In this document: positions 1-64,000 of the stretch, in pieces
How the letters are laid out: the number at the start of each line of letters is the position of its first letter
Numbering within the stretch: the stretch's first letter is position 1
IMG/VR virus record: IMGVR_UViG_2595698964_000001
Span: 79,987-143,986 of that record
Source of the DNA: a virus
Taxonomy: Duplodnaviria > Caudoviricetes
DNA: 64,000 bases
Strand: one strand, 5' to 3'
Notes under the pieces: model-generated
Seen by the model: only the letters and a program-made list of their open reading frames with translations
Told to the model about the DNA's origin: nothing
Database searches by the model: none
Position numbers and translations under genes: made by a program

Positions 1-142
1 GGTAGACTATAGCTTTGTTGAAGAGCTTCGTTGGCTTGAAAGAGCTGTTATGTATCTAATGGATTCTAACTTGTTTGAGGACAACATTGAATCCGAGATC
101 ATCAAAGTAAACGTTTCTATGGGGAGGGTTACTGATGGCTGA
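1..142 (+). CDS. 3' end of a tail/baseplate-module protein (5'-truncated by window edge)
   Basis: Open frame 2 from base 2 (VDYSFVEELRWLERAVMYL...VTDG*) to TGA at 140-142, overlapping the start of the next gene. Confidence 0.6.
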   Translation, partial: VDYSFVEELRWLERAVMYLMDSNLFEDNIESEIIKVNVSMGRVTDG

Positions 143-827
143 TTTTATAAAACACGCTTTGATATATGGGGAGTCTCTTCAAGAGATTTCCCAAAAATAC
201 TTAGACACGCCAGACAGATGGACAGACTTGGTAGTTATTAACAATCTTAAATACCCTTTCGTTGTTTGGGAAGAGAGAACACCCGAAACACCTAAGAATG
301 TAAAAACGATAGGGGAAATAGTTCTAGTTCCTGTAGAAGACGACACAAACCCATTAGAAGGGCTTCATAAGTTTGAAATAGACGACGCTTATGACAGATT
401 GTTGGGCGAAGACTTAAGCTTGTTTGAAGACAACGAACTAGTTAACTTACGAGGAGACGAGATTGGAGAATTCCGAGCAACTAATAGGGGAGACCTCAGA
501 ACTGTCAAGGGAATCACTAACCTCAGACAGTCCCTTGTGTTACGTTTAGCGACTCCGTTAGGAGCGTTACTTCACCATCCTAACTATGGTACGTTGTTAT
601 ATGACTATGTCGGAGATCGAGAAGACTATCAAACTCAACAGAAAATAAAAACTGAAGTCGAACGCACATTAAGATCAGACCCCCGAGTGGCAGACATTGT
701 TATGAACGAGGTGTCTTCTTATCGAGGCATACTAACAATTCAGGTTAGTATTGCGGCACTAGGTATAGATGACATCATAAATCTAGGGATTCGCCTAGAT
801 TCTGAAGGGGTGATAGAATGGGGTTAA
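135..827 (+). CDS. Baseplate wedge protein, gpW/gp25-like, with N-terminal LysM-like motif
   Basis: GESLQEISQKYL..W..L...NNL (LysM-like); RLATPLGALLHHPNYG and LRSDPRV (gp25 family); upstream of baseplate J. Confidence 0.8.
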   Translation: MADFIKHALIYGESLQEISQKYLDTPDRWTDLVVINNLKYPFVVWEERTPETPKNVKTIGEIVLVPVEDDTNPLEGLHKFEIDDAYDRLLGEDLSLFEDNELVNLRGDEIGEFRATNRGDLRTVKGITNLRQSLVLRLATPLGALLHHPNYGTLLYDYVGDREDYQTQQKIKTEVERTLRSDPRVADIVMNEVSSYRGILTIQVSIAALGIDDIINLGIRLDSEGVIEWG

Positions 828-1873
828 AGATAAAAACGTTTCAAGAAGTTCTTATATCTATGGTGGACTGGATTGCTAAAGGGTCTAGGAGACTTGTCGA
901 CTTTACAGAAGGTTCTGTAATAAGGACTCTACTGGAAGCAGTAGCGACAGAGCTGGAAGAATACTATTTTAAATCTTACAACAACATGCTTTATGCAATG
1001 GAGAACGCAGTATATGACGCATTTGGATTCGAGAGACGTCCAGCAACGAGCGCGTTAGGAAACATAGTTGTTGTTTTCTCTAATCCGATTCCATCAGATT
1101 TGGTTATACCGAAAGGTACACGAGTCGCGACAAGTGATGCTGATCCTGTTTATTATCAGACGCGAACTGACTTTAGCGTGAAAGAAGGAGCTTCTGAAGC
1201 TGTTATCGAGGTGTATTGCGTAACTCCTGGCAAGGTCGGTAACGTCCCTGAGAACAGCATAACGGTTATGGTTAATCCTCTAAGTCTTGTGTCTAGAGTC
1301 TATAATCCTGATCGGTTTATAACAGGGAGAGATGAGGAGACGCTTGTTGAGCGGAAACAGCGGTTTAACAAGTTTGTCGAGACAAGAGCAAAGGGTACTA
1401 TCTCGGCCATTGAGTATGGGGCGCTAGAGGTTGAAGAGGTGACTGGTGTTTGGGTTGATGACTCTCAAATTGGAATCATAAAAGTATACGCCCATGACGC
1501 GGCAGGTAATTTATCTGACTCGCTTCGAAAAGCAGTACAAGACAATCTGGAGAACTATAGAGCGGCAGGGATACCCCTATTTGTTTACCCGATTGTAAAA
1601 CTACCTCTTGATGTGGAAGTAGAAATAACTGTCGACTTTAGATACAACAATGACGACTATAAAAACGAGATCGCAGCTAATATTAGAGACTACCTCGATT
1701 CATATGTTGTCTCGCAAGAATACATTGAGTCAGACTTAAACGCGTATATTAGATCATTAGATAGAGTCATTATAAAAAACTGTCGTATTTTGAAACCTTC
1801 AGACGATACTGTAATTGAGCCTAGACAGCTCATCCGTAGCGGTAACATTACAGTTAAACTCGTCTCTAAGTAG
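818..1873 (+). CDS. Baseplate J-like protein
   Basis: DFTEGSVIRTLLEA, PKGTRV, GKVGNV, GRDEET...R, AAGI motifs typical of Baseplate_J. Confidence 0.9.
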   Translation: MGLKIKTFQEVLISMVDWIAKGSRRLVDFTEGSVIRTLLEAVATELEEYYFKSYNNMLYAMENAVYDAFGFERRPATSALGNIVVVFSNPIPSDLVIPKGTRVATSDADPVYYQTRTDFSVKEGASEAVIEVYCVTPGKVGNVPENSITVMVNPLSLVSRVYNPDRFITGRDEETLVERKQRFNKFVETRAKGTISAIEYGALEVEEVTGVWVDDSQIGIIKVYAHDAAGNLSDSLRKAVQDNLENYRAAGIPLFVYPIVKLPLDVEVEITVDFRYNNDDYKNEIAANIRDYLDSYVVSQEYIESDLNAYIRSLDRVIIKNCRILKPSDDTVIEPRQLIRSGNITVKLVSK

Positions 1874-2635
1874 GTGAGTGAGATGTTAAAATTTCTTAGT
1901 GTTATCTTTAAGCAACGTAACTCAAACCCGGACAACGAGGCATTTATAGAAGCTCTTTCAAACCAGCTACAAGTTGCGAACAAAGACGCCGACTTAATGG
2001 AACAAGAACTAGACCTAAGACAGTCGAGTGCGGAGTGGCTTGATGAGTGGGGTAGTTGGTTTGGAGTCAAACGGCTTACTGGAGAAACAGATGAGCACTA
2101 CCGATTCCGGATTCTGACGGCGATGGAAGATAAGGTTACAATCCCAGCTATAAAACGTGGAGTCAAGAAGGTAATGGGCGATGACACTGTTATTAAAATA
2201 TACGAGCCGTTTGAAGAGATTCGTTATTTTAACGTCTCAACGTTTAGCGGGGTGGGACGCTTCCAAGATGGGGACTACTACCGAATTGGAGTCATCGACG
2301 TAATAATAAACAAACCGATTACAGAGGAGTTAATGGCGTTCATAAACACTTTAAAAGCAGCAGGAATTTCTGTAAAGTTTACTTATAAGATGACGCCTCC
2401 ATCTGATCAAATTGTAATCGGAGATGGAGATGACAACCCTGACGTTGTGTATGAAAACGCTGTATCTAACGAGCCCGGGTTTATTGATGAAACTAACGGT
2501 GCGGTATTCTCTGGAGACAATCCTGTACAGAGATATTCCGGAGATCGTGACATTTGGGTACGTACTACGATTAATGACGAAGCATTTGTTTCTCCGATTC
2601 AGGTTGTTGAGATTGAGAAGAAAATTGATAGATAG
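1874..2635 (+). CDS. Baseplate wedge / tail protein (gpI-like)
   Basis: WLDEWGSWFGVKR..GETDEHYRFRI, YEPF, KAAG; directly follows baseplate J. Confidence 0.8.
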   Translation: MSEMLKFLSVIFKQRNSNPDNEAFIEALSNQLQVANKDADLMEQELDLRQSSAEWLDEWGSWFGVKRLTGETDEHYRFRILTAMEDKVTIPAIKRGVKKVMGDDTVIKIYEPFEEIRYFNVSTFSGVGRFQDGDYYRIGVIDVIINKPITEELMAFINTLKAAGISVKFTYKMTPPSDQIVIGDGDDNPDVVYENAVSNEPGFIDETNGAVFSGDNPVQRYSGDRDIWVRTTINDEAFVSPIQVVEIEKKIDR

Positions 2636-2650
2636 GGATGGTGTTGCTAA

Positions 2651-2989
2651 ATGGCTAACGACAAACTTATTAGAGACGCTGACGGGACATTAGTACCTCA
2701 GCATAAAGACTCTACAGGTTGGGTTGAGACAGGAGACGCGTACCCACTACCTGTAAGACCTCTTGTATCCAAAGAGGCGTGGGAAGGTAACGCTGACGAG
2801 ACAAAAACCTTCGAGGCTCCTAGACGGGGGTTCAACATAGTTAACGATGGGGATGCTGATTTGACTTTTACTATTAACGGTACAACTAGACGAGTAAAGG
2901 AAAGTGAAAGCTATTCCGGGACTTTCGACCCATTTACGGAAGTCTCTATAACAACCACAGTCCCATATAGAGCAGAAGTACTCGCATAG
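2651..2989 (+). CDS. Small virion structural protein (beta-rich)
   Basis: Position in tail module; IVNDGDADLTFTING beta pattern. Confidence 0.55.
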   Translation: MANDKLIRDADGTLVPQHKDSTGWVETGDAYPLPVRPLVSKEAWEGNADETKTFEAPRRGFNIVNDGDADLTFTINGTTRRVKESESYSGTFDPFTEVSITTTVPYRAEVLA

Positions 2990-3092
2990 GCAGGTCTAAG
3001 ACCTGTCTTCATTTATTAACGCTATTATAAATAGACGGGTGTAGATCAGATATTTGTTTATAGCATTCCGCATGGACAGAGGAGGTATAAAA

Positions 3093-3620
3093 ATGGCGGT
3101 AAAAACTAGAGCGCACCGGGTTAGCCGGGCGTTAGACTTTTATAAGAAAAACACGATTTATTTCTCAATTGGAAGAACAACTCCTTGGGAGGATGAAAAC
3201 AACCCTCCTCGTACTGAAGACACAACTCCGTTAGAGGAGATGATTGGGATGAGAAAAGCGGACAGAGTTCTGCTTGTAACTCCTTATGATGGAAGTGACG
3301 TCCCTGAAGGCACAGAGATCATCGAGTTTGTAGAAAACTCTTTTTGGAAAGTCGTACCTGAGCAAGACGCACTCAAAGAGTACGCGAGATATGTTTACAT
3401 CGAGACAACTATTAATCCGTCTGACCTACCATTAGGCGCTTACAGACAGGTAGGCGTACATTCAGGAGTAGTTCGTAAAGAAGGTGTCAGCGCTGGAAAG
3501 TTCAACTTACTCCCGGACGAAATCGAAGACACAGGTATGCTCGAGTTGATTGACAATAGGGAGAAGAACCTCAGAGGCGAGAGTACAAGGTTGCTATTGA
3601 ACTTTATTATTAAATTTTAG
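3093..3620 (+). CDS. Baseplate structural protein
   Basis: RBS GGAGG before ATG 3093; IGRTTPWEDENNPP and YRQVG motifs seen in Herelleviridae baseplate proteins. Confidence 0.75.
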   Translation: MAVKTRAHRVSRALDFYKKNTIYFSIGRTTPWEDENNPPRTEDTTPLEEMIGMRKADRVLLVTPYDGSDVPEGTEIIEFVENSFWKVVPEQDALKEYARYVYIETTINPSDLPLGAYRQVGVHSGVVRKEGVSAGKFNLLPDEIEDTGMLELIDNREKNLRGESTRLLLNFIIKF

Positions 3621-3631
3621 GAGGGTTACGT

Positions 3632-6600
3632 ATGTTCGATAAAACAAAACAAGAGCCTTATTTTGACGACTATGATAGCGGTAAACAGTATTCCCAAATT
3701 CTAGCCGTACCGGGTAGAGTTGAACAAGCGCGGGAGTTTACGCAAATTCAAACAATGCTTTTTGACTTCCTTAAGCGAGTTTCTGATACTATTCTCAAAG
3801 ACGGTAGTATCGTAGCTGGTATGGGATTCTCCATTAACGGGAACACGCTGACTGTGGAAGATGGGAGAGTTTACATCGAAGGTAAAGTACACGAGTTCAA
3901 ACAACAGTCTATCGAGATAACAAAGACTGGTACAGAGATAATTGGATTAAAGGTAGACTATTACATCGTAACAGAGGAACAAGACAGTTCTTTGTTAGAC
4001 CCTGCTCAAAATATGCAAAACTATGGGCAACCGGGAGCTCACCGGGTTAAAGCCGTTCCTGTGTTAACTCTAAATGAGAGTGAGGCTGCCGTCCTCTACG
4101 AGTTTGAAGATGGTGAACTAAAAGTTGAGGTTGCGAAGCCGTCCCTTGACGGTATTACTGAAGTCCTCGCAAGACGTACCTACGACGAGTCAGGGAACTA
4201 CCGTGTACGAGGTTTAGAACTTTTTGATGAACCTTTCGACTCTGATAACATCCAGCTTGTTGTTGAGGCAGGTACAGCTTATGTTTTAGGGTACGAGATA
4301 ACTAAGCCAACGCCCGTTAAGAAACGTATTCCAATCTCAAAGGACTTAAAAGCGACACTCAACGAGCCGAAAACTTATGTAACTAACAACCAAAAATATG
4401 TATTGAATAACTTTCCTGCGAAAGAGATAACCAAACTTGTCTCTCAGGTTGAAGTCACACAGACTATGACTCGCGGTAGTGTTGTAGGCGGTGTTGACTA
4501 CTTACCTAAACAGCCTGTTGTTTCAATTCAGTCTGTAAAACAAGGAACTAAGACGTATGTTCAAGGAACTGACTATCAGTTGTCTGCCGACGGGGTTGAC
4601 TGGAGTTTAGATGGTGCTGAACCAGAAGTAGGTTCTTCTTATGAAGTAGTGTATCGCTACAACAAAGAGATGGTTCAAGGTACTGACTACAAACTCTTAC
4701 AAGAGACAGGAAGATGGGGAGAAACGAAAGACTATGTGCAATTCTTGTCTGGCGATAAGCCTGTACCAAACACACAGTTTACGGTAGACTATAAGTTTTT
4801 CTTAGCTAGAAAAGACCTTATTAGTCTCGATAAGAATGGTAACATTGTCGTCACCCCAGGGCAACCAGACATTGAACGACTAGCTGTGGTTCCAACAGTT
4901 ACAAGCGAGGAGTTCTTAAATCTTGGTTATGTTGTCCTCCCTCCGAACAGCGGGAACGCTCAGGCTTACTCTGCTTCAATAACTCGTCTCGAGATGGGTG
5001 ATTTACAGAGAATGTTAAAACGATTAGAGGACGTAGAATTTAACCAAGCGATTACAGCGCTAGACCAAGAAGCGATTGCTGGAGAACCGCCTTCTGAACT
5101 AATTGGAGTTTTCTCTGATGGATTTAAGTCTACTACTCGCGGAGACTTAACTCACCCAGAGTTTGATGTTATGTACTCTCTTGAAGACGGACTTATTATG
5201 CTTCCGATTGTAAACACAAATGATACATCTCCTACGATTAACGAAGGTGAGTCAAACGCAAAAGTTTGGGGACGCGTAATTTCAGCTCCTATGCGAGAGA
5301 TTACTGCAATCAGTCAGCAGTACGCTACAACAACTATGAAGATCAACCCTTATCTTGCATTTAACACTCTTGGTGTTCTCAAACTTAGTCCTGAGGTTGA
5401 TAACTGGATCGAGACTGAGAAAATAAAGATCGAAGAGACTCAATTTAAAGCTCGTAACTTCTATAGATGGTGGACTCACGCTGACGGTCGTCAGAAGAAA
5501 ATGGCGGACATCTGGGACTTACAGATTGATGGTAAAAAACAGACTGTTGGCGATATCCGACTGAAGATTGGAGAACAGGCTACTGCGATCAAAACCGAAA
5601 AGAGTAAGACAGTAGTGGAAGAGGCTATAACTTACATGAGACAGATTGATGTTACCATTGACGCGTCTAACTTGTCGCCAGCTTCAGATAACCTGACTTG
5701 TTACTTCGATGGAGTGAAAGTTAACTTAACACCGTTGAGCGGGTTCTCAAAAGGTACAAACCCGGGAACTGTCCGTTCTAACGCATCAGGAAGAGTGAAG
5801 GCCAAGTTCAAAATTCCAGAGGGTATTCGTACAGGGACACGGGAAGTTGTCCTTACAAACGAATCTAACACTGCTTCAGCTGGATTTACGTCAATCGGTA
5901 CAAAACGGACTACGACTGAGAAAGTCTTAAGAACTAGAATTACTCTAACTGCAGTCGATCCGTTGGCTCAAACTTTCCAGTTTGACGAAGCTAAGATTTT
6001 AACATCTGTAAGTGCGTATTTTGCTGCGAAAGATAATACTAACAACGTTCAGGTTCAGATCAGAAACGTTGTTAACGGCTACCCCGGAAATGTAATCTAC
6101 GGGGAGAAAGTTCTTTCACCTTCAGAGATTAAAGTTAGTGAAGATGCTACAGCTGAGACCAAAGTAACTTTTGATGATCCAATTATGTGCGAAGCCGGAC
6201 AACAGTACTGCGTTGTCTACATGACTGACTCTGCTGCGCATAGCTTGTATGTTGCAGACTTAGGAAAAACAGACATTACGACTGGACAGACGATTACTAG
6301 ACAACCATACCTAGCTGGGCTGTTGTTCTCATCTAAAAACGCTATTGCTTGGACAGCACATCAATCAATGAACATGAAGTTTAAAATATACGTTGCTGAG
6401 TTCGAACCTACAGGAACTGTAGAGTTTGACCCGATCTTTAACATGGAGTCAGACAGACTTCTTTTGTTATCCGATGAACTCACACCTCAGAACACTGGCT
6501 GTATCTGGGATATGAAACTTGATGACGGGGAGTTCAGACCGATTTCAAGTTATCAAGATGTTGAGCTTGAAGCGGTAATCGACAAAGTACAACTGAGAGC

Positions 6601-6988
6601 AACGTTTAAGTCGGACAAAAATATGTCTCCACTTATGGCCGCAGACTCGTTTACATTAGTCGGTTTCCTACAGGCAACCTCAGGTTCATATATCTCTAGG
6701 AACACGACGCTGTTAGAACCGTATACAAACGTTAAGATTGTGTATGACGGGTTCATTCCTAGTGGTTGTACGATAACGCCGCAGTTTAGTTACGACGACG
6801 GTAAAACTTGGATCACCCCGCCTCAGACATCTGCGGTAGAGGTAGAGCTAAACTGGACACGGTACACTCATTCAAAACCAGTCGAAGCTTCTGTGAACGC
6901 GAAAATGTTCCGTGTTCGACTAAATATTCAAGCGGCTAGCTCTGTAGTACGTCCGAAAGTCCGCAAGCTTATGTGCGTAATGAACTAG
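3632..6988 (+). CDS. Adsorption-associated tail protein (DUF4815/VrlC-like)
   Basis: PYFDDYD, PGR..QARE, ARRTYDESGNY, AYVLGYEI, DPLAQTF motifs; 1118 aa. Confidence 0.85.
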   Translation: MFDKTKQEPYFDDYDSGKQYSQILAVPGRVEQAREFTQIQTMLFDFLKRVSDTILKDGSIVAGMGFSINGNTLTVEDGRVYIEGKVHEFKQQSIEITKTGTEIIGLKVDYYIVTEEQDSSLLDPAQNMQNYGQPGAHRVKAVPVLTLNESEAAVLYEFEDGELKVEVAKPSLDGITEVLARRTYDESGNYRVRGLELFDEPFDSDNIQLVVEAGTAYVLGYEITKPTPVKKRIPISKDLKATLNEPKTYVTNNQKYVLNNFPAKEITKLVSQVEVTQTMTRGSVVGGVDYLPKQPVVSIQSVKQGTKTYVQGTDYQLSADGVDWSLDGAEPEVGSSYEVVYRYNKEMVQGTDYKLLQETGRWGETKDYVQFLSGDKPVPNTQFTVDYKFFLARKDLISLDKNGNIVVTPGQPDIERLAVVPTVTSEEFLNLGYVVLPPNSGNAQAYSASITRLEMGDLQRMLKRLEDVEFNQAITALDQEAIAGEPPSELIGVFSDGFKSTTRGDLTHPEFDVMYSLEDGLIMLPIVNTNDTSPTINEGESNAKVWGRVISAPMREITAISQQYATTTMKINPYLAFNTLGVLKLSPEVDNWIETEKIKIEETQFKARNFYRWWTHADGRQKKMADIWDLQIDGKKQTVGDIRLKIGEQATAIKTEKSKTVVEEAITYMRQIDVTIDASNLSPASDNLTCYFDGVKVNLTPLSGFSKGTNPGTVRSNASGRVKAKFKIPEGIRTGTREVVLTNESNTASAGFTSIGTKRTTTEKVLRTRITLTAVDPLAQTFQFDEAKILTSVSAYFAAKDNTNNVQVQIRNVVNGYPGNVIYGEKVLSPSEIKVSEDATAETKVTFDDPIMCEAGQQYCVVYMTDSAAHSLYVADLGKTDITTGQTITRQPYLAGLLFSSKNAIAWTAHQSMNMKFKIYVAEFEPTGTVEFDPIFNMESDRLLLLSDELTPQNTGCIWDMKLDDGEFRPISSYQDVELEAVIDKVQLRATFKSDKNMSPLMAADSFTLVGFLQATSGSYISRNTTLLEPYTNVKIVYDGFIPSGCTITPQFSYDDGKTWITPPQTSAVEVELNWTRYTHSKPVEASVNAKMFRVRLNIQAASSVVRPKVRKLMCVMN

Positions 6989-6996
6989 TCACTCTC

Positions 6997-7026
6997 AGCA
7001 ACCTCTTTATAAAGAGGTTGCTTTTT
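6997..7026 (+). terminator. Intrinsic terminator
   Basis: AGCAACCTCTT-TATA-AAGAGGTTGCT followed by T run. Confidence 0.85.
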
Positions 7027-7068
7027 GTTTAATATTATTCTTACAACTAATTAAAGGGGCTGTTTTAC

Positions 7069-7260
7069 ATGGCAGAGATGCAAATCCAACCATCCGGAGG
7101 TATCGCGTTCCAACGCACTCCTGAAGAAAAGAAATTGAGCGCCGAGAAACGGAGACTTCAACAAGAGAAAGAAGAGATAACAAAGTTAAAAGACGAGCTC
7201 GCAGATAAGCTTAGACAAGTTGATTCTCTGATAGATGATCTAAAATCCTCAAGGAAGTAG
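7069..7260 (+). CDS. Small coiled-coil tail-associated protein
   Basis: RBS AAGGGG; 63 aa between adsorption protein and tail fibre. Confidence 0.6.
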   Translation: MAEMQIQPSGGIAFQRTPEEKKLSAEKRRLQQEKEEITKLKDELADKLRQVDSLIDDLKSSRK

Positions 7261-7268
7261 GTGAAGGT

Positions 7269-10200
7269 ATGCCGCAACTAAAACTAAGGTACAACGGTAG
7301 ATGGGTTACAATTGGTGGAGGTCTCTCAGGCGGAGATACGGGAGAAATTGTAGACTACATCGATCAAATCAAAAAGGAACTTCAAAATAATCTTGAAAAA
7401 ATATCAACAGACCTTAACAATACTGATATCTACATTGACGGCGCTTTTCGAGACGGTATTATAACAGAAACTGAAGCCAAGAAAATAAAGGCATATCTTA
7501 ACACTCTTAATACCTCGAAAGTACAGCTTGACCAGCGTTTCGAAGAGATTTATAAAAATATATACTTGCCGGCTTTTAACAAAGAAGGACTAGTGAGCGC
7601 GAACAACACTTATCAGACAGCTTACGAGAACCTTCATAAAACAATTTTAGATGCTATTGTTGACGGAAAAGCGACTGAAGAAGAGTCAAACGCTGTAGAT
7701 ACTGCGTTCGATGTTTATACAAGAGCTCTGTCCCTTCTTGTCTCAGCATTAGAAGTCTCAGTTGATGCTATTAACAACGCAAAGAACAAAGAGACGTTAG
7801 ATAACTCCAAAAAGTACACTGATGACCTTTATGTTCCATTAGACGAGAGAGTTGTAAAAGCTGAATCTGAGATCAAAACAACTAAGGAGCAGATTTCTCT
7901 TAGAGTTACTAAAGAAGAGTTTACACAAGGGTTAAACAACAACTTAGACTCTGCTAAGCAGTACTCTGATACGCAGAAAAAGGCTCTCGAGACCGACTTG
8001 TCAACTCTTCGGGGAGACCTTCAGGAAACAGACGAATACATCAATGGAGCGTTTAGAGATGGAATTGTATACGACTCCGAAAAGATACAGATTGAGGGGT
8101 ACTTGAATACGATCAAAACTTCAAAGAGTCAGTATGATAATCGTTACCAAAGTGTTCATGATAACTCATATCTCCCAGAGACCCCTAAACTAAACCTGGA
8201 GAGCGCTAAGACAGACTACGATACGAAATATAACATGCTTGTACTAGCCATTACAAATGCTATTGACGACCAGCTAGCGGACGATGACGAAACGGCCAAA
8301 GTCAACGCAGCCTTTGACGCTTATAACCAAGCGTTAGCGCTTCTTACCCTATCTTTGGAGGTCGCTATAGATGCGATTAGCAAAGCGAAGGCAGAAGAGG
8401 CTAGAAAGCTTGCAGAGGGCTACGCTGATGAGCTGAAGCAAGGGCTAGACAAAGACATTGCGAATGTACAACAGTCGATTAAGGAAACTGATGATTATAT
8501 TACCCATGCGTTCCGGGATGGACTAGTTAGTGAGACAGAAGCCAAACGAATCGAAGGTTACTTACTAGGTTTGGCTCAGAATCATCAAGCTATTATGGAG
8601 CGTTACACAGAGATTTATGAGAATCCAATGCTAGCTGGAACAGCGAAGACTGACTTGTACCAAAAACAAACTGATTACGCGACGGCTTACGACTCACTTG
8701 TAACGACAATAAATGACGCGACATCAGACGGTCAGACAACAGCGGAAGAGAGCAACAATGTTCAACTAAAGTTCTATGACTATAACAATAGGTTCAAAGA
8801 GCTTACAAAGGCGATAGAGACAGCCATTGACTTCATCTCTACATCAAAAGCGAATAAATCAGAAGAGAACTCAAAAGATTACACAGATGGGAAAGTAACA
8901 CCAATTGAAACCAGACTCACAACTGCAGAGTCAAATATAACTCAAAACGCAAAGGAGATATCGCTGAGAGTTAAAGAAGAGACATATAATCAAGGTATGC
9001 AACTAGTCGATGGAATTGACACACGTCTTAAGTCGGCAGAGTCAACTATTGTTCAACACGCAGATGCAATCAGTCAGCGCGTTACGATAGAGAATTTTGA
9101 TACAAAAGCAAAACAGCTACAACTAGATGCTGACAACGCGAGAAAAGCGGCAGACGCAGCTCAACAAACAGCGGACGCGGCCAAGTCTGGAGTAGATGAC
9201 GCGGTCAAATCAATCTCTGACTTAACATCTGACAACAAGTTGTCTCAATCTGAAAAGACTGAAGCTAAACGTGAGTGGGAAGCGATCAAAGCAGAAAAGA
9301 TAACACTCGAGAAACAAGCAACCGACTATGGAATAACGACAGCAAAGACTAACTATATCGCTGCTTACAATTCTCTCGAGGCGTTTTTAACTCCTCTGAT
9401 TGCAGACTTGTCTACTATATCTGACGTCGATGGCGAGACGTTCCGAGCGAAGTTCAAGGCTTACTATGACACTCGCTCTACGCTACTTCAGGCAATCGCA
9501 TCGGCTTCTAAAAAGCAATCTGACGACTTAGACACTAGGTTAACAAACTTGAAGTATGTAAACGCCAACATACTTGCTGGATCAATGTTCGGGGAAGGAG
9601 ATGTCCTTCCTATTGATTCAGGTACTGTTGTTAGAGTACAGCCAAATGATGGCGATGTTAACAGCTTACAAGTAAAGCAGTACTCTCCTTCTTCTGCGGT
9701 CTATGGATTTAAGACTACTAGACAGACAACTGAGTTTAAAACAGGAACTGTATACACCCTGTCAATGCAAGTGGCTATTGGAGACGTTACAAAACTTGAT
9801 GAGATTTATATTAAGTCTGCTGAGGGAGGATCTCAGAAGCTGCCTTCAATCCCCATAACTTGGTCTGATACTGCGTATAGAACTGTAACACTCACGTTTA
9901 CAAGTAACATTTCAACGTCTAGAGGTTACATTCAAGTCGCAACAGCAGACTTAAGTTCAACAAGAATCGAGTATTTCTATATCAAAAAGTTGAAGATTGA
10001 GGAAGGCGGTGTTGCGACACCGTACATCCCTTCTGGCGCAGACACGGGTACGCTTGGAAGTCAGGTAGCTAAGGCTGAGTCTGAAATAAAGCAAAACGCA
10101 GAGCAGATACAGTTGAGAGTTTCAAAGACCGACTTTAATGGTAAGAACGTAGTATCTATGATTAACCAAACAGCCGACGAAGTTCTCATTGAGGCCAGCA

Positions 10201-11771
10201 AGATAAAACTAAATGGGGACGTTAATGTCGGGGGTTTTTCAAACTATGTACAAGACCCTGACTGCGAAAAAGCTTTATCTCTGAACTGGACAGTAACGTC
10301 GACAGGTTCAGGAGGATTTTCATACGCAGTCCTGCCGACAAACGATGTACCGCCGGCAGGTGAACCAAACTTTCCCCCGCCAACCAGATATGGAATAAAA
10401 TTACAAGTCAACGAGAAGAAGCTTTACGAAATGAAACAGCCAAAGTTTGATGTTGAGCCGGGAACTCCATTGGCTATTAGCTGTTACACTTATAAAAAGC
10501 TAAATGAAACGGCCATATATTCCGGATGGTTTGCGGTTAACTTTTACAACGCAAGAGGTTCATTACTGCAAGACGAGTTTTATGTACCATTGAGAGGGAA
10601 CGACGACGAACCTTTATGGTCACTAGTAAGAGCCGAGATGAAAGTTCCGGCAACAGCTGCGAAAGCAGAAGTGTATATAAGGTTCAAACCACTAGCAGAT
10701 GAGGAGTACCCATTAACTTACTATATTGGTAGTCCAAAGGTTTCTAAACCCGGTACGATGGATGTTGACTCTATATACTCTTATCTAGTTTACTCTCAAC
10801 GTGTTACAGTTAACAAAACGCTAGATTTTGGGTACAGAGGTAACATAAAACAACAAGGTTACTTAGCGCCTTATGGAGACATAAAGATGCAAGATGGAGT
10901 GTTGACTTCTACAAAGAGTGACTACAAGTTGCACATCGGTAACGGGCATATCTCTGCTGTTAAGTACTATGACATTGATAGCGATTCCTTGAATCCGAGG
11001 ATGATACTAGACGCTGTTGGACTACACGCGTTCTCGTCAGGCAGCAATAAGAACGCTATGTTTTCAACTGATGGGAATCTGGAGATGTATCGCGACGCGG
11101 CGATAGTTTTCAAATCTTCACCGTCTAGTATGACTTTTAACAAATATGGGAACTTGACTCCAACAACACCTAGCAGCGCTTCTGCAACAGCAAGTTGGAA
11201 CGTTGGTCACGTAAATGGTGGGAATGTAATCAAAGCTTTCTTCGGTTCAAGCGGAGGAAGTAATAACGCTTATGGAATTCAACTTATCCCGGGAGGGTCA
11301 GGTAACGGATTTGAGTTCGTAAATCTCGACAGCACGAACATCGGCATGAAAGGTCCAAACCAGATTATTAAGTTTCTAGGCAGGAGCAGTACAACACAGT
11401 TTAGAAACAGGGCTGACTCTGACTACGCCTCAATAACTGTCGGAGGATTAACGAACCACTCGTATCGAGACTCAAAGACAGGGATTGAAAAATCTACTAT
11501 GAACGCGTCAGATATTATTAAAAACCTCATTGTAAGGGAGTACTACAAAGGGTCAGACTTAGTTGTAAAAGACGAATGTGGAAACGATTTATATTGTGAG
11601 TTACCTGACTCTACAGTGTTGTTGTCACCCAAGAAGCAGATTGGGTTGATCTGGGACGAAGCTGCGGATTGTATACGAAACCCAGATGGAATTGATTTAT
11701 ACAAGTTCTGTACGTTGTTACTAAAGGCGTTACAGGAGACAGATGAAAGACTAACTGCAGGAGGCTTATAA
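7269..11771 (+). CDS. Tail fibre / receptor-binding protein with helical repeats and C-terminal peptidase S74 chaperone-like domain
   Basis: 1500 aa; three AFRDG repeats; AES.I.Q.A..I.LRV repeats; C-terminal S-YRDS-K, IGLIWDE, GIDLY...LLKALQE. Confidence 0.8.
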   Translation: MPQLKLRYNGRWVTIGGGLSGGDTGEIVDYIDQIKKELQNNLEKISTDLNNTDIYIDGAFRDGIITETEAKKIKAYLNTLNTSKVQLDQRFEEIYKNIYLPAFNKEGLVSANNTYQTAYENLHKTILDAIVDGKATEEESNAVDTAFDVYTRALSLLVSALEVSVDAINNAKNKETLDNSKKYTDDLYVPLDERVVKAESEIKTTKEQISLRVTKEEFTQGLNNNLDSAKQYSDTQKKALETDLSTLRGDLQETDEYINGAFRDGIVYDSEKIQIEGYLNTIKTSKSQYDNRYQSVHDNSYLPETPKLNLESAKTDYDTKYNMLVLAITNAIDDQLADDDETAKVNAAFDAYNQALALLTLSLEVAIDAISKAKAEEARKLAEGYADELKQGLDKDIANVQQSIKETDDYITHAFRDGLVSETEAKRIEGYLLGLAQNHQAIMERYTEIYENPMLAGTAKTDLYQKQTDYATAYDSLVTTINDATSDGQTTAEESNNVQLKFYDYNNRFKELTKAIETAIDFISTSKANKSEENSKDYTDGKVTPIETRLTTAESNITQNAKEISLRVKEETYNQGMQLVDGIDTRLKSAESTIVQHADAISQRVTIENFDTKAKQLQLDADNARKAADAAQQTADAAKSGVDDAVKSISDLTSDNKLSQSEKTEAKREWEAIKAEKITLEKQATDYGITTAKTNYIAAYNSLEAFLTPLIADLSTISDVDGETFRAKFKAYYDTRSTLLQAIASASKKQSDDLDTRLTNLKYVNANILAGSMFGEGDVLPIDSGTVVRVQPNDGDVNSLQVKQYSPSSAVYGFKTTRQTTEFKTGTVYTLSMQVAIGDVTKLDEIYIKSAEGGSQKLPSIPITWSDTAYRTVTLTFTSNISTSRGYIQVATADLSSTRIEYFYIKKLKIEEGGVATPYIPSGADTGTLGSQVAKAESEIKQNAEQIQLRVSKTDFNGKNVVSMINQTADEVLIEASKIKLNGDVNVGGFSNYVQDPDCEKALSLNWTVTSTGSGGFSYAVLPTNDVPPAGEPNFPPPTRYGIKLQVNEKKLYEMKQPKFDVEPGTPLAISCYTYKKLNETAIYSGWFAVNFYNARGSLLQDEFYVPLRGNDDEPLWSLVRAEMKVPATAAKAEVYIRFKPLADEEYPLTYYIGSPKVSKPGTMDVDSIYSYLVYSQRVTVNKTLDFGYRGNIKQQGYLAPYGDIKMQDGVLTSTKSDYKLHIGNGHISAVKYYDIDSDSLNPRMILDAVGLHAFSSGSNKNAMFSTDGNLEMYRDAAIVFKSSPSSMTFNKYGNLTPTTPSSASATASWNVGHVNGGNVIKAFFGSSGGSNNAYGIQLIPGGSGNGFEFVNLDSTNIGMKGPNQIIKFLGRSSTTQFRNRADSDYASITVGGLTNHSYRDSKTGIEKSTMNASDIIKNLIVREYYKGSDLVVKDECGNDLYCELPDSTVLLSPKKQIGLIWDEAADCIRNPDGIDLYKFCTLLLKALQETDERLTAGGL

Positions 11772-11772
11772 A

Positions 11773-11988
11773 ATGTCAGAAAACAAAAGACAGATCACCT
11801 ATTTAGAACTAACAACGAAGGAAACAATGACCGGACTGTTTCTTGATAATGTTGAGTACCAAGCTAGAATTAGGGAGCTTACAGATTTAGTTCAACAGAC
11901 ACAAATGGAGTTACAAGACGCGAGAAGAGAGCTTAAAGAGCTTAAAGAAGCCAAGACAGAGATAGAAGACACAGAGAAGGCTAAATAA
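11773..11988 (+). CDS. Small coiled-coil protein, possible fibre chaperone
   Basis: Directly after the fibre gene; heptad pattern. Confidence 0.55.
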   Translation: MSENKRQITYLELTTKETMTGLFLDNVEYQARIRELTDLVQQTQMELQDARRELKELKEAKTEIEDTEKAK

Positions 11989-12074
11989 CCCATTTTAGCA
12001 CATTAGAATCGGGTTTAAATCTCTTACTAGTATAGTTTATCATAAACTTACTTAAATCGTATAGAACTTGCGAG

Positions 12075-12101
12075 AGAGCCCTTATTTTGAGGGCTCTTTT
12101 T
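12075..12101 (+). terminator. Intrinsic terminator closing the structural module
   Basis: AGAGCCCTT-ATTTT-GAGGGCTCT followed by T run. Confidence 0.85.
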
Positions 12102-12250
12102 CCATGCGTAATTTTTACGTCAGAATACATAAATGTATATAACATATAATACAAGTATTTATATAAATATATGCAGAGATTCGTGTCAGTTCTCTAGCAT
12201 ATAATTTTAGTTTAGTATTTGCTCCGCAAATATGTCTCTACATAGAGACT

Positions 12251-12280
12251 GGCGTAAACTTTGAATTTTTCGCTTTCCTT
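12251..12280 (+). promoter_or_regulatory. Phage middle-type promoter (helicase operon)
   Basis: GGCGT-aaactttg-N10-TTTCCTT; one of 12 copies of the motif. Confidence 0.65.
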
Positions 12281-12294
12281 AATGCTAGGAGGCG

Positions 12295-14013
12295 ATGTAT
12301 TTGAAAATTGTAGTAGACAATAATTATTCAAAGATAACGGATGTAACAACCAAGGGTAACAGAGACCTTCTGCTAACCTCTATTGACGACGAGCTTGCTG
12401 TAAGGTCTCCCGGTTACTTCTTTAGTCCTGCGTTTAAGTCTGGGAGGTGGGATGGGTTTATCAGATTCTATGATAGGAGAACTAGAACTTTCCCGACTGG
12501 ACTACTTGATAGTGTGTTATCTATATTCGCAGAGGCGGGTATTGAATTTGAGATCGACGACAACAGGACTGTGTACGAGTTTGACTTCCCAGAAGAGATA
12601 AAGCTTATGGAACCTTCTGTCGAAGAGGGCTATATTACCCTTCGTGACTATCAGTACGAGGCTGTTGTTGAGACTCTGAAGAAGCGAAGAGGAGTTGTAA
12701 ACGTTGCGACTAACGGCGGGAAAACTGAGATAGCGTCAGGTATAATCCAACAACTCTTACCAAAGATGAAACCAAAACAACGCATTCTGTTTGTAACACA
12801 TAACAAGGAAATCTTTCATCAGTCTGCTGCTCGTATTGAAAAGCGGCTTGGGATAAAGGTCGGTAAGGTTGGGGATGGCATTTGGGATTTACGTCCTGTT
12901 ACCCTTGTAATGATCCCTACAATCTCTAGGTATGTTACTAAATCGAAAAGTAAAAAGAAGTCAAAGCCTATCACCTATACGGGAGAAATGAAAGCAATAA
13001 AGAGAATATTTGATGTAATCGAGGATGATGAACCGAGAGGAAAAGAGCTAGATAAGCTTGTCTCGTTGTTCCAAGGGGAAAACTCGAGAGACGCCCAAGA
13101 AGCGGCGGAGATTTTGTATAACGTTCGTGAAAAGAAGACGACGTTTAAGAAGTTACGAAAGGCTCTTGAAAAATACGAGAGCAAAAAGAGAGGAAAGAGC
13201 GATGAGAAGAAACAAGAAGTCTTAGACCTTCTGGAGAGCGCTGTTTGTTTCATAGGGGATGAATTCCACCACTCCGTGTCCGATACTTGGTATCAGTCGT
13301 TAATGTTATGTAAAAACGCTGTGTTCCGGATAGGGTTAACAGGGACTGTTGACAAGAAGGACGAGCTTAACTATATGCGAATCCTGAGTTGTACAGGGGA
13401 GATCACGACTAAAATCTCAAATGAGTTCCTGATAAGTCGCGGGTTCAGCGCGAAACCTACTATCCATCTTTCAAAAATTGAGACACCAGTAATACCGGAA
13501 CAAGTTGGTTGGCAAGAAGCCTACAGAATTGGAATAACTGAGAACGAATATCGTAACAAAGTGATCGCTAACAAAGTAGCTAGTAAGTACAAAGAGGGTA
13601 AGGGTTGTTTAATCATAACAAACCATATTAACCACGGGCAGACTATTTTGGACTTACTAAAAGAGCTTGATGTTGAGGCTGAGTTTACTAATGGACAAAG
13701 AAGTTCGGAAGACCGAGAAGCGTTCCTTCAGCGGATGCGTGATGGGGAGCTTCGAGTATTGATAGCGACTTCAATTCTTGATGAGGGCGTAGACATCTCG
13801 GGAATTAACTGTGTCTGGATGGCTGCTGGAGGGAAGTCGTATCGTCAAACACTTCAACGTGTTGGTCGTGGACTCCGAAAAAAGGAAGACGGGAGTGGAC
13901 TGGAAGTATATGATTTTCTAGACTTTACCCACTCAATCCTTACTAAACACACTCAGGAGAGATACACCTATTATAAAGATGAGGGTTTTGAAATTAAGAG
14001 AGACAATGATTAA
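12295..14013 (+). CDS. SF2 DNA helicase (UvsW-like)
   Basis: LRDYQ, ATNGGKT, DEFHH, GLTGT, EGVDI, QRVGRGLR motifs. Confidence 0.92.
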   Translation: MYLKIVVDNNYSKITDVTTKGNRDLLLTSIDDELAVRSPGYFFSPAFKSGRWDGFIRFYDRRTRTFPTGLLDSVLSIFAEAGIEFEIDDNRTVYEFDFPEEIKLMEPSVEEGYITLRDYQYEAVVETLKKRRGVVNVATNGGKTEIASGIIQQLLPKMKPKQRILFVTHNKEIFHQSAARIEKRLGIKVGKVGDGIWDLRPVTLVMIPTISRYVTKSKSKKKSKPITYTGEMKAIKRIFDVIEDDEPRGKELDKLVSLFQGENSRDAQEAAEILYNVREKKTTFKKLRKALEKYESKKRGKSDEKKQEVLDLLESAVCFIGDEFHHSVSDTWYQSLMLCKNAVFRIGLTGTVDKKDELNYMRILSCTGEITTKISNEFLISRGFSAKPTIHLSKIETPVIPEQVGWQEAYRIGITENEYRNKVIANKVASKYKEGKGCLIITNHINHGQTILDLLKELDVEAEFTNGQRSSEDREAFLQRMRDGELRVLIATSILDEGVDISGINCVWMAAGGKSYRQTLQRVGRGLRKKEDGSGLEVYDFLDFTHSILTKHTQERYTYYKDEGFEIKRDND

Positions 14014-14021
14014 CAAAATTT

Positions 14022-14090
14022 TTATTTTCCACGTCAACCTAGTTGGTAAGCTGTTTCAACTCCTGCGGCTAGAAATGACGTGGAAAATAA
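14022..14090 (+). repeat. Long intergenic stem-loop (15-bp perfect inverted repeat plus inner stem)
   Basis: TTATTTTCCACGTCA (14022-14036) / TGACGTGGAAAATAA (14076-14090); inner CTAGTTG/CGGCTAG pairs with G-U. Confidence 0.8.
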
Positions 14091-14143
14091 TTAGTTGTGT
14101 TTAGCTTATTTTAATGTGTACGTAAATCGTAGGAGGAATTAAT

Positions 14144-15364
14144 TTGAACTTAGTTGAAAGGATAGAGGACTTTGGAAAAGATACTGTTGTTGTTCCAGAT
14201 TCCGTTTGGGAGTGCGAAGACTTACTGCCCATAGACATAAAGGTTTACAAGATAATACTAGCCTACAGTAAGCTGGCGTTGTCGTTAGGAGGTAAACTTA
14301 CTAAGAAAGGTCAACCTATAGTTAATGTGTCTCAAAAGACGCTTGCGGAGCGGGTACGGACGACTGTAAAAACTCTTCAGTCTAGTTTGGAAAGACTCGT
14401 TAGTGTTGGATTGATAGAGGTTCAAAGATTCCGGACAGTTAATAAAAACAATAACATAATGCTAATTGGAGATTTCTACGGAATAGACACCGAGAACCCG
14501 GGAATTGAAACCAAAGAAGAACGTCCTGTTAAGATAGCTGATAAGTCAGTAAAACCAAAATTGTTGGGTGATGATGAAGTGACAGTTACTAAGCGTTTTG
14601 ACCCTGAAAAATACAAGAACAAACTCCGTAGTATTGGAGGTAAGACAAGAGAAGAACAGGAGATAATAGAGATTGCAAAGCACTATGACATGCTCGCGAG
14701 AAAGGTTCTCAAAACAAGCGGTTATAGATCATTGTCTATTAAAGAGCCTCAAAAGCATAAGAACTGGCCAAAGTTTGAAAAGTATCGGGCGTTTTGTATA
14801 GAGAAAGACTTTGATGCTCTGGTGTTCCTTGACGTACAATTTGAGAGGGCTACGAATCATTGGAAAGGTAGCAAATTCAAATTTCCGTTACCTCATATGC
14901 TTTGTTCCTCGGGAGCGGAGAAGTATTTTGTAAATTGGGTCAAAGAACAAGAGGAGAAGTATGGAAAAGATGTACGAAAGTCTAAGAAGCTGAAAGCAAA
15001 GAAAACAGAGAGTTTGAAAACGCAAGTTATACGGGGAATTGTCCAGACCTGCGAAAAGATGTCTAGACACTTTGAAAACGTCAAAGGAAAGCAAGAACGT
15101 GAGGAGACGAAGGTATTAAAAATAACAGAGTATTGGATGTCTTACTCTTCTGCCTATTTGTACTCAGTTCCTTGGTTTAGAGACTACCTAGAGGAACTGT
15201 TGGGTGAGTCGAACCCGCACCCTCGTCTACTAGAAGTAAAAGACGATTTCAGCCTATACGACAAAAATAAAAGAATACAAACTGTAATTTCAAAAACTGT
15301 TGATATGTCTGAGAAGGAGTTTGGTATCCCAGCTAACTTAGATTTGACTGAGTATGAGGAGTAA
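14144..15364 (+). CDS. Winged-helix DNA-binding / replication initiator-like protein
   Basis: SQKTLAERVRTTVKTLQSSLERLVSVGLIEV wHTH pattern; lies between the two helicases; strong RBS AGGAGG with TTG start. Confidence 0.7.
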   Translation: MNLVERIEDFGKDTVVVPDSVWECEDLLPIDIKVYKIILAYSKLALSLGGKLTKKGQPIVNVSQKTLAERVRTTVKTLQSSLERLVSVGLIEVQRFRTVNKNNNIMLIGDFYGIDTENPGIETKEERPVKIADKSVKPKLLGDDEVTVTKRFDPEKYKNKLRSIGGKTREEQEIIEIAKHYDMLARKVLKTSGYRSLSIKEPQKHKNWPKFEKYRAFCIEKDFDALVFLDVQFERATNHWKGSKFKFPLPHMLCSSGAEKYFVNWVKEQEEKYGKDVRKSKKLKAKKTESLKTQVIRGIVQTCEKMSRHFENVKGKQEREETKVLKITEYWMSYSSAYLYSVPWFRDYLEELLGESNPHPRLLEVKDDFSLYDKNKRIQTVISKTVDMSEKEFGIPANLDLTEYEE

Positions 15365-15387
15365 GTTTGTAAATATTGGCTTTATTA
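15358..15387 (+). promoter_or_regulatory. Phage middle-type promoter
   Basis: GGAGT-N18-TTTATTA. Confidence 0.65.
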
Positions 15388-15410
15388 TTTGTGTGATTTA
15401 GAAGGGAGGA

Positions 15411-16874
15411 GTGAAGAGATTGGCAGATGTGTATGACTTTAGTGGTTCTTTCCAGACAAAGATACTTGCTTTGCTTTGGAGGGACTCCTCTTTCTTTACT
15501 TTATATAGCGAGACAGTAAAACCGCAGTATTTTGAATCCGAGATCCATATTGATCTAGCTAGAATAATTTTCACTCACTATGAGAAATATGAAGAACCGC
15601 CTTCTATGGAGGCTATGGAGGAAGAAGTAAGAACGCTAGTTGGGTCATCAAAGATAAAATCTAAAAAATCTGACGAGTATTACTCGGAAGTTAATAAGCT
15701 CGTAGAGGCTAACCTTAACGACATGTCGTATGTTCGCGATAAGGTTATAGAGTTTGGTAAGCGACAAGCGGTTACTCAGGCAATCCTTGACTCGATTGAT
15801 GATGTTAAAGCAGGGAAGAACTATGACAAAGTTGAGGAGCGTATTAAGTCAGCGACGCAGGTCGGAGAGGACATAGGTGACCATGGTACTGACTACTTCA
15901 GCGAAGAATCAATTGACGCTCGATTAGAAGAAACTTACGAAAAGAGTGAAGACCTCGAAAAGATACCGACCGGAATCGAACTTCTGGATAGAGTTATGGG
16001 CGGCGGCTTAGGTCGTAAAGAACTTGGAATTGTTATCGCGCCTCCGGGAACAGGTAAGACTCTTACTCTAATTAACATAGGGGCTAGCGCTATAAACAAT
16101 AACAAGAACGTACTCCACCTCTCTTTTGAGATGTCAGAGGAGAAGGTTGCCCAGCGTTATGATATGAAGTTCTTGAACAGATCTAAGGACGCGATTAAAG
16201 GGAATCTTAAAAAGGTGTCAAAAGCTCTTAAAATGCTAGGTAACGCCCGCAAAGGAAAACTCATAATAAAAGAGTTTCCCACTAGAACTTGTACGCCTGA
16301 TACGGTTAGAGCGTTAGTTACAAAACTTCGTATTTCAAAAGGTTTCGTTCCTGATCTTATTATCCTAGATTATCCAGATATTATGAAGCCATCTCGGACT
16401 TACGGGGAGCGTAGACATGAGCTTGAGATGCTCTATGAAGATGTCCGCGCGTTAGGTTCTATCTTTGACTGCGCTGTTTGGGGCGCGTCTCAAACGAACA
16501 GGAGCGCGCTAGATAAGAAAGTCGTTACGATTGCTGACCTAGCAGAATCGTTTGGTAAAGCTGCGGTCGCCGACTTTATGATTGCGTTGTCTCAAACGAA
16601 AAAGGAGAAAAAGCTTGGTCAAGTACGGTACTATATTGCGAAACACCGTAATGGTACGGACGGAGAAACAATACATTGTGATATTTGGTACGAGAAGATG
16701 ACGGTACAGTCTAACGAAGAACGTGAATCTGCTTTCGATATGGAAGATGACGAGGACGACATTGAAGAAAACAAACCTAAAAAGAAAACTTTCTCAGGTA
16801 AACGTGGAAAAAAGAAAGATAATGATGGTAGCGAAGTTGCTAATGCTATTATGAATGAGATGAATGGAGTGTAA
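15411..16874 (+). CDS. DnaB-like replicative helicase
   Basis: IPTG, APPGTGKT Walker A, SFEMS, IILDY, ASQTNR, KHRNG. Confidence 0.92.
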   Translation: MKRLADVYDFSGSFQTKILALLWRDSSFFTLYSETVKPQYFESEIHIDLARIIFTHYEKYEEPPSMEAMEEEVRTLVGSSKIKSKKSDEYYSEVNKLVEANLNDMSYVRDKVIEFGKRQAVTQAILDSIDDVKAGKNYDKVEERIKSATQVGEDIGDHGTDYFSEESIDARLEETYEKSEDLEKIPTGIELLDRVMGGGLGRKELGIVIAPPGTGKTLTLINIGASAINNNKNVLHLSFEMSEEKVAQRYDMKFLNRSKDAIKGNLKKVSKALKMLGNARKGKLIIKEFPTRTCTPDTVRALVTKLRISKGFVPDLIILDYPDIMKPSRTYGERRHELEMLYEDVRALGSIFDCAVWGASQTNRSALDKKVVTIADLAESFGKAAVADFMIALSQTKKEKKLGQVRYYIAKHRNGTDGETIHCDIWYEKMTVQSNEERESAFDMEDDEDDIEENKPKKKTFSGKRGKKKDNDGSEVANAIMNEMNGV

Positions 16875-16877
16875 TAT

Positions 16878-17936
16878 ATGAGACTTGTAGCGTTTGGAGA
16901 CTTACATGCTCACGATTTTGCTGAGTTTGCGGAACCTCACGAGAAATACGCGAATACTAGACTAAAGGCTATTGTAGATGTTTTAGAGAACATGATAGAC
17001 TACTGTAAACAAGAGGGCATCGAGTATGTCCTTTTCGCTGGAGACTTGTTTCATAAGCGCGTTCTTGTAGACACAAGGGTTAAAAATATAATTTATGACG
17101 TAGTAGCGGAATCAGGGTTACAATGGATTATGATACCCGGAAACCATGATCAGGTCGATAACTCTGATTACCCTCAACATTCCCTTCATACGTTTAAGGA
17201 TATTAGCGGTGTTGTTGTACTCGACAGATTCGCGTCTTATACGCTGCTTACTCCTCCGGGAGAAGATGATGTTAAGATATTCCCTTCGCCTTACTCTAAA
17301 AATACTGCGATGGTTAAGGACAACTTGGCTGGTTACATAAATGAAATTAAGCAGGATAAGGAAGAAGGAGCAGATTATTGTAACATCCTACTTGGACATG
17401 CCGGTATAAGTGGGGCTACAGTAGGTAAATCGAGGTACGCTATGCAAGACGCCTTCGGGATTAATGATTTCTACCCAGACGTGTTTAACTTTGGTGTTTT
17501 CGGTCACTACCACCGGAGACAAAGATTAGACCATTATGAGACATTTGCCTATACGGGTTCACCGTTACAGCATAACTTTAATGATGAAGGACAATCGAAT
17601 GGCTTTTTACTTCTTGACACTGTAACAGGAGACTTAGACTTTGTTGATGTCCTGTCGCCTAAATTTATAACTGTTAAGACGAAAAACTATGATCCTGACG
17701 ACTTGAGAGGAAATTATGTGAGGTTTCAAATTCCCGCGGACGAGGTTGAAAGCCTCGCAGAAGAGCTCCCGGAAGAGTTACATCACCGAATCGAGCCTCA
17801 AAAAGAGTTTAAAGAAGAGAAGCGTGTTGATGTAGACCACTCTATGTCATCGTCAGAGGTTGTTAAGACTTACTGCGATCAATTCAACCCAGAGGCTACG
17901 TCAGTTTTGTTAGACATACTTAGCGAGGTGGAATAA
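16878..17936 (+). CDS. SbcD/Mre11-like nuclease
   Basis: GDLH, AGDLFH, PGNHD, GHYH, YTGSP metallophosphoesterase motifs. Confidence 0.92.
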   Translation: MRLVAFGDLHAHDFAEFAEPHEKYANTRLKAIVDVLENMIDYCKQEGIEYVLFAGDLFHKRVLVDTRVKNIIYDVVAESGLQWIMIPGNHDQVDNSDYPQHSLHTFKDISGVVVLDRFASYTLLTPPGEDDVKIFPSPYSKNTAMVKDNLAGYINEIKQDKEEGADYCNILLGHAGISGATVGKSRYAMQDAFGINDFYPDVFNFGVFGHYHRRQRLDHYETFAYTGSPLQHNFNDEGQSNGFLLLDTVTGDLDFVDVLSPKFITVKTKNYDPDDLRGNYVRFQIPADEVESLAEELPEELHHRIEPQKEFKEEKRVDVDHSMSSSEVVKTYCDQFNPEATSVLLDILSEVE

Positions 17937-19939
17937 TGAGACTTTTGAAAGTTGAGCTTCAAAACTTTATGTCTGTTAGATCAACTTCTGTGGTTTTAGA
18001 GAACCAAGGGTTGTTGCTACTCCAAGGTAGAAATAATGACGCTCCAGAGTTCGAATCAAATGGAGCAGGAAAGTCTACCATATTTGAAGCGATTATTTAC
18101 GCTATCTATGAAAAGTCCCTACGTGGGCTGTCTCCGAATGAGCTTGTTAACAACGAGGTTGGACGTAATATGATTGTACGGCTAGACGTTGAAGGTGATG
18201 ACAAACAGCTGTATAAAATTGTAAGGTATCGTAAACACCGAGAACATAAGAATAACTCTTACGTGTTCCAGCAAGGAGTCAACATAACTCCAAAGAGTAC
18301 AAAAGATGTTAACAAGTTCATAGAAGACCTTTTTAGAATTGACTATTCAACGTTCACTAACTCGATACTATTTGGTAGCGGTATGGTGAAGACGTTTACT
18401 GCGGCTTCTGACGCTGAGAAAAAGTCAATACTTGAGAATATGCTACAACTCGATGTTTGGCCAAAAGCACAGGAGGTGGCGAAGAAGCGACTCAAAAAAC
18501 AGAAGGAGCTCCTTCAAGAAACTGATACCAAGATTCAAAAAATAGTGACCTCGATAGAGGAGGCAGAAACAACCGTAACCTTTTTGAAAGAAAAGCAGAA
18601 GGAAGAACTTCAAGATCGTGCGGAAACACTTAAGCGACTCAAAAAAGAACTAAAAGAGCTGAAGAAAGAAACGACTCTGGAGATTAAGAAAGTTGAGAAG
18701 GCTTTGGAAGCGAAAGAAAAAGAGCTTACAATGTCTTCTGCGGATGAGACGGATGAGGAAGAAACCCTTGAAAAATATGAGAAGACACTAACGTTGATAA
18801 CAAAGAAGGAAACGAAGTTAAAAAAGTCTGAAAAAAGTTATAACAAGGGGCAAGCACGTCTCGAGTCTCTTAAGCTGGAAATGAAGAGAGGAAAGACACA
18901 GATTAAAAAACTGTTAACAGAGAAAGAAAAGATAAAAGAGGGGGAAGGCTCTTCTTGTCCAGTCTGTAAACAAGAGATAACTGTGGAATCTATTGAGGGC
19001 TCATTGAAACATATTGATGCGCAAATTGAAGAGGTTAGTAAAGAGACATCCGAGATTCAGGCAGAAGCGAAACAGCTACTAAAGACCTTGAAGAAGATGG
19101 AGAACAGTCTAGAGGAAGACCGTGAAAAATTGTCAGATAAAAAGCGTGTTGTTCAGGAGAAAATTTATGAAGTTAAGTCTTCTATTAAGGTAAGAGAGAA
19201 AGCTAGAAAGCTTCTTTCTAGGGAAGTTGACTCTCTCAAAGACGACCTCGAAAAACTTTCAGAAGGGAGAGAGTTGAAGCGCCTTAAACAAAGAATAAAA
19301 GAGCTAGAAGAGAGCGAAGACTCTTACAGTGAAGCAATAACCGAAAAACGAGATGAGATAGATGAGAAGAGAAAAAGACTAGAAGAGATTAAGGAAAGCA
19401 CTAAAGAGGGCAGGGAGTTACTTAAGCATCTCGAGTTCGCGGTAGACGCGTTTGGTAACTCTGGTATAAAGTCTTACCTGTTAGACTCTGTGACCCCGTA
19501 TTTGAATACTAAGGCAAACTATTATCTTTCTAAACTATCAGGCAATACGGCTGAGATCGAGTTCTCAACTCAAACGAAGCTAGCTAACGGCGAGGTAAGA
19601 GATAAATTTGAAGTACGTGTTACGAATATGGTTGGAGGCGACTCGTATAAAGCGAACTCGACGGGAGAGAAGAGACGTTTTGATCTTGCGATTTCACTAG
19701 CGCTTCAAGATTTGATTATGTCTCGGTCAAACTCAAAGCTCAACCTGCTGATGTATGACGAGATATTTGATGGGCTCGATGCTGTTGGATGTGAAAACGC
19801 GATTCAGCTACTACATGATATTCAGAAAAACTTCGAGTCTATTTTTGTAATAACTCATAACGATATTCTAAAGTCATACTTTGATAATGTCCTAGAGATA
19901 ACAAAAGAGAATGGACAGACAACAACTAAGCTTTTGTAG
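17936..19939 (+). CDS. SbcC/Rad50-like ATPase
   Basis: NGAGKST, coiled coil with CPVC hook, STGE signature, LMYDE, ITH. Confidence 0.92.
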   Translation: MRLLKVELQNFMSVRSTSVVLENQGLLLLQGRNNDAPEFESNGAGKSTIFEAIIYAIYEKSLRGLSPNELVNNEVGRNMIVRLDVEGDDKQLYKIVRYRKHREHKNNSYVFQQGVNITPKSTKDVNKFIEDLFRIDYSTFTNSILFGSGMVKTFTAASDAEKKSILENMLQLDVWPKAQEVAKKRLKKQKELLQETDTKIQKIVTSIEEAETTVTFLKEKQKEELQDRAETLKRLKKELKELKKETTLEIKKVEKALEAKEKELTMSSADETDEEETLEKYEKTLTLITKKETKLKKSEKSYNKGQARLESLKLEMKRGKTQIKKLLTEKEKIKEGEGSSCPVCKQEITVESIEGSLKHIDAQIEEVSKETSEIQAEAKQLLKTLKKMENSLEEDREKLSDKKRVVQEKIYEVKSSIKVREKARKLLSREVDSLKDDLEKLSEGRELKRLKQRIKELEESEDSYSEAITEKRDEIDEKRKRLEEIKESTKEGRELLKHLEFAVDAFGNSGIKSYLLDSVTPYLNTKANYYLSKLSGNTAEIEFSTQTKLANGEVRDKFEVRVTNMVGGDSYKANSTGEKRRFDLAISLALQDLIMSRSNSKLNLLMYDEIFDGLDAVGCENAIQLLHDIQKNFESIFVITHNDILKSYFDNVLEITKENGQTTTKLL

Positions 19940-19955
19940 GGGAAGAAGGTGAATT

Positions 19956-20204
19956 ATGGAGACAATTGAGGAAATCAAAGAAGCTCGAAGAGAACTATTG
20001 AAGGAAGAGACTAAATGCTGGCTAGAAAACTGCGAGCCATGTACGTTAATTTCTGAGGCTATAAAACGCGGAGAGTTAACACCTGGCACTGACTGTTCTA
20101 GATCGAACCCGGTCTGTGATGCTTGTCCTATCCATAAAAAGATGTTGGATTTTGGTGACAAACTCCTAGATTTAACACTAAAAGAACGTTACCTGAGGGG
20201 TTGA
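19956..20204 (+). CDS. Small Cys-rich (zinc-binding) protein
   Basis: CEPC ... C ... CDAC pattern; RBS AAGGTG. Confidence 0.6.
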   Translation: METIEEIKEARRELLKEETKCWLENCEPCTLISEAIKRGELTPGTDCSRSNPVCDACPIHKKMLDFGDKLLDLTLKERYLRG

Positions 20205-20210
20205 TGTGTT

Positions 20211-21215
20211 ATGTTTGTAGACTACGTTGTTGGGTTTCTGGGCGATCCCAGATGGAACCTCGCGGAAACAGAAGCCCAATGGTGTTGTCCCTTCTGTACC
20301 GATACAAGGTATAGATTCCGAATAAACGCGGACACCTTACAAGCTTACTGTTTTAACTGTCAATGGAAAGGGAACGCAGTAAAATTCGTTGCCGACTTTC
20401 AAAAACTTAACTTTCACGAAGCCCTAGACATCGTAAACTTTTATCAAGACTTCCGACCTCTTCCTGAGGATATTTATGAAGAGGTTTTTGATAAATTGTA
20501 TGATGTAGAGTATGAGCCCGAGAAGACGTATATAAGCTTGCCAGAGGACTTTAAGAGGTTGGACGATACTAAGTCCTATATGGCTAAAAGATACTTTAAA
20601 TACGCCTATAAACGTGGTTTAACAGATAAACAAATAGCTACTCATGGAGCGGGTTTTTGTCCGGAGGGTAAGATTGTAACAAAAACAAAGTCGGGGGAAG
20701 AGAAGCAGTCCTTTTTGAGAAACCGATTAATATTACAAGCGTACAACGATGAAGGCGAACCTATTTATTGGAATGCCAGAGCAATCCTTGATAATATAGT
20801 CCCTAAATCGTACAACCCTACGGGAGATATCCGGACAATAAACAAATCTGACGTTATATTTAACTTCAATAACGCCAAGAAAAAGGGAGCTTGCGTGATT
20901 ACAGAGGGGATATTTGATGCTACGACTGTAGGTAGTCTAGGAGTAAGCATATTCGGGAAGACACTCTCAACTAAACAGCTGTTACAATTAGTCCAAGCGG
21001 ACTTGGAAGCTGTTTACATAATGCTTGACCCGGATGCATTAGAAGACGCTATAAAAATGGCTACCATGGTTAGCAAACATATTTCAAATACGTATATCTG
21101 TTATCTAAAAGGCGGAGACCCCAACGAGGTTGGAAGAAAAGGTTGTTTGAGAGCGATCAAAGAAGCAGAGAAGTTTGATAACTACACTGCTATAAAATAT
21201 AAATTTTTACACTAA
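20211..21215 (+). CDS. DNA primase (Zn finger + TOPRIM)
   Basis: CPFC/CFNC, ITEGIFDA, LDPD, DPNE. Confidence 0.9.
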   Translation: MFVDYVVGFLGDPRWNLAETEAQWCCPFCTDTRYRFRINADTLQAYCFNCQWKGNAVKFVADFQKLNFHEALDIVNFYQDFRPLPEDIYEEVFDKLYDVEYEPEKTYISLPEDFKRLDDTKSYMAKRYFKYAYKRGLTDKQIATHGAGFCPEGKIVTKTKSGEEKQSFLRNRLILQAYNDEGEPIYWNARAILDNIVPKSYNPTGDIRTINKSDVIFNFNNAKKKGACVITEGIFDATTVGSLGVSIFGKTLSTKQLLQLVQADLEAVYIMLDPDALEDAIKMATMVSKHISNTYICYLKGGDPNEVGRKGCLRAIKEAEKFDNYTAIKYKFLH

Positions 21216-21228
21216 GGAGATGTTAATT

Positions 21229-21840
21229 ATGGATTCGATTAAAATTGGTCATAACAGCGGAGTTTTTACTACTAGTCCTGCGGGGGTTGTGCTAGCGAGT
21301 GCTGAAGATTTGAGACAACTTCGTAAGGAGATCGACGAGATTAGACAGAGTCTCAAAGAACCTGAGGTGTTTTATTATAGTGAACTAGACGGAGTTGAGC
21401 TAAAGTATAGTAAAGAGGGAGACGCTGGTATTAATATACCTATCTATGACGAGCGGTTTACAAACGGGGAGCTTAGTACTACTGGCGAATATGTGTTACA
21501 ACCGGGGCAAAAATTGACTGTAAAAACTGGTGTTTACCTTGGTGTTCCGCAAGGTTGGTATGCGATGGTTGATACGCGTAGCAGTACGTCTAAAGTAGCT
21601 CTAGACTTGCTTTGTCGTACCGTTGACAGTCCGTATCGGGGTAACATTAGACTAGCGCTTATTAACCTTAACAGTGAACCAGTAGTGTTGAAAAATGGGT
21701 CAGAAATCTGCCAACTTGTCATAAAAAGACACGCGACAGCTAAATTAACGAAGTGTACAACTATTGAAGAAATGACCAAACTTGCTGGCGAGACATCTCG
21801 TGGAGCTGCTGGATTTGGATCAACCGGAGGAGGTTACTAA
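21229..21840 (+). CDS. dut: Trimeric dUTPase
   Basis: GDAG, RSS, VDSPYRG, RGAAGFGSTG motifs. Confidence 0.88.
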   Translation: MDSIKIGHNSGVFTTSPAGVVLASAEDLRQLRKEIDEIRQSLKEPEVFYYSELDGVELKYSKEGDAGINIPIYDERFTNGELSTTGEYVLQPGQKLTVKTGVYLGVPQGWYAMVDTRSSTSKVALDLLCRTVDSPYRGNIRLALINLNSEPVVLKNGSEICQLVIKRHATAKLTKCTTIEEMTKLAGETSRGAAGFGSTGGGY

Positions 21841-21841
21841 G

Positions 21842-22177
21842 ATGAGTAAAACAAACAAGAACACTGAGAAGAAACAACGTAGAATGGAAAGAGAATTTAG
21901 TAAAGTCGCGACGCGAGGAGAGGCTTTTGATATAGCGAAAGAGGTTTCAGCGGGAATCCTAAGAGGTGCATACAGTGAACTAAGTGTTCCGTTGAGACAA
22001 AGTTTATTATCAGTTCTTGCTATTTCCGATGTTTTAATGTCAAAGGGGCTTGTAACGAAAGAAGAGCTTGACGAGGCTATTGCAAAACAAGCTGAACTCG
22101 TCTCGACCCCTGAAACATTAAACGATGCGGGTGATGAAGATGACGGAAGTGAAAAAGAGGAAGAACTCAAGAGCTAA
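21842..22177 (+). CDS. Hypothetical protein
   Basis: RBS GGAGG upstream of ATG 21842; KGLVTKEEL motif. Confidence 0.6.
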   Translation: MSKTNKNTEKKQRRMEREFSKVATRGEAFDIAKEVSAGILRGAYSELSVPLRQSLLSVLAISDVLMSKGLVTKEELDEAIAKQAELVSTPETLNDAGDEDDGSEKEEELKS

Positions 22178-22682
22178 AGGAGCATCATTTGAGCGTAAAA
22201 TTGCGAAAGACCTTACTGCTTGGTGGGGTGACTCATTTACTAAGACGCCGAGCAGTGGAGGACTACGTTGGGGACAAGATCACCGCGTAACAGGAGACAT
22301 TGTACCATCTGAAGACGCAAAAGACTTCCCTTTTGTAGTTGAATGTAAAAAGAGGGAGAACTGGGATTTTGAGCAAATCATAAAAGGTACAGGGGAAGTA
22401 CCTAGCTGGTGGGAACAAGCTTACAACGATAACTTACGACTAGGCGATCATAAAAAGACGCCAATTCTTATCTTTTCGAAAAACCGTTCTCCAGTTTACT
22501 TTATGGTACTTAAGACTGTACAAGAGCTCTTAAAACTGGATTCTGTAGACTACTTTGAAACGACAATTGCCTTCAAAGATTTACAGAACGGTACTGACTT
22601 GGAAAGAAAAGTTTACATTGGTCTCCTTGGAGATTTAATGAAACTTGAAAGGAGTTACGTTGTTTCTGCGTTAAGCTTTTGA
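22134..22682 (+). CDS. Holliday junction resolvase (PD-(D/E)XK)
   Basis: KGASFERKIAK, TPSSGG, GDI, VECKKRE; exact start uncertain (22125/22134/22140). Confidence 0.85.
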   Translation: MKMTEVKKRKNSRAKGASFERKIAKDLTAWWGDSFTKTPSSGGLRWGQDHRVTGDIVPSEDAKDFPFVVECKKRENWDFEQIIKGTGEVPSWWEQAYNDNLRLGDHKKTPILIFSKNRSPVYFMVLKTVQELLKLDSVDYFETTIAFKDLQNGTDLERKVYIGLLGDLMKLERSYVVSALSF

Positions 22683-22694
22683 TTCAACTTATAC

Positions 22695-22737
22695 TTGGGT
22701 TGGGAGATGATCGGTTATCTCCTGACCCTAATTTTTT
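22695..22737 (+). terminator. Intrinsic terminator
   Basis: GGGTTGGGAGAT / ATCTCCTGACCC stem plus T run. Confidence 0.7.
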
Positions 22738-22829
22738 ATACTCTAAAATCTTTAACTCGAATGATTAACATTTTTATTTACTGCGTAAGAAACTAACGTG
22801 CGGTTAAATTTACCGGGAGGTTGTTTATA

Positions 22830-23198
22830 TTGTTGGTTGTTTATGATTCAAAAACGGGAAACGTTGAAAGATTTGTTAAAAAGTTGACTACAACTGCGGT
22901 AAAAGTATCAGATGACCTTGTGGTTAATGAGCCTTTTGTTATAGTGACCTACACTACCGGGTTTGGTAATACACCAGAGAGTACAATTAGATTCTTAGAG
23001 CGTAACAAAACGTTTTTAAGAGGTGTGTCTTCAAGCGGAAACCGTGTTTGGGGAGTAAACTTTGCAAAATCAGCCTTTTATATAGCGAAGTGCTTTGATG
23101 TTCCGATACTAAACCAATTTGAACTCTCGGGAACTACAACTGACGTCGAAGAATTTCTTACAGCATTAGAGAGACTTGAAAGGGGAGATTTACGTTGA
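22830..23198 (+). CDS. nrdI: Class Ib RNR flavodoxin NrdI
   Basis: YDSKTGNVERF, TYTTGFG, SSGNRVWG, FELSG. Confidence 0.95.
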   Translation: MLVVYDSKTGNVERFVKKLTTTAVKVSDDLVVNEPFVIVTYTTGFGNTPESTIRFLERNKTFLRGVSSSGNRVWGVNFAKSAFYIAKCFDVPILNQFELSGTTTDVEEFLTALERLERGDLR

Positions 23199-25297
23199 CT
23201 GAAAATAACGTACCGTCTTGGGTAAGACTTAACAACGAAGTAATGCTAAGGAAAAATGGAGTACTTCAATTTGAGAAAGATGAAGAAGCGGTAAGAAGCT
23301 ACTTTGTTGACCATATAAATAAAAATACTGTATTCTTTCACGACCTTGCAGAAAAACTAGAGTATCTGCTGGAAAACGACTACTATGAAGAAGAGGTGCT
23401 GAGTCAATACTCAGAGGAAGAACTTGAACGTGTCTATAAGGCAGCGTATGACAAAGAGTTCCGTTTCCCATCTTTTATGAGTGCGTTTAAGTTCTACAAC
23501 GACTATGCGCTTAAAACGAACGACAAAAAACGTATCTTAGAACGGTACGAAGACCGTGTTGTAATTGTAGCGCTTTTCTTTGGAGATGGAGATGTTGAAA
23601 AGGCGTTAGCCTTTGTAGACACTATGATGAATCAAGAGTTTCAACCTGCTACCCCTACGTTTTTAAACGCGGGACGTAAACGTAGAGGAGAGCTTGTAAG
23701 CTGTTTCTTACTAGAGGTGGGGGACTCTCTGAACGACATTGCGATGGCGGTCGAGACTGCTATGCAACTGTCAAAAGTAGGCGGAGGCGTATCATTAAAC
23801 CTTTCGAAAATCCGTTCTCAAGGAGAAGCCATCAAAGAGATCAAGGGAGCTGCTAAAGGCGTTGTAGGGGTTATGAAACTTCTTGATAACGCCTTCCGTT
23901 ATGCAGACCAGATGGGACAACGACAAGGCTCTGGTAGCGCGTATTTAAATATTTTTCACGCCGATATTAATGAGTTCCTCGATACAAAGAAAATATCTGC
24001 TGACGAGGACGTGCGCGCTAAAACTTTGTCTATTGGTGTTGTAATTCCGGACAAGTTTATTGAACTCGCCCGGGAAGGTAAAGATGCGTATATTTTCCAC
24101 CCAAGAACTGTGTATAAAGCGTATGGGGAACACTTAGACGAATTAGACATTAACGAGAAATACGACGAGCTTGTAAACAACGAGTTAGTCGAGAAAAAAC
24201 GAATCAACCCACGTAAGCTACTAGAAAAACTTGCTGTACTTCGTATGGAGTCTGGATACCCGTATATTATGTTCCAAGATAACGTAAATAAAGTACATGC
24301 GTTAAACCCTGTTAGTAAAGTTAAGTTCTCAAACTTATGTTCTGAGGTGTTACAAGCCTCTAAAGTATCTGAGTACACTGACTATGGTAAAGAAGACAAT
24401 ATTGGTCTCGATATTTCTTGTAACCTTGGATCTATTAATATTAAGAACGTTATGTCTAACAACTCTATTGAAAAAACAGTTAAGCTGGCTGTGGAAGCTC
24501 TGACTAAGGTTTCTCGCTCTACGAGCATAACAAACGCTCCGGCAGTAAAACGCGCTAATGAACTTATGAAGTCTATAGGACTAGGCGCTCTTAACCTTCA
24601 TGGGTATCTCGCGCATGTCGGTATTTCTTATGAAAGTAAGGAAGCAATAGACTTTGTAAACGTGTTTTTCTCTTTAGTTAACTATTGGTCATTAGTTAAG
24701 TCAAACGAGATCGCTGAAGAAACAGGAGAAACATTCGAAGGATTTGAGAAATCAACTTACGCTTCTGGAGAATACTTTGGTATGTATCTTACTGAGGACT
24801 TTACGCCTGTTACAGAAAAGGTTAAGGGACTCTTTGTTGACACTTGGATTCCTAGTAGAAAAGACTGGGAGACTCTGAGAGACCGTGTAAAGAAAACTGG
24901 GTTGTTCCACTCCTATAGGTTAGCTATCGCGCCTACCGGGTCTATTTCTTATGTACAGTCCGCGACGGCTTCTGTTATGCCTATTATGGAACGTGTTGAA
25001 GAAAGAACTTATGGAAACAGTAAAACTTACTATCCGATGCCGGGATTGTCTCCTCAAAATTGGTTCTTCTACAAAGAGGCATACGACATGGATATGTTTA
25101 AGGTGGTCGATCTAATTGCTACTATTCAGAGACACGTTGACCAAGGAATTAGTTTTACACTATTCCTAAACGATCAGATGACTACACGGGATATTAACCG
25201 GATTGACCTTTATGCTCATCATAAAGGAATAAAAACCCTTTATTACGCTCGTACAAAAGACACTGGACAAGAAAGTTGTCTCTCTTGTGTAGTATGA
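23195..25297 (+). CDS. nrdE: Class Ib ribonucleotide reductase alpha subunit
   Basis: [34 protein letters not shown]-terminal CLSC; no intron or intein visible. Confidence 0.97.
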
Positions 25298-25407
25298 GTC
25301 CGTTTAAAAGAATGATAGAACGTGTTGAGACTGACAAGGAGGAGTTCTTTAGGGAGCTCCTTAAAACTAACGAACAGAAACGACAAGAGCGCGAGGAGGC
25401 TTTTAAA

Positions 25408-26397
25408 ATGAGTGTTGAAAAAGAATATACAGCAGCTGACTGGTCGGCGCACGAAGATGAGTTTACCCAGATGTTTTATAATCAAAATGTGAAGCAATTC
25501 TGGCTCCCGGAAGAAATCTCTTTAAATGGTGACTTGTTAACTTGGAAATACCTCGGAAAGAATGAACAAGACACATATATGAAGGTACTAGCGGGACTAA
25601 CTCTCCTTGACACAGAACAAGGGAACACGGGGATGCCTATTATCCAATCCCACGTTGAAGGACACCAAAGAAAAGCTGTTCTAAACTTTATGGCAATGAT
25701 GGAAAACGCTGTCCACGCGAAGTCATATTCAAATATCTTTATGACACTCGCCCCTACGGAGACCATCAAAGAGGTGTTCAACTGGGTTAAGACAAACCCA
25801 TACCTACAGAAGAAAGCGAAAACGATTGTAGGGCTCTATGAAAATATTAGGGCTAATGATGAGTTGTCTCTTTATAAAGCCATGGTTGCCTCAGTATACT
25901 TAGAAAGCTTTCTATTTTATAGCGGCTTCTACTACCCGTTGTATTTCTACGGACAAGGCAAACTAATGCAAAGCGGAGAGATTATTAACCTTATTATAAG
26001 AGACGAAGCGATACATGGTGTATATGTAGGATTACTAGCGCAAGAGATTTTTAATAAACAACCAGACGAAATTAAGCATAAGCTTAAGACGTTCGCTATG
26101 AATCTACTTGAAGAACTATACCAAAACGAGGTAGGATATACTGAAGACCTCTATGCAAGCGTTGGGTTAGCGCATGATGTTAAAAAGTTTATTCGATATA
26201 ATGCAGACAAAGCCTTAATGAACTTAGGATTCGAACCGATCTATAACGAAGAGGACATTAATCCGATTGTCCTTAATGGGCTTGACACAAAGACCAAGTC
26301 TCACGATTTCTTCTCTATGAAAGGGAACGGGTACAAGAAAGCGAACGTGGAAGAGCTTCGCGACTCTGATTTCTATTTTGACGCTAATGAGAATTAA
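25408..26397 (+). CDS. nrdF: Class Ib ribonucleotide reductase beta subunit
   Basis: [37 protein letters not shown]; RBS GAGGAGG before ATG 25408 (frame is also open from ATG 25294). Confidence 0.95.
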
Positions 26398-26470
26398 GAT
26401 AACTTTAAACTAACAGTAATCAAAGTTTAAGCTGTTGTTTATTGAAGTTTAATTGATTGTTAAGCTAAAT

Positions 26471-26507
26471 TTAAGGGACAAGCAAGTAGCTTGTCCCTTA
26501 ATTTTTT
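26471..26507 (+). terminator. Intrinsic terminator
   Basis: TTAAGGGACAAGC-AAGTA-GCTTGTCCCTTAA plus T run. Confidence 0.88.
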
Positions 26508-26527
26508 AAATATTTTTGAAATAGAGG

Positions 26528-26556
26528 TTGTCTTTTTGTCAGCTTTAGCTTATACT
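26528..26556 (+). promoter_or_regulatory. Host sigmaA-type (early) promoter
   Basis: TTGTCT-N17-TATACT with AT-rich upstream region. Confidence 0.75.
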
Positions 26557-26613
26557 AAGAGGTGTCGAAAGAAGCTGGACTCACTTAACTGGTGAACTTT
26601 TTGAAAAAAGTTG

Positions 26614-26642
26614 TTGTATTTTTAAATTATACATAGTATAAT
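26614..26642 (+). promoter_or_regulatory. Second tandem sigmaA-type promoter
   Basis: TTGTAT-N17-TATAAT. Confidence 0.75.
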
Positions 26643-26711
26643 TTAACTTGTAAGGAAAACCACTAGACAACAGTCTAAATCAAATCGAGTTATAAAAGGA
26701 GAGATTTGACA

Positions 26712-27368
26712 ATGAAAACAGTATTTGTACTTAAAGACGAGAAATTGAAATTCCCAAGTATGCTACAAGTAGCGAAACACCTCGGAAAAAGTCGAATTTA
26801 CCGCAAAGACTTCGAACGCTTCAACATCGAGGAGATGACAGAGGAAGAATTTGAGACGTTCCTTGCTACGGAAGACAAGGACGAGCTTTCTGAGACTGTC
26901 AAGGCGGAGGAAGTAGCAGAGGAGATTGTTGAACCTTCTGTAACGGAATCCGTTGTTGAAGTTGAGTCGAAAAACGACGAAACTCCAGAAGTCGCCAACA
27001 AAGATGTTGAAGACATTGAAATCCCGTCTTTTAACGACATAGTTGAATTCTCAGAGGCTATGAAGTCCCTCGGAGGGAAAAAGATAATCGCTCTGGCCAA
27101 AAAACTGGACTTGGAATGGAAAGAGCACGATAAGTTATCTGTTCAAACGATGCGTGCTAGTATCGCATTACGTAAACACTTTTTTCCCGGACAGCGTAGA
27201 CCTAAGAGAAAGAAATCACCTTGGAAAAGAATCCCATATCAAGACCTCAAAAAGCTTGCTTTGGAGAATAATCTTACTTGGACAGAGACAGAAGATGAGC
27301 GTATCAATCGTATGTGGGTTATTAACGCCTTGAAGCGTGCGGGTGTTGAGGCTCCTCCTAAAAAATAA
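26712..27368 (+). CDS. Early protein with acidic linker and two helix-extension-helix-like repeats
   Basis: Repeats LAKKLDLEW...MRASIALRK and LALENNLTW...MWVINALKR. Confidence 0.65.
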   Translation: MKTVFVLKDEKLKFPSMLQVAKHLGKSRIYRKDFERFNIEEMTEEEFETFLATEDKDELSETVKAEEVAEEIVEPSVTESVVEVESKNDETPEVANKDVEDIEIPSFNDIVEFSEAMKSLGGKKIIALAKKLDLEWKEHDKLSVQTMRASIALRKHFFPGQRRPKRKKSPWKRIPYQDLKKLALENNLTWTETEDERINRMWVINALKRAGVEAPPKK

Positions 27369-27378
27369 ACATAAAAGG

Positions 27379-27409
27379 GGAGTAAAGATTGGTAAGTTGG
27401 TCTTTGTTT
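27379..27409 (+). promoter_or_regulatory. Phage middle-type promoter
   Basis: GGAGT-N19-TTTGTTT. Confidence 0.55.
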
Positions 27410-27449
27410 AAAAAGTAAGAGTATATTCTAAAATTGGAGGAATCTTGTT

Positions 27450-27659
27450 ATGGCTTGGAAAAACGAAACAACAATATACTTAATTATGTGGAAGAGTTCA
27501 GTGACGGGTGCGACTCTTTCCGACATCAAGAAGTCTAAGGCGGGGAAAGATAGATTCATAGAAATGCTTGAATTTATAGGTGTTGACATGAATACTGTTA
27601 AAGTTGTAGAACAAGAAAAACCGTATAAGTACGTGCCGAAGAAGGAGAGAGCAAAATGA
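27450..27659 (+). CDS. Hypothetical protein
   Basis: RBS GGAGG; ATGA overlap with the next gene. Confidence 0.65.
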   Translation: MAWKNETTIYLIMWKSSVTGATLSDIKKSKAGKDRFIEMLEFIGVDMNTVKVVEQEKPYKYVPKKERAK

Positions 27660-28042
27660 ATAGACAACAGATGGAGAAAATTATAATGACGCTCTCTCAA
27701 GGTCAAGCAAAGTACGGGTTACACGCGTTAGCTAGCGCTATTGCGGGAGAGTACGGTGTTTCAACTAATGTTATACTCGATATATACAACGAGTATGTAG
27801 GACAACCGAAAGTCGACCAAAGTCGACTTGAGGACGAAAACCCAATGTCACGATTTGCTAAGGCTGTTGTAGAAGAAATCAGAAATAACGAAACCAGAAT
27901 GCTAGCGTTGGAGCAAGAGAATGCTATACTTCGTAGGGAAGTTAATTTTTATCTTGAAGAGACGCGGCGCTTAAGAAAGATGGTGGATGACCGTGACAAT
28001 CTTATCCGAGAACGAATTTTCCGCGAGAGTTCAAGTCTCTGA
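27656..28042 (+). CDS. Hypothetical protein with coiled coil
   Basis: RBS AAGGAG; LEQENAILRREV heptads. Confidence 0.65.
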   Translation: MNRQQMEKIIMTLSQGQAKYGLHALASAIAGEYGVSTNVILDIYNEYVGQPKVDQSRLEDENPMSRFAKAVVEEIRNNETRMLALEQENAILRREVNFYLEETRRLRKMVDDRDNLIRERIFRESSSL

Positions 28043-28223
28043 GGGTTCTCCCTTAGAGCTCGAGCTCACCTATGATACTGGGACGATTGTGTTGATTAAT
28101 GGCGACGGAGAGGAAGTCCCGGCTGTGGAACTACTACGTGCTGTTAAAAGGCTTAATAAGCTTCTAAATAAAAGACAACGAGAGAACAGCCTTGATGAGG
28201 CGTTCTTGATGGAGGATGAGTGA
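27987..28223 (+). CDS. Hypothetical protein
   Basis: Fills the gap in a tightly packed operon; start uncertain. Confidence 0.5.
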   Translation: MTVTILSENEFSARVQVSEGSPLELELTYDTGTIVLINGDGEEVPAVELLRAVKRLNKLLNKRQRENSLDEAFLMEDE

Positions 28224-28225
28224 AA

Positions 28226-28468
28226 ATGGCTAAAGACTACAACAACTTTAAGATTAAAGAGGACTTGTTGTTTATTGAGAAGTCTCCTACGCAAGCTATT
28301 CGTGTAGCTATCGTAGATAGAGATGGTAAGGATTATGTTTCTTGTCAGAAATGGTGGAGACGTTCTTCTGATGAGGAATGGATTCCAGGAAAAGGATTAC
28401 AACTTAACAAGGAGGACACAAAATCGTTTATTGAAGCTCTCAGCGAAGCTGTAGAGAAACTCAACTAA
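28226..28468 (+). CDS. PC4/YdbC-like ssDNA-binding protein
   Basis: IRV....GKDYV....WW.....EWIPGKGLQL matches the PC4 fold pattern. Confidence 0.7.
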   Translation: MAKDYNNFKIKEDLLFIEKSPTQAIRVAIVDRDGKDYVSCQKWWRRSSDEEWIPGKGLQLNKEDTKSFIEALSEAVEKLN

Positions 28469-28501
28469 AACTAAATATTTATAAGATGGGGGTCTATTAA
28501 C

Positions 28502-29140
28502 TTGGAAAAAACTTTAACTTGGGATAGCGTGTTGGAGCAATATCAGAATTTGGTGAAATATGCGGCTAAAAAGACCTATAATGAAGTGGCTGCTAATGTT
28601 GGTGTCGATAACTCTTTGGGAGCGGATGACTTATATCAAGTTGGGTTGGTTAATCTGTATGACTGTTGGGTACGTTATAACCACCTATCTGAAGAAGAGT
28701 TCAAAGCGGTATTCTCAAAGTCTCTCTTCCGTTGTGTTCGGAAACATTGCGCGGCGTCTACAGCGGGTGACATTGAGTCTGTTGAGTATATGCTTGAAGA
28801 TACCTCTCAAAGTAGTGACATTGATGCGTTAGAAGAACAACGGGAGCTCTATGAAGAAATTGAAGAGCTTAAAGACTTGGTTGAAAACGACCTAGCTCGT
28901 GCGATCATTTCTGAGATTGTTGCTCCATCCCCAAGAACTCTATACACGATTTGGGCGAGTAAAGCTAGAAAAAAGTGCTTAAAGGGTCAGGGTTACAAGG
29001 TTAACGTCCCCAAGAAAAACGAACTTACTCTGACTCATATTAAGACCTCATTAGGCGTGACTAGTAAACAATTTGATGTAGCATTAAGAGAGATTAGAAG
29101 AGTAGCAAAATTTACAATGGGAGAGTATTTACCTTGTTAA
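28502..29140 (+). CDS. Phage RNA polymerase sigma factor, SPO1 gp28-like (middle genes)
   Basis: YQNLVKYAA...ADDLYQVGLVNLYDC..RY sigma region 2; position upstream of the hydroxymethylase/TF1/polymerase block as in SPO1. Confidence 0.78.
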   Translation: MEKTLTWDSVLEQYQNLVKYAAKKTYNEVAANVGVDNSLGADDLYQVGLVNLYDCWVRYNHLSEEEFKAVFSKSLFRCVRKHCAASTAGDIESVEYMLEDTSQSSDIDALEEQRELYEEIEELKDLVENDLARAIISEIVAPSPRTLYTIWASKARKKCLKGQGYKVNVPKKNELTLTHIKTSLGVTSKQFDVALREIRRVAKFTMGEYLPC

Positions 29141-29649
29141 ACGTTAATCCCAAACTCTTACAACAGTTAGAAGAATCAGCTTGTTTTGGTCACGCGTATG
29201 AAGAGGGTTGTAAGGAATGTGGTTTGTGCCAACAACGTGTAGAGTGTTCTGCTAAAACGAAAACTAACAGTGTATTTGATGAACTCAAGATTTTAAGCCC
29301 AGAATCCAACGAAGCGCTGTTGGCTTTCCGAACTAAGCGGAACAAACGAAAAAATAAAGAAGACACGTTATCTAGCGAAGAGTCAGTTGAGTTGAGTGTA
29401 GTAGAGCCAAGTAAAGTAGAGTCCGAGAAATCTAAGAAAAAGACTAGAAAAGAATCAAGGAAAGAACGAAGAGCGAGGAAGAAAGCAGAACTTCCTCCCG
29501 ATTTTCCTAATACGAAGGAGATGTCTTGCGACGACCTATGGAAGTTGTTGGAGGAACGCGGAGGAGAATGTAAAGTATTTGAAGACAAAAAGATTCAAAA
29601 AATGCGGCTTATTATGGCTCTTAAAAAGACATATAACATAGGGAAGTAA
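29134..29649 (+). CDS. Basic Cys-cluster protein, SPO1 gp27-like by synteny
   Basis: CFG.....CKECGLC....C; K/R-rich; overlaps the sigma gene; C-terminal HeH-like motif. The gp27 assignment rests on position only. Confidence 0.55.
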   Translation: MLNVNPKLLQQLEESACFGHAYEEGCKECGLCQQRVECSAKTKTNSVFDELKILSPESNEALLAFRTKRNKRKNKEDTLSSEESVELSVVEPSKVESEKSKKKTRKESRKERRARKKAELPPDFPNTKEMSCDDLWKLLEERGGECKVFEDKKIQKMRLIMALKKTYNIGK

Positions 29650-29661
29650 GAAGGGAGAAGT

Positions 29662-32355
29662 TTGATGGCTTTTAATGCGATTGAGGCAGAAAACTGTTGG
29701 GACGCTTACATGAAAACGTTGAAGTTGTTGCTAGACAACAACTTTGACGCTAGAAATGTGTTTTTGCAGATCAACAACACTGAGGACAACTACGTAACCT
29801 TTATGCCGCACGATACCGACCCCTTGTTTTGGTATCTGCGTGTGAACTCAGACACTATTGAAGGCGAACTTGGAATAGGTGTCGGTCTTGACGTTCGTTA
29901 TGACGCAAGACGGATGTCAAGAGTAAAAGGTCATGGAACAGCTGATTGGTCGTATCGCGGGGAAACTGGAAGAGCTCCGGAAGACCCTACGTTTTTGAAT
30001 GTTCTTATGGAAGAGGATGAAATCTTTCCAAACGCGAGTTATCAAGCAAACACACGAGTTGGAGGAAGAGGACAACTACATGCTGTTAAAGACTTGCTAA
30101 TGATGGACAAAGGTAGCGATAAAGGTATTGTAACTTTTTGGCATTACCAACGCGACCTCCTAGAGTATACTAGACGTAAGTATTTAAGTAAAAAGATTAT
30201 GGGAGACAAGAAGTGGAGTGATTCTCAGCATCAGCGGATTCCTTGTCCTACAACTTGGCATTTCTCTTATACGCCGGACGGGGTAACGAATAACGTGTAT
30301 AGTCGCTCTTTGATTTGGGATGGACATATTTATGATGACATGTTTCGATTCCCTGAGCCAGCTAAATGGATTGGAGGACACCTTAAAAAATCGTCTTCTG
30401 TTGCTACGTTTACAATTAGACGTCTTTGGCAGAAAAACTTTGGTAACGCTAAAGAACGTTGGAGAAGTCATTATGATTACTGGTCAAATCATAAATGGAT
30501 CAAAGACTATTTTGAACCAAGACAATTTGAGATATTCAAGAGCGCTGATGAGTTTGAGCTCGAATGGATGACAAAAGAGCTTGCGGAGCAAGATTACCGC
30601 CTAGGAGCTTTTGAAGATGGTGATCGGAAGCTTAAGAAACTTCAATCTCAGTATTACCGTGAATGGGTCAAAGCTATGAAGGTTGCGGATATGACAATTG
30701 CTCATAGGGTTCTTGGTCAGATGTTACAAAAAGGTATTGTTTCACGACCTACAAAACGAGCACTTGATTATGTAGACGCTTATACGTTAAAGCAAGCGAT
30801 ACTTGACATTGATGGGATTTTCCGAGTACAATGCGTACAGTGGGTTGTAAACTACATGTTACGAAGTGGAGACCCGTCTATGAACTATAAAGAGATTCTT
30901 GAAATCTTACCTGAGGAACTTCAAGAGCTCGTTCTTGTAGCCTCTTTGGGGAAAGTTAACAAGGTAGAAAAAGAGGGGATACTTTCCAAGATAAGTCCTG
31001 AAGTCTTAGCTATCTCTGACTATAACGATCTTGTTATCTCAACTAAACCTGTAACGACAACAATCAATCCTACACCGTCTTCAATACCAATACGTGTAGA
31101 TACTTCTGAGGAAGAGAGAGAAGAACCCGAGGACATAGAAGAGGTTGAGGAAGTTGAGGACAAAGCTTCTTCAGAAGAAGACGTCTCAAAATCAATATCT
31201 AAGATTATTGCATCAAACTATTCTGCTTTTACTGGCATGCTTAATAGCGAGGATGGTGTTAATAACTCCGACGACGAAGATGACGACGAAGACGACTTTG
31301 ATGTTACAGACGACGTTGATCCTGAACAATCTCTCGAAGATATGGTAAACTCTGTTGTAAATAATGGTACAGATTTAGACTTTGAGGATGAAGATGAAGA
31401 GGTTGAAACGGAAAGTAAACAACCTTCTAAACAGAGTGACGAGACTAACGTTGAGAGCGGCGAAGTTCTTCCTGTCGAGGGTATGTCTTTTGCGGAACTT
31501 TTAAAACTACAACTAGAAAACGAAAAAGAGGGGAAACCTACTGATGATGTTCCTACAACAGAAGAACCCGAAGTTGTTGAAGAGGAGGATGAAGACGTGC
31601 GTAAGCCGATTGTAGTCGATGGAGATAAACCAAACGTGTTCATCGCAGCTCCTTATGGAGGTTCAAGAGTTGACAAAACGCTTGGAGATCAGATCAATAA
31701 GGCTGCGGAGAATATAGACTATGTTTATTTCCCATTAGAGCCGTTCCATTATCGCGAGGTAAAAAGACATGGTACACAACTCGCTGTTGATGCTTGCGTG
31801 TCTAACGACATCCCTATGATAATGGAGACTCGCAAAGTAGTACCTGAATGGGCCATAGAGGCTTTAGCTAAACATAAGGATAGTGAACTCAGAGTACATC
31901 TAAACACTATGGATGATAATAAGTGGAAAACATTATACCCTAACAAAAAAGCAGACTCTCCGACAGCATTAATCAAGTCGTTCATTGACAGCTTTCAAGG
32001 AGTTGTGCACACTGTACTAAAAATATCCCCTATTGTGCCGGGGATCATAACCAAGAAGGATGTTCTTGACGTTATTGAGAAAATTCGAAATTGGACACCA
32101 ACGGTTCAGATTGGGTTTGCCTCCTTTACGGAAGACGAGTACGAAGCTTTGGATGGACTACTCGGAGACAAGGTTGACAAAGTCAAAAAATACTATTACA
32201 AAAAAGAAGGTAAATGGTTCGTTTCCGACGAATACAGAGAAGAGTTCCTTGGTTTTGTAAAAGAATTTTTGACTGGTTCGAAAATAAAACTTGAGGTGAT
32301 GACGGAAGCAGTCTTTGACGGCGAGGATGTCTCAACTATAAAAATAGAGGATTGA
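29662..32355 (+). CDS. Divergent thymidylate-synthase/dUMP-hydroxymethylase paralog fused via an acidic linker to a degenerate radical-SAM-like domain
   Basis: GQL..V..LL..DK.S.K.IVTFW, RIPC(195), VYSRS(216); C-terminal PYGG..., EPF..RE....TQ..V......IP....T, NTMD, SP, ISPIVPG pattern without CxxxCxxC. Confidence 0.7.
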   Translation: MMAFNAIEAENCWDAYMKTLKLLLDNNFDARNVFLQINNTEDNYVTFMPHDTDPLFWYLRVNSDTIEGELGIGVGLDVRYDARRMSRVKGHGTADWSYRGETGRAPEDPTFLNVLMEEDEIFPNASYQANTRVGGRGQLHAVKDLLMMDKGSDKGIVTFWHYQRDLLEYTRRKYLSKKIMGDKKWSDSQHQRIPCPTTWHFSYTPDGVTNNVYSRSLIWDGHIYDDMFRFPEPAKWIGGHLKKSSSVATFTIRRLWQKNFGNAKERWRSHYDYWSNHKWIKDYFEPRQFEIFKSADEFELEWMTKELAEQDYRLGAFEDGDRKLKKLQSQYYREWVKAMKVADMTIAHRVLGQMLQKGIVSRPTKRALDYVDAYTLKQAILDIDGIFRVQCVQWVVNYMLRSGDPSMNYKEILEILPEELQELVLVASLGKVNKVEKEGILSKISPEVLAISDYNDLVISTKPVTTTINPTPSSIPIRVDTSEEEREEPEDIEEVEEVEDKASSEEDVSKSISKIIASNYSAFTGMLNSEDGVNNSDDEDDDEDDFDVTDDVDPEQSLEDMVNSVVNNGTDLDFEDEDEEVETESKQPSKQSDETNVESGEVLPVEGMSFAELLKLQLENEKEGKPTDDVPTTEEPEVVEEEDEDVRKPIVVDGDKPNVFIAAPYGGSRVDKTLGDQINKAAENIDYVYFPLEPFHYREVKRHGTQLAVDACVSNDIPMIMETRKVVPEWAIEALAKHKDSELRVHLNTMDDNKWKTLYPNKKADSPTALIKSFIDSFQGVVHTVLKISPIVPGIITKKDVLDVIEKIRNWTPTVQIGFASFTEDEYEALDGLLGDKVDKVKKYYYKKEGKWFVSDEYREEFLGFVKEFLTGSKIKLEVMTEAVFDGEDVSTIKIED

Positions 32356-32378
32356 TTTTTCAATCCTCTTCTTTATTT
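32349..32378 (+). promoter_or_regulatory. Middle-type promoter overlapping a terminator-like hairpin
   Basis: GGATT-N18-TTTATTT; AGAGGATTGA/TCAATCCTCT inverted repeat. Confidence 0.55.
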
Positions 32379-32395
32379 ATCTTGGAGGTGCGTTT

Positions 32396-34309
32396 ATGAA
32401 GACAAAAGAAGAATTTCATAGAATTGAAATATCAAAGTTTACCGAAGACCTTAGAGAAGCTTTTGGTTACAAGATACAATATAGACAAGACCTTGTTCTT
32501 GTTAACATAAGAGGTTGTAATGGTGCTGGTAAATCTACTGTACCAATGCAAATGCTACAGACTGATCCTGGCGCGTTTATGTTGACACTAGATGGGAAAG
32601 ATAAGGCAACAGTATTTCCGTCTTATGGTTTTGTGGCTATGGGGAGGTACTTTAGTAAAACAGGAGGTCTTGATGGTTTTAAAAATAACGAAGAAACTCT
32701 TAAGGTACTTAAATTGTTATGGGAGTTGCCTTTTTCGATTATTATGGAGGGTGTAATCTCTTCCACGATATTCTCAACTTACTGCGATCTGTTTAAGGAG
32801 CTCGAACAAAGAAATAATCCAAAACGGGCGGTCGGTGTGTTGAACTTACTTCCCCCTTTCGAAGTCTGTCTAGAACGGATAAAAAAGAGAACGCCTGAAA
32901 AGTTTGATTCCATCAAGAAAGACCAGATAGAAGGTAAATGGCGAACAGTTAACAGGAACGCTCAAAAGTTTAGAGACGCCGGAGTAACTAGTTGGGATGA
33001 GGATAACTCTGTAATAGACATTAATGATACTGTTAGCTGGTTTTTCAGTTCGATTAAAAACAATTTACAGCCTGAATTTACGGGTTTAAGGTTAGGGGTT
33101 AGATTTCCTACAGAGGAACCTGTAAAAGCTCTTAAAAAGGCTGAGAAAGGGGTTAAAAGAGGTAAGAAAGGGAGGAAAACTAGTCCCGTAGCTAAAACCT
33201 TAGATGACAACGGAGATGGGGCGTTTCTTCGCTCGTTAAAACGCGAGATAAGACCTCACTGGGATCCCAAATATTTAAACACTCCAGACGACAACGTTAG
33301 ACTAAGACGAGACCCTGAGACAGGTCAAACTTTATGGGACATGTATTTTATAAACTTAGTCGAGAGACAGAACATATGGTACAGACGGGTTATACAAGGA
33401 AAGTCAAAACCTTGGACTGATGACCCTGTTATGTCAACGTACCACTTTACCAATGTTGACAGACGTCTTGACAGAGTGACCTTACATTACATCGACAAAG
33501 TTCTTTGTAATCTAGAGGACTCATATGAATCTAAGAAGTTTTTATTGTTAAACACTTTTATCTACAGGTTGTTCGTACGTCCTGAAACGACAGACGCTAT
33601 GGGTTATATCTTCCCCGAGACTTTTGAAGAAGATTGGGAAAGAGCTAAGGCAGCATTGAGAGCTCGTCGCGAGTCAGGAGAACCTGTGTTTACCGACGCG
33701 TATTTTGTAAATGACCTGAAATCAGCCAATCCAGATAGAGCTAACAGCAGTAACAAGACAGAGAATGCGATTCACTTGATTCAATTTATAATTGATCATC
33801 TTGACGAATTAGCTGAGTTCACGTTTAATCCTAAAAACAGCATGGAAGAAGTAATCGAGAAGTTTACGATGATACCAGCAGTAGGTAACTTTAATGCATA
33901 CGAGGTTGCGCTGGACTTAGGTATTGTAAAAGAGATGACAGGAATTGACTTTGTAGACTGGACGCCAGATCACTACGCAAACGTTGGCCCAGGTTGTAAG
34001 AAAGGTATCGAATATGTATTCGAAGACTTAGGTAATATGTCTCATTTAGACATCGTTTTCTTTATAACCAGTGTGTACAAAGGAGAATTAGAACGACTAG
34101 GACTTGAGTACAAATACCAAGAAGGTTGTAAGGAGCTCGATCTGAGGGCGCTTGAAGGTTGGTGTTGCGAGATGTCAAAATATTTCAATTACTACGCAAC
34201 AGAGCGAGGATACGACTGGGCAAAAGGGAAACGTCCTAAAAAGAAAATGAACCTGAGGACAGATGATGTAAGCTACCTTAATCCAAGAATAAGTAACCTT
34301 GTAAAATAA
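32396..34309 (+). CDS. P-loop kinase fused to 5-hydroxymethyl-dU DNA kinase (aGPT-Pplase1 family)
   Basis: N-terminal VNIRGCNGAGKST and IMEG; C-terminal ERQNIW.RR.....PWTDDPV...YHFTNVDR.LDR.T, GNFNAYE, VGPG..KG, EGWCCEMSKY. Confidence 0.88.
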   Translation: MKTKEEFHRIEISKFTEDLREAFGYKIQYRQDLVLVNIRGCNGAGKSTVPMQMLQTDPGAFMLTLDGKDKATVFPSYGFVAMGRYFSKTGGLDGFKNNEETLKVLKLLWELPFSIIMEGVISSTIFSTYCDLFKELEQRNNPKRAVGVLNLLPPFEVCLERIKKRTPEKFDSIKKDQIEGKWRTVNRNAQKFRDAGVTSWDEDNSVIDINDTVSWFFSSIKNNLQPEFTGLRLGVRFPTEEPVKALKKAEKGVKRGKKGRKTSPVAKTLDDNGDGAFLRSLKREIRPHWDPKYLNTPDDNVRLRRDPETGQTLWDMYFINLVERQNIWYRRVIQGKSKPWTDDPVMSTYHFTNVDRRLDRVTLHYIDKVLCNLEDSYESKKFLLLNTFIYRLFVRPETTDAMGYIFPETFEEDWERAKAALRARRESGEPVFTDAYFVNDLKSANPDRANSSNKTENAIHLIQFIIDHLDELAEFTFNPKNSMEEVIEKFTMIPAVGNFNAYEVALDLGIVKEMTGIDFVDWTPDHYANVGPGCKKGIEYVFEDLGNMSHLDIVFFITSVYKGELERLGLEYKYQEGCKELDLRALEGWCCEMSKYFNYYATERGYDWAKGKRPKKKMNLRTDDVSYLNPRISNLVK

Positions 34310-34336
34310 AAGAAGAGCCCTATAAGGGGCTCTTTT
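34308..34336. terminator. Bidirectional terminator between convergent genes
   Basis: AAAAG-AAGAGCCC-TATAAG-GGGCTCTT-TT, flanked by A and T runs. Confidence 0.85.
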
Positions 34337-34337
34337 G

Positions 34338-34706
34338 TTATGCGGACGGTGCTGCTGCGTCTTCTAACGCTTTTACTCTTGCTGCGAGTGCTGTGTAGTC
34401 TGATTTTAACTTACTAATATCAGACTTCGCTGTTGTAACATCGCTCTTAAGAGTAGCTACATCAGACTTAAGTGTTGTAACATCTGACTTCAAAGTGCCG
34501 ATGTCTGTTTTGTTTTTACTAACATCTGACTTTACAGTGTTTAGTGTTGAAGTCGTACTTGTTAACGTTTGTTCTAATCCATTTACTTTTGTCTCCAACG
34601 CCTCCAAGTCACCTTCTACTGGATCAGAGCTTTGTTTCTCAACGTCTGTTGCGCTGATCTTAAAAGCTGTTCCGAGCCCCGGAATATACTTTCTTGCGTC
34701 TTGCAT
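34338..34706 (-). CDS. Heptad-repeat coiled-coil protein (fibritin/fibre-like), counter-oriented
   Basis: RBS AAGGAAGGGG before ATG 34706; about 7 KSD/KTD heptads; C-terminal ALAARVKALE. Confidence 0.75.
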   Translation of the reverse strand: MQDARKYIPGLGTAFKISATDVEKQSSDPVEGDLEALETKVNGLEQTLTSTTSTLNTVKSDVSKNKTDIGTLKSDVTTLKSDVATLKSDVTTAKSDISKLKSDYTALAARVKALEDAAAPSA

Positions 34707-34780
34707 AATAACATCCCCTTCCTTGATTTTCCTGTACCATAATAACTGTCTTTTTACATTCAATGATGTTTTACATAAAA

Positions 34781-34811
34781 GGCGTAAACTTTGATTTTTA
34801 TTCTTTTATTG
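34781..34811 (+). promoter_or_regulatory. Phage middle-type promoter
   Basis: GGCGT-aaactttg-N10/11-TTTATT. Confidence 0.7.
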
Positions 34812-34840
34812 TTATGACTTACGAAAAGGAGGAAACTAAT

Positions 34841-35989
34841 TTGTATACTTTTTCTGGTAACAATCCGGCGCAGATTTACCTTGACGCCTTATACAAAATA
34901 CAAGAGGAAGGTGACAACGTATCACCTCGGGGGATGGAAGTAAAAGAAATTAGACCAGCGTCTATTGAGTATACTAACCCTCTTAACCGAGTTGTTTTTC
35001 TTGAAGGGAGAAAGATGAACCCATTTTTCTTAGGGATGGAGTCTCTCTGGATAGCTTGCGGGCGTTCTGACGTGGAGTTTCTTACAAAGTATAATAAAGG
35101 TATGGCAGCCTTTTCTGATGATGGTGAGTTCTTTAATGCTCCTTACGGACAAAGACTCCGCGCATGGAACACTAATTCTGTTAGCGGGTTTATCTTTAAC
35201 CCTATTGACCAGCTTATTGACGTGTATGAGAAGCTTAAAAAAGACAAGGACTCTAGACAGGCAGTGGCTTCGATTTATAACCCATTGTTTGACAACGTAA
35301 CCGTTGAAACGTTAGATCGTCCTTGTAACCTACAGCTAGTGTTTAAGATACGAAATGACAAACTTACATTAACGGTTTACAACCGAAGCAATGATATACA
35401 CTACGGAGTGTTCACTAATCTAGTACAGTTCTCTGTTTTACAAGAGCTAATGGCAGTTTGGTTGGGTGTAGGTGTTGGCGAGTATCATCAAGTTACTGAT
35501 TCACTTCATAACTATCTAAACGACTTTGGCGCGAAGGAAACAGAAAAAATATTCAACGCCTATCCGGAACATACGACCGTCCAAGAGTTTACTTTTGAGA
35601 ATGAACCTCGAATGTCAACGAGTTTTGAAGAGTTCGAAGCTATGCGATCTGTATTATTTGGTGGTTGGTTCTTTAAAGACTTACATCACGATGAAGCGTT
35701 TAAACAACCTAGAGTAAGAGAAAGCTTACTTACGGTAATTAAGTCTTTACCCGATGACTATTGGAGAAACATGTTATATGCTGCGTATGCTTATCGCGCC
35801 CATAAACTTGAAATCCCGGAAGAAGTTATTGTTGGGCTTGACAATATGGCTGATAGCTCTTGGAAAATGTCTTGTATTCATTTTCTTTATGAGAAGTACA
35901 AAGACAACTCTTTATTCCGGGAGTTATACGCTGATTGGTCTGAAGATAAAGTAAGATTCATCGAAGGTAAAAAACAAAGAAAATACTAA
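34841..35989 (+). CDS. dUMP hydroxymethylase (SPO1 gp29-like, thymidylate synthase family)
   Basis: VSPRG, FSDDG, YG.RLR, DQL, DSRQAV, RPCN, YNRSND, specificity Asn (VFTN), SLHNY; RBS AGGAGG with TTG 34841. Confidence 0.9.
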   Translation: MYTFSGNNPAQIYLDALYKIQEEGDNVSPRGMEVKEIRPASIEYTNPLNRVVFLEGRKMNPFFLGMESLWIACGRSDVEFLTKYNKGMAAFSDDGEFFNAPYGQRLRAWNTNSVSGFIFNPIDQLIDVYEKLKKDKDSRQAVASIYNPLFDNVTVETLDRPCNLQLVFKIRNDKLTLTVYNRSNDIHYGVFTNLVQFSVLQELMAVWLGVGVGEYHQVTDSLHNYLNDFGAKETEKIFNAYPEHTTVQEFTFENEPRMSTSFEEFEAMRSVLFGGWFFKDLHHDEAFKQPRVRESLLTVIKSLPDDYWRNMLYAAYAYRAHKLEIPEEVIVGLDNMADSSWKMSCIHFLYEKYKDNSLFRELYADWSEDKVRFIEGKKQRKY

Positions 35990-36001
35990 GGAGGAACTAA
36001 T

Positions 36002-36451
36002 ATGAGTCAAGAATATACAGTGGAACAAAAGATTAGGGAAATTCTAGAAGAGGCAACAGGATTTAAAAAAGCAGGAGTCACGCTTAATGAGGCGCGCGTA
36101 GAGAAGTTTATTGAGATGTTCAAACTCATGCCGTACTACTCTCCTGATATGGAGGTTCGTCGGGATAACGTATTGTTCTTGTTTGCAATGATGGATCTTG
36201 CCAACCTCCAGTATCGTAAGGAAGGTACTTATGGTAATAGTTGGGAACGTCGTAAAACGCATAGTATTTTTGCTAATGTAGCGCGAAAGTTTGATCGTGT
36301 GGAAACGATGGTTATTGATAACAAAGCTGACGAAGTGGGCGAGTCTTTACTCGATACGGTAGGAGATTTCACGACTTACGGAGGTCTCTGGGTTACGTAT
36401 CTTATGAGACAAAACCCGGAAGAGTACGCAAAATGGCAAGATTGGGAATAA
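36002..36451 (+). CDS. Nucleotide-modification-associated protein (DUF1599/Nmad1-like, all-alpha NTP pyrophosphatase fold)
   Basis: K..TYGNSW, RKFDR, ES..DT..D...Y pattern; adjacent to the hydroxymethylase. Confidence 0.7.
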   Translation: MSQEYTVEQKIREILEEATGFKKAGVTLNEARVEKFIEMFKLMPYYSPDMEVRRDNVLFLFAMMDLANLQYRKEGTYGNSWERRKTHSIFANVARKFDRVETMVIDNKADEVGESLLDTVGDFTTYGGLWVTYLMRQNPEEYAKWQDWE

Positions 36452-36550
36452 AATATTGAAATATCTCAATAAATCAGTGAATTACATTTTGATTTTACTC
36501 AAAAAGAGGGTATGATAACAGTAAACCGTGTTAACAAAGGAGTGCTGTAC

Positions 36551-36871
36551 ATGAGTAAAAAAGTCGAAATGTTGCATAAATCTGAAATCGCAGCTGCTAT
36601 GGCAGAGAAATCTGCGAAACTAAATAAAACCCTTGCTAAGGAGGCTCTAGAGGCTTTTGAAGAGGTTGCGTTGGAGACACTAAAGGCAGGTAAAGGAATC
36701 CAGCTCATCGGTCTTATGTCAATCTCTCCGAAAGCGAGACCGCCTAGAAAGGGTTATAACCCTCTTAACAAAGAGGAGCTTGATATTGAAGCCAAGGTTG
36801 GTGTTAAACTCGCTGCGGGCAAAGACCTTAAACGTGCAGTGGCTGAACTTGATTTTAATCAATTCATCTAA
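36551..36871 (+). CDS. HU/IHF-family DNA-binding protein (TF1-like)
   Basis: KSEIA, L..G..IQLIG, R.GYNP...E...I.A, K..AGK.LK.AV; next to the polymerase as in SPO1. Confidence 0.9.
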   Translation: MSKKVEMLHKSEIAAAMAEKSAKLNKTLAKEALEAFEEVALETLKAGKGIQLIGLMSISPKARPPRKGYNPLNKEELDIEAKVGVKLAAGKDLKRAVAELDFNQFI

Positions 36872-36884
36872 ATATTTTTTAATT

Positions 36885-36916
36885 GGAGCATGGTATTGTA
36901 CCATGCTCTTCTTTTT
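36885..36916 (+). terminator. Intrinsic terminator
   Basis: GGAGCATGGTA-TTG-TACCATGCTCT plus T run. Confidence 0.8.
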
Positions 36917-36946
36917 GGAGTAAACTTTGTAAAATTCTCTTTATTT
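36917..36946 (+). promoter_or_regulatory. Phage middle-type promoter
   Basis: GGAGT-aaactttg-N10-TTTATTT. Confidence 0.75.
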
Positions 36947-36975
36947 GTTGTAGTTACGACAAAGGAGGAGAAGCT

Positions 36976-39660
36976 TTGGAAACAGAAATTATGGAGCCAC
37001 TAATGGGACGCGGAAAGAAAACGGCTAAAATTATGTTTGTTACAGATACAGCGTCTGAACACGATTATTACGAAACAGGAAAGTATATGACTGATCAACC
37101 GGGGAAACTTCTGTTGTACTCGCTTAAAAAGTTAGGGATAGACTTGAAAACGGATTGCTACTTTACAGCTCTTGTAAAGCAACCGACTCCGGAAAATAGA
37201 CAACCTAATAGAGAAGAAGTTGACGCGTATGTAGGCATATTCGAGAAAGAGGTTGAGATTGTAAATCCTGACATTATTGTTCCTATGGGTAATGTGTCTC
37301 TCAAGAAGGTCGGAGGTAAAACGGGTATTACGAAGTTTAGAGGAAAAGCAACAGTTGATGAGGAGACCGGAAGAATCATCTTTCCAATAATTGGTCCCGA
37401 TATGCTATTTCTCCAGCCTAAGCATACTAAGAAATGGACGAAAGATTTACAGAACCTTAAAGAGCTTCTAGATAAGGGAAAGAACTTCCTAGAAAGAAAA
37501 GAGGTAACTTATAGATATTTAGAAGACTTACCTTCTGTTCTTAAAGAGATTAAGAGAATGAAGAAGTCAAAATGGGTTGTATTTGACTTGGAGACAACAG
37601 GACTAGACCCATTTAAATCTGATTCTAAGATAGTTTGTATCTCGTTAACTGACAGAGACCATTACGGTGTGACTATCCCGTTAGACCATAAAGAGTTTGT
37701 CTGGGAGGAAGAAGACTTCGAGAAAGTCAAAATGGCTATTAAGCTACTTCTTGAAGATAAGAAAATAAAGAAGATGGCCCATAACGGGAAGTTCGATATG
37801 AAGTGGTTGAAAGTTCAATATGGTATCGAAGTAGCTAACTTTGCATTTGATCCTCTTCTGTGTCACTACCTTACGGTTTCTGAGGAACAGGGTGGTCATG
37901 GTCTTAAGAACCTCGCTTGGGAGTTTACTGACATGGGCGGTTACGATAATGAACTTGATGCCTTCAAGGACACACTACCAGAGAAAATCCGACATAACTA
38001 CGACAATGTACCTTGGAAAATACTCAGAACATACGCCGCAGCCGACGTTGACTGTACATTTCGATTATACAAGATATTTAAAGAGTACCTTAAGCAAGAT
38101 GAGGGCTGGAGGTATGTGTTTAAGAACCTTCTTCTACCGGGCTCGTACGCTTTGTCTGACATAGAAATAAACGGCGCGAAACTTGACGAGGACAGAATAG
38201 CGTTATACGAGGAAGTTTTCCCAGCGCGCACTGCTGAAATTGAAGAAAAGTTAAGACAGTACCCTGAAGTATTAGAGATCGAACGCGAGAAGCAGAGATT
38301 GTTCGAACTTAGACAGCTAGAAATGAAGAAGCCGAAGGAAGAGCGAAACGAGGAAATACTTAAGTACAATAAATATAAGAACTTCAAGTTTAAGTTTAGC
38401 TCAACCAATCAACTACGAGAACTTCTTTTTGAAAAACTAGGGTTAGACACGCCTTTCCTTACGAAAAAGGGAGAGGAAAGAAAAAGACTTGTAGAGAAAA
38501 GAAATAGAGGGAAAAAGAAGTCAGAACAAGAGAAATTTGTACCAACAATTGAAGAGCTCTCTACCGGGAAAGAGACTCTTGCATATCTAGATGGTAAACA
38601 TCCTATTGCCTCCCTCTTGTCTGAATGGAGACGTATTGAGAAAGTTTATGGAACTTATATTAAACCTGCGAGAAGCTGGATTGGAGCAGATGGTCTTGCC
38701 CACCCTACGTATAACCTTACGGGAACGGTAACAGGACGTTTGTCTTCAGAAAACCCAAACGCGCAGAATTTCCCGCGTAAGTCAAATGATCCTAGAGCAT
38801 TTGAATACGTTTACGGAATAAAAAAGATGTTCGTTAGTCGATTTGGAGCAGACGGACTAATATTACAAGCTGACTACTCTCAGCTGGAATTACGTATCGC
38901 AGCAATTTTCTCTAACGACAAGGAGCTTATGAATGCGTACAAAGCTGGAAAAGACATCCATATTTACGTTGCTTCAAAGGTTCATAAGATACCTGAGTCA
39001 GAAGTAACAAAAGACCAACGTACTGCTGCAAAAGCCGTAGGATTTGGACTCTTGTACGGTAAAGGTGCGTATTCTTTGGCTCAAGATATGAAGGTTGATC
39101 TTGAAGAAGCGCAAGAGTTCATTGATACTTACTTCAAGGAGTTTGCAGGAGTTAAGAAATGGCTCGATAACACGAGAAAACAAGTGTTCAAAAATAAGCG
39201 TGTTAAGACGCTTACAGGACGTTGGAGACGTCTCGCAGCTATTGACTCAACTAACCGAGCAACAGCGGCTGACGCAGAACGTCAAGCTGTAAACTCACCT
39301 ATCCAAGGTAGCGGCTCTGATATTACTCTTTCATCTCTAATTGCGTTAGGTCGTCGTTTGAGAGAAGAAGGGTTTAGATCAGTAATTTGTATGACAGTTC
39401 ACGATAGTATTGTACTCGATGTTCATAAAGATGAACTTACTGGGGTTTACAAATTAGTTAAGGAAGTAATGGAGAACCCTCCGTTTGACTGGGTAACTGT
39501 ACCTATCGTGGCCGATGTGGAAATTGGGCGTAACTACGGAGACTTGGTTGACTTGAAACAATTAAGTGACCTTGATGACTATAAAGATGTGTATGAGTAC
39601 ATCGATGTTAAGTTTGAGGAGAAAAAGAAAGAAGATTTAGAAAAGGCAACGAAGAACTGA
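36976..39660 (+). CDS. Family A DNA polymerase with N-terminal UDG-like domain and 3'-5' exonuclease
   Basis: FDLETTG, HNGKFD, YAAAD, TGRLSS, DYSQLELR, R.AAK..GFG..YG, VHDS; RBS AAAGGAGG with TTG 36976; no intron. Confidence 0.95.
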   Translation: METEIMEPLMGRGKKTAKIMFVTDTASEHDYYETGKYMTDQPGKLLLYSLKKLGIDLKTDCYFTALVKQPTPENRQPNREEVDAYVGIFEKEVEIVNPDIIVPMGNVSLKKVGGKTGITKFRGKATVDEETGRIIFPIIGPDMLFLQPKHTKKWTKDLQNLKELLDKGKNFLERKEVTYRYLEDLPSVLKEIKRMKKSKWVVFDLETTGLDPFKSDSKIVCISLTDRDHYGVTIPLDHKEFVWEEEDFEKVKMAIKLLLEDKKIKKMAHNGKFDMKWLKVQYGIEVANFAFDPLLCHYLTVSEEQGGHGLKNLAWEFTDMGGYDNELDAFKDTLPEKIRHNYDNVPWKILRTYAAADVDCTFRLYKIFKEYLKQDEGWRYVFKNLLLPGSYALSDIEINGAKLDEDRIALYEEVFPARTAEIEEKLRQYPEVLEIEREKQRLFELRQLEMKKPKEERNEEILKYNKYKNFKFKFSSTNQLRELLFEKLGLDTPFLTKKGEERKRLVEKRNRGKKKSEQEKFVPTIEELSTGKETLAYLDGKHPIASLLSEWRRIEKVYGTYIKPARSWIGADGLAHPTYNLTGTVTGRLSSENPNAQNFPRKSNDPRAFEYVYGIKKMFVSRFGADGLILQADYSQLELRIAAIFSNDKELMNAYKAGKDIHIYVASKVHKIPESEVTKDQRTAAKAVGFGLLYGKGAYSLAQDMKVDLEEAQEFIDTYFKEFAGVKKWLDNTRKQVFKNKRVKTLTGRWRRLAAIDSTNRATAADAERQAVNSPIQGSGSDITLSSLIALGRRLREEGFRSVICMTVHDSIVLDVHKDELTGVYKLVKEVMENPPFDWVTVPIVADVEIGRNYGDLVDLKQLSDLDDYKDVYEYIDVKFEEKKKEDLEKATKN

Positions 39661-39906
39661 CGTTCGTCGGGCATAAGTCCTAAATAGCTGGAATTATGTA
39701 TGTTTTTGGCTCTAACGATCATTTTGGTTTCAACTTTTTCAACTTGGCAACATATGGATATGATAGTGTTTTGAACACATCAGAGCCCTGACAACAGCAT
39801 TTAGTAGCAGTTACCTAGTTATTTCTCATCAACATCGGGTATATAATAGTGTTGGGAGATGAGAGACCTATTTTAACATAAGAATCCGGAAGAGAGGGAG
39901 ATTGAG

Positions 39907-40077
39907 TTGAAACGTAAACAAAATAACTTAGAGCCGTTGAAACAAAAACGCGAAGGTTACATTATGGTTAACGAAGCCAACAACGTTGAAATCAAATGTA
40001 CTCCAGAGTTTAAACAGATTTGGCTCGCAAGGGGTTTCAAAGTTGTTAAACATAGTCGCGAATTACGCTTGATATAA
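39907..40077 (+). CDS. Small basic hypothetical protein (56 aa, missing from ORF track)
   Basis: RBS GAGGGAG, TTG start; MKRKQNNLEPLKQKREGYIMVNEANNVEIKCTPEFKQIWLARGFKVVKHSRELRLI; followed by a terminator. Confidence 0.6.
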   Translation: MKRKQNNLEPLKQKREGYIMVNEANNVEIKCTPEFKQIWLARGFKVVKHSRELRLI

Positions 40078-40110
40078 TACAGACATAATACATTATTTTA
40101 ATATACATTA

Positions 40111-40143
40111 GTCACCATCCACTGGATGGTGATTTTTATTTTT
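40111..40143 (+). terminator. Intrinsic terminator
   Basis: GTCACCATCC-ACT-GGATGGTGAT plus T run. Confidence 0.8.
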
Positions 40144-40154
40144 ACATGTGAAAA

Positions 40155-40184
40155 GGAGTACATTTTGAAAACCGCGCTTTATTT
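40155..40184 (+). promoter_or_regulatory. Phage middle-type promoter
   Basis: GGAGT-N18-TTTATTT. Confidence 0.72.
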
Positions 40185-40218
40185 ACTACGAATTAAGGAA
40201 AGAGTGAGGTGAGAGTGG

Positions 40219-40737
40219 TTGAACAACGACGTTACTATGGACTTAGATTCTTTGGATATTACAGTTACTGTTAAGACAAAGAATGGGGAAATTGAGGAAT
40301 TTAACATTAAAGATGAGCTTATGATTGACCGCGACAATGTAAATGAAGGATACATTAACCAACCTGGCAGGTATGCTTGGTGGGGGATGGTTCTTGAAGT
40401 TGCTAAAGCTAATGTTGAACGCGCTAAACGAGAGCTCTCTGTTCAAGAAGCTGAGGCAGATGAACGTGTTAGAACGGAACTTGATATGGAAGGGGTAAAA
40501 ATTACTGAGGCTATAGTAACCCGACGTATCAAAGCCGACAAAGGGTATTTAAAAGCTGCTGACGAGCTCGTAGAAGCTCAGAAAGCTTCCGGTATATTAG
40601 ATAAGGTCTTAAAAGCTTTTGACCAACGTATGGAGGCGCTAATAAGCTTAGGGGCTAATTTGCGAAAAGAAGAAGTTAATGTTGAGCTTACTATGAAGAA
40701 AATGCAAGCTCGCGAAGTGTTAAAGAAAAACAAGTAA
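40219..40737 (+). CDS. UvsY-like recombination mediator
   Basis: All-helical; KITEA, AFDQR..ALISLGANLR.E; upstream of SSB and RecA. Confidence 0.6.
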   Translation: MNNDVTMDLDSLDITVTVKTKNGEIEEFNIKDELMIDRDNVNEGYINQPGRYAWWGMVLEVAKANVERAKRELSVQEAEADERVRTELDMEGVKITEAIVTRRIKADKGYLKAADELVEAQKASGILDKVLKAFDQRMEALISLGANLRKEEVNVELTMKKMQAREVLKKNK

Positions 40738-40740
40738 ACA

Positions 40741-40885
40741 ACTAAGACTTAACAGCGTCGACGCTGAGGCGTGGAGTAGGGAGTCCAAAAGATTTTTATG
40801 TTAACACTCTCTCACCCCAATTCTCTCTTTTGGGCTCTCTCCTCTGCGTCTTAGTGTTGGCGTAAGTTAAATTATGGGGAGAGAT
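40741..40885 (+). promoter_or_regulatory. Structured RNA leader of the SSB gene (about 38-bp G-U-rich stem; loop complementary to the SD)
   Basis: 40755-40792 pairs with 40826-40863; nearly all deviations from Watson-Crick are G-U on the + strand. Confidence 0.75.
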
Positions 40886-40890
40886 AATAA

Positions 40891-41919
40891 ATGGGTTTAG
40901 ACATCGAAAAGTACAAAAAACGGTTATTGGAATCACAAGAGCGTAGCAGTGGCGGGGGAGGAGACATGACGTTCTTTAATATCAAAGAGGGACGTAACGT
41001 TGTGCGCATTCTACCTCCGAAAGTGGAAGATGGTGACATTTACTCTGAATGTAAGATCAACTATAATCTTGGTCCAAATAAAGATCGACAAGCTGTAAGT
41101 CGTAAGAGTGCCGGTTTTGCTGACGATCCAGTTGAAGAACTTATCCAAGAGCTTGAAAGTTCAGGCGACAAGGATGACGCGAAATACGCTAAAAAGTTAA
41201 AACCTCGTATGCGGTATTACTTCAACGTAATAAACCGAGAAGCTACAGAGGGTGATGATGATTTCGAAAAAGTGTTGGTTATGGGCTGTGGGACTACTGT
41301 GTTCGAAGGTGTCCTTGGTTTGATTGTAGACCCTGACTTTGGTGACATCACTGACCCTGAAGAGGGGTATGACGTTATTATTACGCGTAAAGGTAAAGGA
41401 ATGAAAACTGAGTACAAAGTGACTGGTCGTCCGAAACAAACACCGATTGGTGTGGATGACTGGGAAGAACAACTACATGATCTTGAAAAGCTTACAAAAC
41501 CTCGTGATGCCGAAGCGATTGAACATCTGTTAGAAACTGGTGAATGGCCAGCTCGTAGTGGAGATGACGACGAGGACGATGACGAGAAACCAAAGAAGAA
41601 AAAGAAAAAGGCTGAGGAGAAGAAAAAGAAAACGACAACCAAGAAAAAGAAAAAGCCTGAGCCAGTAGACGAAGAAGAAGAAGAAGAAGACGATGATGAT
41701 TTTGAGGATGACGACTTAGAAGAAGATGAAATTGAAGACCTTGATGATGAAGATGAAGACCTTGATGATGAAGATGAAGATGAAGATGAAGATGCAGATG
41801 AAGATGAAGATGAAGATGAAGATGCAGATGAAGATGAAGATGAAGATGATGACATCGAAGCTGAGATTGAAAAAATGTTAGCGGAAGACAAGAAAAAAGC
41901 TAAGAAAAAGAAAAAATAA
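40891..41919 (+). CDS. Single-stranded DNA-binding protein (T4 gp32-like) with D/E- and K-rich tail
   Basis: VRILPP, RYYFNVI.R, DITDPEEGYDV.I.RKG.G..TEY; clustered with UvsY-like and RecA genes. Confidence 0.8.
   Translation: MGLDIEKYKKRLLESQERSSGGGGDMTFFNIKEGRNVVRILPPKVEDGDIYSECKINYNLGPNKDRQAVSRKSAGFADDPVEELIQELESSGDKDDAKYAKKLKPRMRYYFNVINREATEGDDDFEKVLVMGCGTTVFEGVLGLIVDPDFGDITDPEEGYDVIITRKGKGMKTEYKVTGRPKQTPIGVDDWEEQLHDLEKLTKPRDAEAIEHLLETGEWPARSGDDDEDDDEKPKKKKKKAEEKKKKTTTKKKKKPEPVDEEEEEEDDDDFEDDDLEEDEIEDLDDEDEDLDDEDEDEDEDADEDEDEDEDADEDEDEDDDIEAEIEKMLAEDKKKAKKKKK
41735..41853 (+). repeat. Coding tandem repeats (GATGAA)n giving an Asp/Glu tract
   Basis: GAAGACCTTGATGATGAAGAT x2, then GAAGATGCAGATGAAGATGAAGATGAAGAT x2. 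Confidence 0.85.
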
Positions 41920-41972
41920 TGGGGTTGGAGCGACGTTAACACGTCGCTCCTCCTAGTCTAGGAGGAAAATAG

Positions 41973-43016
41973 ATGGCTAAAGCAAAGAAATCAAAGAAAA
42001 CAGAAGAACCGACTGAGGTCGAGAATGTTGTAGGCGGGGAAGACGATTTAATTAACAGTTTGATCTTAGACCTAAATACTGACGGGGATGTAATGACTCT
42101 TGAAAATGCTACGCATGCTTCAGTTCCGGGTTGGATACCTTCTGGCGACCCAGCCCTAGACGAAGCATTAGGCGGAGGGTGGCCACTTTCTCGTATCGTA
42201 GAGGTCTATGGACCAGAGTCTAATGGTAAAACCACTGTAGCGCTACATGCTATTGCTGAAGTTCAAAAGATAGGTGGAATTGCTATCTTTTTAGATACTG
42301 AACACGCGCTAGATCGAACAAGAGCTAAGTCTATTGGGGTTGATCTCAAAACTATGATCTACGCTCAACCGGGAACGATGGAGAGTGTGTTTGAATTTGT
42401 AGATGGTCTTATTGATAAGATTCGGAAGAAAAACGTTGAGAGACCTATCCTTGTTGTTTGGGACTCTGTTGCTGCGACGCCTACAAATGTAGAAGTTAAC
42501 GGGGAATATGACGACCAACATGTAGGTATTCATGCTCGCGTAATGTCTCAAGGATTCCGTAAAATTAACTCTAAAATTAACAAGAATAACGTTTGCTTTA
42601 TGTGTATTAACCAAACGCGAGACAAAGTTGGGGTTACTTTTGGAGAAAAATCTACGACTCCTGGAGGAAGAGCTCTTAAATTCTATGCCTCTGTACGTCT
42701 TGAAGTTATAAAAGTCGGACAGTACAAAGAGGGTAACGCTGTTGCGGGGATAAAATGTATCGCGAATACTAAAAAGAACAAAGTCGCACCTCCTTTCAGA
42801 AAGGTCGAATTTAACATTTTATTCGCTGATGAGAATGGCGGTATTGACGGGCTTGGTTCGTTGTTAGACAAAGGATTGGAAGCCGGAATGTTCGGTACGT
42901 CTAAAGGTTGGTATGAAATCGACGGTCAAAAGTTCAGAAAGGCTGATGCGAGAACATACCTAAGAGAACATCCTGAGACTGTAAAAACCCTTCGCGATAC
43001 TTTGCTGTCCATGTAG
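41973..43016 (+). CDS. recA: RecA/UvsX-like recombinase
   Basis: VEVYGPESNGKTT, DTEHALD, WDSVAA, INQ.R, PGGRALKFYASVR, KNKVAPPF. Confidence 0.95.
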   Translation: MAKAKKSKKTEEPTEVENVVGGEDDLINSLILDLNTDGDVMTLENATHASVPGWIPSGDPALDEALGGGWPLSRIVEVYGPESNGKTTVALHAIAEVQKIGGIAIFLDTEHALDRTRAKSIGVDLKTMIYAQPGTMESVFEFVDGLIDKIRKKNVERPILVVWDSVAATPTNVEVNGEYDDQHVGIHARVMSQGFRKINSKINKNNVCFMCINQTRDKVGVTFGEKSTTPGGRALKFYASVRLEVIKVGQYKEGNAVAGIKCIANTKKNKVAPPFRKVEFNILFADENGGIDGLGSLLDKGLEAGMFGTSKGWYEIDGQKFRKADARTYLREHPETVKTLRDTLLSM

Positions 43017-43027
43017 TTGTAAAACTG

Positions 43028-43049
43028 ACCCAGTTCCGGCTGGGTTTTT
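43028..43049 (+). terminator. Intrinsic terminator
   Basis: ACCCAGT-TCCG-GCTGGGT plus T run. Confidence 0.75.
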
Positions 43050-43074
43050 GTTTACAGCCAAACAAGTAAACAAG

Positions 43075-43104
43075 GGTGTAAACTTTGTAAAACTTACTTT
43101 ATTT
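43075..43104 (+). promoter_or_regulatory. Phage middle-type promoter
   Basis: GGTGT-aaactttg-N10-TTTATTT. Confidence 0.75.
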
Positions 43105-43123
43105 ATAACGAAAGAGGAGGGAT

Positions 43124-44092
43124 ATGATGAGGCTTTTAATTGACGCGAACAATATCGCGTATAGAGCAGATAAAACGCAACACTTGACTACTAAACAGGG
43201 TGAGTCTGTGGGAGCCATCTACGGCGTTATTCAGATGCTTAACTCCTACGTCAAACCTAGCGATAGTACTTATAAAAACCATATTATGGATGCGCTAAAA
43301 CCTTATGTATCAGACATTGAGAAGGGATTCACCTCTGTTGTAACTTGTTGGGATGTAGGTAAAAGTGCGTTTAGACTAAAGCTGTACCCTGATTATAAAG
43401 GACAGCGAGAAATACGACGCGCGGAGAAGACAGAAGAGGAAAAAGAAGAGTTCAGACGACTTATTGAGCAGATGAATATACTGAGAGACTCGCTACCTAT
43501 CTTTGGAGTCAAGTCGTTATCGCTACCGGGTTGGGAAGCAGATGACTTAATTTATACGACAACTCAGTTATCGACTGAACCTTGTGTCGTGGTATCTACT
43601 GATGCTGACATGCTTCAACTAGTGAGTGAAAACGTATTTGTTTGGCAACCGTTTAAATCTGTGTTATACACGCTAGATAACTTTGAAGAGTTAACTGGAG
43701 TTAAAAAGGATGTTTATTTACAGATGCGTACGTTGGTAGGTGACAGTAGCGATAATATACCGGGGATTCACGGAATTGGTCCAAAGACAGCGGCGAAACT
43801 ACTGAATGAATATGGTAGTTTGGAAGGTATCATAAAAAACCACGCGGAACTTATGAAAAAGAAGACAACAGCGAGAATTTTTGAGAACATTGAGATTCTT
43901 GATCGTAATGATGCGTTGATGAATATGAACAGGATACCTTTTGAGACAATTAAACCTTATGTACAAGAGGCTTTAGAGAAGGAAGAAAGCTTTGACATGA
44001 AAGCTGTTAAGAAGTTCTTGATAAGATACCAATTTGTATCAATTTTGAAATATGTGAAACAAATGGAACAAACTTTTGGAAAACTTAGCTAA
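43124..44092 (+). CDS. 5'-3' exonuclease / flap endonuclease (RNase H-type)
   Basis: LIDANN, YK..R, EADD, STDADM.QL, GDSSDNIPG..GIGPKTA. Confidence 0.93.
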   Translation: MMRLLIDANNIAYRADKTQHLTTKQGESVGAIYGVIQMLNSYVKPSDSTYKNHIMDALKPYVSDIEKGFTSVVTCWDVGKSAFRLKLYPDYKGQREIRRAEKTEEEKEEFRRLIEQMNILRDSLPIFGVKSLSLPGWEADDLIYTTTQLSTEPCVVVSTDADMLQLVSENVFVWQPFKSVLYTLDNFEELTGVKKDVYLQMRTLVGDSSDNIPGIHGIGPKTAAKLLNEYGSLEGIIKNHAELMKKKTTARIFENIEILDRNDALMNMNRIPFETIKPYVQEALEKEESFDMKAVKKFLIRYQFVSILKYVKQMEQTFGKLS

Positions 44093-44107
44093 AGGGGATT
44101 GGAATAA

Positions 44108-44572
44108 ATGAGTAATTTGATGAATAGTGTAGACAGTGTAACGAATAAGGTTGAAAATTTCTTGTATCAGAACGAGGAGAGTGTACTACGTTATGTTCCG
44201 TCTAGTTGTAAGCGTCCTCAATCCTTGGTTGTTCATCTAAGATCGTTAGACTGCGGAGTATTTATTGGTACTATGACGGCTTATGACGCGAAAGGGTACA
44301 AAAGCGCTAAGGCATTTCCGGTAGGGACATTTATGTCTATGGTTGGCGAAGTGGAAGAAGCGCTTAACGAGTTTAGTGACGACCCTATGCTGACAAAAGT
44401 GTTTGGGTATAGACCGTCTCAGAACGTCGCAACCTTTTTAAAAGCCAAAAATGTACACCGACTGTTTTTTATTGAAGAAACTAATGTACTTGACTTTGTA
44501 AAACTTCTTAACAGCGAGAAGAACTTGAAGAAGCGTAGTAAAAAAGCTAATATGATTATTTCTGTAGAATAG
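44108..44572 (+). CDS. Hypothetical protein
   Basis: ORF with RBS in the FEN-ligase operon. Confidence 0.6.
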   Translation: MSNLMNSVDSVTNKVENFLYQNEESVLRYVPSSCKRPQSLVVHLRSLDCGVFIGTMTAYDAKGYKSAKAFPVGTFMSMVGEVEEALNEFSDDPMLTKVFGYRPSQNVATFLKAKNVHRLFFIEETNVLDFVKLLNSEKNLKKRSKKANMIISVE

Positions 44573-44582
44573 GAGCGCGCTA

Positions 44583-45854
44583 ATGTCTAAGTTACTTGAT
44601 GTTATTACAATTATTGCTGAGTTGGAAGGTACATCGAAGAGGAACGAGAAACAAGCTATACTTGAAACCGCGAAAGGTAACGATATGTTAAAAGAGGTGT
44701 TTTACTACGCATATAATCCCTTTCTAAGGTATCATATGAAAAAGTTTGAAGTTCCTCCTGTTAAGGAGAAAGACGTAAAAGTTAAAGATGAAAACTTTGA
44801 AAAATTCAAGAGTATCTTAAATGAGCTACATAACAGAACCTTTACGGGTTCTGAAGCTCATAGTGTTGTTCAGACCTTTTTTGAGAAACTGACTGCTGTT
44901 GAGGTAAAGTTATTCTCAAGAATCTTGAGACAAGATTTGGATGTTGGCGTAACTGCTAAGACGTTCAATAAGACTTTCCCAAACGCGATCCCTACGTTTG
45001 AGTGTATGTTAGCGCAAGACTCAGCGAAGGTTAAGTTACAAAAACTTGGTTATGAAATGGTAATTATTGAACCAAAACTAGACGGTTATCGCTGTATCGG
45101 AGAAGTTCACGAAACTGGTGAAGTGAAAATGCTCACGCGAAACGGAAAACCAATAAAGGGGTATAATCTAATTGAGGCTGAGCTAGCTAAACTGCCGGTT
45201 GGAGTCTATGATGGAGAGATAACAGGTGTAGACAATACGTTCTCGGGGGTACAGTCTCAAGCGTTTAAGCATGCGACAGGTAAGAAAGGTGTATACAATA
45301 TCTTTGATTATGTCCCACTCGGGACATTTGACAAAGGACGCTGCGACATTCCGATTCTCGAACGTAAGAAGCTTCTTGAGAAGAACTTTGATTCTGTAGA
45401 GACAACTCCTGTTTCACTACGTCTTTGTACTTACTCTAAAGTTATGAACATCTTCAGCGAGGAGATTGAAGACACCTATGATAAGTTCTTAGGACAAGGC
45501 TATGAGGGTCTTATGATCAAAGATGCGAACAGTCCTTACGTCTGCGGACGTCCAAACAGTTGGTTGAAAAAGGTTCCATTTATCTCTCTTGACTTAAAAG
45601 TTGTTGGATTTGAAAAAGGTGATGAGAATGGAAAATATAGAGACACATTAGGAGCTCTTGTTGTAGAATACAACGGAAATACTGTTAATGTAAGTGGAAT
45701 CAAGGATAGCTTACGAGATGAGATTTGGAAGAATCAAGATAAATACCTTGGAGCCATCGCTGAGATTCACGCAAGAGAGCCATCCAAGAACAAACACGAT
45801 GAGAACTCTCTCCGTTTCCCTAGATTCAAACGCTGGCGAGAGGACAAAGAATGA
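44583..45854 (+). CDS. ATP-dependent DNA ligase
   Basis: EPKLDGYR, YDGE, IFD, EGLMIK, WLK, SLRFPRF..WREDK. Confidence 0.95.
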   Translation: MSKLLDVITIIAELEGTSKRNEKQAILETAKGNDMLKEVFYYAYNPFLRYHMKKFEVPPVKEKDVKVKDENFEKFKSILNELHNRTFTGSEAHSVVQTFFEKLTAVEVKLFSRILRQDLDVGVTAKTFNKTFPNAIPTFECMLAQDSAKVKLQKLGYEMVIIEPKLDGYRCIGEVHETGEVKMLTRNGKPIKGYNLIEAELAKLPVGVYDGEITGVDNTFSGVQSQAFKHATGKKGVYNIFDYVPLGTFDKGRCDIPILERKKLLEKNFDSVETTPVSLRLCTYSKVMNIFSEEIEDTYDKFLGQGYEGLMIKDANSPYVCGRPNSWLKKVPFISLDLKVVGFEKGDENGKYRDTLGALVVEYNGNTVNVSGIKDSLRDEIWKNQDKYLGAIAEIHAREPSKNKHDENSLRFPRFKRWREDKE

Positions 45855-45871
45855 CATGGGAGTGGTAACTT

Positions 45872-46201
45872 TTGGGGACGTTAAAAGAGATACTTGAACA
45901 CTCGATTAAGAATAAAGCGAGAGTCCGAGGCAGATCTCATATGGAACAACTTTTTATGGAGTACCAAGAAAAGTACTCTAAGTTGATTGGTCAACCTGCC
46001 ATCTGGAAAACAAGTAATAATACAAATATTAAAGTACCCCAACTAGTTGTAGTTGAAGAAGCCGGAGAGCGATTTGTCTTGTTAAAGAAAGCCACGTTCA
46101 ACTTAGAAGGAGTTGAAGGACTTATAAGATACGCTGTAAGTTACACTTCAATATACTCTGGTCACGATTCGGTTAATGTTTGGAGTGATGATATTGACTA
46201 G
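45872..46201 (+). CDS. Small protein, SPO1 gp33-like late-transcription accessory factor by synteny
   Basis: About 110 aa, directly upstream of and overlapping the late sigma gene; assignment by position only. Confidence 0.5.
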   Translation: MGTLKEILEHSIKNKARVRGRSHMEQLFMEYQEKYSKLIGQPAIWKTSNNTNIKVPQLVVVEEAGERFVLLKKATFNLEGVEGLIRYAVSYTSIYSGHDSVNVWSDDID

Positions 46202-46739
46202 GGATATTAATGAGTTATTGGTTAACTATAAACCACTTATCTTGACTGTGTACAAAAAGTACAATCCCATCTTTCCTAGAATGAAGGATAAAGAAGATTT
46301 AATGTCAGAAATAAACACCATATTCACTCAGTTAGTGTGGGAGTATAAACCTCGGAGAGGCGTTGACTTTCCTTTCTATATTAAGAAGATGCTCGAGTGG
46401 AGAACATACCATTATGTTACAAAACAAATAAAACGTAATGATAAAGAGGTTATTGTAGGGAGCTTAACTAACGACAAAGTCAGCTTGGGTGATTCTAGGG
46501 ACTCGACTTTACTGGAGGAGCTTGAACTGATTGAGAACGTTATGAGCTGGGATGACGATTTCAGGATGGGTAAGAAACAGAAACAACTGTTTATAAGTCT
46601 CCTAAGAGACAACAAGACAGTTCGACAGATAGCAGAGGAAGAGGGCGTGGATATTAGCACTATCCATACCCGTCTCCACTTCCTTATTCGGAAAATCAAG
46701 ACTCAGCAAGAGCTTCAACAAGAACGTGATGAAGTATAA
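46188..46739 (+). CDS. Phage sigma factor, SPO1 gp34-like (late genes)
   Basis: YKPLI, EDL..E....F..LV.EY.P.RGV.F..YI (region 2); TVRQIAEEEGVDISTIH HTH (region 4); start uncertain. Confidence 0.8.
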   Translation: MILTRDINELLVNYKPLILTVYKKYNPIFPRMKDKEDLMSEINTIFTQLVWEYKPRRGVDFPFYIKKMLEWRTYHYVTKQIKRNDKEVIVGSLTNDKVSLGDSRDSTLLEELELIENVMSWDDDFRMGKKQKQLFISLLRDNKTVRQIAEEEGVDISTIHTRLHFLIRKIKTQQELQQERDEV

Positions 46740-46749
46740 CAGTTGGTGA

Positions 46750-46815
46750 CTACTTCATTAATGCTTTCCCTATCGTCATTGCGATTAATCCGACTATTAC
46801 CAGTTCGATACCCAA
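46750..46815 (-). CDS. 21-aa hydrophobic peptide MGIELVIVGLIAMTIGKALMK
   Basis: SD AGGAGGG ends 7 nt before TTG; single TM helix with C-terminal lysines; missing from ORF track. Confidence 0.55.
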   Translation of the reverse strand: MGIELVIVGLIAMTIGKALMK

Positions 46816-46931
46816 AGGAAGTCCCTCCTGAAATTTATTTCATTGATATTTATGTTGAATTGGAATAAATCTCGTTTGCACCGAATAAACTCCTTTCAAG
46901 GAGTTACTTAGCCACCAATACAGGCTACGAG

Positions 46932-46963
46932 AGACCATTGTAAAATCTACAATGGTCTTTTTC
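46932..46963 (+). terminator. Intrinsic terminator
   Basis: AGACCATTGTA-AAATC-TACAATGGTCT plus T run. Confidence 0.85.
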
Positions 46964-47063
46964 TTTATAGTTTTATTCTCTCCTGCTAGTCTCTAAATAT
47001 TTATGGAATAACTACATAAGAATGTAAATATGTATTAAGTATCCCAAAGGAGGAATGAGTTAA

Positions 47064-47162
47064 ATGTACATCATTGGGTTGACTTTATATGTAGGTGGTT
47101 TTATTATGACGACAGCCGGAACTATAGTTTGTCTAAAAAAGGTAAGGAGAGGACAACGATGA
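47064..47162 (+). CDS. 32-aa membrane peptide MYIIGLTLYVGGFIMTTAGTIVCLKKVRRGQR
   Basis: RBS AAAGGAGG upstream; ATGA overlap with the next gene; missing from ORF track. Confidence 0.6.
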   Translation: MYIIGLTLYVGGFIMTTAGTIVCLKKVRRGQR

Positions 47163-47569
47163 GAACCGAAACGATTGACTTCAGAACCTTTATGAAAAGA
47201 CCTACAACGACAGTTACGGTAAAGAAAACAAAGTTCAATAAAAAGAAACTAATAAAAACGACTATAAAAATTGGAGTAACTTCTGTTGTAATCTTGAGTG
47301 CGTTACCTATCCCTGTGGGAGCTGTTGAGGCGGTCGCTACGGCTGCTACTGAAACAGAAGGAGCTTTTGGTGCTGGTGGTTGGGAGACGCTCATAAATAA
47401 GTTACTTGACCTGCTAGACCCGATAGCTAAAATATTTGGAATGATTGCTGGTGTCGCGATTATGACAGGAAACGGAAAGATTGGACTCGAGCGTCTACTA
47501 TGGTTATCCCTTGGTTACATCACGACAAGAAATGTTGATCACTGGATCGCGTTCCTGAGCACGTTATAA
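47159..47569 (+). CDS. VirB2/TrbC pilin-like membrane protein
   Basis: Basic leader plus signal-like helix ending AVEA, then two hydrophobic helices (PIAKIFGMIAGVAIMTG...GLERLLWLSLGYI); RBS AAGGAG.GG. Confidence 0.6.
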   Translation: MRTETIDFRTFMKRPTTTVTVKKTKFNKKKLIKTTIKIGVTSVVILSALPIPVGAVEAVATAATETEGAFGAGGWETLINKLLDLLDPIAKIFGMIAGVAIMTGNGKIGLERLLWLSLGYITTRNVDHWIAFLSTL

Positions 47570-47581
47570 GGAGGGGTTTAG

Positions 47582-47674
47582 ATGCTTACAACGATAGTTA
47601 GTGCCGCAAAGACCTTTTCAGAGACGCTTATGTTAGTCGGTCTTATTTTAAGCGTAATCACGTTTCTTCTATAA
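47582..47674 (+). CDS. 30-aa membrane peptide MLTTIVSAAKTFSETLMLVGLILSVITFLL
   Basis: RBS AAGGAGG; fills the gap exactly; missing from ORF track. Confidence 0.65.
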   Translation: MLTTIVSAAKTFSETLMLVGLILSVITFLL

Positions 47675-47686
47675 GGAGTGAATAAA

Positions 47687-48031
47687 ATGAGGTTCGTTTT
47701 AGCTGAATCCAACGTATTAGTTCCTGACAATCTTAAAGAGGGCGTAGAGCCCGCAAAGGAGGCTTCTAAGGGTTTCTTTCAAGAAGGACTATCATCTGTG
47801 TCTGGAGCGATTTTAGACCTGTTTAAACCAATAGGAGAAGCGTTAGGAGACGGAATGTATTTACTCTTCCAAAATCTTCTCGCTCACCTCCCTTTAACTT
47901 TAACCGTTGTTGGGATGTGTCTATTTGTCCTCAGCATATTTGAGGGGCGCGCGAGGTTTTACAGTTGGGGTCTAACCTCTTGGGCGCTAAGTGCTGTAAT
48001 TAGAATAATTGGACACAGCTTTGGTGTCTAA
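47687..48031 (+). CDS. Small membrane protein (VirB2/VirB3-sized)
   Basis: RBS AAGGAG; two or three hydrophobic segments in the C-terminal half. Confidence 0.65.
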   Translation: MRFVLAESNVLVPDNLKEGVEPAKEASKGFFQEGLSSVSGAILDLFKPIGEALGDGMYLLFQNLLAHLPLTLTVVGMCLFVLSIFEGRARFYSWGLTSWALSAVIRIIGHSFGV

Positions 48032-50555
48032 AGCGATAATTGACTGGAGTAGTATATCCCAACTATACACAGTCGAGAAAGAACCGTTAGTTTGTTTTCG
48101 ATTGATCCCCGACAGGTCTGTTTCCAACCGAACCAATTTTAAGTTCTTTAAAGATGTTGTTGATCTACAGAAGGTAAACCTTTCAAATCAAATATTCTCC
48201 AATTTAGGGAAACTATACAAAACGGTTTCTAAGAAAAGTGAAGAGGGCTTTAAGTTTGTCTATAAAGTCCCTTCTAACTATATTTGGTATGAGGTTGTAA
48301 TGAAAGAAGGATCAATAAACTTTTATGTAATCTGTTTTAAGAAGAACGCGGAATTTGTAAGCATGAAACTTGGACAGATATTCCCAGGAGCTCCTATTGA
48401 GGAGGTTGAATTAGAGGAAACGAAAATCCCAGAGGAAAACACTGTAGTTGCAGATGTTAAGCTCAAGAGACACAACTATTTTAGCTTACGTACAGACTAC
48501 TCTGAACAAGTACAACCTATTGAGGACATATTAGCTTGCTCAGATGACTTACGTGACGACGACGTACTCAAACTCTCGATGAGAGTACAACCTTTTGACC
48601 AGTCATATTGGTCGTATAAATGTGAGAAATGGAATAAAGCGATGATGAAAGGGAGCGCGCCAAGACGACTAAGACTCTCTAAACAAGACCTTTCCAACCT
48701 TGTATTTGAACTGAGTGATATAACGTTTAATAAGCTTAGTAACTTCTTTCAGACCCTTCACGAAGTAGCCTTTAAAAAGTACCGTACAAAACAAGATCAG
48801 CACCAAGTCTCGACCCAAGAAACAAGAGAGATTGGAGAGCTTTCTAGACGTACAAACTATAAGTCAACAGCCCCGGTATTTAAGTCAGTTATCCGAGTAG
48901 CAAGTCATAGTAAAGAGTTTAACAGGAGAAACATGAATATGAAGTCGTTGACTAACTCCTTTATTGACTTAAAGGACTCGAATAACTCTCTAGTGCGCAC
49001 CGCAGTTTATGAAGAAGGTACTCGCCTTTTTAAACAAGCTCACGCGGAAGTAAGCGAACAAAGAGTAACTTCGTTATCCACGACAGACACTGATTTTATG
49101 ATTCTGAGTGACAAAGAAGCTGGTAAAATAATGCAGCTCCCAACTTCAACCATACAAAAGAAATATGGAGATCGACTAGAATCAATAAGACGTCTAGAGG
49201 TAGGTATACCTGTAGCATTCAGGGACTCCTCTGGCGTATTAATAGGCACAGCAGAGTATAAAGGTGAGAAAGAGAACATTTACATCCCGGATAAGAACCC
49301 GGATGAGTTTAACCTACCTATTATCATCTCTGGTATAATGGGGGCTGGTAAGGACGTATTGGCTATAAACTACATTATAGAGAACGCTCTCAAGGGGCGT
49401 GGCGCTGTAATACCTGACGTGATTGATGAAAAAGGTCGTGGAATGTCAGATACAATAATTAGGTCATTACCTCCAGAGAAGGTTGTTGTTCTTGATTTTG
49501 GAGACGTAGAACGCGTTCCTTATTTAGACTGGATCGAAGGGATGAGGTCAAATGACCGTTTTGCTCAAAATAGGTTCTCCAGCGAGCTTCTAAAGTTTTT
49601 CGAAGCTGAAGACGAAGCCGGAGTACAAACAGAGCGATTTCTGAAGGAGGCTGCTAAGGCTGTCCCGGATGCTACAGTTATTCAAATGGGGTTACTCTTC
49701 ACTTCAGAAGAGTTTCGCACAGAGACGATAAAGAAATGTAAAAAACGTGGAGACCTCTCTACAGCAGCTTTCTGGGAGACATTTAACGCTATGGGGGAGG
49801 GGAGACAGAAACAAGTTTCCGACCCCGTACTTAACAGAATCCATAAACTTATTGGAGACCCTGCGCTCAAACCAATATTTGGACAAAAGGCTAACGGATC
49901 AATAAGATTTGATGACTGGTTACACAAAGGTAAAGTTATTATTTGTAAAATTCCAAAAGTCCAGTTTGGTACTAACGGGGTGCGTACTTTAGTTCATTGG
50001 ATTATGGTAAAAACTTGGTTGGCAAAGCAAGCAATGGCCGCAGAAAGAAAATGCGACTCTATTTTAGTACTAAACGAACCTCATCAGTTTCTTACAAAGT
50101 CGACGGCGCAGTCACTGGAAGAGATGTATCCTGAAAGTCGAAAATATGGCTTGTGCATCATGAGTCTGTTTCACGATTTCGCGCAAATTCCTAAAAACCT
50201 AGCTGACGTGATAGTCGCATCTGGATGTAACTTTATTCTTTTGAAACAGCGTAGCGAGAAGACATGGAAGAAGTTTGAGCATCGTATTGAGGGACAGTTC
50301 ACTATAGAGGACTGTATGCAGCTAAACATGCATGAAGCTATGGTCGGGTTTCTTTCAAATAAGCAAGATCAACCCGTGATAAGGGTAAAACTTAATAATG
50401 TGCCTGAGAAACGCGGAGTTAAACAATACAACAACAGTAAGCATATTGAATATTGTAGGACTACTTACGGACGCCCAATCAAAGAAGTTGAGAAAGAGAT
50501 ATTCGAAGATGAGATGAAGCTACTAGCACCTAAGAAGAAAAAAGCTAAGAAATGA
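48009..50555 (+). CDS. VirB4/VirD4/HerA-superfamily ATPase
   Basis: IIISGIMGAGKD Walker A, ILVLNEPHQ Walker B, SRKYGL arginine motif, H...QIP. Confidence 0.8.
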   Translation: MDTALVSKAIIDWSSISQLYTVEKEPLVCFRLIPDRSVSNRTNFKFFKDVVDLQKVNLSNQIFSNLGKLYKTVSKKSEEGFKFVYKVPSNYIWYEVVMKEGSINFYVICFKKNAEFVSMKLGQIFPGAPIEEVELEETKIPEENTVVADVKLKRHNYFSLRTDYSEQVQPIEDILACSDDLRDDDVLKLSMRVQPFDQSYWSYKCEKWNKAMMKGSAPRRLRLSKQDLSNLVFELSDITFNKLSNFFQTLHEVAFKKYRTKQDQHQVSTQETREIGELSRRTNYKSTAPVFKSVIRVASHSKEFNRRNMNMKSLTNSFIDLKDSNNSLVRTAVYEEGTRLFKQAHAEVSEQRVTSLSTTDTDFMILSDKEAGKIMQLPTSTIQKKYGDRLESIRRLEVGIPVAFRDSSGVLIGTAEYKGEKENIYIPDKNPDEFNLPIIISGIMGAGKDVLAINYIIENALKGRGAVIPDVIDEKGRGMSDTIIRSLPPEKVVVLDFGDVERVPYLDWIEGMRSNDRFAQNRFSSELLKFFEAEDEAGVQTERFLKEAAKAVPDATVIQMGLLFTSEEFRTETIKKCKKRGDLSTAAFWETFNAMGEGRQKQVSDPVLNRIHKLIGDPALKPIFGQKANGSIRFDDWLHKGKVIICKIPKVQFGTNGVRTLVHWIMVKTWLAKQAMAAERKCDSILVLNEPHQFLTKSTAQSLEEMYPESRKYGLCIMSLFHDFAQIPKNLADVIVASGCNFILLKQRSEKTWKKFEHRIEGQFTIEDCMQLNMHEAMVGFLSNKQDQPVIRVKLNNVPEKRGVKQYNNSKHIEYCRTTYGRPIKEVEKEIFEDEMKLLAPKKKKAKK

Positions 50556-50576
50556 GTTTTTGAGACCAGTTAAGTA

Positions 50577-50605
50577 TTGCTTTTCTTTTTAAACCAAGCT
50601 ATACT
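50577..50605 (+). promoter_or_regulatory. sigmaA-type early promoter
   Basis: TTGCTT-N17-TATACT, followed by a 5' hairpin GGCAAGTG-AAA-CACCTTGCC. Confidence 0.7.
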
Positions 50606-50694
50606 TAACTTACAAGGCAAGTGAAACACCTTGCCAGTATAATTTGGTTAATAATAGTACACAATATAAATAAAAGAACCTTGGAGGGCGGAAA

Positions 50695-51066
50695 ATGAGA
50701 TTCAAAAACTTGGCAACAACAGACGGTAAGATTCTCTCAGATATGTCTCTAATGTCTTTGAGTGACAGTGAATACGCTAAGTATGGAACGGAAGGACTTA
50801 AGAAGGAAGAGAACTTTGTTGAACTCCCGGAGGCAAAATACAAGATAACTCCTGGAACTTATGACTTGATTTTTAATGACAAAAAGTATATATTTAATGT
50901 AGAGAAAGTAACTGGCAAGTTGCCCTACGCTGTAGAGATAACAGTAAACGGTCACTTTAAAATACGAATTGAAAAAATCAAAGAGGTTACAAAGTACGAC
51001 TTTGTTAGAGAATTTGTAAAGAACTTCAAACGTATAAAAGAAGGGGAGAAGGTACATGAAGGCTAA
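50695..51066 (+). CDS. Hypothetical early protein
   Basis: RBS GGAGGG; downstream of a sigmaA promoter. Confidence 0.65.
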   Translation: MRFKNLATTDGKILSDMSLMSLSDSEYAKYGTEGLKKEENFVELPEAKYKITPGTYDLIFNDKKYIFNVEKVTGKLPYAVEITVNGHFKIRIEKIKEVTKYDFVREFVKNFKRIKEGEKVHEG

Positions 51067-51529
51067 TCTTAGAAGTATCGCTTGTGAGATCGCTAAAGTT
51101 TTAGGACGTCAAAGAGGAACAGCACCGAACAAACAACTTTCTGAGGCTTGGAAGCTCGCGAAAGAGGGGAAAACTCCAAGCGATCTTACTACTAAGGGAG
51201 TCTTATTCTTCGCGGTAACTTACAAAGGCGTAAAAGGTAACTACAAAAAGTCAATTGTCCCTTCTGTAAATGAAACGGAGGCGCGTAAGAAGTTTTTCGA
51301 TCCAGAAGACCCAATTGGACCAAAGAACGAGGTAATTAAAGTAGCATCCCCAAGAAAAATTCCAAAAGATTGGTATTTGGTCGTAGACAACGGGGGAGAC
51401 TACCTAAATGTAAAGGTTGAGGAAGACATCATGATTGTTCCCGGTAAGAAAGTACAAACAACTGTTGGAGATATTGAGTTAAGTAAGATTGTTGCGGCGA
51501 ACCCTCCACGTAAAGAAGCCGTGTTGTAA
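51056..51529 (+). CDS. Hypothetical basic early protein
   Basis: RBS GGGGAG; LSEAWKLAK motif. Confidence 0.65.
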   Translation: MKANLRSIACEIAKVLGRQRGTAPNKQLSEAWKLAKEGKTPSDLTTKGVLFFAVTYKGVKGNYKKSIVPSVNETEARKKFFDPEDPIGPKNEVIKVASPRKIPKDWYLVVDNGGDYLNVKVEEDIMIVPGKKVQTTVGDIELSKIVAANPPRKEAVL

Positions 51530-51556
51530 ACCCTCTGTATGAGGGTTTTTCTTTTT
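51528..51556 (+). terminator. Intrinsic terminator
   Basis: AAACCCTC-TGTAT-GAGGGTTT plus T run. Confidence 0.8.
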
Positions 51557-51587
51557 GGAGTAAACTTTTGACGTTTTCCCTTTATTC
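51557..51587 (+). promoter_or_regulatory. Phage middle-type promoter
   Basis: GGAGT-aaacttttg-N10-TTTATTC. Confidence 0.7.
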
Positions 51588-51620
51588 AAGGTAGCTTAAG
51601 AATGAAAGGGAGAGGGTACT

Positions 51621-52709
51621 ATGCTAGTTAAGAACATAAGGGCTAAACTTGCGTTAAAACACGAAAGTTGGGTACGATCTATTGATGATGAGGAAGTAAG
51701 AGACGCGGCAAGAAATTCGTTTATTACTGGAGGCGCTATTGTATCATTACTGAATGATGATGAGCCTAATGATTACGACATTTATTTTACTGACTACGAC
51801 TCGCTAAAAACGGTTATGAAGTACTATCGGGATAAATGGAATAAGTCTCACGGAGAAACTAATCAAGTACACCTTATTGAAGGTGTTTCGGATAGTCGCG
51901 GACTATTTTCTGCGACAACGATTATTCCCGGCGGTCCATCGTCTCAGTATAACTATCTAAGTGAGCTTTCAGAAGAGTTGGCTGAAGCGGGAATTATGTT
52001 TGACGATAGTAAAATTGAAGATGTTGTCATCCCTAACAGACTTAAATTCTATGTCCAGAGCAAAGGTATTGCGGGGGATAAAGGAGAGGGGTTTGACTCG
52101 CCAACAAATAAAGATAGCGTAGAGCCTGAGCTCGATATTGAATCATACGGCGATGACGAAGAAGAAGAGGGTGTGACTGATGGTAAAAAGTATCGACCAA
52201 GGTTCATTTCTCCTAACGCGGTAACGCTCAGTGATGGTATTCAACTAGTTCTACGTTTCTATGGTTCTCCCAAAGAGGTTCACGAGTATTTTGACTTTGT
52301 ACACTGTACTAACTATTGGGAGCCGTCGAAGTCCGGTTGTCGTTGGCTTCATAAAGAACTGAAAGACACAGGAGAGTTGGTACTTAAAACAGATGCGTTA
52401 ACAGCTGTAATGACGAAGGAGCTCCGTTACGTAGGGTCGAAGTATCCGCTTTGTTCCTTATTCCGTCTTCGTAAGTTTTTAGCTAGAGGTTATACAATAA
52501 ATGCTGGTCAAATAATCAAGATCAGTATGCAGATTAGTAATCTAAACTTGCTTGATCCTGACATTCTTGAAGATCAACTTCTTGGTGTTGATACGTTCTA
52601 TATGGCCATGTTTGTAACTCAACTGAAAAAGGGTCTCGCTAATGGAGAGGAAAAAATTGACTCTACCTATGTTGCTGAAGTTGTAGACAAAATTTTTGAT
52701 GCTAAATAG
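51621..52709 (+). CDS. Pol-beta superfamily nucleotidyltransferase-like protein
   Basis: FITGGAIVSLL....PNDYDIYF (hGG...DxD), IQLV, FDFVHC, R..KF..RGY. Confidence 0.65.
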   Translation: MLVKNIRAKLALKHESWVRSIDDEEVRDAARNSFITGGAIVSLLNDDEPNDYDIYFTDYDSLKTVMKYYRDKWNKSHGETNQVHLIEGVSDSRGLFSATTIIPGGPSSQYNYLSELSEELAEAGIMFDDSKIEDVVIPNRLKFYVQSKGIAGDKGEGFDSPTNKDSVEPELDIESYGDDEEEEGVTDGKKYRPRFISPNAVTLSDGIQLVLRFYGSPKEVHEYFDFVHCTNYWEPSKSGCRWLHKELKDTGELVLKTDALTAVMTKELRYVGSKYPLCSLFRLRKFLARGYTINAGQIIKISMQISNLNLLDPDILEDQLLGVDTFYMAMFVTQLKKGLANGEEKIDSTYVAEVVDKIFDAK

Positions 52710-52723
52710 TTTGATAAAGTCAC

Positions 52724-52752
52724 TTGCTAGTTATACTCGTTTAGACTATACT
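52724..52752 (+). promoter_or_regulatory. sigmaA-type promoter
   Basis: TTGCTA-N17-TATACT. Confidence 0.65.
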
Positions 52753-52786
52753 AGGTGTATAAACTAATACGAAAAGAGGACATAAA

Positions 52787-53335
52787 ATGGATATGGGCAC
52801 GAGAGCTTTCCTTTCTGGTTACAAACCTAGTGTAGGGCTAATTAGAGCATTTGACCAAGAGGATTTTGAGTTGTTGGAGTCCAAAGGATTTCCTTCTCAC
52901 CCTCTTAATGAAAACATGACGTTATTCTTTCAAGACGAGTTTGCTAGAGACTGGTTTAAATTCAACTGCGACTTTAGTATCTATGATCATAATTTTGTTG
53001 GGTTGACTTTGGGGTTTCCTCCGGAGGCGTGTAAGCACTTTACTAACAAAACTCCCGGGATTTTACAAGAGAGAATTCCTTGTAAGTACGGCGGGATACG
53101 TTTTATGTCTTATGAACGCTGTATAATTAATGACTTGGCTTGGTTACGCGATGTGAGACCACTCCCAATAGGCGAAGGCTTGGTTATTGAGCTTGATTTT
53201 AGCCTTCACTGTAACTCCGAATACGATTACAACCCTATATTGAAATACAATATTGACGAGAACAACGGTTACAATAATTATGACGAATTTTTAGAAGAAA
53301 TTGCTAGTAAACTAAGTTTGTTAGAGCTAGTCTAA
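52787..53335 (+). CDS. Hypothetical protein
   Basis: RBS GAGGA; GLTLGFPPEA motif. Confidence 0.65.
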   Translation: MDMGTRAFLSGYKPSVGLIRAFDQEDFELLESKGFPSHPLNENMTLFFQDEFARDWFKFNCDFSIYDHNFVGLTLGFPPEACKHFTNKTPGILQERIPCKYGGIRFMSYERCIINDLAWLRDVRPLPIGEGLVIELDFSLHCNSEYDYNPILKYNIDENNGYNNYDEFLEEIASKLSLLELV

Positions 53336-53354
53336 TAGGTGTGGAGGGATTTAG

Positions 53355-53657
53355 TTGACAAGTATGATTGATCCGAAAGAACAATATAATGAATGTATTG
53401 AAATTGCAAAACAACAGATTAGTTTGTTGGTCGAAGACATCGAAACGGCTATGGACACTAATGTTGCGGTACGTTCACTGGTACTAACTTTTGCTAACCT
53501 TTATTATGAGTTATGTAAGGTTGATGAACGTAGGTATAAAGAACGAGTTTTAATTAATTCGCAAATTAATGATGGGTTGATGAAGAGTATTGCAGAAATG
53601 AAGAGTATTTCATCGATGAATACTGATCTCAACGAAGGAGCTGGTGATGATGGCTGA
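53355..53657 (+). CDS. Hypothetical protein
   Basis: RBS GGAGGG with TTG start. Confidence 0.6.
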   Translation: MTSMIDPKEQYNECIEIAKQQISLLVEDIETAMDTNVAVRSLVLTFANLYYELCKVDERRYKERVLINSQINDGLMKSIAEMKSISSMNTDLNEGAGDDG

Positions 53658-54267
53658 CACTTTTAAAAACTTTGCGGACTTGAAAGCAGTAGTAGATCCA
53701 AACGATTACAGTATTACGTATGAGAAGACAGAAAACAGCGAGTTTCTTGTTTTGTCTCCACATGGAGGTAGCATCGAGGGAGGTGTAAGCGAGCTTGTTC
53801 GCGCCTTTCTTGTTGATAACTATTCAATTTACCTATTTGAAGGACTTCGCGCGACCGGGAATCAAGAGCTTCATATTACAAGTTCAAACTTTGATGAACC
53901 GACGGCGTTAAGAGCTGTATCAGAACATGATAAGACAATCTCATTCCACGGGTACAAAGATACTGTTAACAAACACACGTTAGTCGGCGGGACAAATAGA
54001 CCCCTTGCAAAGAAAATTGCAGATGACCTCGTGAGACAAGGTTTCTCTGCCGAACTAATACCGGAGGATCATAAGTTTGCTGGTACTAACCCCGAGAACA
54101 TTAACAACAAGTGTAGAACTGGGTTGAGCGTACAACTTGAGATTAGTACAGCTCAACGGGAAGCATTTTTTGATGTGTTTACAAGAGAGGAAAGACAATA
54201 CACTAAGAACGACGAGTTTCATAAGTATGTGGCAAGTATTTATTTATCAATGCTGGAAGGTGTGTGA
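53647..54267 (+). CDS. pghP: Poly-gamma-glutamate hydrolase (PghP/DUF867 family)
   Basis: PHGGSIE.G.SE, HITSSNFDEP, ISFHG, G....NI.N, QLEIS..QR. Confidence 0.9.
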   Translation: MMADTFKNFADLKAVVDPNDYSITYEKTENSEFLVLSPHGGSIEGGVSELVRAFLVDNYSIYLFEGLRATGNQELHITSSNFDEPTALRAVSEHDKTISFHGYKDTVNKHTLVGGTNRPLAKKIADDLVRQGFSAELIPEDHKFAGTNPENINNKCRTGLSVQLEISTAQREAFFDVFTREERQYTKNDEFHKYVASIYLSMLEGV

Positions 54268-54542
54268 ACCACTTGGAACAAACTATTGATTTGTCTGTTG
54301 AGCTTCGCCGGAATGTACGAGCTACAAAGCAAGAATTGATGTCTATTGATAATGCCGCAAGTTGTCTTGGCGTATCTCGTGACGCTATTCTAGACGCTGT
54401 TGAGCGATCTTCAGAGCTTGCTCTTGAGGGCGATGTAGTGTACATTCCGAAAGACCCTGTAGGAACACTTGTTTCTCTTGGGGTTGTGAGTGTTTTGTTT
54501 TTTGCTATTGTAATTCTCCCTATGTTTATAGAGAAAATGTGA
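54264..54542 (+). CDS. Hypothetical protein with C-terminal TM helix
   Basis: GTGA overlap; hydrophobic C-terminus. Confidence 0.6.
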   Translation: MNHLEQTIDLSVELRRNVRATKQELMSIDNAASCLGVSRDAILDAVERSSELALEGDVVYIPKDPVGTLVSLGVVSVLFFAIVILPMFIEKM

Positions 54543-54570
54543 GCAGCTGATTATCTCAGCTGCTTTTCTT
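54542..54570 (+). terminator. Intrinsic terminator
   Basis: AGCAGCTGA-TTATC-TCAGCTGCT plus T run. Confidence 0.85.
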
Positions 54571-54585
54571 ATGTACACCGTAGTG

Positions 54586-54616
54586 GGTGTGAACTTTACA
54601 TAGAGTGACTTTATTT
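54586..54616 (+). promoter_or_regulatory. Phage middle-type promoter
   Basis: GGTGT-N19-TTTATTT. Confidence 0.65.
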
Positions 54617-54642
54617 AAGTATCACGGTTGGAGGAGGATAAA

Positions 54643-54948
54643 ATGAGTGCTCTAGCAAATACAATAGCGCTACTAAAAGCTGAGATGCGCCGGGCGTTAG
54701 AGATACTAGAAAGCAAGGGCGACTACATCTGTAATGTGGAAGGTGTTGTAGAAACTCGTTACTCAGTACATGAGCCATATGTATGGACGACTCGAGACAA
54801 AGAAACCGCCGAACTAAGAGCAAAACTAAGGGAAATAAGAAGGGACTCTATCAGACTTGAGAAAGAGATTTTTACAGAGCTCCCGAATTGGAAGCGTGAA
54901 GAACTCGTTAAGAAATGGGAAGAGAAGCATGGACAAATTGGAAGCTAG
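54643..54948 (+). CDS. Hypothetical protein
   Basis: RBS GGAGG before ATG 54643. Confidence 0.65.
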   Translation: MSALANTIALLKAEMRRALEILESKGDYICNVEGVVETRYSVHEPYVWTTRDKETAELRAKLREIRRDSIRLEKEIFTELPNWKREELVKKWEEKHGQIGS

Positions 54949-54998
54949 AGATGATGAACGCAGTTCGGTATGGATATAATAATTAAGGAGGTAACTTT

Positions 54999-55223
54999 AT
55001 GTTTAGTCCAGCCTTTATTGAGATCGCAAACGAAGAAAACGATGTTACACTTGTTCCGGTGAGAAGTATTTTATATGTAGAAGAGTACAGTGATGATTTG
55101 TTTCTTGTACATTATAACGATGATAACACACCGCCGTTGAGAATTAAAAAAGACGTCTACAAGTCTATGCTTATGAAACTAAAAGAATACCAAATGCTAG
55201 TTGACCATAACGTTGAATACTAG
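54999..55223 (+). CDS. Hypothetical protein
   Basis: RBS AAGGAGG. Confidence 0.65.
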   Translation: MFSPAFIEIANEENDVTLVPVRSILYVEEYSDDLFLVHYNDDNTPPLRIKKDVYKSMLMKLKEYQMLVDHNVEY

Positions 55224-55234
55224 GAGGAAATAAC

Positions 55235-55846
55235 ATGAGATCATTAGCTGAGATTGTAACCCAACTGAAAAACTGTAACTATACTTGCGAGGCTGGACCA
55301 CTCGTAAATAACGTGTATTTTGCAGAGCTAGCTCTTATTGCGGGTGTTGATTTGTTTAACTCGAGAGATCAACTTTCTAGAAAAGTTGTAATTTCCGAAG
55401 CTAAGAAGGACATCAAAGAGCTCCTCGCACGTAACCGTAACTTGAAAACATACGAATTAACAGTTATCAAAAAAGGTACGCATATCATTGTGTTAGCTAG
55501 CAGCAAAGGCGACTACTTTGGTCGTAGAACATTTACAGGGTCAGCGAGTTGCTCGAGTGAAGACTGTTTTAACTTGTACATTGGATTCGCGATAGCGTTG
55601 CGGAGGGCTCTTGGTCTATACGTCCCTGAGAAGTATTTAAACGCCCCTGCGCCGACTCATCCTGAAATTAACGACCTAGTGGAGTACTTGAACCCTCTTA
55701 ATGGGAAATTGAGAACAGACTATTTGGAAGAGGAAGGTAGCAGAAAAGGCATAAGTCCTTTAAGTATGGCAGCAAAACATATTGAACGAATTGTTGATGA
55801 TTCCAAGGTTTCATTCGAGAAGTTCTGCGAGGAGTTTGGACTATGA
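55235..55846 (+). CDS. Hypothetical phage protein (composite)
   Basis: RBS AGGAGG; CEAGPL.NN and G.A.CS.ED.FN..IG..IAL.RA motifs. Confidence 0.65.
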   Translation: MRSLAEIVTQLKNCNYTCEAGPLVNNVYFAELALIAGVDLFNSRDQLSRKVVISEAKKDIKELLARNRNLKTYELTVIKKGTHIIVLASSKGDYFGRRTFTGSASCSSEDCFNLYIGFAIALRRALGLYVPEKYLNAPAPTHPEINDLVEYLNPLNGKLRTDYLEEEGSRKGISPLSMAAKHIERIVDDSKVSFEKFCEEFGL

Positions 55847-56130
55847 GTAAGGGAAGAGCTTTCTTTATGGAAACTGATGAGGGGTTTTACAAGCTCATTC
55901 CGGAGAAAGACCCGGTAAAGGCAATATATCATGCTTGGAACTACGAGCGTCCTGTATACTGTTCTGAAGACACAAGAATTCCGGGGAGGCTTGTCTTTCA
56001 TCCTTTTGAAAGTAACGAAACCAATTCTGATTGGCTTGAGTCTCTAAGTCTAAAGCTTATTGACCATAACAAGTACAGAAAACTTCAGAGTACAAAGACA
56101 GGAGAAGTATTTGAGCATACTTTAGTGTAG
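55843..56130 (+). CDS. Hypothetical protein
   Basis: ATGA overlap; RBS AGGAG. Confidence 0.6.
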   Translation: MSKGRAFFMETDEGFYKLIPEKDPVKAIYHAWNYERPVYCSEDTRIPGRLVFHPFESNETNSDWLESLSLKLIDHNKYRKLQSTKTGEVFEHTLV

Positions 56131-56158
56131 AACTCGCGAAAGAGAGGAGAGGAGTTTC

Positions 56159-56287
56159 TTGAGTACAATTGGTGCTCTGGGGATTTTACTTGTAATTCTA
56201 TTTGTAATGTTTATGACGGTTTTCCTAACGCTATCAGGGTTCTTTATGATGTGTTACTCGGTTAAACGTATGTTCAACCGTCGGTAA
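56159..56287 (+). CDS. 42-aa membrane peptide
   Basis: RBS GAGGAG; MSTIGALGILLVILFVMFMTVFLTLSGFFMMCYSVKRMFNRR; missing from ORF track. Confidence 0.6.
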   Translation: MSTIGALGILLVILFVMFMTVFLTLSGFFMMCYSVKRMFNRR

Positions 56288-56301
56288 ACCTAACGCGGGA
56301 G

Positions 56302-56332
56302 GGAGTAAATTTTGAAACGCCTCCCTTTATTT
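56302..56332 (+). promoter_or_regulatory. Middle-type promoter overlapping a terminator-like hairpin
   Basis: GGAGT-N19-TTTATTT; GGGAGG/CCTCCC inverted repeat. Confidence 0.65.
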
Positions 56333-56361
56333 GTTTTAACTTACGTTATATGGAGGGATGC

Positions 56362-56520
56362 TTGATCAATAGTTCGTTGAGAGACGTGTTATCTAGAAAA
56401 AGGTATTACATACATCGTAGAAGGCAACAGAACATCGCTGCTAGACGATTTACTGGTATAAGAATAAAAAGATACCGTAAATGGTTAAGACCAAAATTAG
56501 AGGTATTTAAACATGAATAA
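56362..56520 (+). CDS. 52-aa Arg-rich peptide
   Basis: RBS GGAGGG with TTG; MINSSLRDVLSRKRYYIHRRRQQNIAARRFTGIRIKRYRKWLRPKLEVFKHE. Confidence 0.55.
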   Translation: MINSSLRDVLSRKRYYIHRRRQQNIAARRFTGIRIKRYRKWLRPKLEVFKHE

Positions 56521-56538
56521 CTATGAGGAGGAATAACT

Positions 56539-56814
56539 ATGAATTATTATGAAGTTAGTGACCCATATTATGCGCTTATTCAGTCTGAGAGTAAAGAAGA
56601 AGCCGAAAAGATTTATGATAAAAATGTAGCCCACGTTGATGACTATAAAAATTTTAAAGATGAGGAAATCAGAGAGGTGTCTCGAGACTACGCTCTTGTA
56701 AGGTTCGCCCAAACAAAAAATGATGCTGGAGAGTTAGAACCTCTAGAACGAATTTTAGAAGAATTTGGAAATGCAGAAATCCCTGTTCTGATCTGGGATG
56801 GCGCTTTAGTTTAA
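56539..56814 (+). CDS. Hypothetical acidic protein
   Basis: RBS GAGGAGG; YYEV.DPYYALI motif. Confidence 0.65.
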   Translation: MNYYEVSDPYYALIQSESKEEAEKIYDKNVAHVDDYKNFKDEEIREVSRDYALVRFAQTKNDAGELEPLERILEEFGNAEIPVLIWDGALV

Positions 56815-56831
56815 TAAAAGGAGGGACTAAG

Positions 56832-57083
56832 ATGAACAAAACAATGTATATTGTAATCGGATTACGTTCGGAGTCAGAGTTATTTACAGATGGTTTGATT
56901 CAGATGGTTGACACTATGGACGAAGCGAAGGAACTTAAAACCAATCTTATTGATGAACGCGGTTGTATTACTGTAATCATTACAGAGACAAAGTCGTTTA
57001 CCCACGTAATAAATGGTAAACCTGTAGAGCACGTCTCTGAAAACAGAAAACCAACAGATTTCTTTGGAGGTTTAGTAAAATGA
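56832..57083 (+). CDS. Hypothetical protein
   Basis: RBS AAGGAGG. Confidence 0.65.
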   Translation: MNKTMYIVIGLRSESELFTDGLIQMVDTMDEAKELKTNLIDERGCITVIITETKSFTHVINGKPVEHVSENRKPTDFFGGLVK

Positions 57084-58033
57084 GTCAAACCTTACAGTTT
57101 CTTGGTTGTGGAAGCGCGTTTAATACAAAGCTTGGTAACAACTCTGCATTCGTCAAACGTGGAAACACTTTAATTTTATTTGACTGTGGAAGTACTGTGT
57201 TCTCACGACTAAAAGAAAGCGGACTTTTAGAAGGCACAGAAGAAATTCACGTTCTCTTAACTCACACTCACCCAGATCATTTTGGATCTCTGGGTGACCT
57301 TATCCTATACAACTACTACGCGATGGAGCCTGTGACCACTAGACAAGTCATTATATACTGCGGAGGGACTTATACTCTTGTTGGAAAGCTACTTAAGGGT
57401 ATGGGGATTCCTCGTAGCGCTTATGCTCTAAAAGATAGCCTTGGTGGTGCGAGCTACTATGGAAAAGATGTAGAGTTTAAGTTGTACCCTGTGAGTACTG
57501 AACACGTTGACGAATTGGATTGTTATGGGTACTCGTTTCATATTGATGGTAAGAAAATTTATTATAGTGGGGACGCCAGTAAAATTCCTGTTAACCAGCT
57601 TTCTGCCTTAAAGAATAAGGAATATGATGAGTTTTATCAAGATACTTGTAGTGTTCTCTATGATGGTAATGTTCATATGTCCCTTACAGAGCTTCATAGA
57701 CAAATACCTCGGGAAGTCCGTTCAAGAGTGTACTGTATGCATTTGGACGAAAAGTTTGATCCAGAAAAAGCGAAACAATATGGATTTAACGTTGTGGAAC
57801 CCGTTAACTTTGAGAAGAGTAACAAGACATCAAAAGCTGTAGAAAATCCTCCGTTGGGAGTTACGCCGAGATGGCTACATGACGAACTTAGATTTAAGGA
57901 GCTTTCTGAAGCTATCGACCGATTTAGAGAGGCTTGTAAACCGATACCTGAAGTTTGGGTTAATGAATACAACAGCTACTTAAAGAAATACGTGGTGAAA
58001 GATGGGGGCTTTGTACATGATAAACAAGCTTAA
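57080..58033 (+). CDS. Metallo-beta-lactamase-fold hydrolase, Apyc1 (anti-Pycsar)-like, with C-terminal extra domain
   Basis: G.GSAF....NNSA, DCG, THTHPDH, HV, YSGD, VH.SL.EL...IP.E...RV..MH. Confidence 0.75.
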   Translation: MSQTLQFLGCGSAFNTKLGNNSAFVKRGNTLILFDCGSTVFSRLKESGLLEGTEEIHVLLTHTHPDHFGSLGDLILYNYYAMEPVTTRQVIIYCGGTYTLVGKLLKGMGIPRSAYALKDSLGGASYYGKDVEFKLYPVSTEHVDELDCYGYSFHIDGKKIYYSGDASKIPVNQLSALKNKEYDEFYQDTCSVLYDGNVHMSLTELHRQIPREVRSRVYCMHLDEKFDPEKAKQYGFNVVEPVNFEKSNKTSKAVENPPLGVTPRWLHDELRFKELSEAIDRFREACKPIPEVWVNEYNSYLKKYVVKDGGFVHDKQA

Positions 58034-58487
58034 CAAGACAACAGTCATCTCAGGATTCCCTGGAGTCGGGAAAAGCTATTTTACTAAACAGCTCGTAAAC
58101 AGAGGAGACAAAGTTGTTCTTGACTCAGATAGTTCAGAGTTTTCTTGGCTTGAACCGGGTGTAAGGCACCCAGATTTCCCTACAAACTACATTGAGCATA
58201 TAAAGGCTAACCTTCAGACAGCTGATATCATCTTTGTCTCGTCTCATAAAGTTGTTAGGGATGCGTTACGGATAGCTGGAGTTGAGTATACACTTGTCTA
58301 CCCGCATAAATCTTTGAAAGAGGAGTACAAACGTCGCTATGAAGCTAGAGGAAGTGACACTAAGTTTATCGGGATGATTGATAAAAACTGGGATAGTTTT
58401 ATAGACGAAATAGAGTCAGAGCTATTCCCTCGACTTGTGAAACTGTACGAGGGAGAAACTCTAGCTGATCTGATTGTACTAGACTAG
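58017..58487 (+). CDS. P-loop nucleotide kinase-like protein
   Basis: VISGFPGVGKS, D.DSS, Y.RR...RG. Confidence 0.7.
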   Translation: MINKLNKTTVISGFPGVGKSYFTKQLVNRGDKVVLDSDSSEFSWLEPGVRHPDFPTNYIEHIKANLQTADIIFVSSHKVVRDALRIAGVEYTLVYPHKSLKEEYKRRYEARGSDTKFIGMIDKNWDSFIDEIESELFPRLVKLYEGETLADLIVLD

Positions 58488-58499
58488 GAGGAGCTAAAC

Positions 58500-58778
58500 A
58501 TGAAAAAGAGAATTTTTGCGGTTGTGCTACTTTGTTTGTTAGTTCTAGGTGCGACGACGGGTTGCGAGAGTTGGAATCGGATGACGAAAGACTTCAGTTC
58601 TTCTGCGAGCGGGCTTGAAAGAACAGCGACAGTTTACGACCAGAATGGTAAAGTGATTAAGACTTATAAAGGGAAGTTTGATATTGAAGTTAACGACTAT
58701 GGTAACAAGGTAAAGTTTGATCTCAACGGGAAGCGTGTAAACATAAATAACGCGACTGTAATTGTCGAGGAAGAATAA
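58500..58778 (+). CDS. Lipoprotein (DUF5052-like)
   Basis: MKKR + hydrophobic stretch + TTGC lipobox; RBS AGGAGG. Confidence 0.75.
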   Translation: MKKRIFAVVLLCLLVLGATTGCESWNRMTKDFSSSASGLERTATVYDQNGKVIKTYKGKFDIEVNDYGNKVKFDLNGKRVNINNATVIVEEE

Positions 58779-58779
58779 T

Positions 58780-58956
58780 ATGTCGATTAGACGCGTTCAG
58801 GTGGCTTATGGAGTCACGAAAAGAAAGAATGAAGCTATGGAAAAGAAGTTGGAGGAGCTCAAGCTTGAAAACGAGCTCCTTAGAAAACAAAACATCCAGC
58901 TTCTAAAGACAATCAAAAACGCGGGAGTGGTACTAGATGAAACGGCTTTATACTGA
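58780..58956 (+). CDS. Small coiled-coil protein
   Basis: RBS GAGGA; LKLENELLR heptads. Confidence 0.55.
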   Translation: MSIRRVQVAYGVTKRKNEAMEKKLEELKLENELLRKQNIQLLKTIKNAGVVLDETALY

Positions 58957-59344
58957 AGATGAATTTAGTGAAAATGTTGTCCATACGCTGACGCTAGAAC
59001 AAGAACAACAGTTACAAGTTTATGTGAGTGACTATGGAAGAGACAGAGCTATTAAACAAATCATTTCTGCTTACAGAGTTCAAGAAGAGCTTAAGAATTA
59101 CCCAGCGATTAAAACGCTTCCAAGACTTATGTTACTTGATATTTTAGTTCGCGGTGTGTATGAGGTACAGAAGACATTTGAAGAGCTATTAGAAGACAAA
59201 CTCCAAGAAGCGAATAAAGAGATGACAAACCATTCTGATAGCATAGAAGACTATGCTTTTCACCACGGGGCGCGTGATATGATTAAGGAGATTATTGAGC
59301 TTTACAAGAGCCATAAAGACGAAGAAGAGCTTGAGACCATCTAA
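58937..59344 (+). CDS. Hypothetical protein (probable paralog of 61615-62034)
   Basis: RBS GGGAG; shared G.Y..Q.T.E..L motif. Confidence 0.6.
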   Translation: MKRLYTEDEFSENVVHTLTLEQEQQLQVYVSDYGRDRAIKQIISAYRVQEELKNYPAIKTLPRLMLLDILVRGVYEVQKTFEELLEDKLQEANKEMTNHSDSIEDYAFHHGARDMIKEIIELYKSHKDEEELETI

Positions 59345-59346
59345 CT

Positions 59347-59619
59347 ATGAAACGTCTTAAAGATATTCTCCCTAATGTAGACCGACAAAGAGTTGCTGTA
59401 GTAGGTGTGATCAAGGATAACGTAAACATATATAAAGGATTAACGTTGTTCAAACATGAAGATATAGAGGAAGTACGATTACATCTCGCAAATGTTTTTT
59501 GTTCTCCCATCGTATATCATAAAAGAGGTTGCTATGATGAGTATAAATTAGCTACTATTAAAGGCGAGGTTTTGTTCAGCGGTAGTCTAGACGATTTTAA
59601 AGCGTTACTCGAGATTTAG
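59347..59619 (+). CDS. Hypothetical protein
   Basis: Tightly packed ORF. Confidence 0.55.
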   Translation: MKRLKDILPNVDRQRVAVVGVIKDNVNIYKGLTLFKHEDIEEVRLHLANVFCSPIVYHKRGCYDEYKLATIKGEVLFSGSLDDFKALLEI

Positions 59620-59630
59620 GAGGGTTAGCC

Positions 59631-59948
59631 TTGGAAGAAGTAGGCTTCACGTTCACCAAAATAGAATTTTCTGTATCTCAAAAGAATCAACTGAGAAACT
59701 ATTTGATAGCTCACGACGAGATTGTAAACATCGAAAACAACATCTATAACGGTATCATTTACGCGTTGAAAAGTCTTAATTTGATGAGAGCTTTCAGAAA
59801 AGTCTCTGAGCCATCTCTTGTTTTCGTAAACTTGACAGACCTCTATGAATTAATAACCAAAACATACTCTCTAGCGTTCTCTGTTGGTATAAGCTTTGTC
59901 CTTAAAACACTAGGGCTGAGGGTGACGCCAAATGTTAAGGCTGTTTAG
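59631..59948 (+). CDS. Hypothetical protein
   Basis: RBS AGGAGGG with TTG; internal duplication GI.Y/F.LK.L.L. Confidence 0.6.
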   Translation: MEEVGFTFTKIEFSVSQKNQLRNYLIAHDEIVNIENNIYNGIIYALKSLNLMRAFRKVSEPSLVFVNLTDLYELITKTYSLAFSVGISFVLKTLGLRVTPNVKAV

Positions 59949-60162
59949 ACGGAAACCGAAAAAGCTCTGTTTTCACGAATGGAGGGTAGCAGATTACTCT
60001 ACATCGACTGTATATAATGGAGTTGATGTAGACTTTGTCGGACACTATAAACTTGGTTGTTTGAACTGCGGTTCTACAAGAGTTCTGGACGAATTTGAAT
60101 ACCGAAGGATGTTAGACAGGGGACTAGTACAAAATTACAAGAAACTTAAAAACAACATATGA
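59932..60162 (+). CDS. Small zinc-ribbon-like protein
   Basis: CFHEW ... CLNCG. Confidence 0.6.
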   Translation: MLRLFRRKPKKLCFHEWRVADYSTSTVYNGVDVDFVGHYKLGCLNCGSTRVLDEFEYRRMLDRGLVQNYKKLKNNI

Positions 60163-60169
60163 GTGAAAA

Positions 60170-60200
60170 GGAGGCAACTTTCAATAAGTTGCCTTTATTT
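60170..60200 (+). promoter_or_regulatory. Middle-type promoter overlapping a terminator hairpin
   Basis: GGAGG-N19-TTTATTT; AGGCAACTT/AAGTTGCCT perfect inverted repeat. Confidence 0.6.
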
Positions 60201-60244
60201 GTATCGTAAGTGGTTAAACTAAAACTAAACCGGGAGAGAGTAGT

Positions 60245-60586
60245 ATGACAAACTCATTTGGGGAGTACCTACAGAAACAAATTGAGTATGAGAAATCCAA
60301 GCTCGACATAGCAAAACACTTGTCAGCGATGACTGAAGCAAGAAAAGTCTTGGCAGTTTTAACCGAGGTACAACACTATTTCGAACAGCACGAGAAGGAA
60401 GAAGAGATAAGGTACAATGAACTACTTAAAAAGTACAATACTCTTCTAGGCGGGCTTGACAAAGCTTTACATTACCTCGCTAATGAAGACACTACAGACG
60501 TGTATGTTGTCGACGCGATTCATAGCGATCTTGTAAACTTAATGAAAGGAGCATTAACCAATGATGATGAAGCGAAAACCATTTAA
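60245..60586 (+). CDS. Hypothetical helical protein
   Basis: RBS GGGAGAG. Confidence 0.6.
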   Translation: MTNSFGEYLQKQIEYEKSKLDIAKHLSAMTEARKVLAVLTEVQHYFEQHEKEEEIRYNELLKKYNTLLGGLDKALHYLANEDTTDVYVVDAIHSDLVNLMKGALTNDDEAKTI

Positions 60587-61013
60587 AGATACCTTGTATA
60601 CACTTAAGCATATCCCTCTAATTTTCACGGTGTTATCTATCTCTTTCTATGTTTTACTCTGGCTCGCGGATAAGGACGACTTGTTAGTGTTTGTTATTCC
60701 TATGATGGTGACCATGTTACTCTTTATACTACTCGTTAACATAGTTATTGACATGGGAAAACATCTTTGGGATAGACATGTTGTAAAAAGGAGTAAAGAA
60801 GACAAAGGCGACTTTATTTACTTGTATAAACCCGTTGAAGTTACGGAGACTTCTTCTAACTTCGTAGTTTTCTGTATCTTTACCGGATTAGTGATCATAG
60901 TTGCTGGAGTATTTATCCACTTCGGACTTACTAAATTGTTACTAGCCTTACTAGCCGTTGAGATTGTATGGAGTATTTTAAAAGTTGTATATGATTATTT
61001 TAGAAGGGGTTGA
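60561..61013 (+). CDS. Four-TM membrane protein
   Basis: Two hydrophobic hairpins; RBS AAAGGAG. Confidence 0.65.
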   Translation: MMMKRKPFKDTLYTLKHIPLIFTVLSISFYVLLWLADKDDLLVFVIPMMVTMLLFILLVNIVIDMGKHLWDRHVVKRSKEDKGDFIYLYKPVEVTETSSNFVVFCIFTGLVIIVAGVFIHFGLTKLLLALLAVEIVWSILKVVYDYFRRG

Positions 61014-61213
61014 AACTGATGCAATATGAGTATGATGAGATAGAAGTCGCAATTAAGACAAGCAGTAATTCAAAATATAACTGGTACATCTTTGGACCGC
61101 ACGGGTCTCACTCCCTGTTAAGCTTACTTAACCGGATTGGAGAGGATGGTTGGGAGCTTGTCGGTGAAATCGGAGGAGTCCTTATTGTTAAACGGAAACG
61201 GGAGTTGTTATAA
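61010..61213 (+). CDS. DUF4177-like small protein
   Basis: QYEY ... LNRIGEDGWELV ... KR. Confidence 0.6.
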   Translation: MKLMQYEYDEIEVAIKTSSNSKYNWYIFGPHGSHSLLSLLNRIGEDGWELVGEIGGVLIVKRKRELL

Positions 61214-61386
61214 TGTCTGACCTTAAGATAGGTAGTAGAGTTGAACATGTTCATAGAGGTAAAGGGACGTTGTTAGACTTCTGTGTATTTGGAAAAGACG
61301 TAATAGTTGAGTTTGATGAAGACAGTGCTTCTAAAGGGAAAACGCTTGTTGTAGACGCGGACTTACTTAAAAAGATCGACGATTAA
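61213..61386 (+). CDS. 57-aa SH3/Tudor-like protein
   Basis: RBS GGGAG; MSDLKIGSRVEHVHRGKGTLLDFCVFGKDVIVEFDEDSASKGKTLVVDADLLKKIDD; missing from ORF track. Confidence 0.65.
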   Translation: MSDLKIGSRVEHVHRGKGTLLDFCVFGKDVIVEFDEDSASKGKTLVVDADLLKKIDD

Positions 61387-61399
61387 TGGAGGGTAACTG

Positions 61400-61615
61400 A
61401 TGGACAATTACATTGCGAATAACGTACAACTAGGCGAGAAGACATCTTTTGAGGTAGATGAAGTGTTGACTAGTCTCGCAGTATTACTGGACGACGTAGT
61501 CCCTAAAATCCATAAAGAAGAGGTAGCTAAAGCAGTAAACAAGCTTAGAGAGGAAGTTGATTCTGACTTAGAAGACAAAGAGTCAGGAATGAACGAAACG
61601 AAGGAGGACAAATAA
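61400..61615 (+). CDS. Hypothetical acidic protein
   Basis: RBS GGAGGG. Confidence 0.6.
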   Translation: MDNYIANNVQLGEKTSFEVDEVLTSLAVLLDDVVPKIHKEEVAKAVNKLREEVDSDLEDKESGMNETKEDK

Positions 61616-62034
61616 TGAGTAATGGGTATAAAGTACAACAGCTATACGGAGAAGGGTACAAATACAAGGCACCTACGTATTCATATGAACAGGTAAAAGC
61701 GTTGAAACATCTAGCTAGTCTTGGAGAAGACGTAAGGAAAAAGCAAATATTTGGTTATGGAATAGCCCATTCTCATGGAGCTTGGTCAGCAGAGTTGGAA
61801 CCGTTGAATAGTGTCCCTTTTGAAGACATTATATACTCCTTAACTACAGGCGAGTACGCATACCAACCAACATATGAAGACTACTTAACTGAACAACTGG
61901 AGTATTGGAAAAGGACGAAAAAAGACGCACCTTCAATTATGACAGGAGACCTCGCGACGAGAGCCATTGAAGTATTGACAGAGGCTCTTATGATGTACCG
62001 ACAACTAAATCAAGTTAATAAGGAGGGCGAATAA
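61615..62034 (+). CDS. Hypothetical protein (probable paralog of 58937-59344)
   Basis: RBS AAGGAGG. Confidence 0.65.
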   Translation: MSNGYKVQQLYGEGYKYKAPTYSYEQVKALKHLASLGEDVRKKQIFGYGIAHSHGAWSAELEPLNSVPFEDIIYSLTTGEYAYQPTYEDYLTEQLEYWKRTKKDAPSIMTGDLATRAIEVLTEALMMYRQLNQVNKEGE

Positions 62035-62035
62035 G

Positions 62036-62374
62036 ATGAATAGAGTGAAGATGTTAGAAGTTTCAAAAGCAAGACTCGATGTTTACAGAGAACTAACAAG
62101 AACATGGGGTGAGAAAGCGATTGAGTTGGAACAGGCGCTAGATATAGCGATTAATGCTAGACTAGGGACGTATACAACGATGCTACTCTCTGACGAGCTA
62201 GCAAAGTGTAGGGCTCATTATGAAGATTTCCTCGGTAAACGCGATAGTCTAACAAAACATATAACGGAGTTAGAGAACGATGTACCAGCGAAGCCAACAG
62301 GTTCAGACCATATCGAGGCGCTTAAGGACGCTATTCACCCTAACGAGCTTGAAGACGAGATTAAAGGAGAATGA
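62036..62374 (+). CDS. Hypothetical coiled-coil protein
   Basis: RBS AAGGAGG. Confidence 0.65.
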   Translation: MNRVKMLEVSKARLDVYRELTRTWGEKAIELEQALDIAINARLGTYTTMLLSDELAKCRAHYEDFLGKRDSLTKHITELENDVPAKPTGSDHIEALKDAIHPNELEDEIKGE

Positions 62375-62377
62375 CGT

Positions 62378-62524
62378 ATGGTTTACGATGGGTTAGCCGC
62401 GATTGTTGGTGCGAAAGTTGTTGAAGTGAGTGAACATTTAATTGTTTTTGATAATGGAATCCGGATAGAATGCGAAGACGTTGAAAGCTATCTAAACGTG
62501 TCGGAATATGAAGCGGGGGAATAA
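62378..62524 (+). CDS. 48-aa acidic hypothetical protein
   Basis: RBS AAAGGAG; MVYDGLAAIVGAKVVEVSEHLIVFDNGIRIECEDVESYLNVSEYEAGE; missing from ORF track. Confidence 0.6.
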   Translation: MVYDGLAAIVGAKVVEVSEHLIVFDNGIRIECEDVESYLNVSEYEAGE

Positions 62525-62808
62525 TGATGAAAGTGAAAGTTGCCGAGGATAAACAGCAATTTACGGTAGGGGATGTAATTAAAATACGGGGTGGTTTGTT
62601 TCTTGTAGTAGAAGGTCACTCATCTATGCGTTATATGCAAGGAGACAAAGAGTACCACGAGAAGCGATTCTACCTACTAGCGTTTGACGGTAAGACAGCA
62701 TACTGCGAACCAAGGACGATGAGTGAGCTACATCAGCATGTGTATAGTCATGAAATTGACGTTAAAGTGTATCCAAAAGGAAAGTATTACTTAGAGCTTA
62801 AAGGGTGA
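62524..62808 (+). CDS. Hypothetical protein (SH3-like N-terminus)
   Basis: FTVGDVI; RBS GGGGG. Confidence 0.6.
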   Translation: MMKVKVAEDKQQFTVGDVIKIRGGLFLVVEGHSSMRYMQGDKEYHEKRFYLLAFDGKTAYCEPRTMSELHQHVYSHEIDVKVYPKGKYYLELKG

Positions 62809-62873
62809 AGTGATTCAGAATAGAAGCGCTAGGAGAGTTGTATGGGGACTAAATGAGCTAGGAGGAGATTAAT

Positions 62874-63137
62874 ATGTACCTAGATAGAGAGTGGTTGAAA
62901 GAAAACTTCATTGAAGGTACTCCTGAGAATACTAAGGTTGGGGATCAGGTTTATGTACATGGTATTGACGGGGTAGATGAGGTGTTATATAAGCATACAG
63001 TACAAGAAGTACTTGAAAACTCTATACGCTCGATAGAAAATAACTATATGACGCTCCCATACGTTGACCATCCAGTAAGCCGAGGAGTAGAAGCTCACAG
63101 ATTCTGGTATTTTAAGAGAGAAACGAAGGAAGAGTAA
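62874..63137 (+). CDS. Hypothetical protein
   Basis: RBS AGGAGG; KVGDQVYV. Confidence 0.65.
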   Translation: MYLDREWLKENFIEGTPENTKVGDQVYVHGIDGVDEVLYKHTVQEVLENSIRSIENNYMTLPYVDHPVSRGVEAHRFWYFKRETKEE

Positions 63138-63307
63138 TGGCTACTGTTAAGTTCAGACCTGATATATTTGTGTATACAGATATGGGATATAGTATAGGAC
63201 GTACTGTTGCTTGGAAGCCAAAACCTTGTTTTAGATGTAAGGAAAGACCTACTCAAATAGGAGCTGAATGTAATCAATGCTACAAGGAGAGAGTCTATGA
63301 AGAGTAA
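63137..63307 (+). CDS. 56-aa zinc-finger-like protein
   Basis: TAATG coupling; CFRC...CNQC; missing from ORF track. Confidence 0.6.
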   Translation: MATVKFRPDIFVYTDMGYSIGRTVAWKPKPCFRCKERPTQIGAECNQCYKERVYEE

Positions 63308-63788
63308 AGAGATGATACTTAAAGCGTTGGAGGATAGGATTAAAGTCACTAAACAAGCCCGTGACCGTTTTGAGGTCGAGATACTACACGGTAAGCCGGA
63401 TGGGTTAAACTATATAACAGCAGATACTCTGAGTAAGAGACTAGTAGAGCTTGAGACGTATTATAAGCTGGTTGAAGATACGTATAGCGATATACCTAAG
63501 TATGTAAGTGAAGATGGTGTACCATTAGTATCTCAGTATACAAGAGAAGTACCAGTATTAACCGTTGAAGACTACGAGAAGTGGTATGATCTATATTTGA
63601 TTATGCCTAACGGAGAGGTAAAGACAGTTGACTGGGATCAGAAAGAGCTTCAAGATGGATGGAGAGATCATTGTATTGTCCCGTATAATATGCATAAGCT
63701 TGCTCAGGATAATGGATGGTATCTAGGATGGGAAGTAATGGAGAGAGTATACGAGATGTATAGTGAGTATGTGAGTATTGTAGATTGA
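63297..63788 (+). CDS. Hypothetical protein
   Basis: RBS AAGGAG; W.DHC..P motif. Confidence 0.65.
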   Translation: MKSKEMILKALEDRIKVTKQARDRFEVEILHGKPDGLNYITADTLSKRLVELETYYKLVEDTYSDIPKYVSEDGVPLVSQYTREVPVLTVEDYEKWYDLYLIMPNGEVKTVDWDQKELQDGWRDHCIVPYNMHKLAQDNGWYLGWEVMERVYEMYSEYVSIVD

Positions 63789-63825
63789 ATCGTTAAATAG
63801 ATTATGGCGTCAGTTATGAAGCATG

Positions 63826-63873
63826 AGCCTATACATATTTCCTGAAATGTTTTAAAGGAAACGTATAGGCTTT
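63826..63873 (+). terminator. Long stem-loop closing the accessory operon
   Basis: AGCCTATAC/GTATAGGCT with inner TTTCCT/AGGAAA; short T tail. Confidence 0.55.
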
Positions 63874-64000
63874 AAATGTAATGAATTGTTTAAATAATGT
63901 TTTAAAACCTACTCTCAACAACACTGCTGATTGCGTTTAAATATTAAACATTTAAAATGTACGTGTATGTTTAAAATATGATGGTACACCATGGAAATTG

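Follow-up and report, generated by a model that had tools for sequence, protein, structure and literature searches.

The N-terminal domain of an 897-residue Bacillus phage protein is, as judged from profile comparison and structural modelling, a highly diverged hydroxymethylase-branch member of the thymidylate synthase (TS) superfamily. The best explanation of its features, we propose, is that a nucleotide-metabolism enzyme was recruited to modify DNA after replication. On balance, we think it probable that the domain is a DNA-level enzyme that would attack C6 of 5-phosphomethyl-dU (5-PmdU), expel phosphate, and let glutamate add. All positions refer to the window, i.e., the whole stretch of DNA analysed (64,000 nucleotides, positions 79,987 to 143,986 of the IMG/VR record IMGVR_UViG_2595698964_000001).

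Organization of the gene

The features of the gene and its neighbors are collected in Table 1; the ORF, its length, and the Cys195 codon agree with the first-pass annotation of this DNA. A GGGAG ribosome-binding site lies 8-9 nt upstream of the ATG at 29665, which is likely the true start. By its position directly upstream of the 5-hmdU DNA kinase gene, the ORF would correspond to gp185 of phage SP10. In the accessible part of Lee 2018, Table 3 has the two under consecutive Gene IDs, gp185 being listed as 'Radical SAM' and its neighbor gp186 being the kinase.

Table 1. Features of the TS-like gene and its downstream neighbors (positions in the window)
Feature	Position	Strand	Basis
Whole gene	29662..32355	+	ORF list and translation, 897 aa; probable start ATG 29665
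Predicted TS-fold catalytic core, aa 1-~290	29662..30531	+	hhalign, AF2, Foldseek, VIA-align
Cys195, aligned with the catalytic TS Cys (Pro-Cys motif)	30244..30246	+	Aligned to hydroxymethylase Cys188
Arg215, position of the TS RS-motif Arg	30304..30306	+	Aligned to invariant Arg208 of the hydroxymethylase family
Asp226, base-specificity position	30337..30339	+	hhalign mapping; Asn219 in hydroxymethylase, Asp in MilA
Predicted helical extension of the TS-like domain, aa ~291-450	30532..31011	+	AF2 helices
Acidic low-complexity linker, aa 451-645	31012..31596	+	67 Asp+Glu, 11 Lys+Arg, net charge -56
Predicted cluster-less radical-SAM-type barrel, M6 gp53 homolog	31597..32352	+	AF2, Foldseek, hhalign, PHROG 9252
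PYGG-SRVDK, site of the missing CxxxCxxC iron-sulfur loop	31651..31677	+	Comparison with M6 gp53
5-hmdU DNA kinase, HMUDK_HMUD1 + HMUDK_hel fusion, gp186 equivalent	32396..34309	+	Pfam 2.8e-23, 2.4e-44
Canonical dUMP hydroxymethylase (TS family), 5-hmdU source	34763..35989	+	PF00303 2.7e-23

The protein has only four cysteines (12, 195, 391, and 712). The acidic linker is lacking or very short in the homologs of 716-724 aa and smaller in P0006, and it is also present in three fusions of an amino acid:DNA transferase (AADT)-like domain to the barrel (P0131-P0133; see below). The dUMP hydroxymethylase is 49% identical to SPO1 gp29/DUHM and is the sole PF00303 match in the 143,986-bp genome.

The model of the C-terminal barrel (AF2, pLDDT 82.4) matched SuiB (1.7e-7) and spore photoproduct lyase (6e-5) in Foldseek. 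By hhalign, the barrel aligned with M6 gp53 over about 200 residues (probability 97.65%, E 2.6e-12), and it matched PHROG 9252 'DNA repair photolyase' at 1.5e-10; when the PDB was searched with the barrel alignment (hmmsearch), only an irrelevant designed protein matched. M6 gp53 reads PYGG-YCTVGCAFCY, whereas our protein reads PYGG-SRVDK. The CxxxCxxC triad is absent in all 13 family members, and Cys712 is the sole invariant cysteine of the barrel domain. As the iron-sulfur loop is missing, the barrel should not support 4Fe-4S/SAM radical chemistry. Sequence and model mark it as the remnant of a radical-SAM enzyme of the gp53 type, and its putative role is most likely that of a binding partner for DNA or a modified base.

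The predicted TS fold and its catalytic residues

A TS fold was predicted for the N-terminal domain by structural comparison (AF2, pLDDT 84.8, pTM 0.87). Foldseek against the PDB gave at least 396 chains at E ≤ 1e-3, and the matches listed (ranks 1-49) all belonged to the TS family. In VIA-align, the model was closer to MilA (Z 27.3, rmsd 3.0 over 300 residues) than to ordinary TS (Z about 18), and the helical extension superposed on MilA up to about residue 412.

Single-sequence searches did not recover this relationship. Pairwise BLASTP against the dUMP hydroxymethylase was not significant, the best segment (E 0.35) being the PC...VYxRS stretch. The ORF had no Pfam match to PF00303 or any TS domain at E ≤ 1, and 2 of 10 distant homologs had sub-threshold PF00303 matches (2.2e-4 and 2.4e-3). 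Phmmer and hmmsearch against PDB sequences gave nothing significant, with three TS chains at E 1.2-1.4. By hhalign, the alignment of 23 family members (A2) matched the single dUMP hydroxymethylase at E 5.5e-4, and against an alignment of 20 hydroxymethylases (A4) the match reached a probability of 97.6% (E 4e-12, 213 columns, aa 2-263 vs 25-258). The models and profiles together indicate that aa 1 to about 290 have a TS fold.

The first-pass annotation had aligned about 420 N-terminal residues with the hydroxymethylase by eye. The A4 alignment pairs GQL..DKGSDKGIVTFW with DQL..DKDSRQAVASIY, RIPC with DRPC, and VYSRS with VYNRS, as that annotation did, and the similarity stands for aa 2-263. 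Beyond residue 263 or so it did not hold at the sequence level: aa 264-450 showed no significant match to the C-terminal extension of the hydroxymethylase (hhalign probability 3.8%), and the further pairings proposed there (EPR...DEFE and KKL...YYR) were not confirmed; EPR is not conserved in close homologs.

Cys195, Arg215, and Asp226 are invariant in all 23 homologs, down to about 20% identity, as are Arg192 and three Asp of the domain, across about 80% sequence divergence. According to the hhalign mapping, Arg215 is the sole survivor of four phosphate-binding arginines; the PRG arginine loop falls in a deletion, and Asp153-Lys154 takes the place of the hydroxymethylase Arg-Gln pair. We take the Arg215 position to be that of E. 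coli TS R166 and the Arg-Gln pair to correspond to Arg-Arg in E. coli TS, from which we presume the roles of the phosphate-clamp residues. The same mapping recovered the three departures from TS named in the first-pass annotation, including the loss of the 3'-OH clamp. The folate Asp of RSxD is replaced by Ile218, a variable position among homologs. The HxY motif is lost (RRL--WQK vs SLHNYL), its His falling in a gap and its Tyr being Trp256. Asp226 stands opposite Asn219 of the hydroxymethylase; the alignment of MilA, a CMP hydroxymethylase, shows Asp there. Because the PRG loop, the Arg pair, the RSxD Asp, and HxY are all gone, the features that would bind a free nucleotide or folate appear to have been lost. 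Asp226 is a cytosine-type residue and a poor fit for uracil O4. A gain of basic residues had also been suggested; the domain is neutral (net charge 0, pI 7.3; hydroxymethylase core, -9), so that the gain is modest.

Kinase linkage and exchange of N-terminal domains

Homologs of the TS-like domain were found by tblastn in only 4 of 50,697 phage records, all from Bacillus phages and all with the kinase; plain hmU phages had none. A P-loop DNA/nucleotide kinase is encoded in every homolog-bearing record examined (11/11: the present genome, Goe26, SBSphiC, Nachito, YungSlug, four IMG/VR contigs, L011, and L018) and is adjacent in most. Ten of these kinases are HMUDK_HMUD1 and one is Ploopntkinase3. 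L018 has an intact radical SAM - TS-like - kinase order with overlapping starts, and distant stand-alone TS-like homologs have an intact radical-SAM gene on one side and a P-loop kinase on the other. No canonical dUMP hydroxymethylase was seen in the L018 and L019 fragments; L011, YungSlug, and SP10 keep a dUMP hydroxymethylase-type gene beside the TS-like gene.

Several weaker connections were not significant. The upstream fragment of L011 matched the L018 radical-SAM protein at E 0.16. The N-terminal P-loop of P0019 gave no significant match to the SP10 kinase and is 'P-loop kinase-like' only (AAA_18, 0.011). P0019, P0025, and P0021, each queried against viral contigs, and the A8 group, searched in genome contigs and viral contigs, found nothing. 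The accessible part of Lee 2021 reports that SP10 gp186 phosphorylates 5-hmdU DNA, in an assay system of 5-hmdU DNA, gp186, and LC-MS, and says nothing on gp185.

The Pfam AADT family (PF18724, ADDT) had no match in the ORF or elsewhere in the 143,986-bp genome at E ≤ 1 (M6 as positive control, 2.3e-48), and it was absent from all seven records with a TS-like gene that were searched, four of which are complete genomes. The aGPT-Pplase3 model (PF18746) had no match in this genome, but its control was silent everywhere, which makes this result uninformative. In the Lysinibacillus phage LysYB1, the syntenic gene upstream of the kinase encodes an AADT-like domain (Pfam 8.8e-5) joined to a barrel that is 44% identical to ours (E 1e-63). 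Four further database proteins have this architecture, each with a weak ADDT match; the match lies under the Pfam cut-off in 5/5 fusions. One of the four (P0134) has the E-x-x-x-C motif and matches, at 4.7e-13, the PHROG to which the characterized M6 gp51 belongs; the fusion alignment against M6 gp51 alone (hhalign, E 0.16) and LysYB1 P0130 against M6 gp51 (BLASTP) were not significant. On these sequence comparisons, the TS-like and AADT-like domains appear to be alternative N-termini of one C-terminal barrel. The TS-like domain stands exactly where related phages have an AADT, the enzyme that joins amino acids to thymine in DNA, which makes it a strong candidate to be the long-missing enzyme of glutamate attachment. 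The cassette of M6 (AADT - PLP - radical SAM gp53 - kinase) parallels that of L018.

The HMUDK_hel domain of the kinase is itself an AADT homolog, and its E-x-x-x-C dyad is kept in all four kinases aligned; thus, the genome has a second candidate catalyst for the amino-acid transfer.

Candidate reaction and comparison with known systems

In the reaction that we favor, the neighboring kinase would make 5-PmdU in phage DNA, and the base would flip into the TS-like pocket. Cys195, held by Arg215, would attack C6; loss of phosphate would give an exocyclic C5-methylene, which would take up the alpha-amine of glutamate, and elimination of Cys195 would yield N-alpha-glutamylthymidine. The TS-like domain would replace the AADT that M6, ViI, PhiW-14, and PaMx11 use and that is missing in this genome.

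The alpha-glutamylthymine of SP10 was among the earliest DNA hypermodifications described. All TS-family enzymes handle an exocyclic C5-methylene, and, to our knowledge, the characterized members act on mononucleotides, the only substrates with which the TS scaffold is known. If glutamate transfer is true, the missing SP10 step is filled by a new enzyme for putting amino acids on DNA, the TS scaffold reaches from mononucleotides to DNA, and a TS fold has replaced the glycosylase-like AADT, non-homologously, within a conserved fusion and operon. In the accessible literature, with most subscription journals outside the scope, the SP10 kinase is characterized, but we found no named SP10 enzyme for glutamate transfer or thymine formation and no published TS-like DNA enzyme.

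Some observations run against glutamate transfer, namely the cytosine-type Asp226, the neutral charge, the HMUDK_hel dyad, and the sub-cut-off AADT calls in the sister fusions. In addition, the L018 and L019 fragments show no canonical hydroxymethylase, and the L018 kinase comes from another P-loop family. The first-pass annotation had read the protein as a polymer-level enzyme adjacent to the 5-hmdU DNA kinase. The adjacency is as described, and all of the refuting conditions named there that could be checked in silico came out for this reading, as did the domain exchange; it is only partly supported because the charge gain is modest, HMUDK_hel keeps its dyad, Asp226 is of the cytosine type, and glutamate and hydride are not distinguished.

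Alternatively, the domain may be a polymer-level TS that adds hydride to the methylene on 5-PmdU in DNA to form thymine, alone or in competition with glutamate, with the helical domain of the kinase transferring the amino acid. Hydride transfer is the final step of TS chemistry, and HMUDK_hel retains the AADT dyad. According to the accessible part of Lee 2021, all 5-HMUDK phages turn leftover 5-hmdU into T by a step with no assigned enzyme, and M6 gp51 with borohydride gave thymidine from the same intermediate. However, M6, ViI, and PhiW-14 make T with no TS-like homolog in the tblastn search, the folate Asp is gone, and the TS-like domain takes the place of AADT in the fusion. The fold comparison also favors the hydroxymethylase branch, in which a nucleophile, not hydride, attacks the methylene. 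We consider such a synthase fairly unlikely. Rather unlikely, too, is one covalent methylene intermediate on 5-PmdU in DNA that either takes up glutamate or is reduced, depending on the sequence context. This would give both the glutamylthymine and the thymine of SP10 DNA, as in Witmer's 1981 model, and would be the first TS-fold enzyme on DNA instead of a free nucleotide.

The domain might instead be a non-catalytic reader that recognizes DNA bearing hmU, 5-PmdU, or glutamyl-T and sets the complex in place, while the helical domain of gp186, which has the catalytic dyad, does the chemistry. The partner barrel already looks like a pseudo-enzyme, and many canonical TS residues are gone. However, a module that only binds would not usually keep Cys195, Arg215, Arg192, and the three Asp invariant, and M6, in the accessible part of the published account, has HMUDK_hel alongside a separately required AADT. 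We find this reading quite improbable. A second pool-level pyrimidine C5 enzyme (acting on, e.g., dCMP or 5-hmdUMP), linked to the kinase by shared regulation only, is very unlikely. It would agree with the mononucleotide substrates of the family as we know it, with Asp226 as in CMP/dCMP-specific enzymes, and with MilA as the best structural match. Against it, three of the four arginines for the 5'-phosphate are gone, as are the folate Asp and the HxY clamp on the 3'-OH; the barrel fused to the domain is related to a radical-SAM enzyme that acts on DNA; the domain interchanges with a DNA transferase domain; and a kinase is present in all 11 records. Modification of cytosine (or 5-hmC) at C5 in DNA, suggested by the invariant Asp and the L018/L019 fragments, is hardly credible, as SP10 DNA is reported to have modified thymine only (accessible parts of Lee 2018 and Lee 2021), the partner kinase works on 5-hmdU (likewise), no folate site remains for a one-carbon donor, and L011, YungSlug, and SP10 keep the hydroxymethylase-type gene.

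Among known systems, M6 gp53, the radical-SAM N-alpha-glycinylthymine isomerase, shares with our barrel the radical-SAM-type fold and the PYGG, (E/D)PF, and PxVPGI(V/I)T motifs. It is free-standing and has CxxxCxxC, whereas the barrel here is fused and a stretch of about 23 residues with CxxxCxxC is deleted. SPO1 gp29/DUHM and MilA have in common with the TS-like domain the predicted fold, the Pro-Cys nucleophile, the RS-motif Arg, and a helical C-terminal extension, and chemistry through the C5 exocyclic methylene is expected to be common as well. Unlike these hydroxymethylases, the TS-like domain has no PF00303 match and is followed, in the same chain, by the acidic linker and the radical-SAM-type barrel. 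Of their residues, it has lost HxY, the folate Asp of RSxD, the Arg of the PRG loop, and the Arg pair of the partner subunit. It has a MilA-like Asp, yet in the setting of a uracil pathway, and its gene is linked to that of a DNA kinase and not to genes of the nucleotide pool.

The AADTs (aGPT-Pplase clade 2: M6 gp51, ViI gp247, PhiW-14 gp109, and PaMx11 gp46) would share with the TS-like domain the pathway step, and they share its place in the cluster and its position as N-terminal partner of the barrel. The accessible part of Lee 2021 describes for them a reaction in which a Cys attacks C6 and an exocyclic methylene arises, and the PaMx11 gp46 scheme is similar; according to Lee 2021, Witmer (1981) proposed a TS-like cysteine mechanism for SP10. 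The AADT mechanism (Cys at C6, phosphate loss, amine addition) is the one that we propose here. The AADTs are reported to be helix-hairpin-helix glycosylase-like, and the TS-like domain is unrelated to them in fold and sequence. As a candidate function, it would work like an AADT by analogy, not by homology.

Fold and conserved residues of the TS-like domain

The first-pass annotation had assigned a thymidylate synthase (TS) fold to the N-terminal domain of the 897-aa ORF product. Single-sequence searches did not detect it: Pfam gave no TS match at E ≤ 1, BLASTP against the phage's dUMP hydroxymethylase was not significant (E 0.35), and phmmer found nothing among PDB sequences. We collected 13 close relatives (≥51% identity); searching 1.84 billion representatives exhaustively with HMMER yielded 14 proteins at E ≤ 1e-3, among them diverged members with 20-37% identity. 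Sub-threshold PF00303 matches were found in two of ten of these relatives, and one matched a TS PHROG at 1.4e-7. A 23-sequence alignment of the family was then matched by hhalign to a 20-sequence dUMP-hydroxymethylase alignment, with a probability of 97.6% (E 4e-12); the match spans aa 2-263 and 213 columns. From the family alignment we also built an AF2 model, with a pLDDT of 84.8 and a pTM of 0.87. In Foldseek, the PDB chains matching the model at E ≤ 1e-3 numbered at least 396; all the matches listed were of the TS family, with the CMP hydroxymethylase MilA on top. VIA-align gave Z 27.3 with MilA (rmsd 3.0 Å, 300 of 318 residues, model residues 7-412) and Z of about 18 with ordinary thymidylate synthases. 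The TS-like resemblance is real and well beyond chance, and the model, structural matches and hhalign result bear out the assigned fold. The phage's own hydroxymethylase, too, has MilA as its top match among PDB sequences (4.7e-25), so both proteins belong to the hydroxymethylase branch. The motif pairings between the two proteins and three differences noted by eye were reproduced by hhalign; the matches claimed past residue ~263 were not (probability 3.8%).

Asp64, Gly75, Asp95, Trp96, Asp165, Arg192, Cys195, Arg215, and Asp226 are invariant in all 23 sequences, so the conservation expected of Cys195 was found. In the hhalign mapping, Cys195 occupies the catalytic Cys position and Arg215-Ser216 the RS motif. 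Asp226, 11 residues past Arg215, corresponds to Asn219 in the dUMP enzyme and to Asp in MilA. The loop bearing the Pro-Arg-Gly arginine lies inside a deletion, Asp153-Lys154 replaces the Arg-Gln following 'DKDS', Ile218 stands in place of the RSxD Asp, and in the HxY motif the His position is a gap and the Tyr is Trp256. We assign roles to the mapped positions from the E. coli TS literature: clamping of the phosphate by four Arg, binding of the folate pterin, and holding of the 3'-OH. The residue pattern thus suggests a domain that keeps attack on pyrimidine C6 and has lost its grip on a free 5'-monophosphate, a free 3'-OH, and methylene-tetrahydrofolate. A proposed gain of basic residues held only in mild form: the TS-like core has a net charge of 0, versus -9 in the hydroxymethylase core, and 21 versus 11 Arg.

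Gene context, C-terminal barrel, and distribution

Features of the locus and of related records; positions are those of the window (bases 79987-143986 of the 143,986-bp source record) unless a record is named
Feature	Position	Strand	Basis or remark
TS-like/barrel ORF, 897 aa	29662-32355	+	ORF call; probable start ATG 29665 after GGGAG
Acidic linker of this ORF, aa 451-645	31012-31596		195 residues, net charge -56
5-hmdU DNA kinase + helical domain	32396-34309	+	Pfam HMUDK_HMUD1 2.8e-23, HMUDK_hel 2.4e-44
HMUDK_hel of the kinase	33326-34306		Glu-x-x-x-Cys
Canonical TS-family gene, dUMP hydroxymethylase	34763-35989	+	PF00303 2.7e-23; 49% identity to SPO1 gp29 dUMP hydroxymethylase
925-aa ORF	36883-39660		Family-A DNA polymerase + 3'-5' exonuclease + N-terminal uracil-DNA-glycosylase-superfamily domain (UDG 1.7e-14)
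128-aa ORF	27656-28042		Partial Cellulase (GH5) Pfam match 6e-6, profile positions 97-167 only; among early/replication genes
LysYB1 AADT-like/barrel protein, 639 aa	L010 7023-8942		Syntenic with the ORF
L018 cassette	L018 6047-9904		Radical-SAM protein, stand-alone TS-like protein, Ploopntkinase3, in this order; translationally coupled, starts overlapping
Two closely spaced HMUDK_HMUD1 genes, IMG/VR contig G004 (behind L005)	1729-2214, 3145-3606		Downstream of a TS-like/barrel gene
YungSlug Tad2-like (Thoeris anti-defence) domain protein	L006 12512-13042		Between split kinase and helical-domain genes

Within the phage collection, Bacillus phages Goe26 and SBSphiC are the nearest public relatives, with 87% nucleotide identity across the gene; their counterpart is labelled 'hypothetical protein' or left unannotated. 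In Table 3 of Lee et al. (2018), SP10 gp186 comprises the kinase (N-terminal) and 'aG/PT-PPlase1' (C-terminal), gp185, with the Gene ID just before it, is listed as 'Radical SAM', and the aG/PT-PPlase2 entry is 'N/d'. From its adjacency to the kinase, we infer that the ORF is SP10 gp185 or a near-identical equivalent. The kinase also matches PHROG 800 (8.2e-267), labelled 'terminase small subunit'; kinase homologs in some Pseudomonas phage records bear the same label, which is likely a propagated misannotation.

Residues 646-897 are predicted to form a radical-SAM-type barrel (pLDDT 82.4), with Foldseek matches to SuiB (1.7e-7) and spore photoproduct lyase (6e-5) as well as viperin and PFL-AE, and a 'DNA repair photolyase' PHROG match at 1.5e-10. 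Its profile matched phage M6 gp53 with a probability of 97.65% (E 2.6e-12). According to Lee (2021), gp53 is a radical-SAM N-alpha-glycinylthymine isomerase with a DNA substrate. Where gp53 reads PYGG-YCTVGCAFCY, the ORF protein reads PYGG-SRVDK and the alignment resumes afterwards; the stretch thus lost, about 23 residues, includes CxxxCxxC. The whole ORF protein has only four cysteines, and the Cys triad was found in none of 13 family members. The homology to gp53 and the loss of CxxxCxxC indicate that the 2018 'Radical SAM' label was right on ancestry and wrong on chemistry. The acidic linker may be a DNA mimic or an autoinhibitory tether; comparable linkers occur in three fusions of the barrel to amino-acid:DNA transferase (AADT)-like domains (P0131-P0133), and are absent or nearly so in TS-like homologs of 716-724 aa.

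By tblastn against 50,697 phage records, the TS-like domain matched four, SBSphiC, Goe26, Nachito, and YungSlug, none of them an SPO1-type hmU phage, so the possible spread in plain hmU phages was not seen there; the kinase was present in 418. The expected co-occurrence with a kinase was observed: a P-loop kinase, mostly adjoining, was encoded in all 11 homolog-bearing records examined (this genome, SBSphiC, Goe26, Nachito, YungSlug, four IMG/VR contigs, L011, and L018, with L019 left out). L011 carries a stand-alone 477-aa homolog, with HMUDK_HMUD1 (4.2e-16) and then a TS-family gene (4.8e-19) behind it; the homolog shares 44% identity with A7, a query from the distant group, whose members show about 20-24% identity to the SP10 domain. 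The radical-SAM protein of L018 keeps an intact CxxxCxxC (CTFGCQYCF) and weakly resembles gp53 (BLASTP 0.002; hhalign to the barrel 4.6e-4). As neither a canonical TS nor an AADT is present in the 41-kb L018 fragment, the cassette may represent a separate hypermodification pathway. A fragment of an N6/N4 DNA methylase lies just upstream of it. In another homolog (P0019, 855 aa, from the representative library), a P-loop NTPase/kinase-like region of about 270 aa (GAGCSGKS; AAA_18 0.011) precedes the TS-like domain and a charged tail replaces the barrel; judged by sequence, it may be a kinase/TS-like fusion.

Possible replacement of an AADT-like domain

An AADT elsewhere in the genome could have explained the modified bases. 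A six-frame search with Pfam ADDT (PF18724) at E ≤ 1 found no match in any of the seven records searched that carry the TS-like gene (four complete: this genome, Goe26, YungSlug, and contig G001; fragments G002, G005, and G006); the M6 control scored 2.3e-48.

Lysinibacillus phages LysYB1/2 have an SP10-type kinase (62% identity), and tblastn of the phage records found no TS-like gene in them. The syntenic 639-aa LysYB1 protein has the barrel of the ORF protein, likewise cluster-less, at its C-terminus (44% identity, E 1e-63), and its N-terminus matches ADDT at 8.8e-5, below the cut-off. Immediately downstream of its gene the kinase is split, the kinase part and the helical domain being encoded by separate genes. 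The barrel search gave four further proteins of this kind (P0131-P0134) with weak ADDT matches (4e-4 to 6e-3). P0134 matches the PHROG of M6 gp51, an AADT, at 4.7e-13, and its DIDPVYPVL and SETMACKYH correspond to DLDPIYTAL and VETVLCKWK in gp51. In these fusions and that of LysYB1, annotated only 'hypothetical protein', an acidic/Pro-rich linker joins the two domains. Since the same barrel stands behind either an AADT-like or a TS-fold domain, one slot is occupied by two unrelated domains; its position upstream of the same kinase is demonstrable for LysYB1.

Proposed reaction and alternatives

The best-supported reading, which we somewhat favor, is a candidate TS-fold enzyme acting on DNA, as the first-pass annotation had proposed. 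It builds on the observed fold, conserved residues, losses, gene context, and domain swap. Several points count against it. The AADT call for the LysYB1 protein depends on sub-threshold scores, and the LysYB1 subgroup has no Glu at -4 relative to the Cys; Asp226 is a cytosine-type residue. Speculatively, by analogy with the AADT Glu, Asp226 might protonate O4 as a general acid.

A further point against it, and one of the main alternatives, is that the kinase's helical domain may itself catalyze thymine formation or amino-acid transfer. In aligned HMUDK_hel domains of four kinases (this one, taken as that of SP10; M6 gp54; YungSlug; and LysYB1) and two AADTs, E-x-x-x-C, the catalytic dyad described for AADTs, is invariant, so the helical domain may have an enzyme activity of its own, such as a 5-phosphomethyl-dU (5-PmdU)-to-thymine step common to all these phages. 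M6 has this helical domain and, besides, requires a separate AADT, which favors the domain's not being the transferase, without proving this for SP10. The other main alternative, that the TS-like domain instead forms thymine, by the hydride addition also suggested in the first-pass annotation, seems improbable.

In TS-family hydroxymethylases, a C5 methylene interconverts with C5-CH2-OH, with water as the nucleophile. For AADTs, Lee (2021, section 17) describes an essential Cys and nearby Glu and a methylene intermediate trapped by borohydride or mercaptoethanol. The structure paper on PaMx11 gp46 proposed that Cys247 attacks C6 of a flipped-out base, O4 is protonated, the phosphate leaves, and the amine adds. 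The TS-fold domain appears to keep exactly the TS residues needed for such a Cys attack. Combining the two chemistries, with the leaving group and nucleophile exchanged, we propose that 5-PmdU in DNA, presumably with its base flipped out, would be converted to N-alpha-glutamylthymidine in a Cys195-dependent reaction.

The TS-like domain of this gene is not mentioned in the 2018, 2021, and 2024 papers, as far as their accessible text goes, or in full-text searches, and the same literature assigns no glutamate transferase or thymine-forming enzyme to SP10; as most subscription journals lay outside the searches, this silence is not proof of absence. The SP10 reaction would be hydroxymethylase chemistry with O-phosphate in place of OH as the leaving group and an amine in place of water. 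The SP10 hypermodification pathway is already known; a TS-fold protein acting on DNA in place of an AADT would be a new type of enzyme for its amino-acid step.
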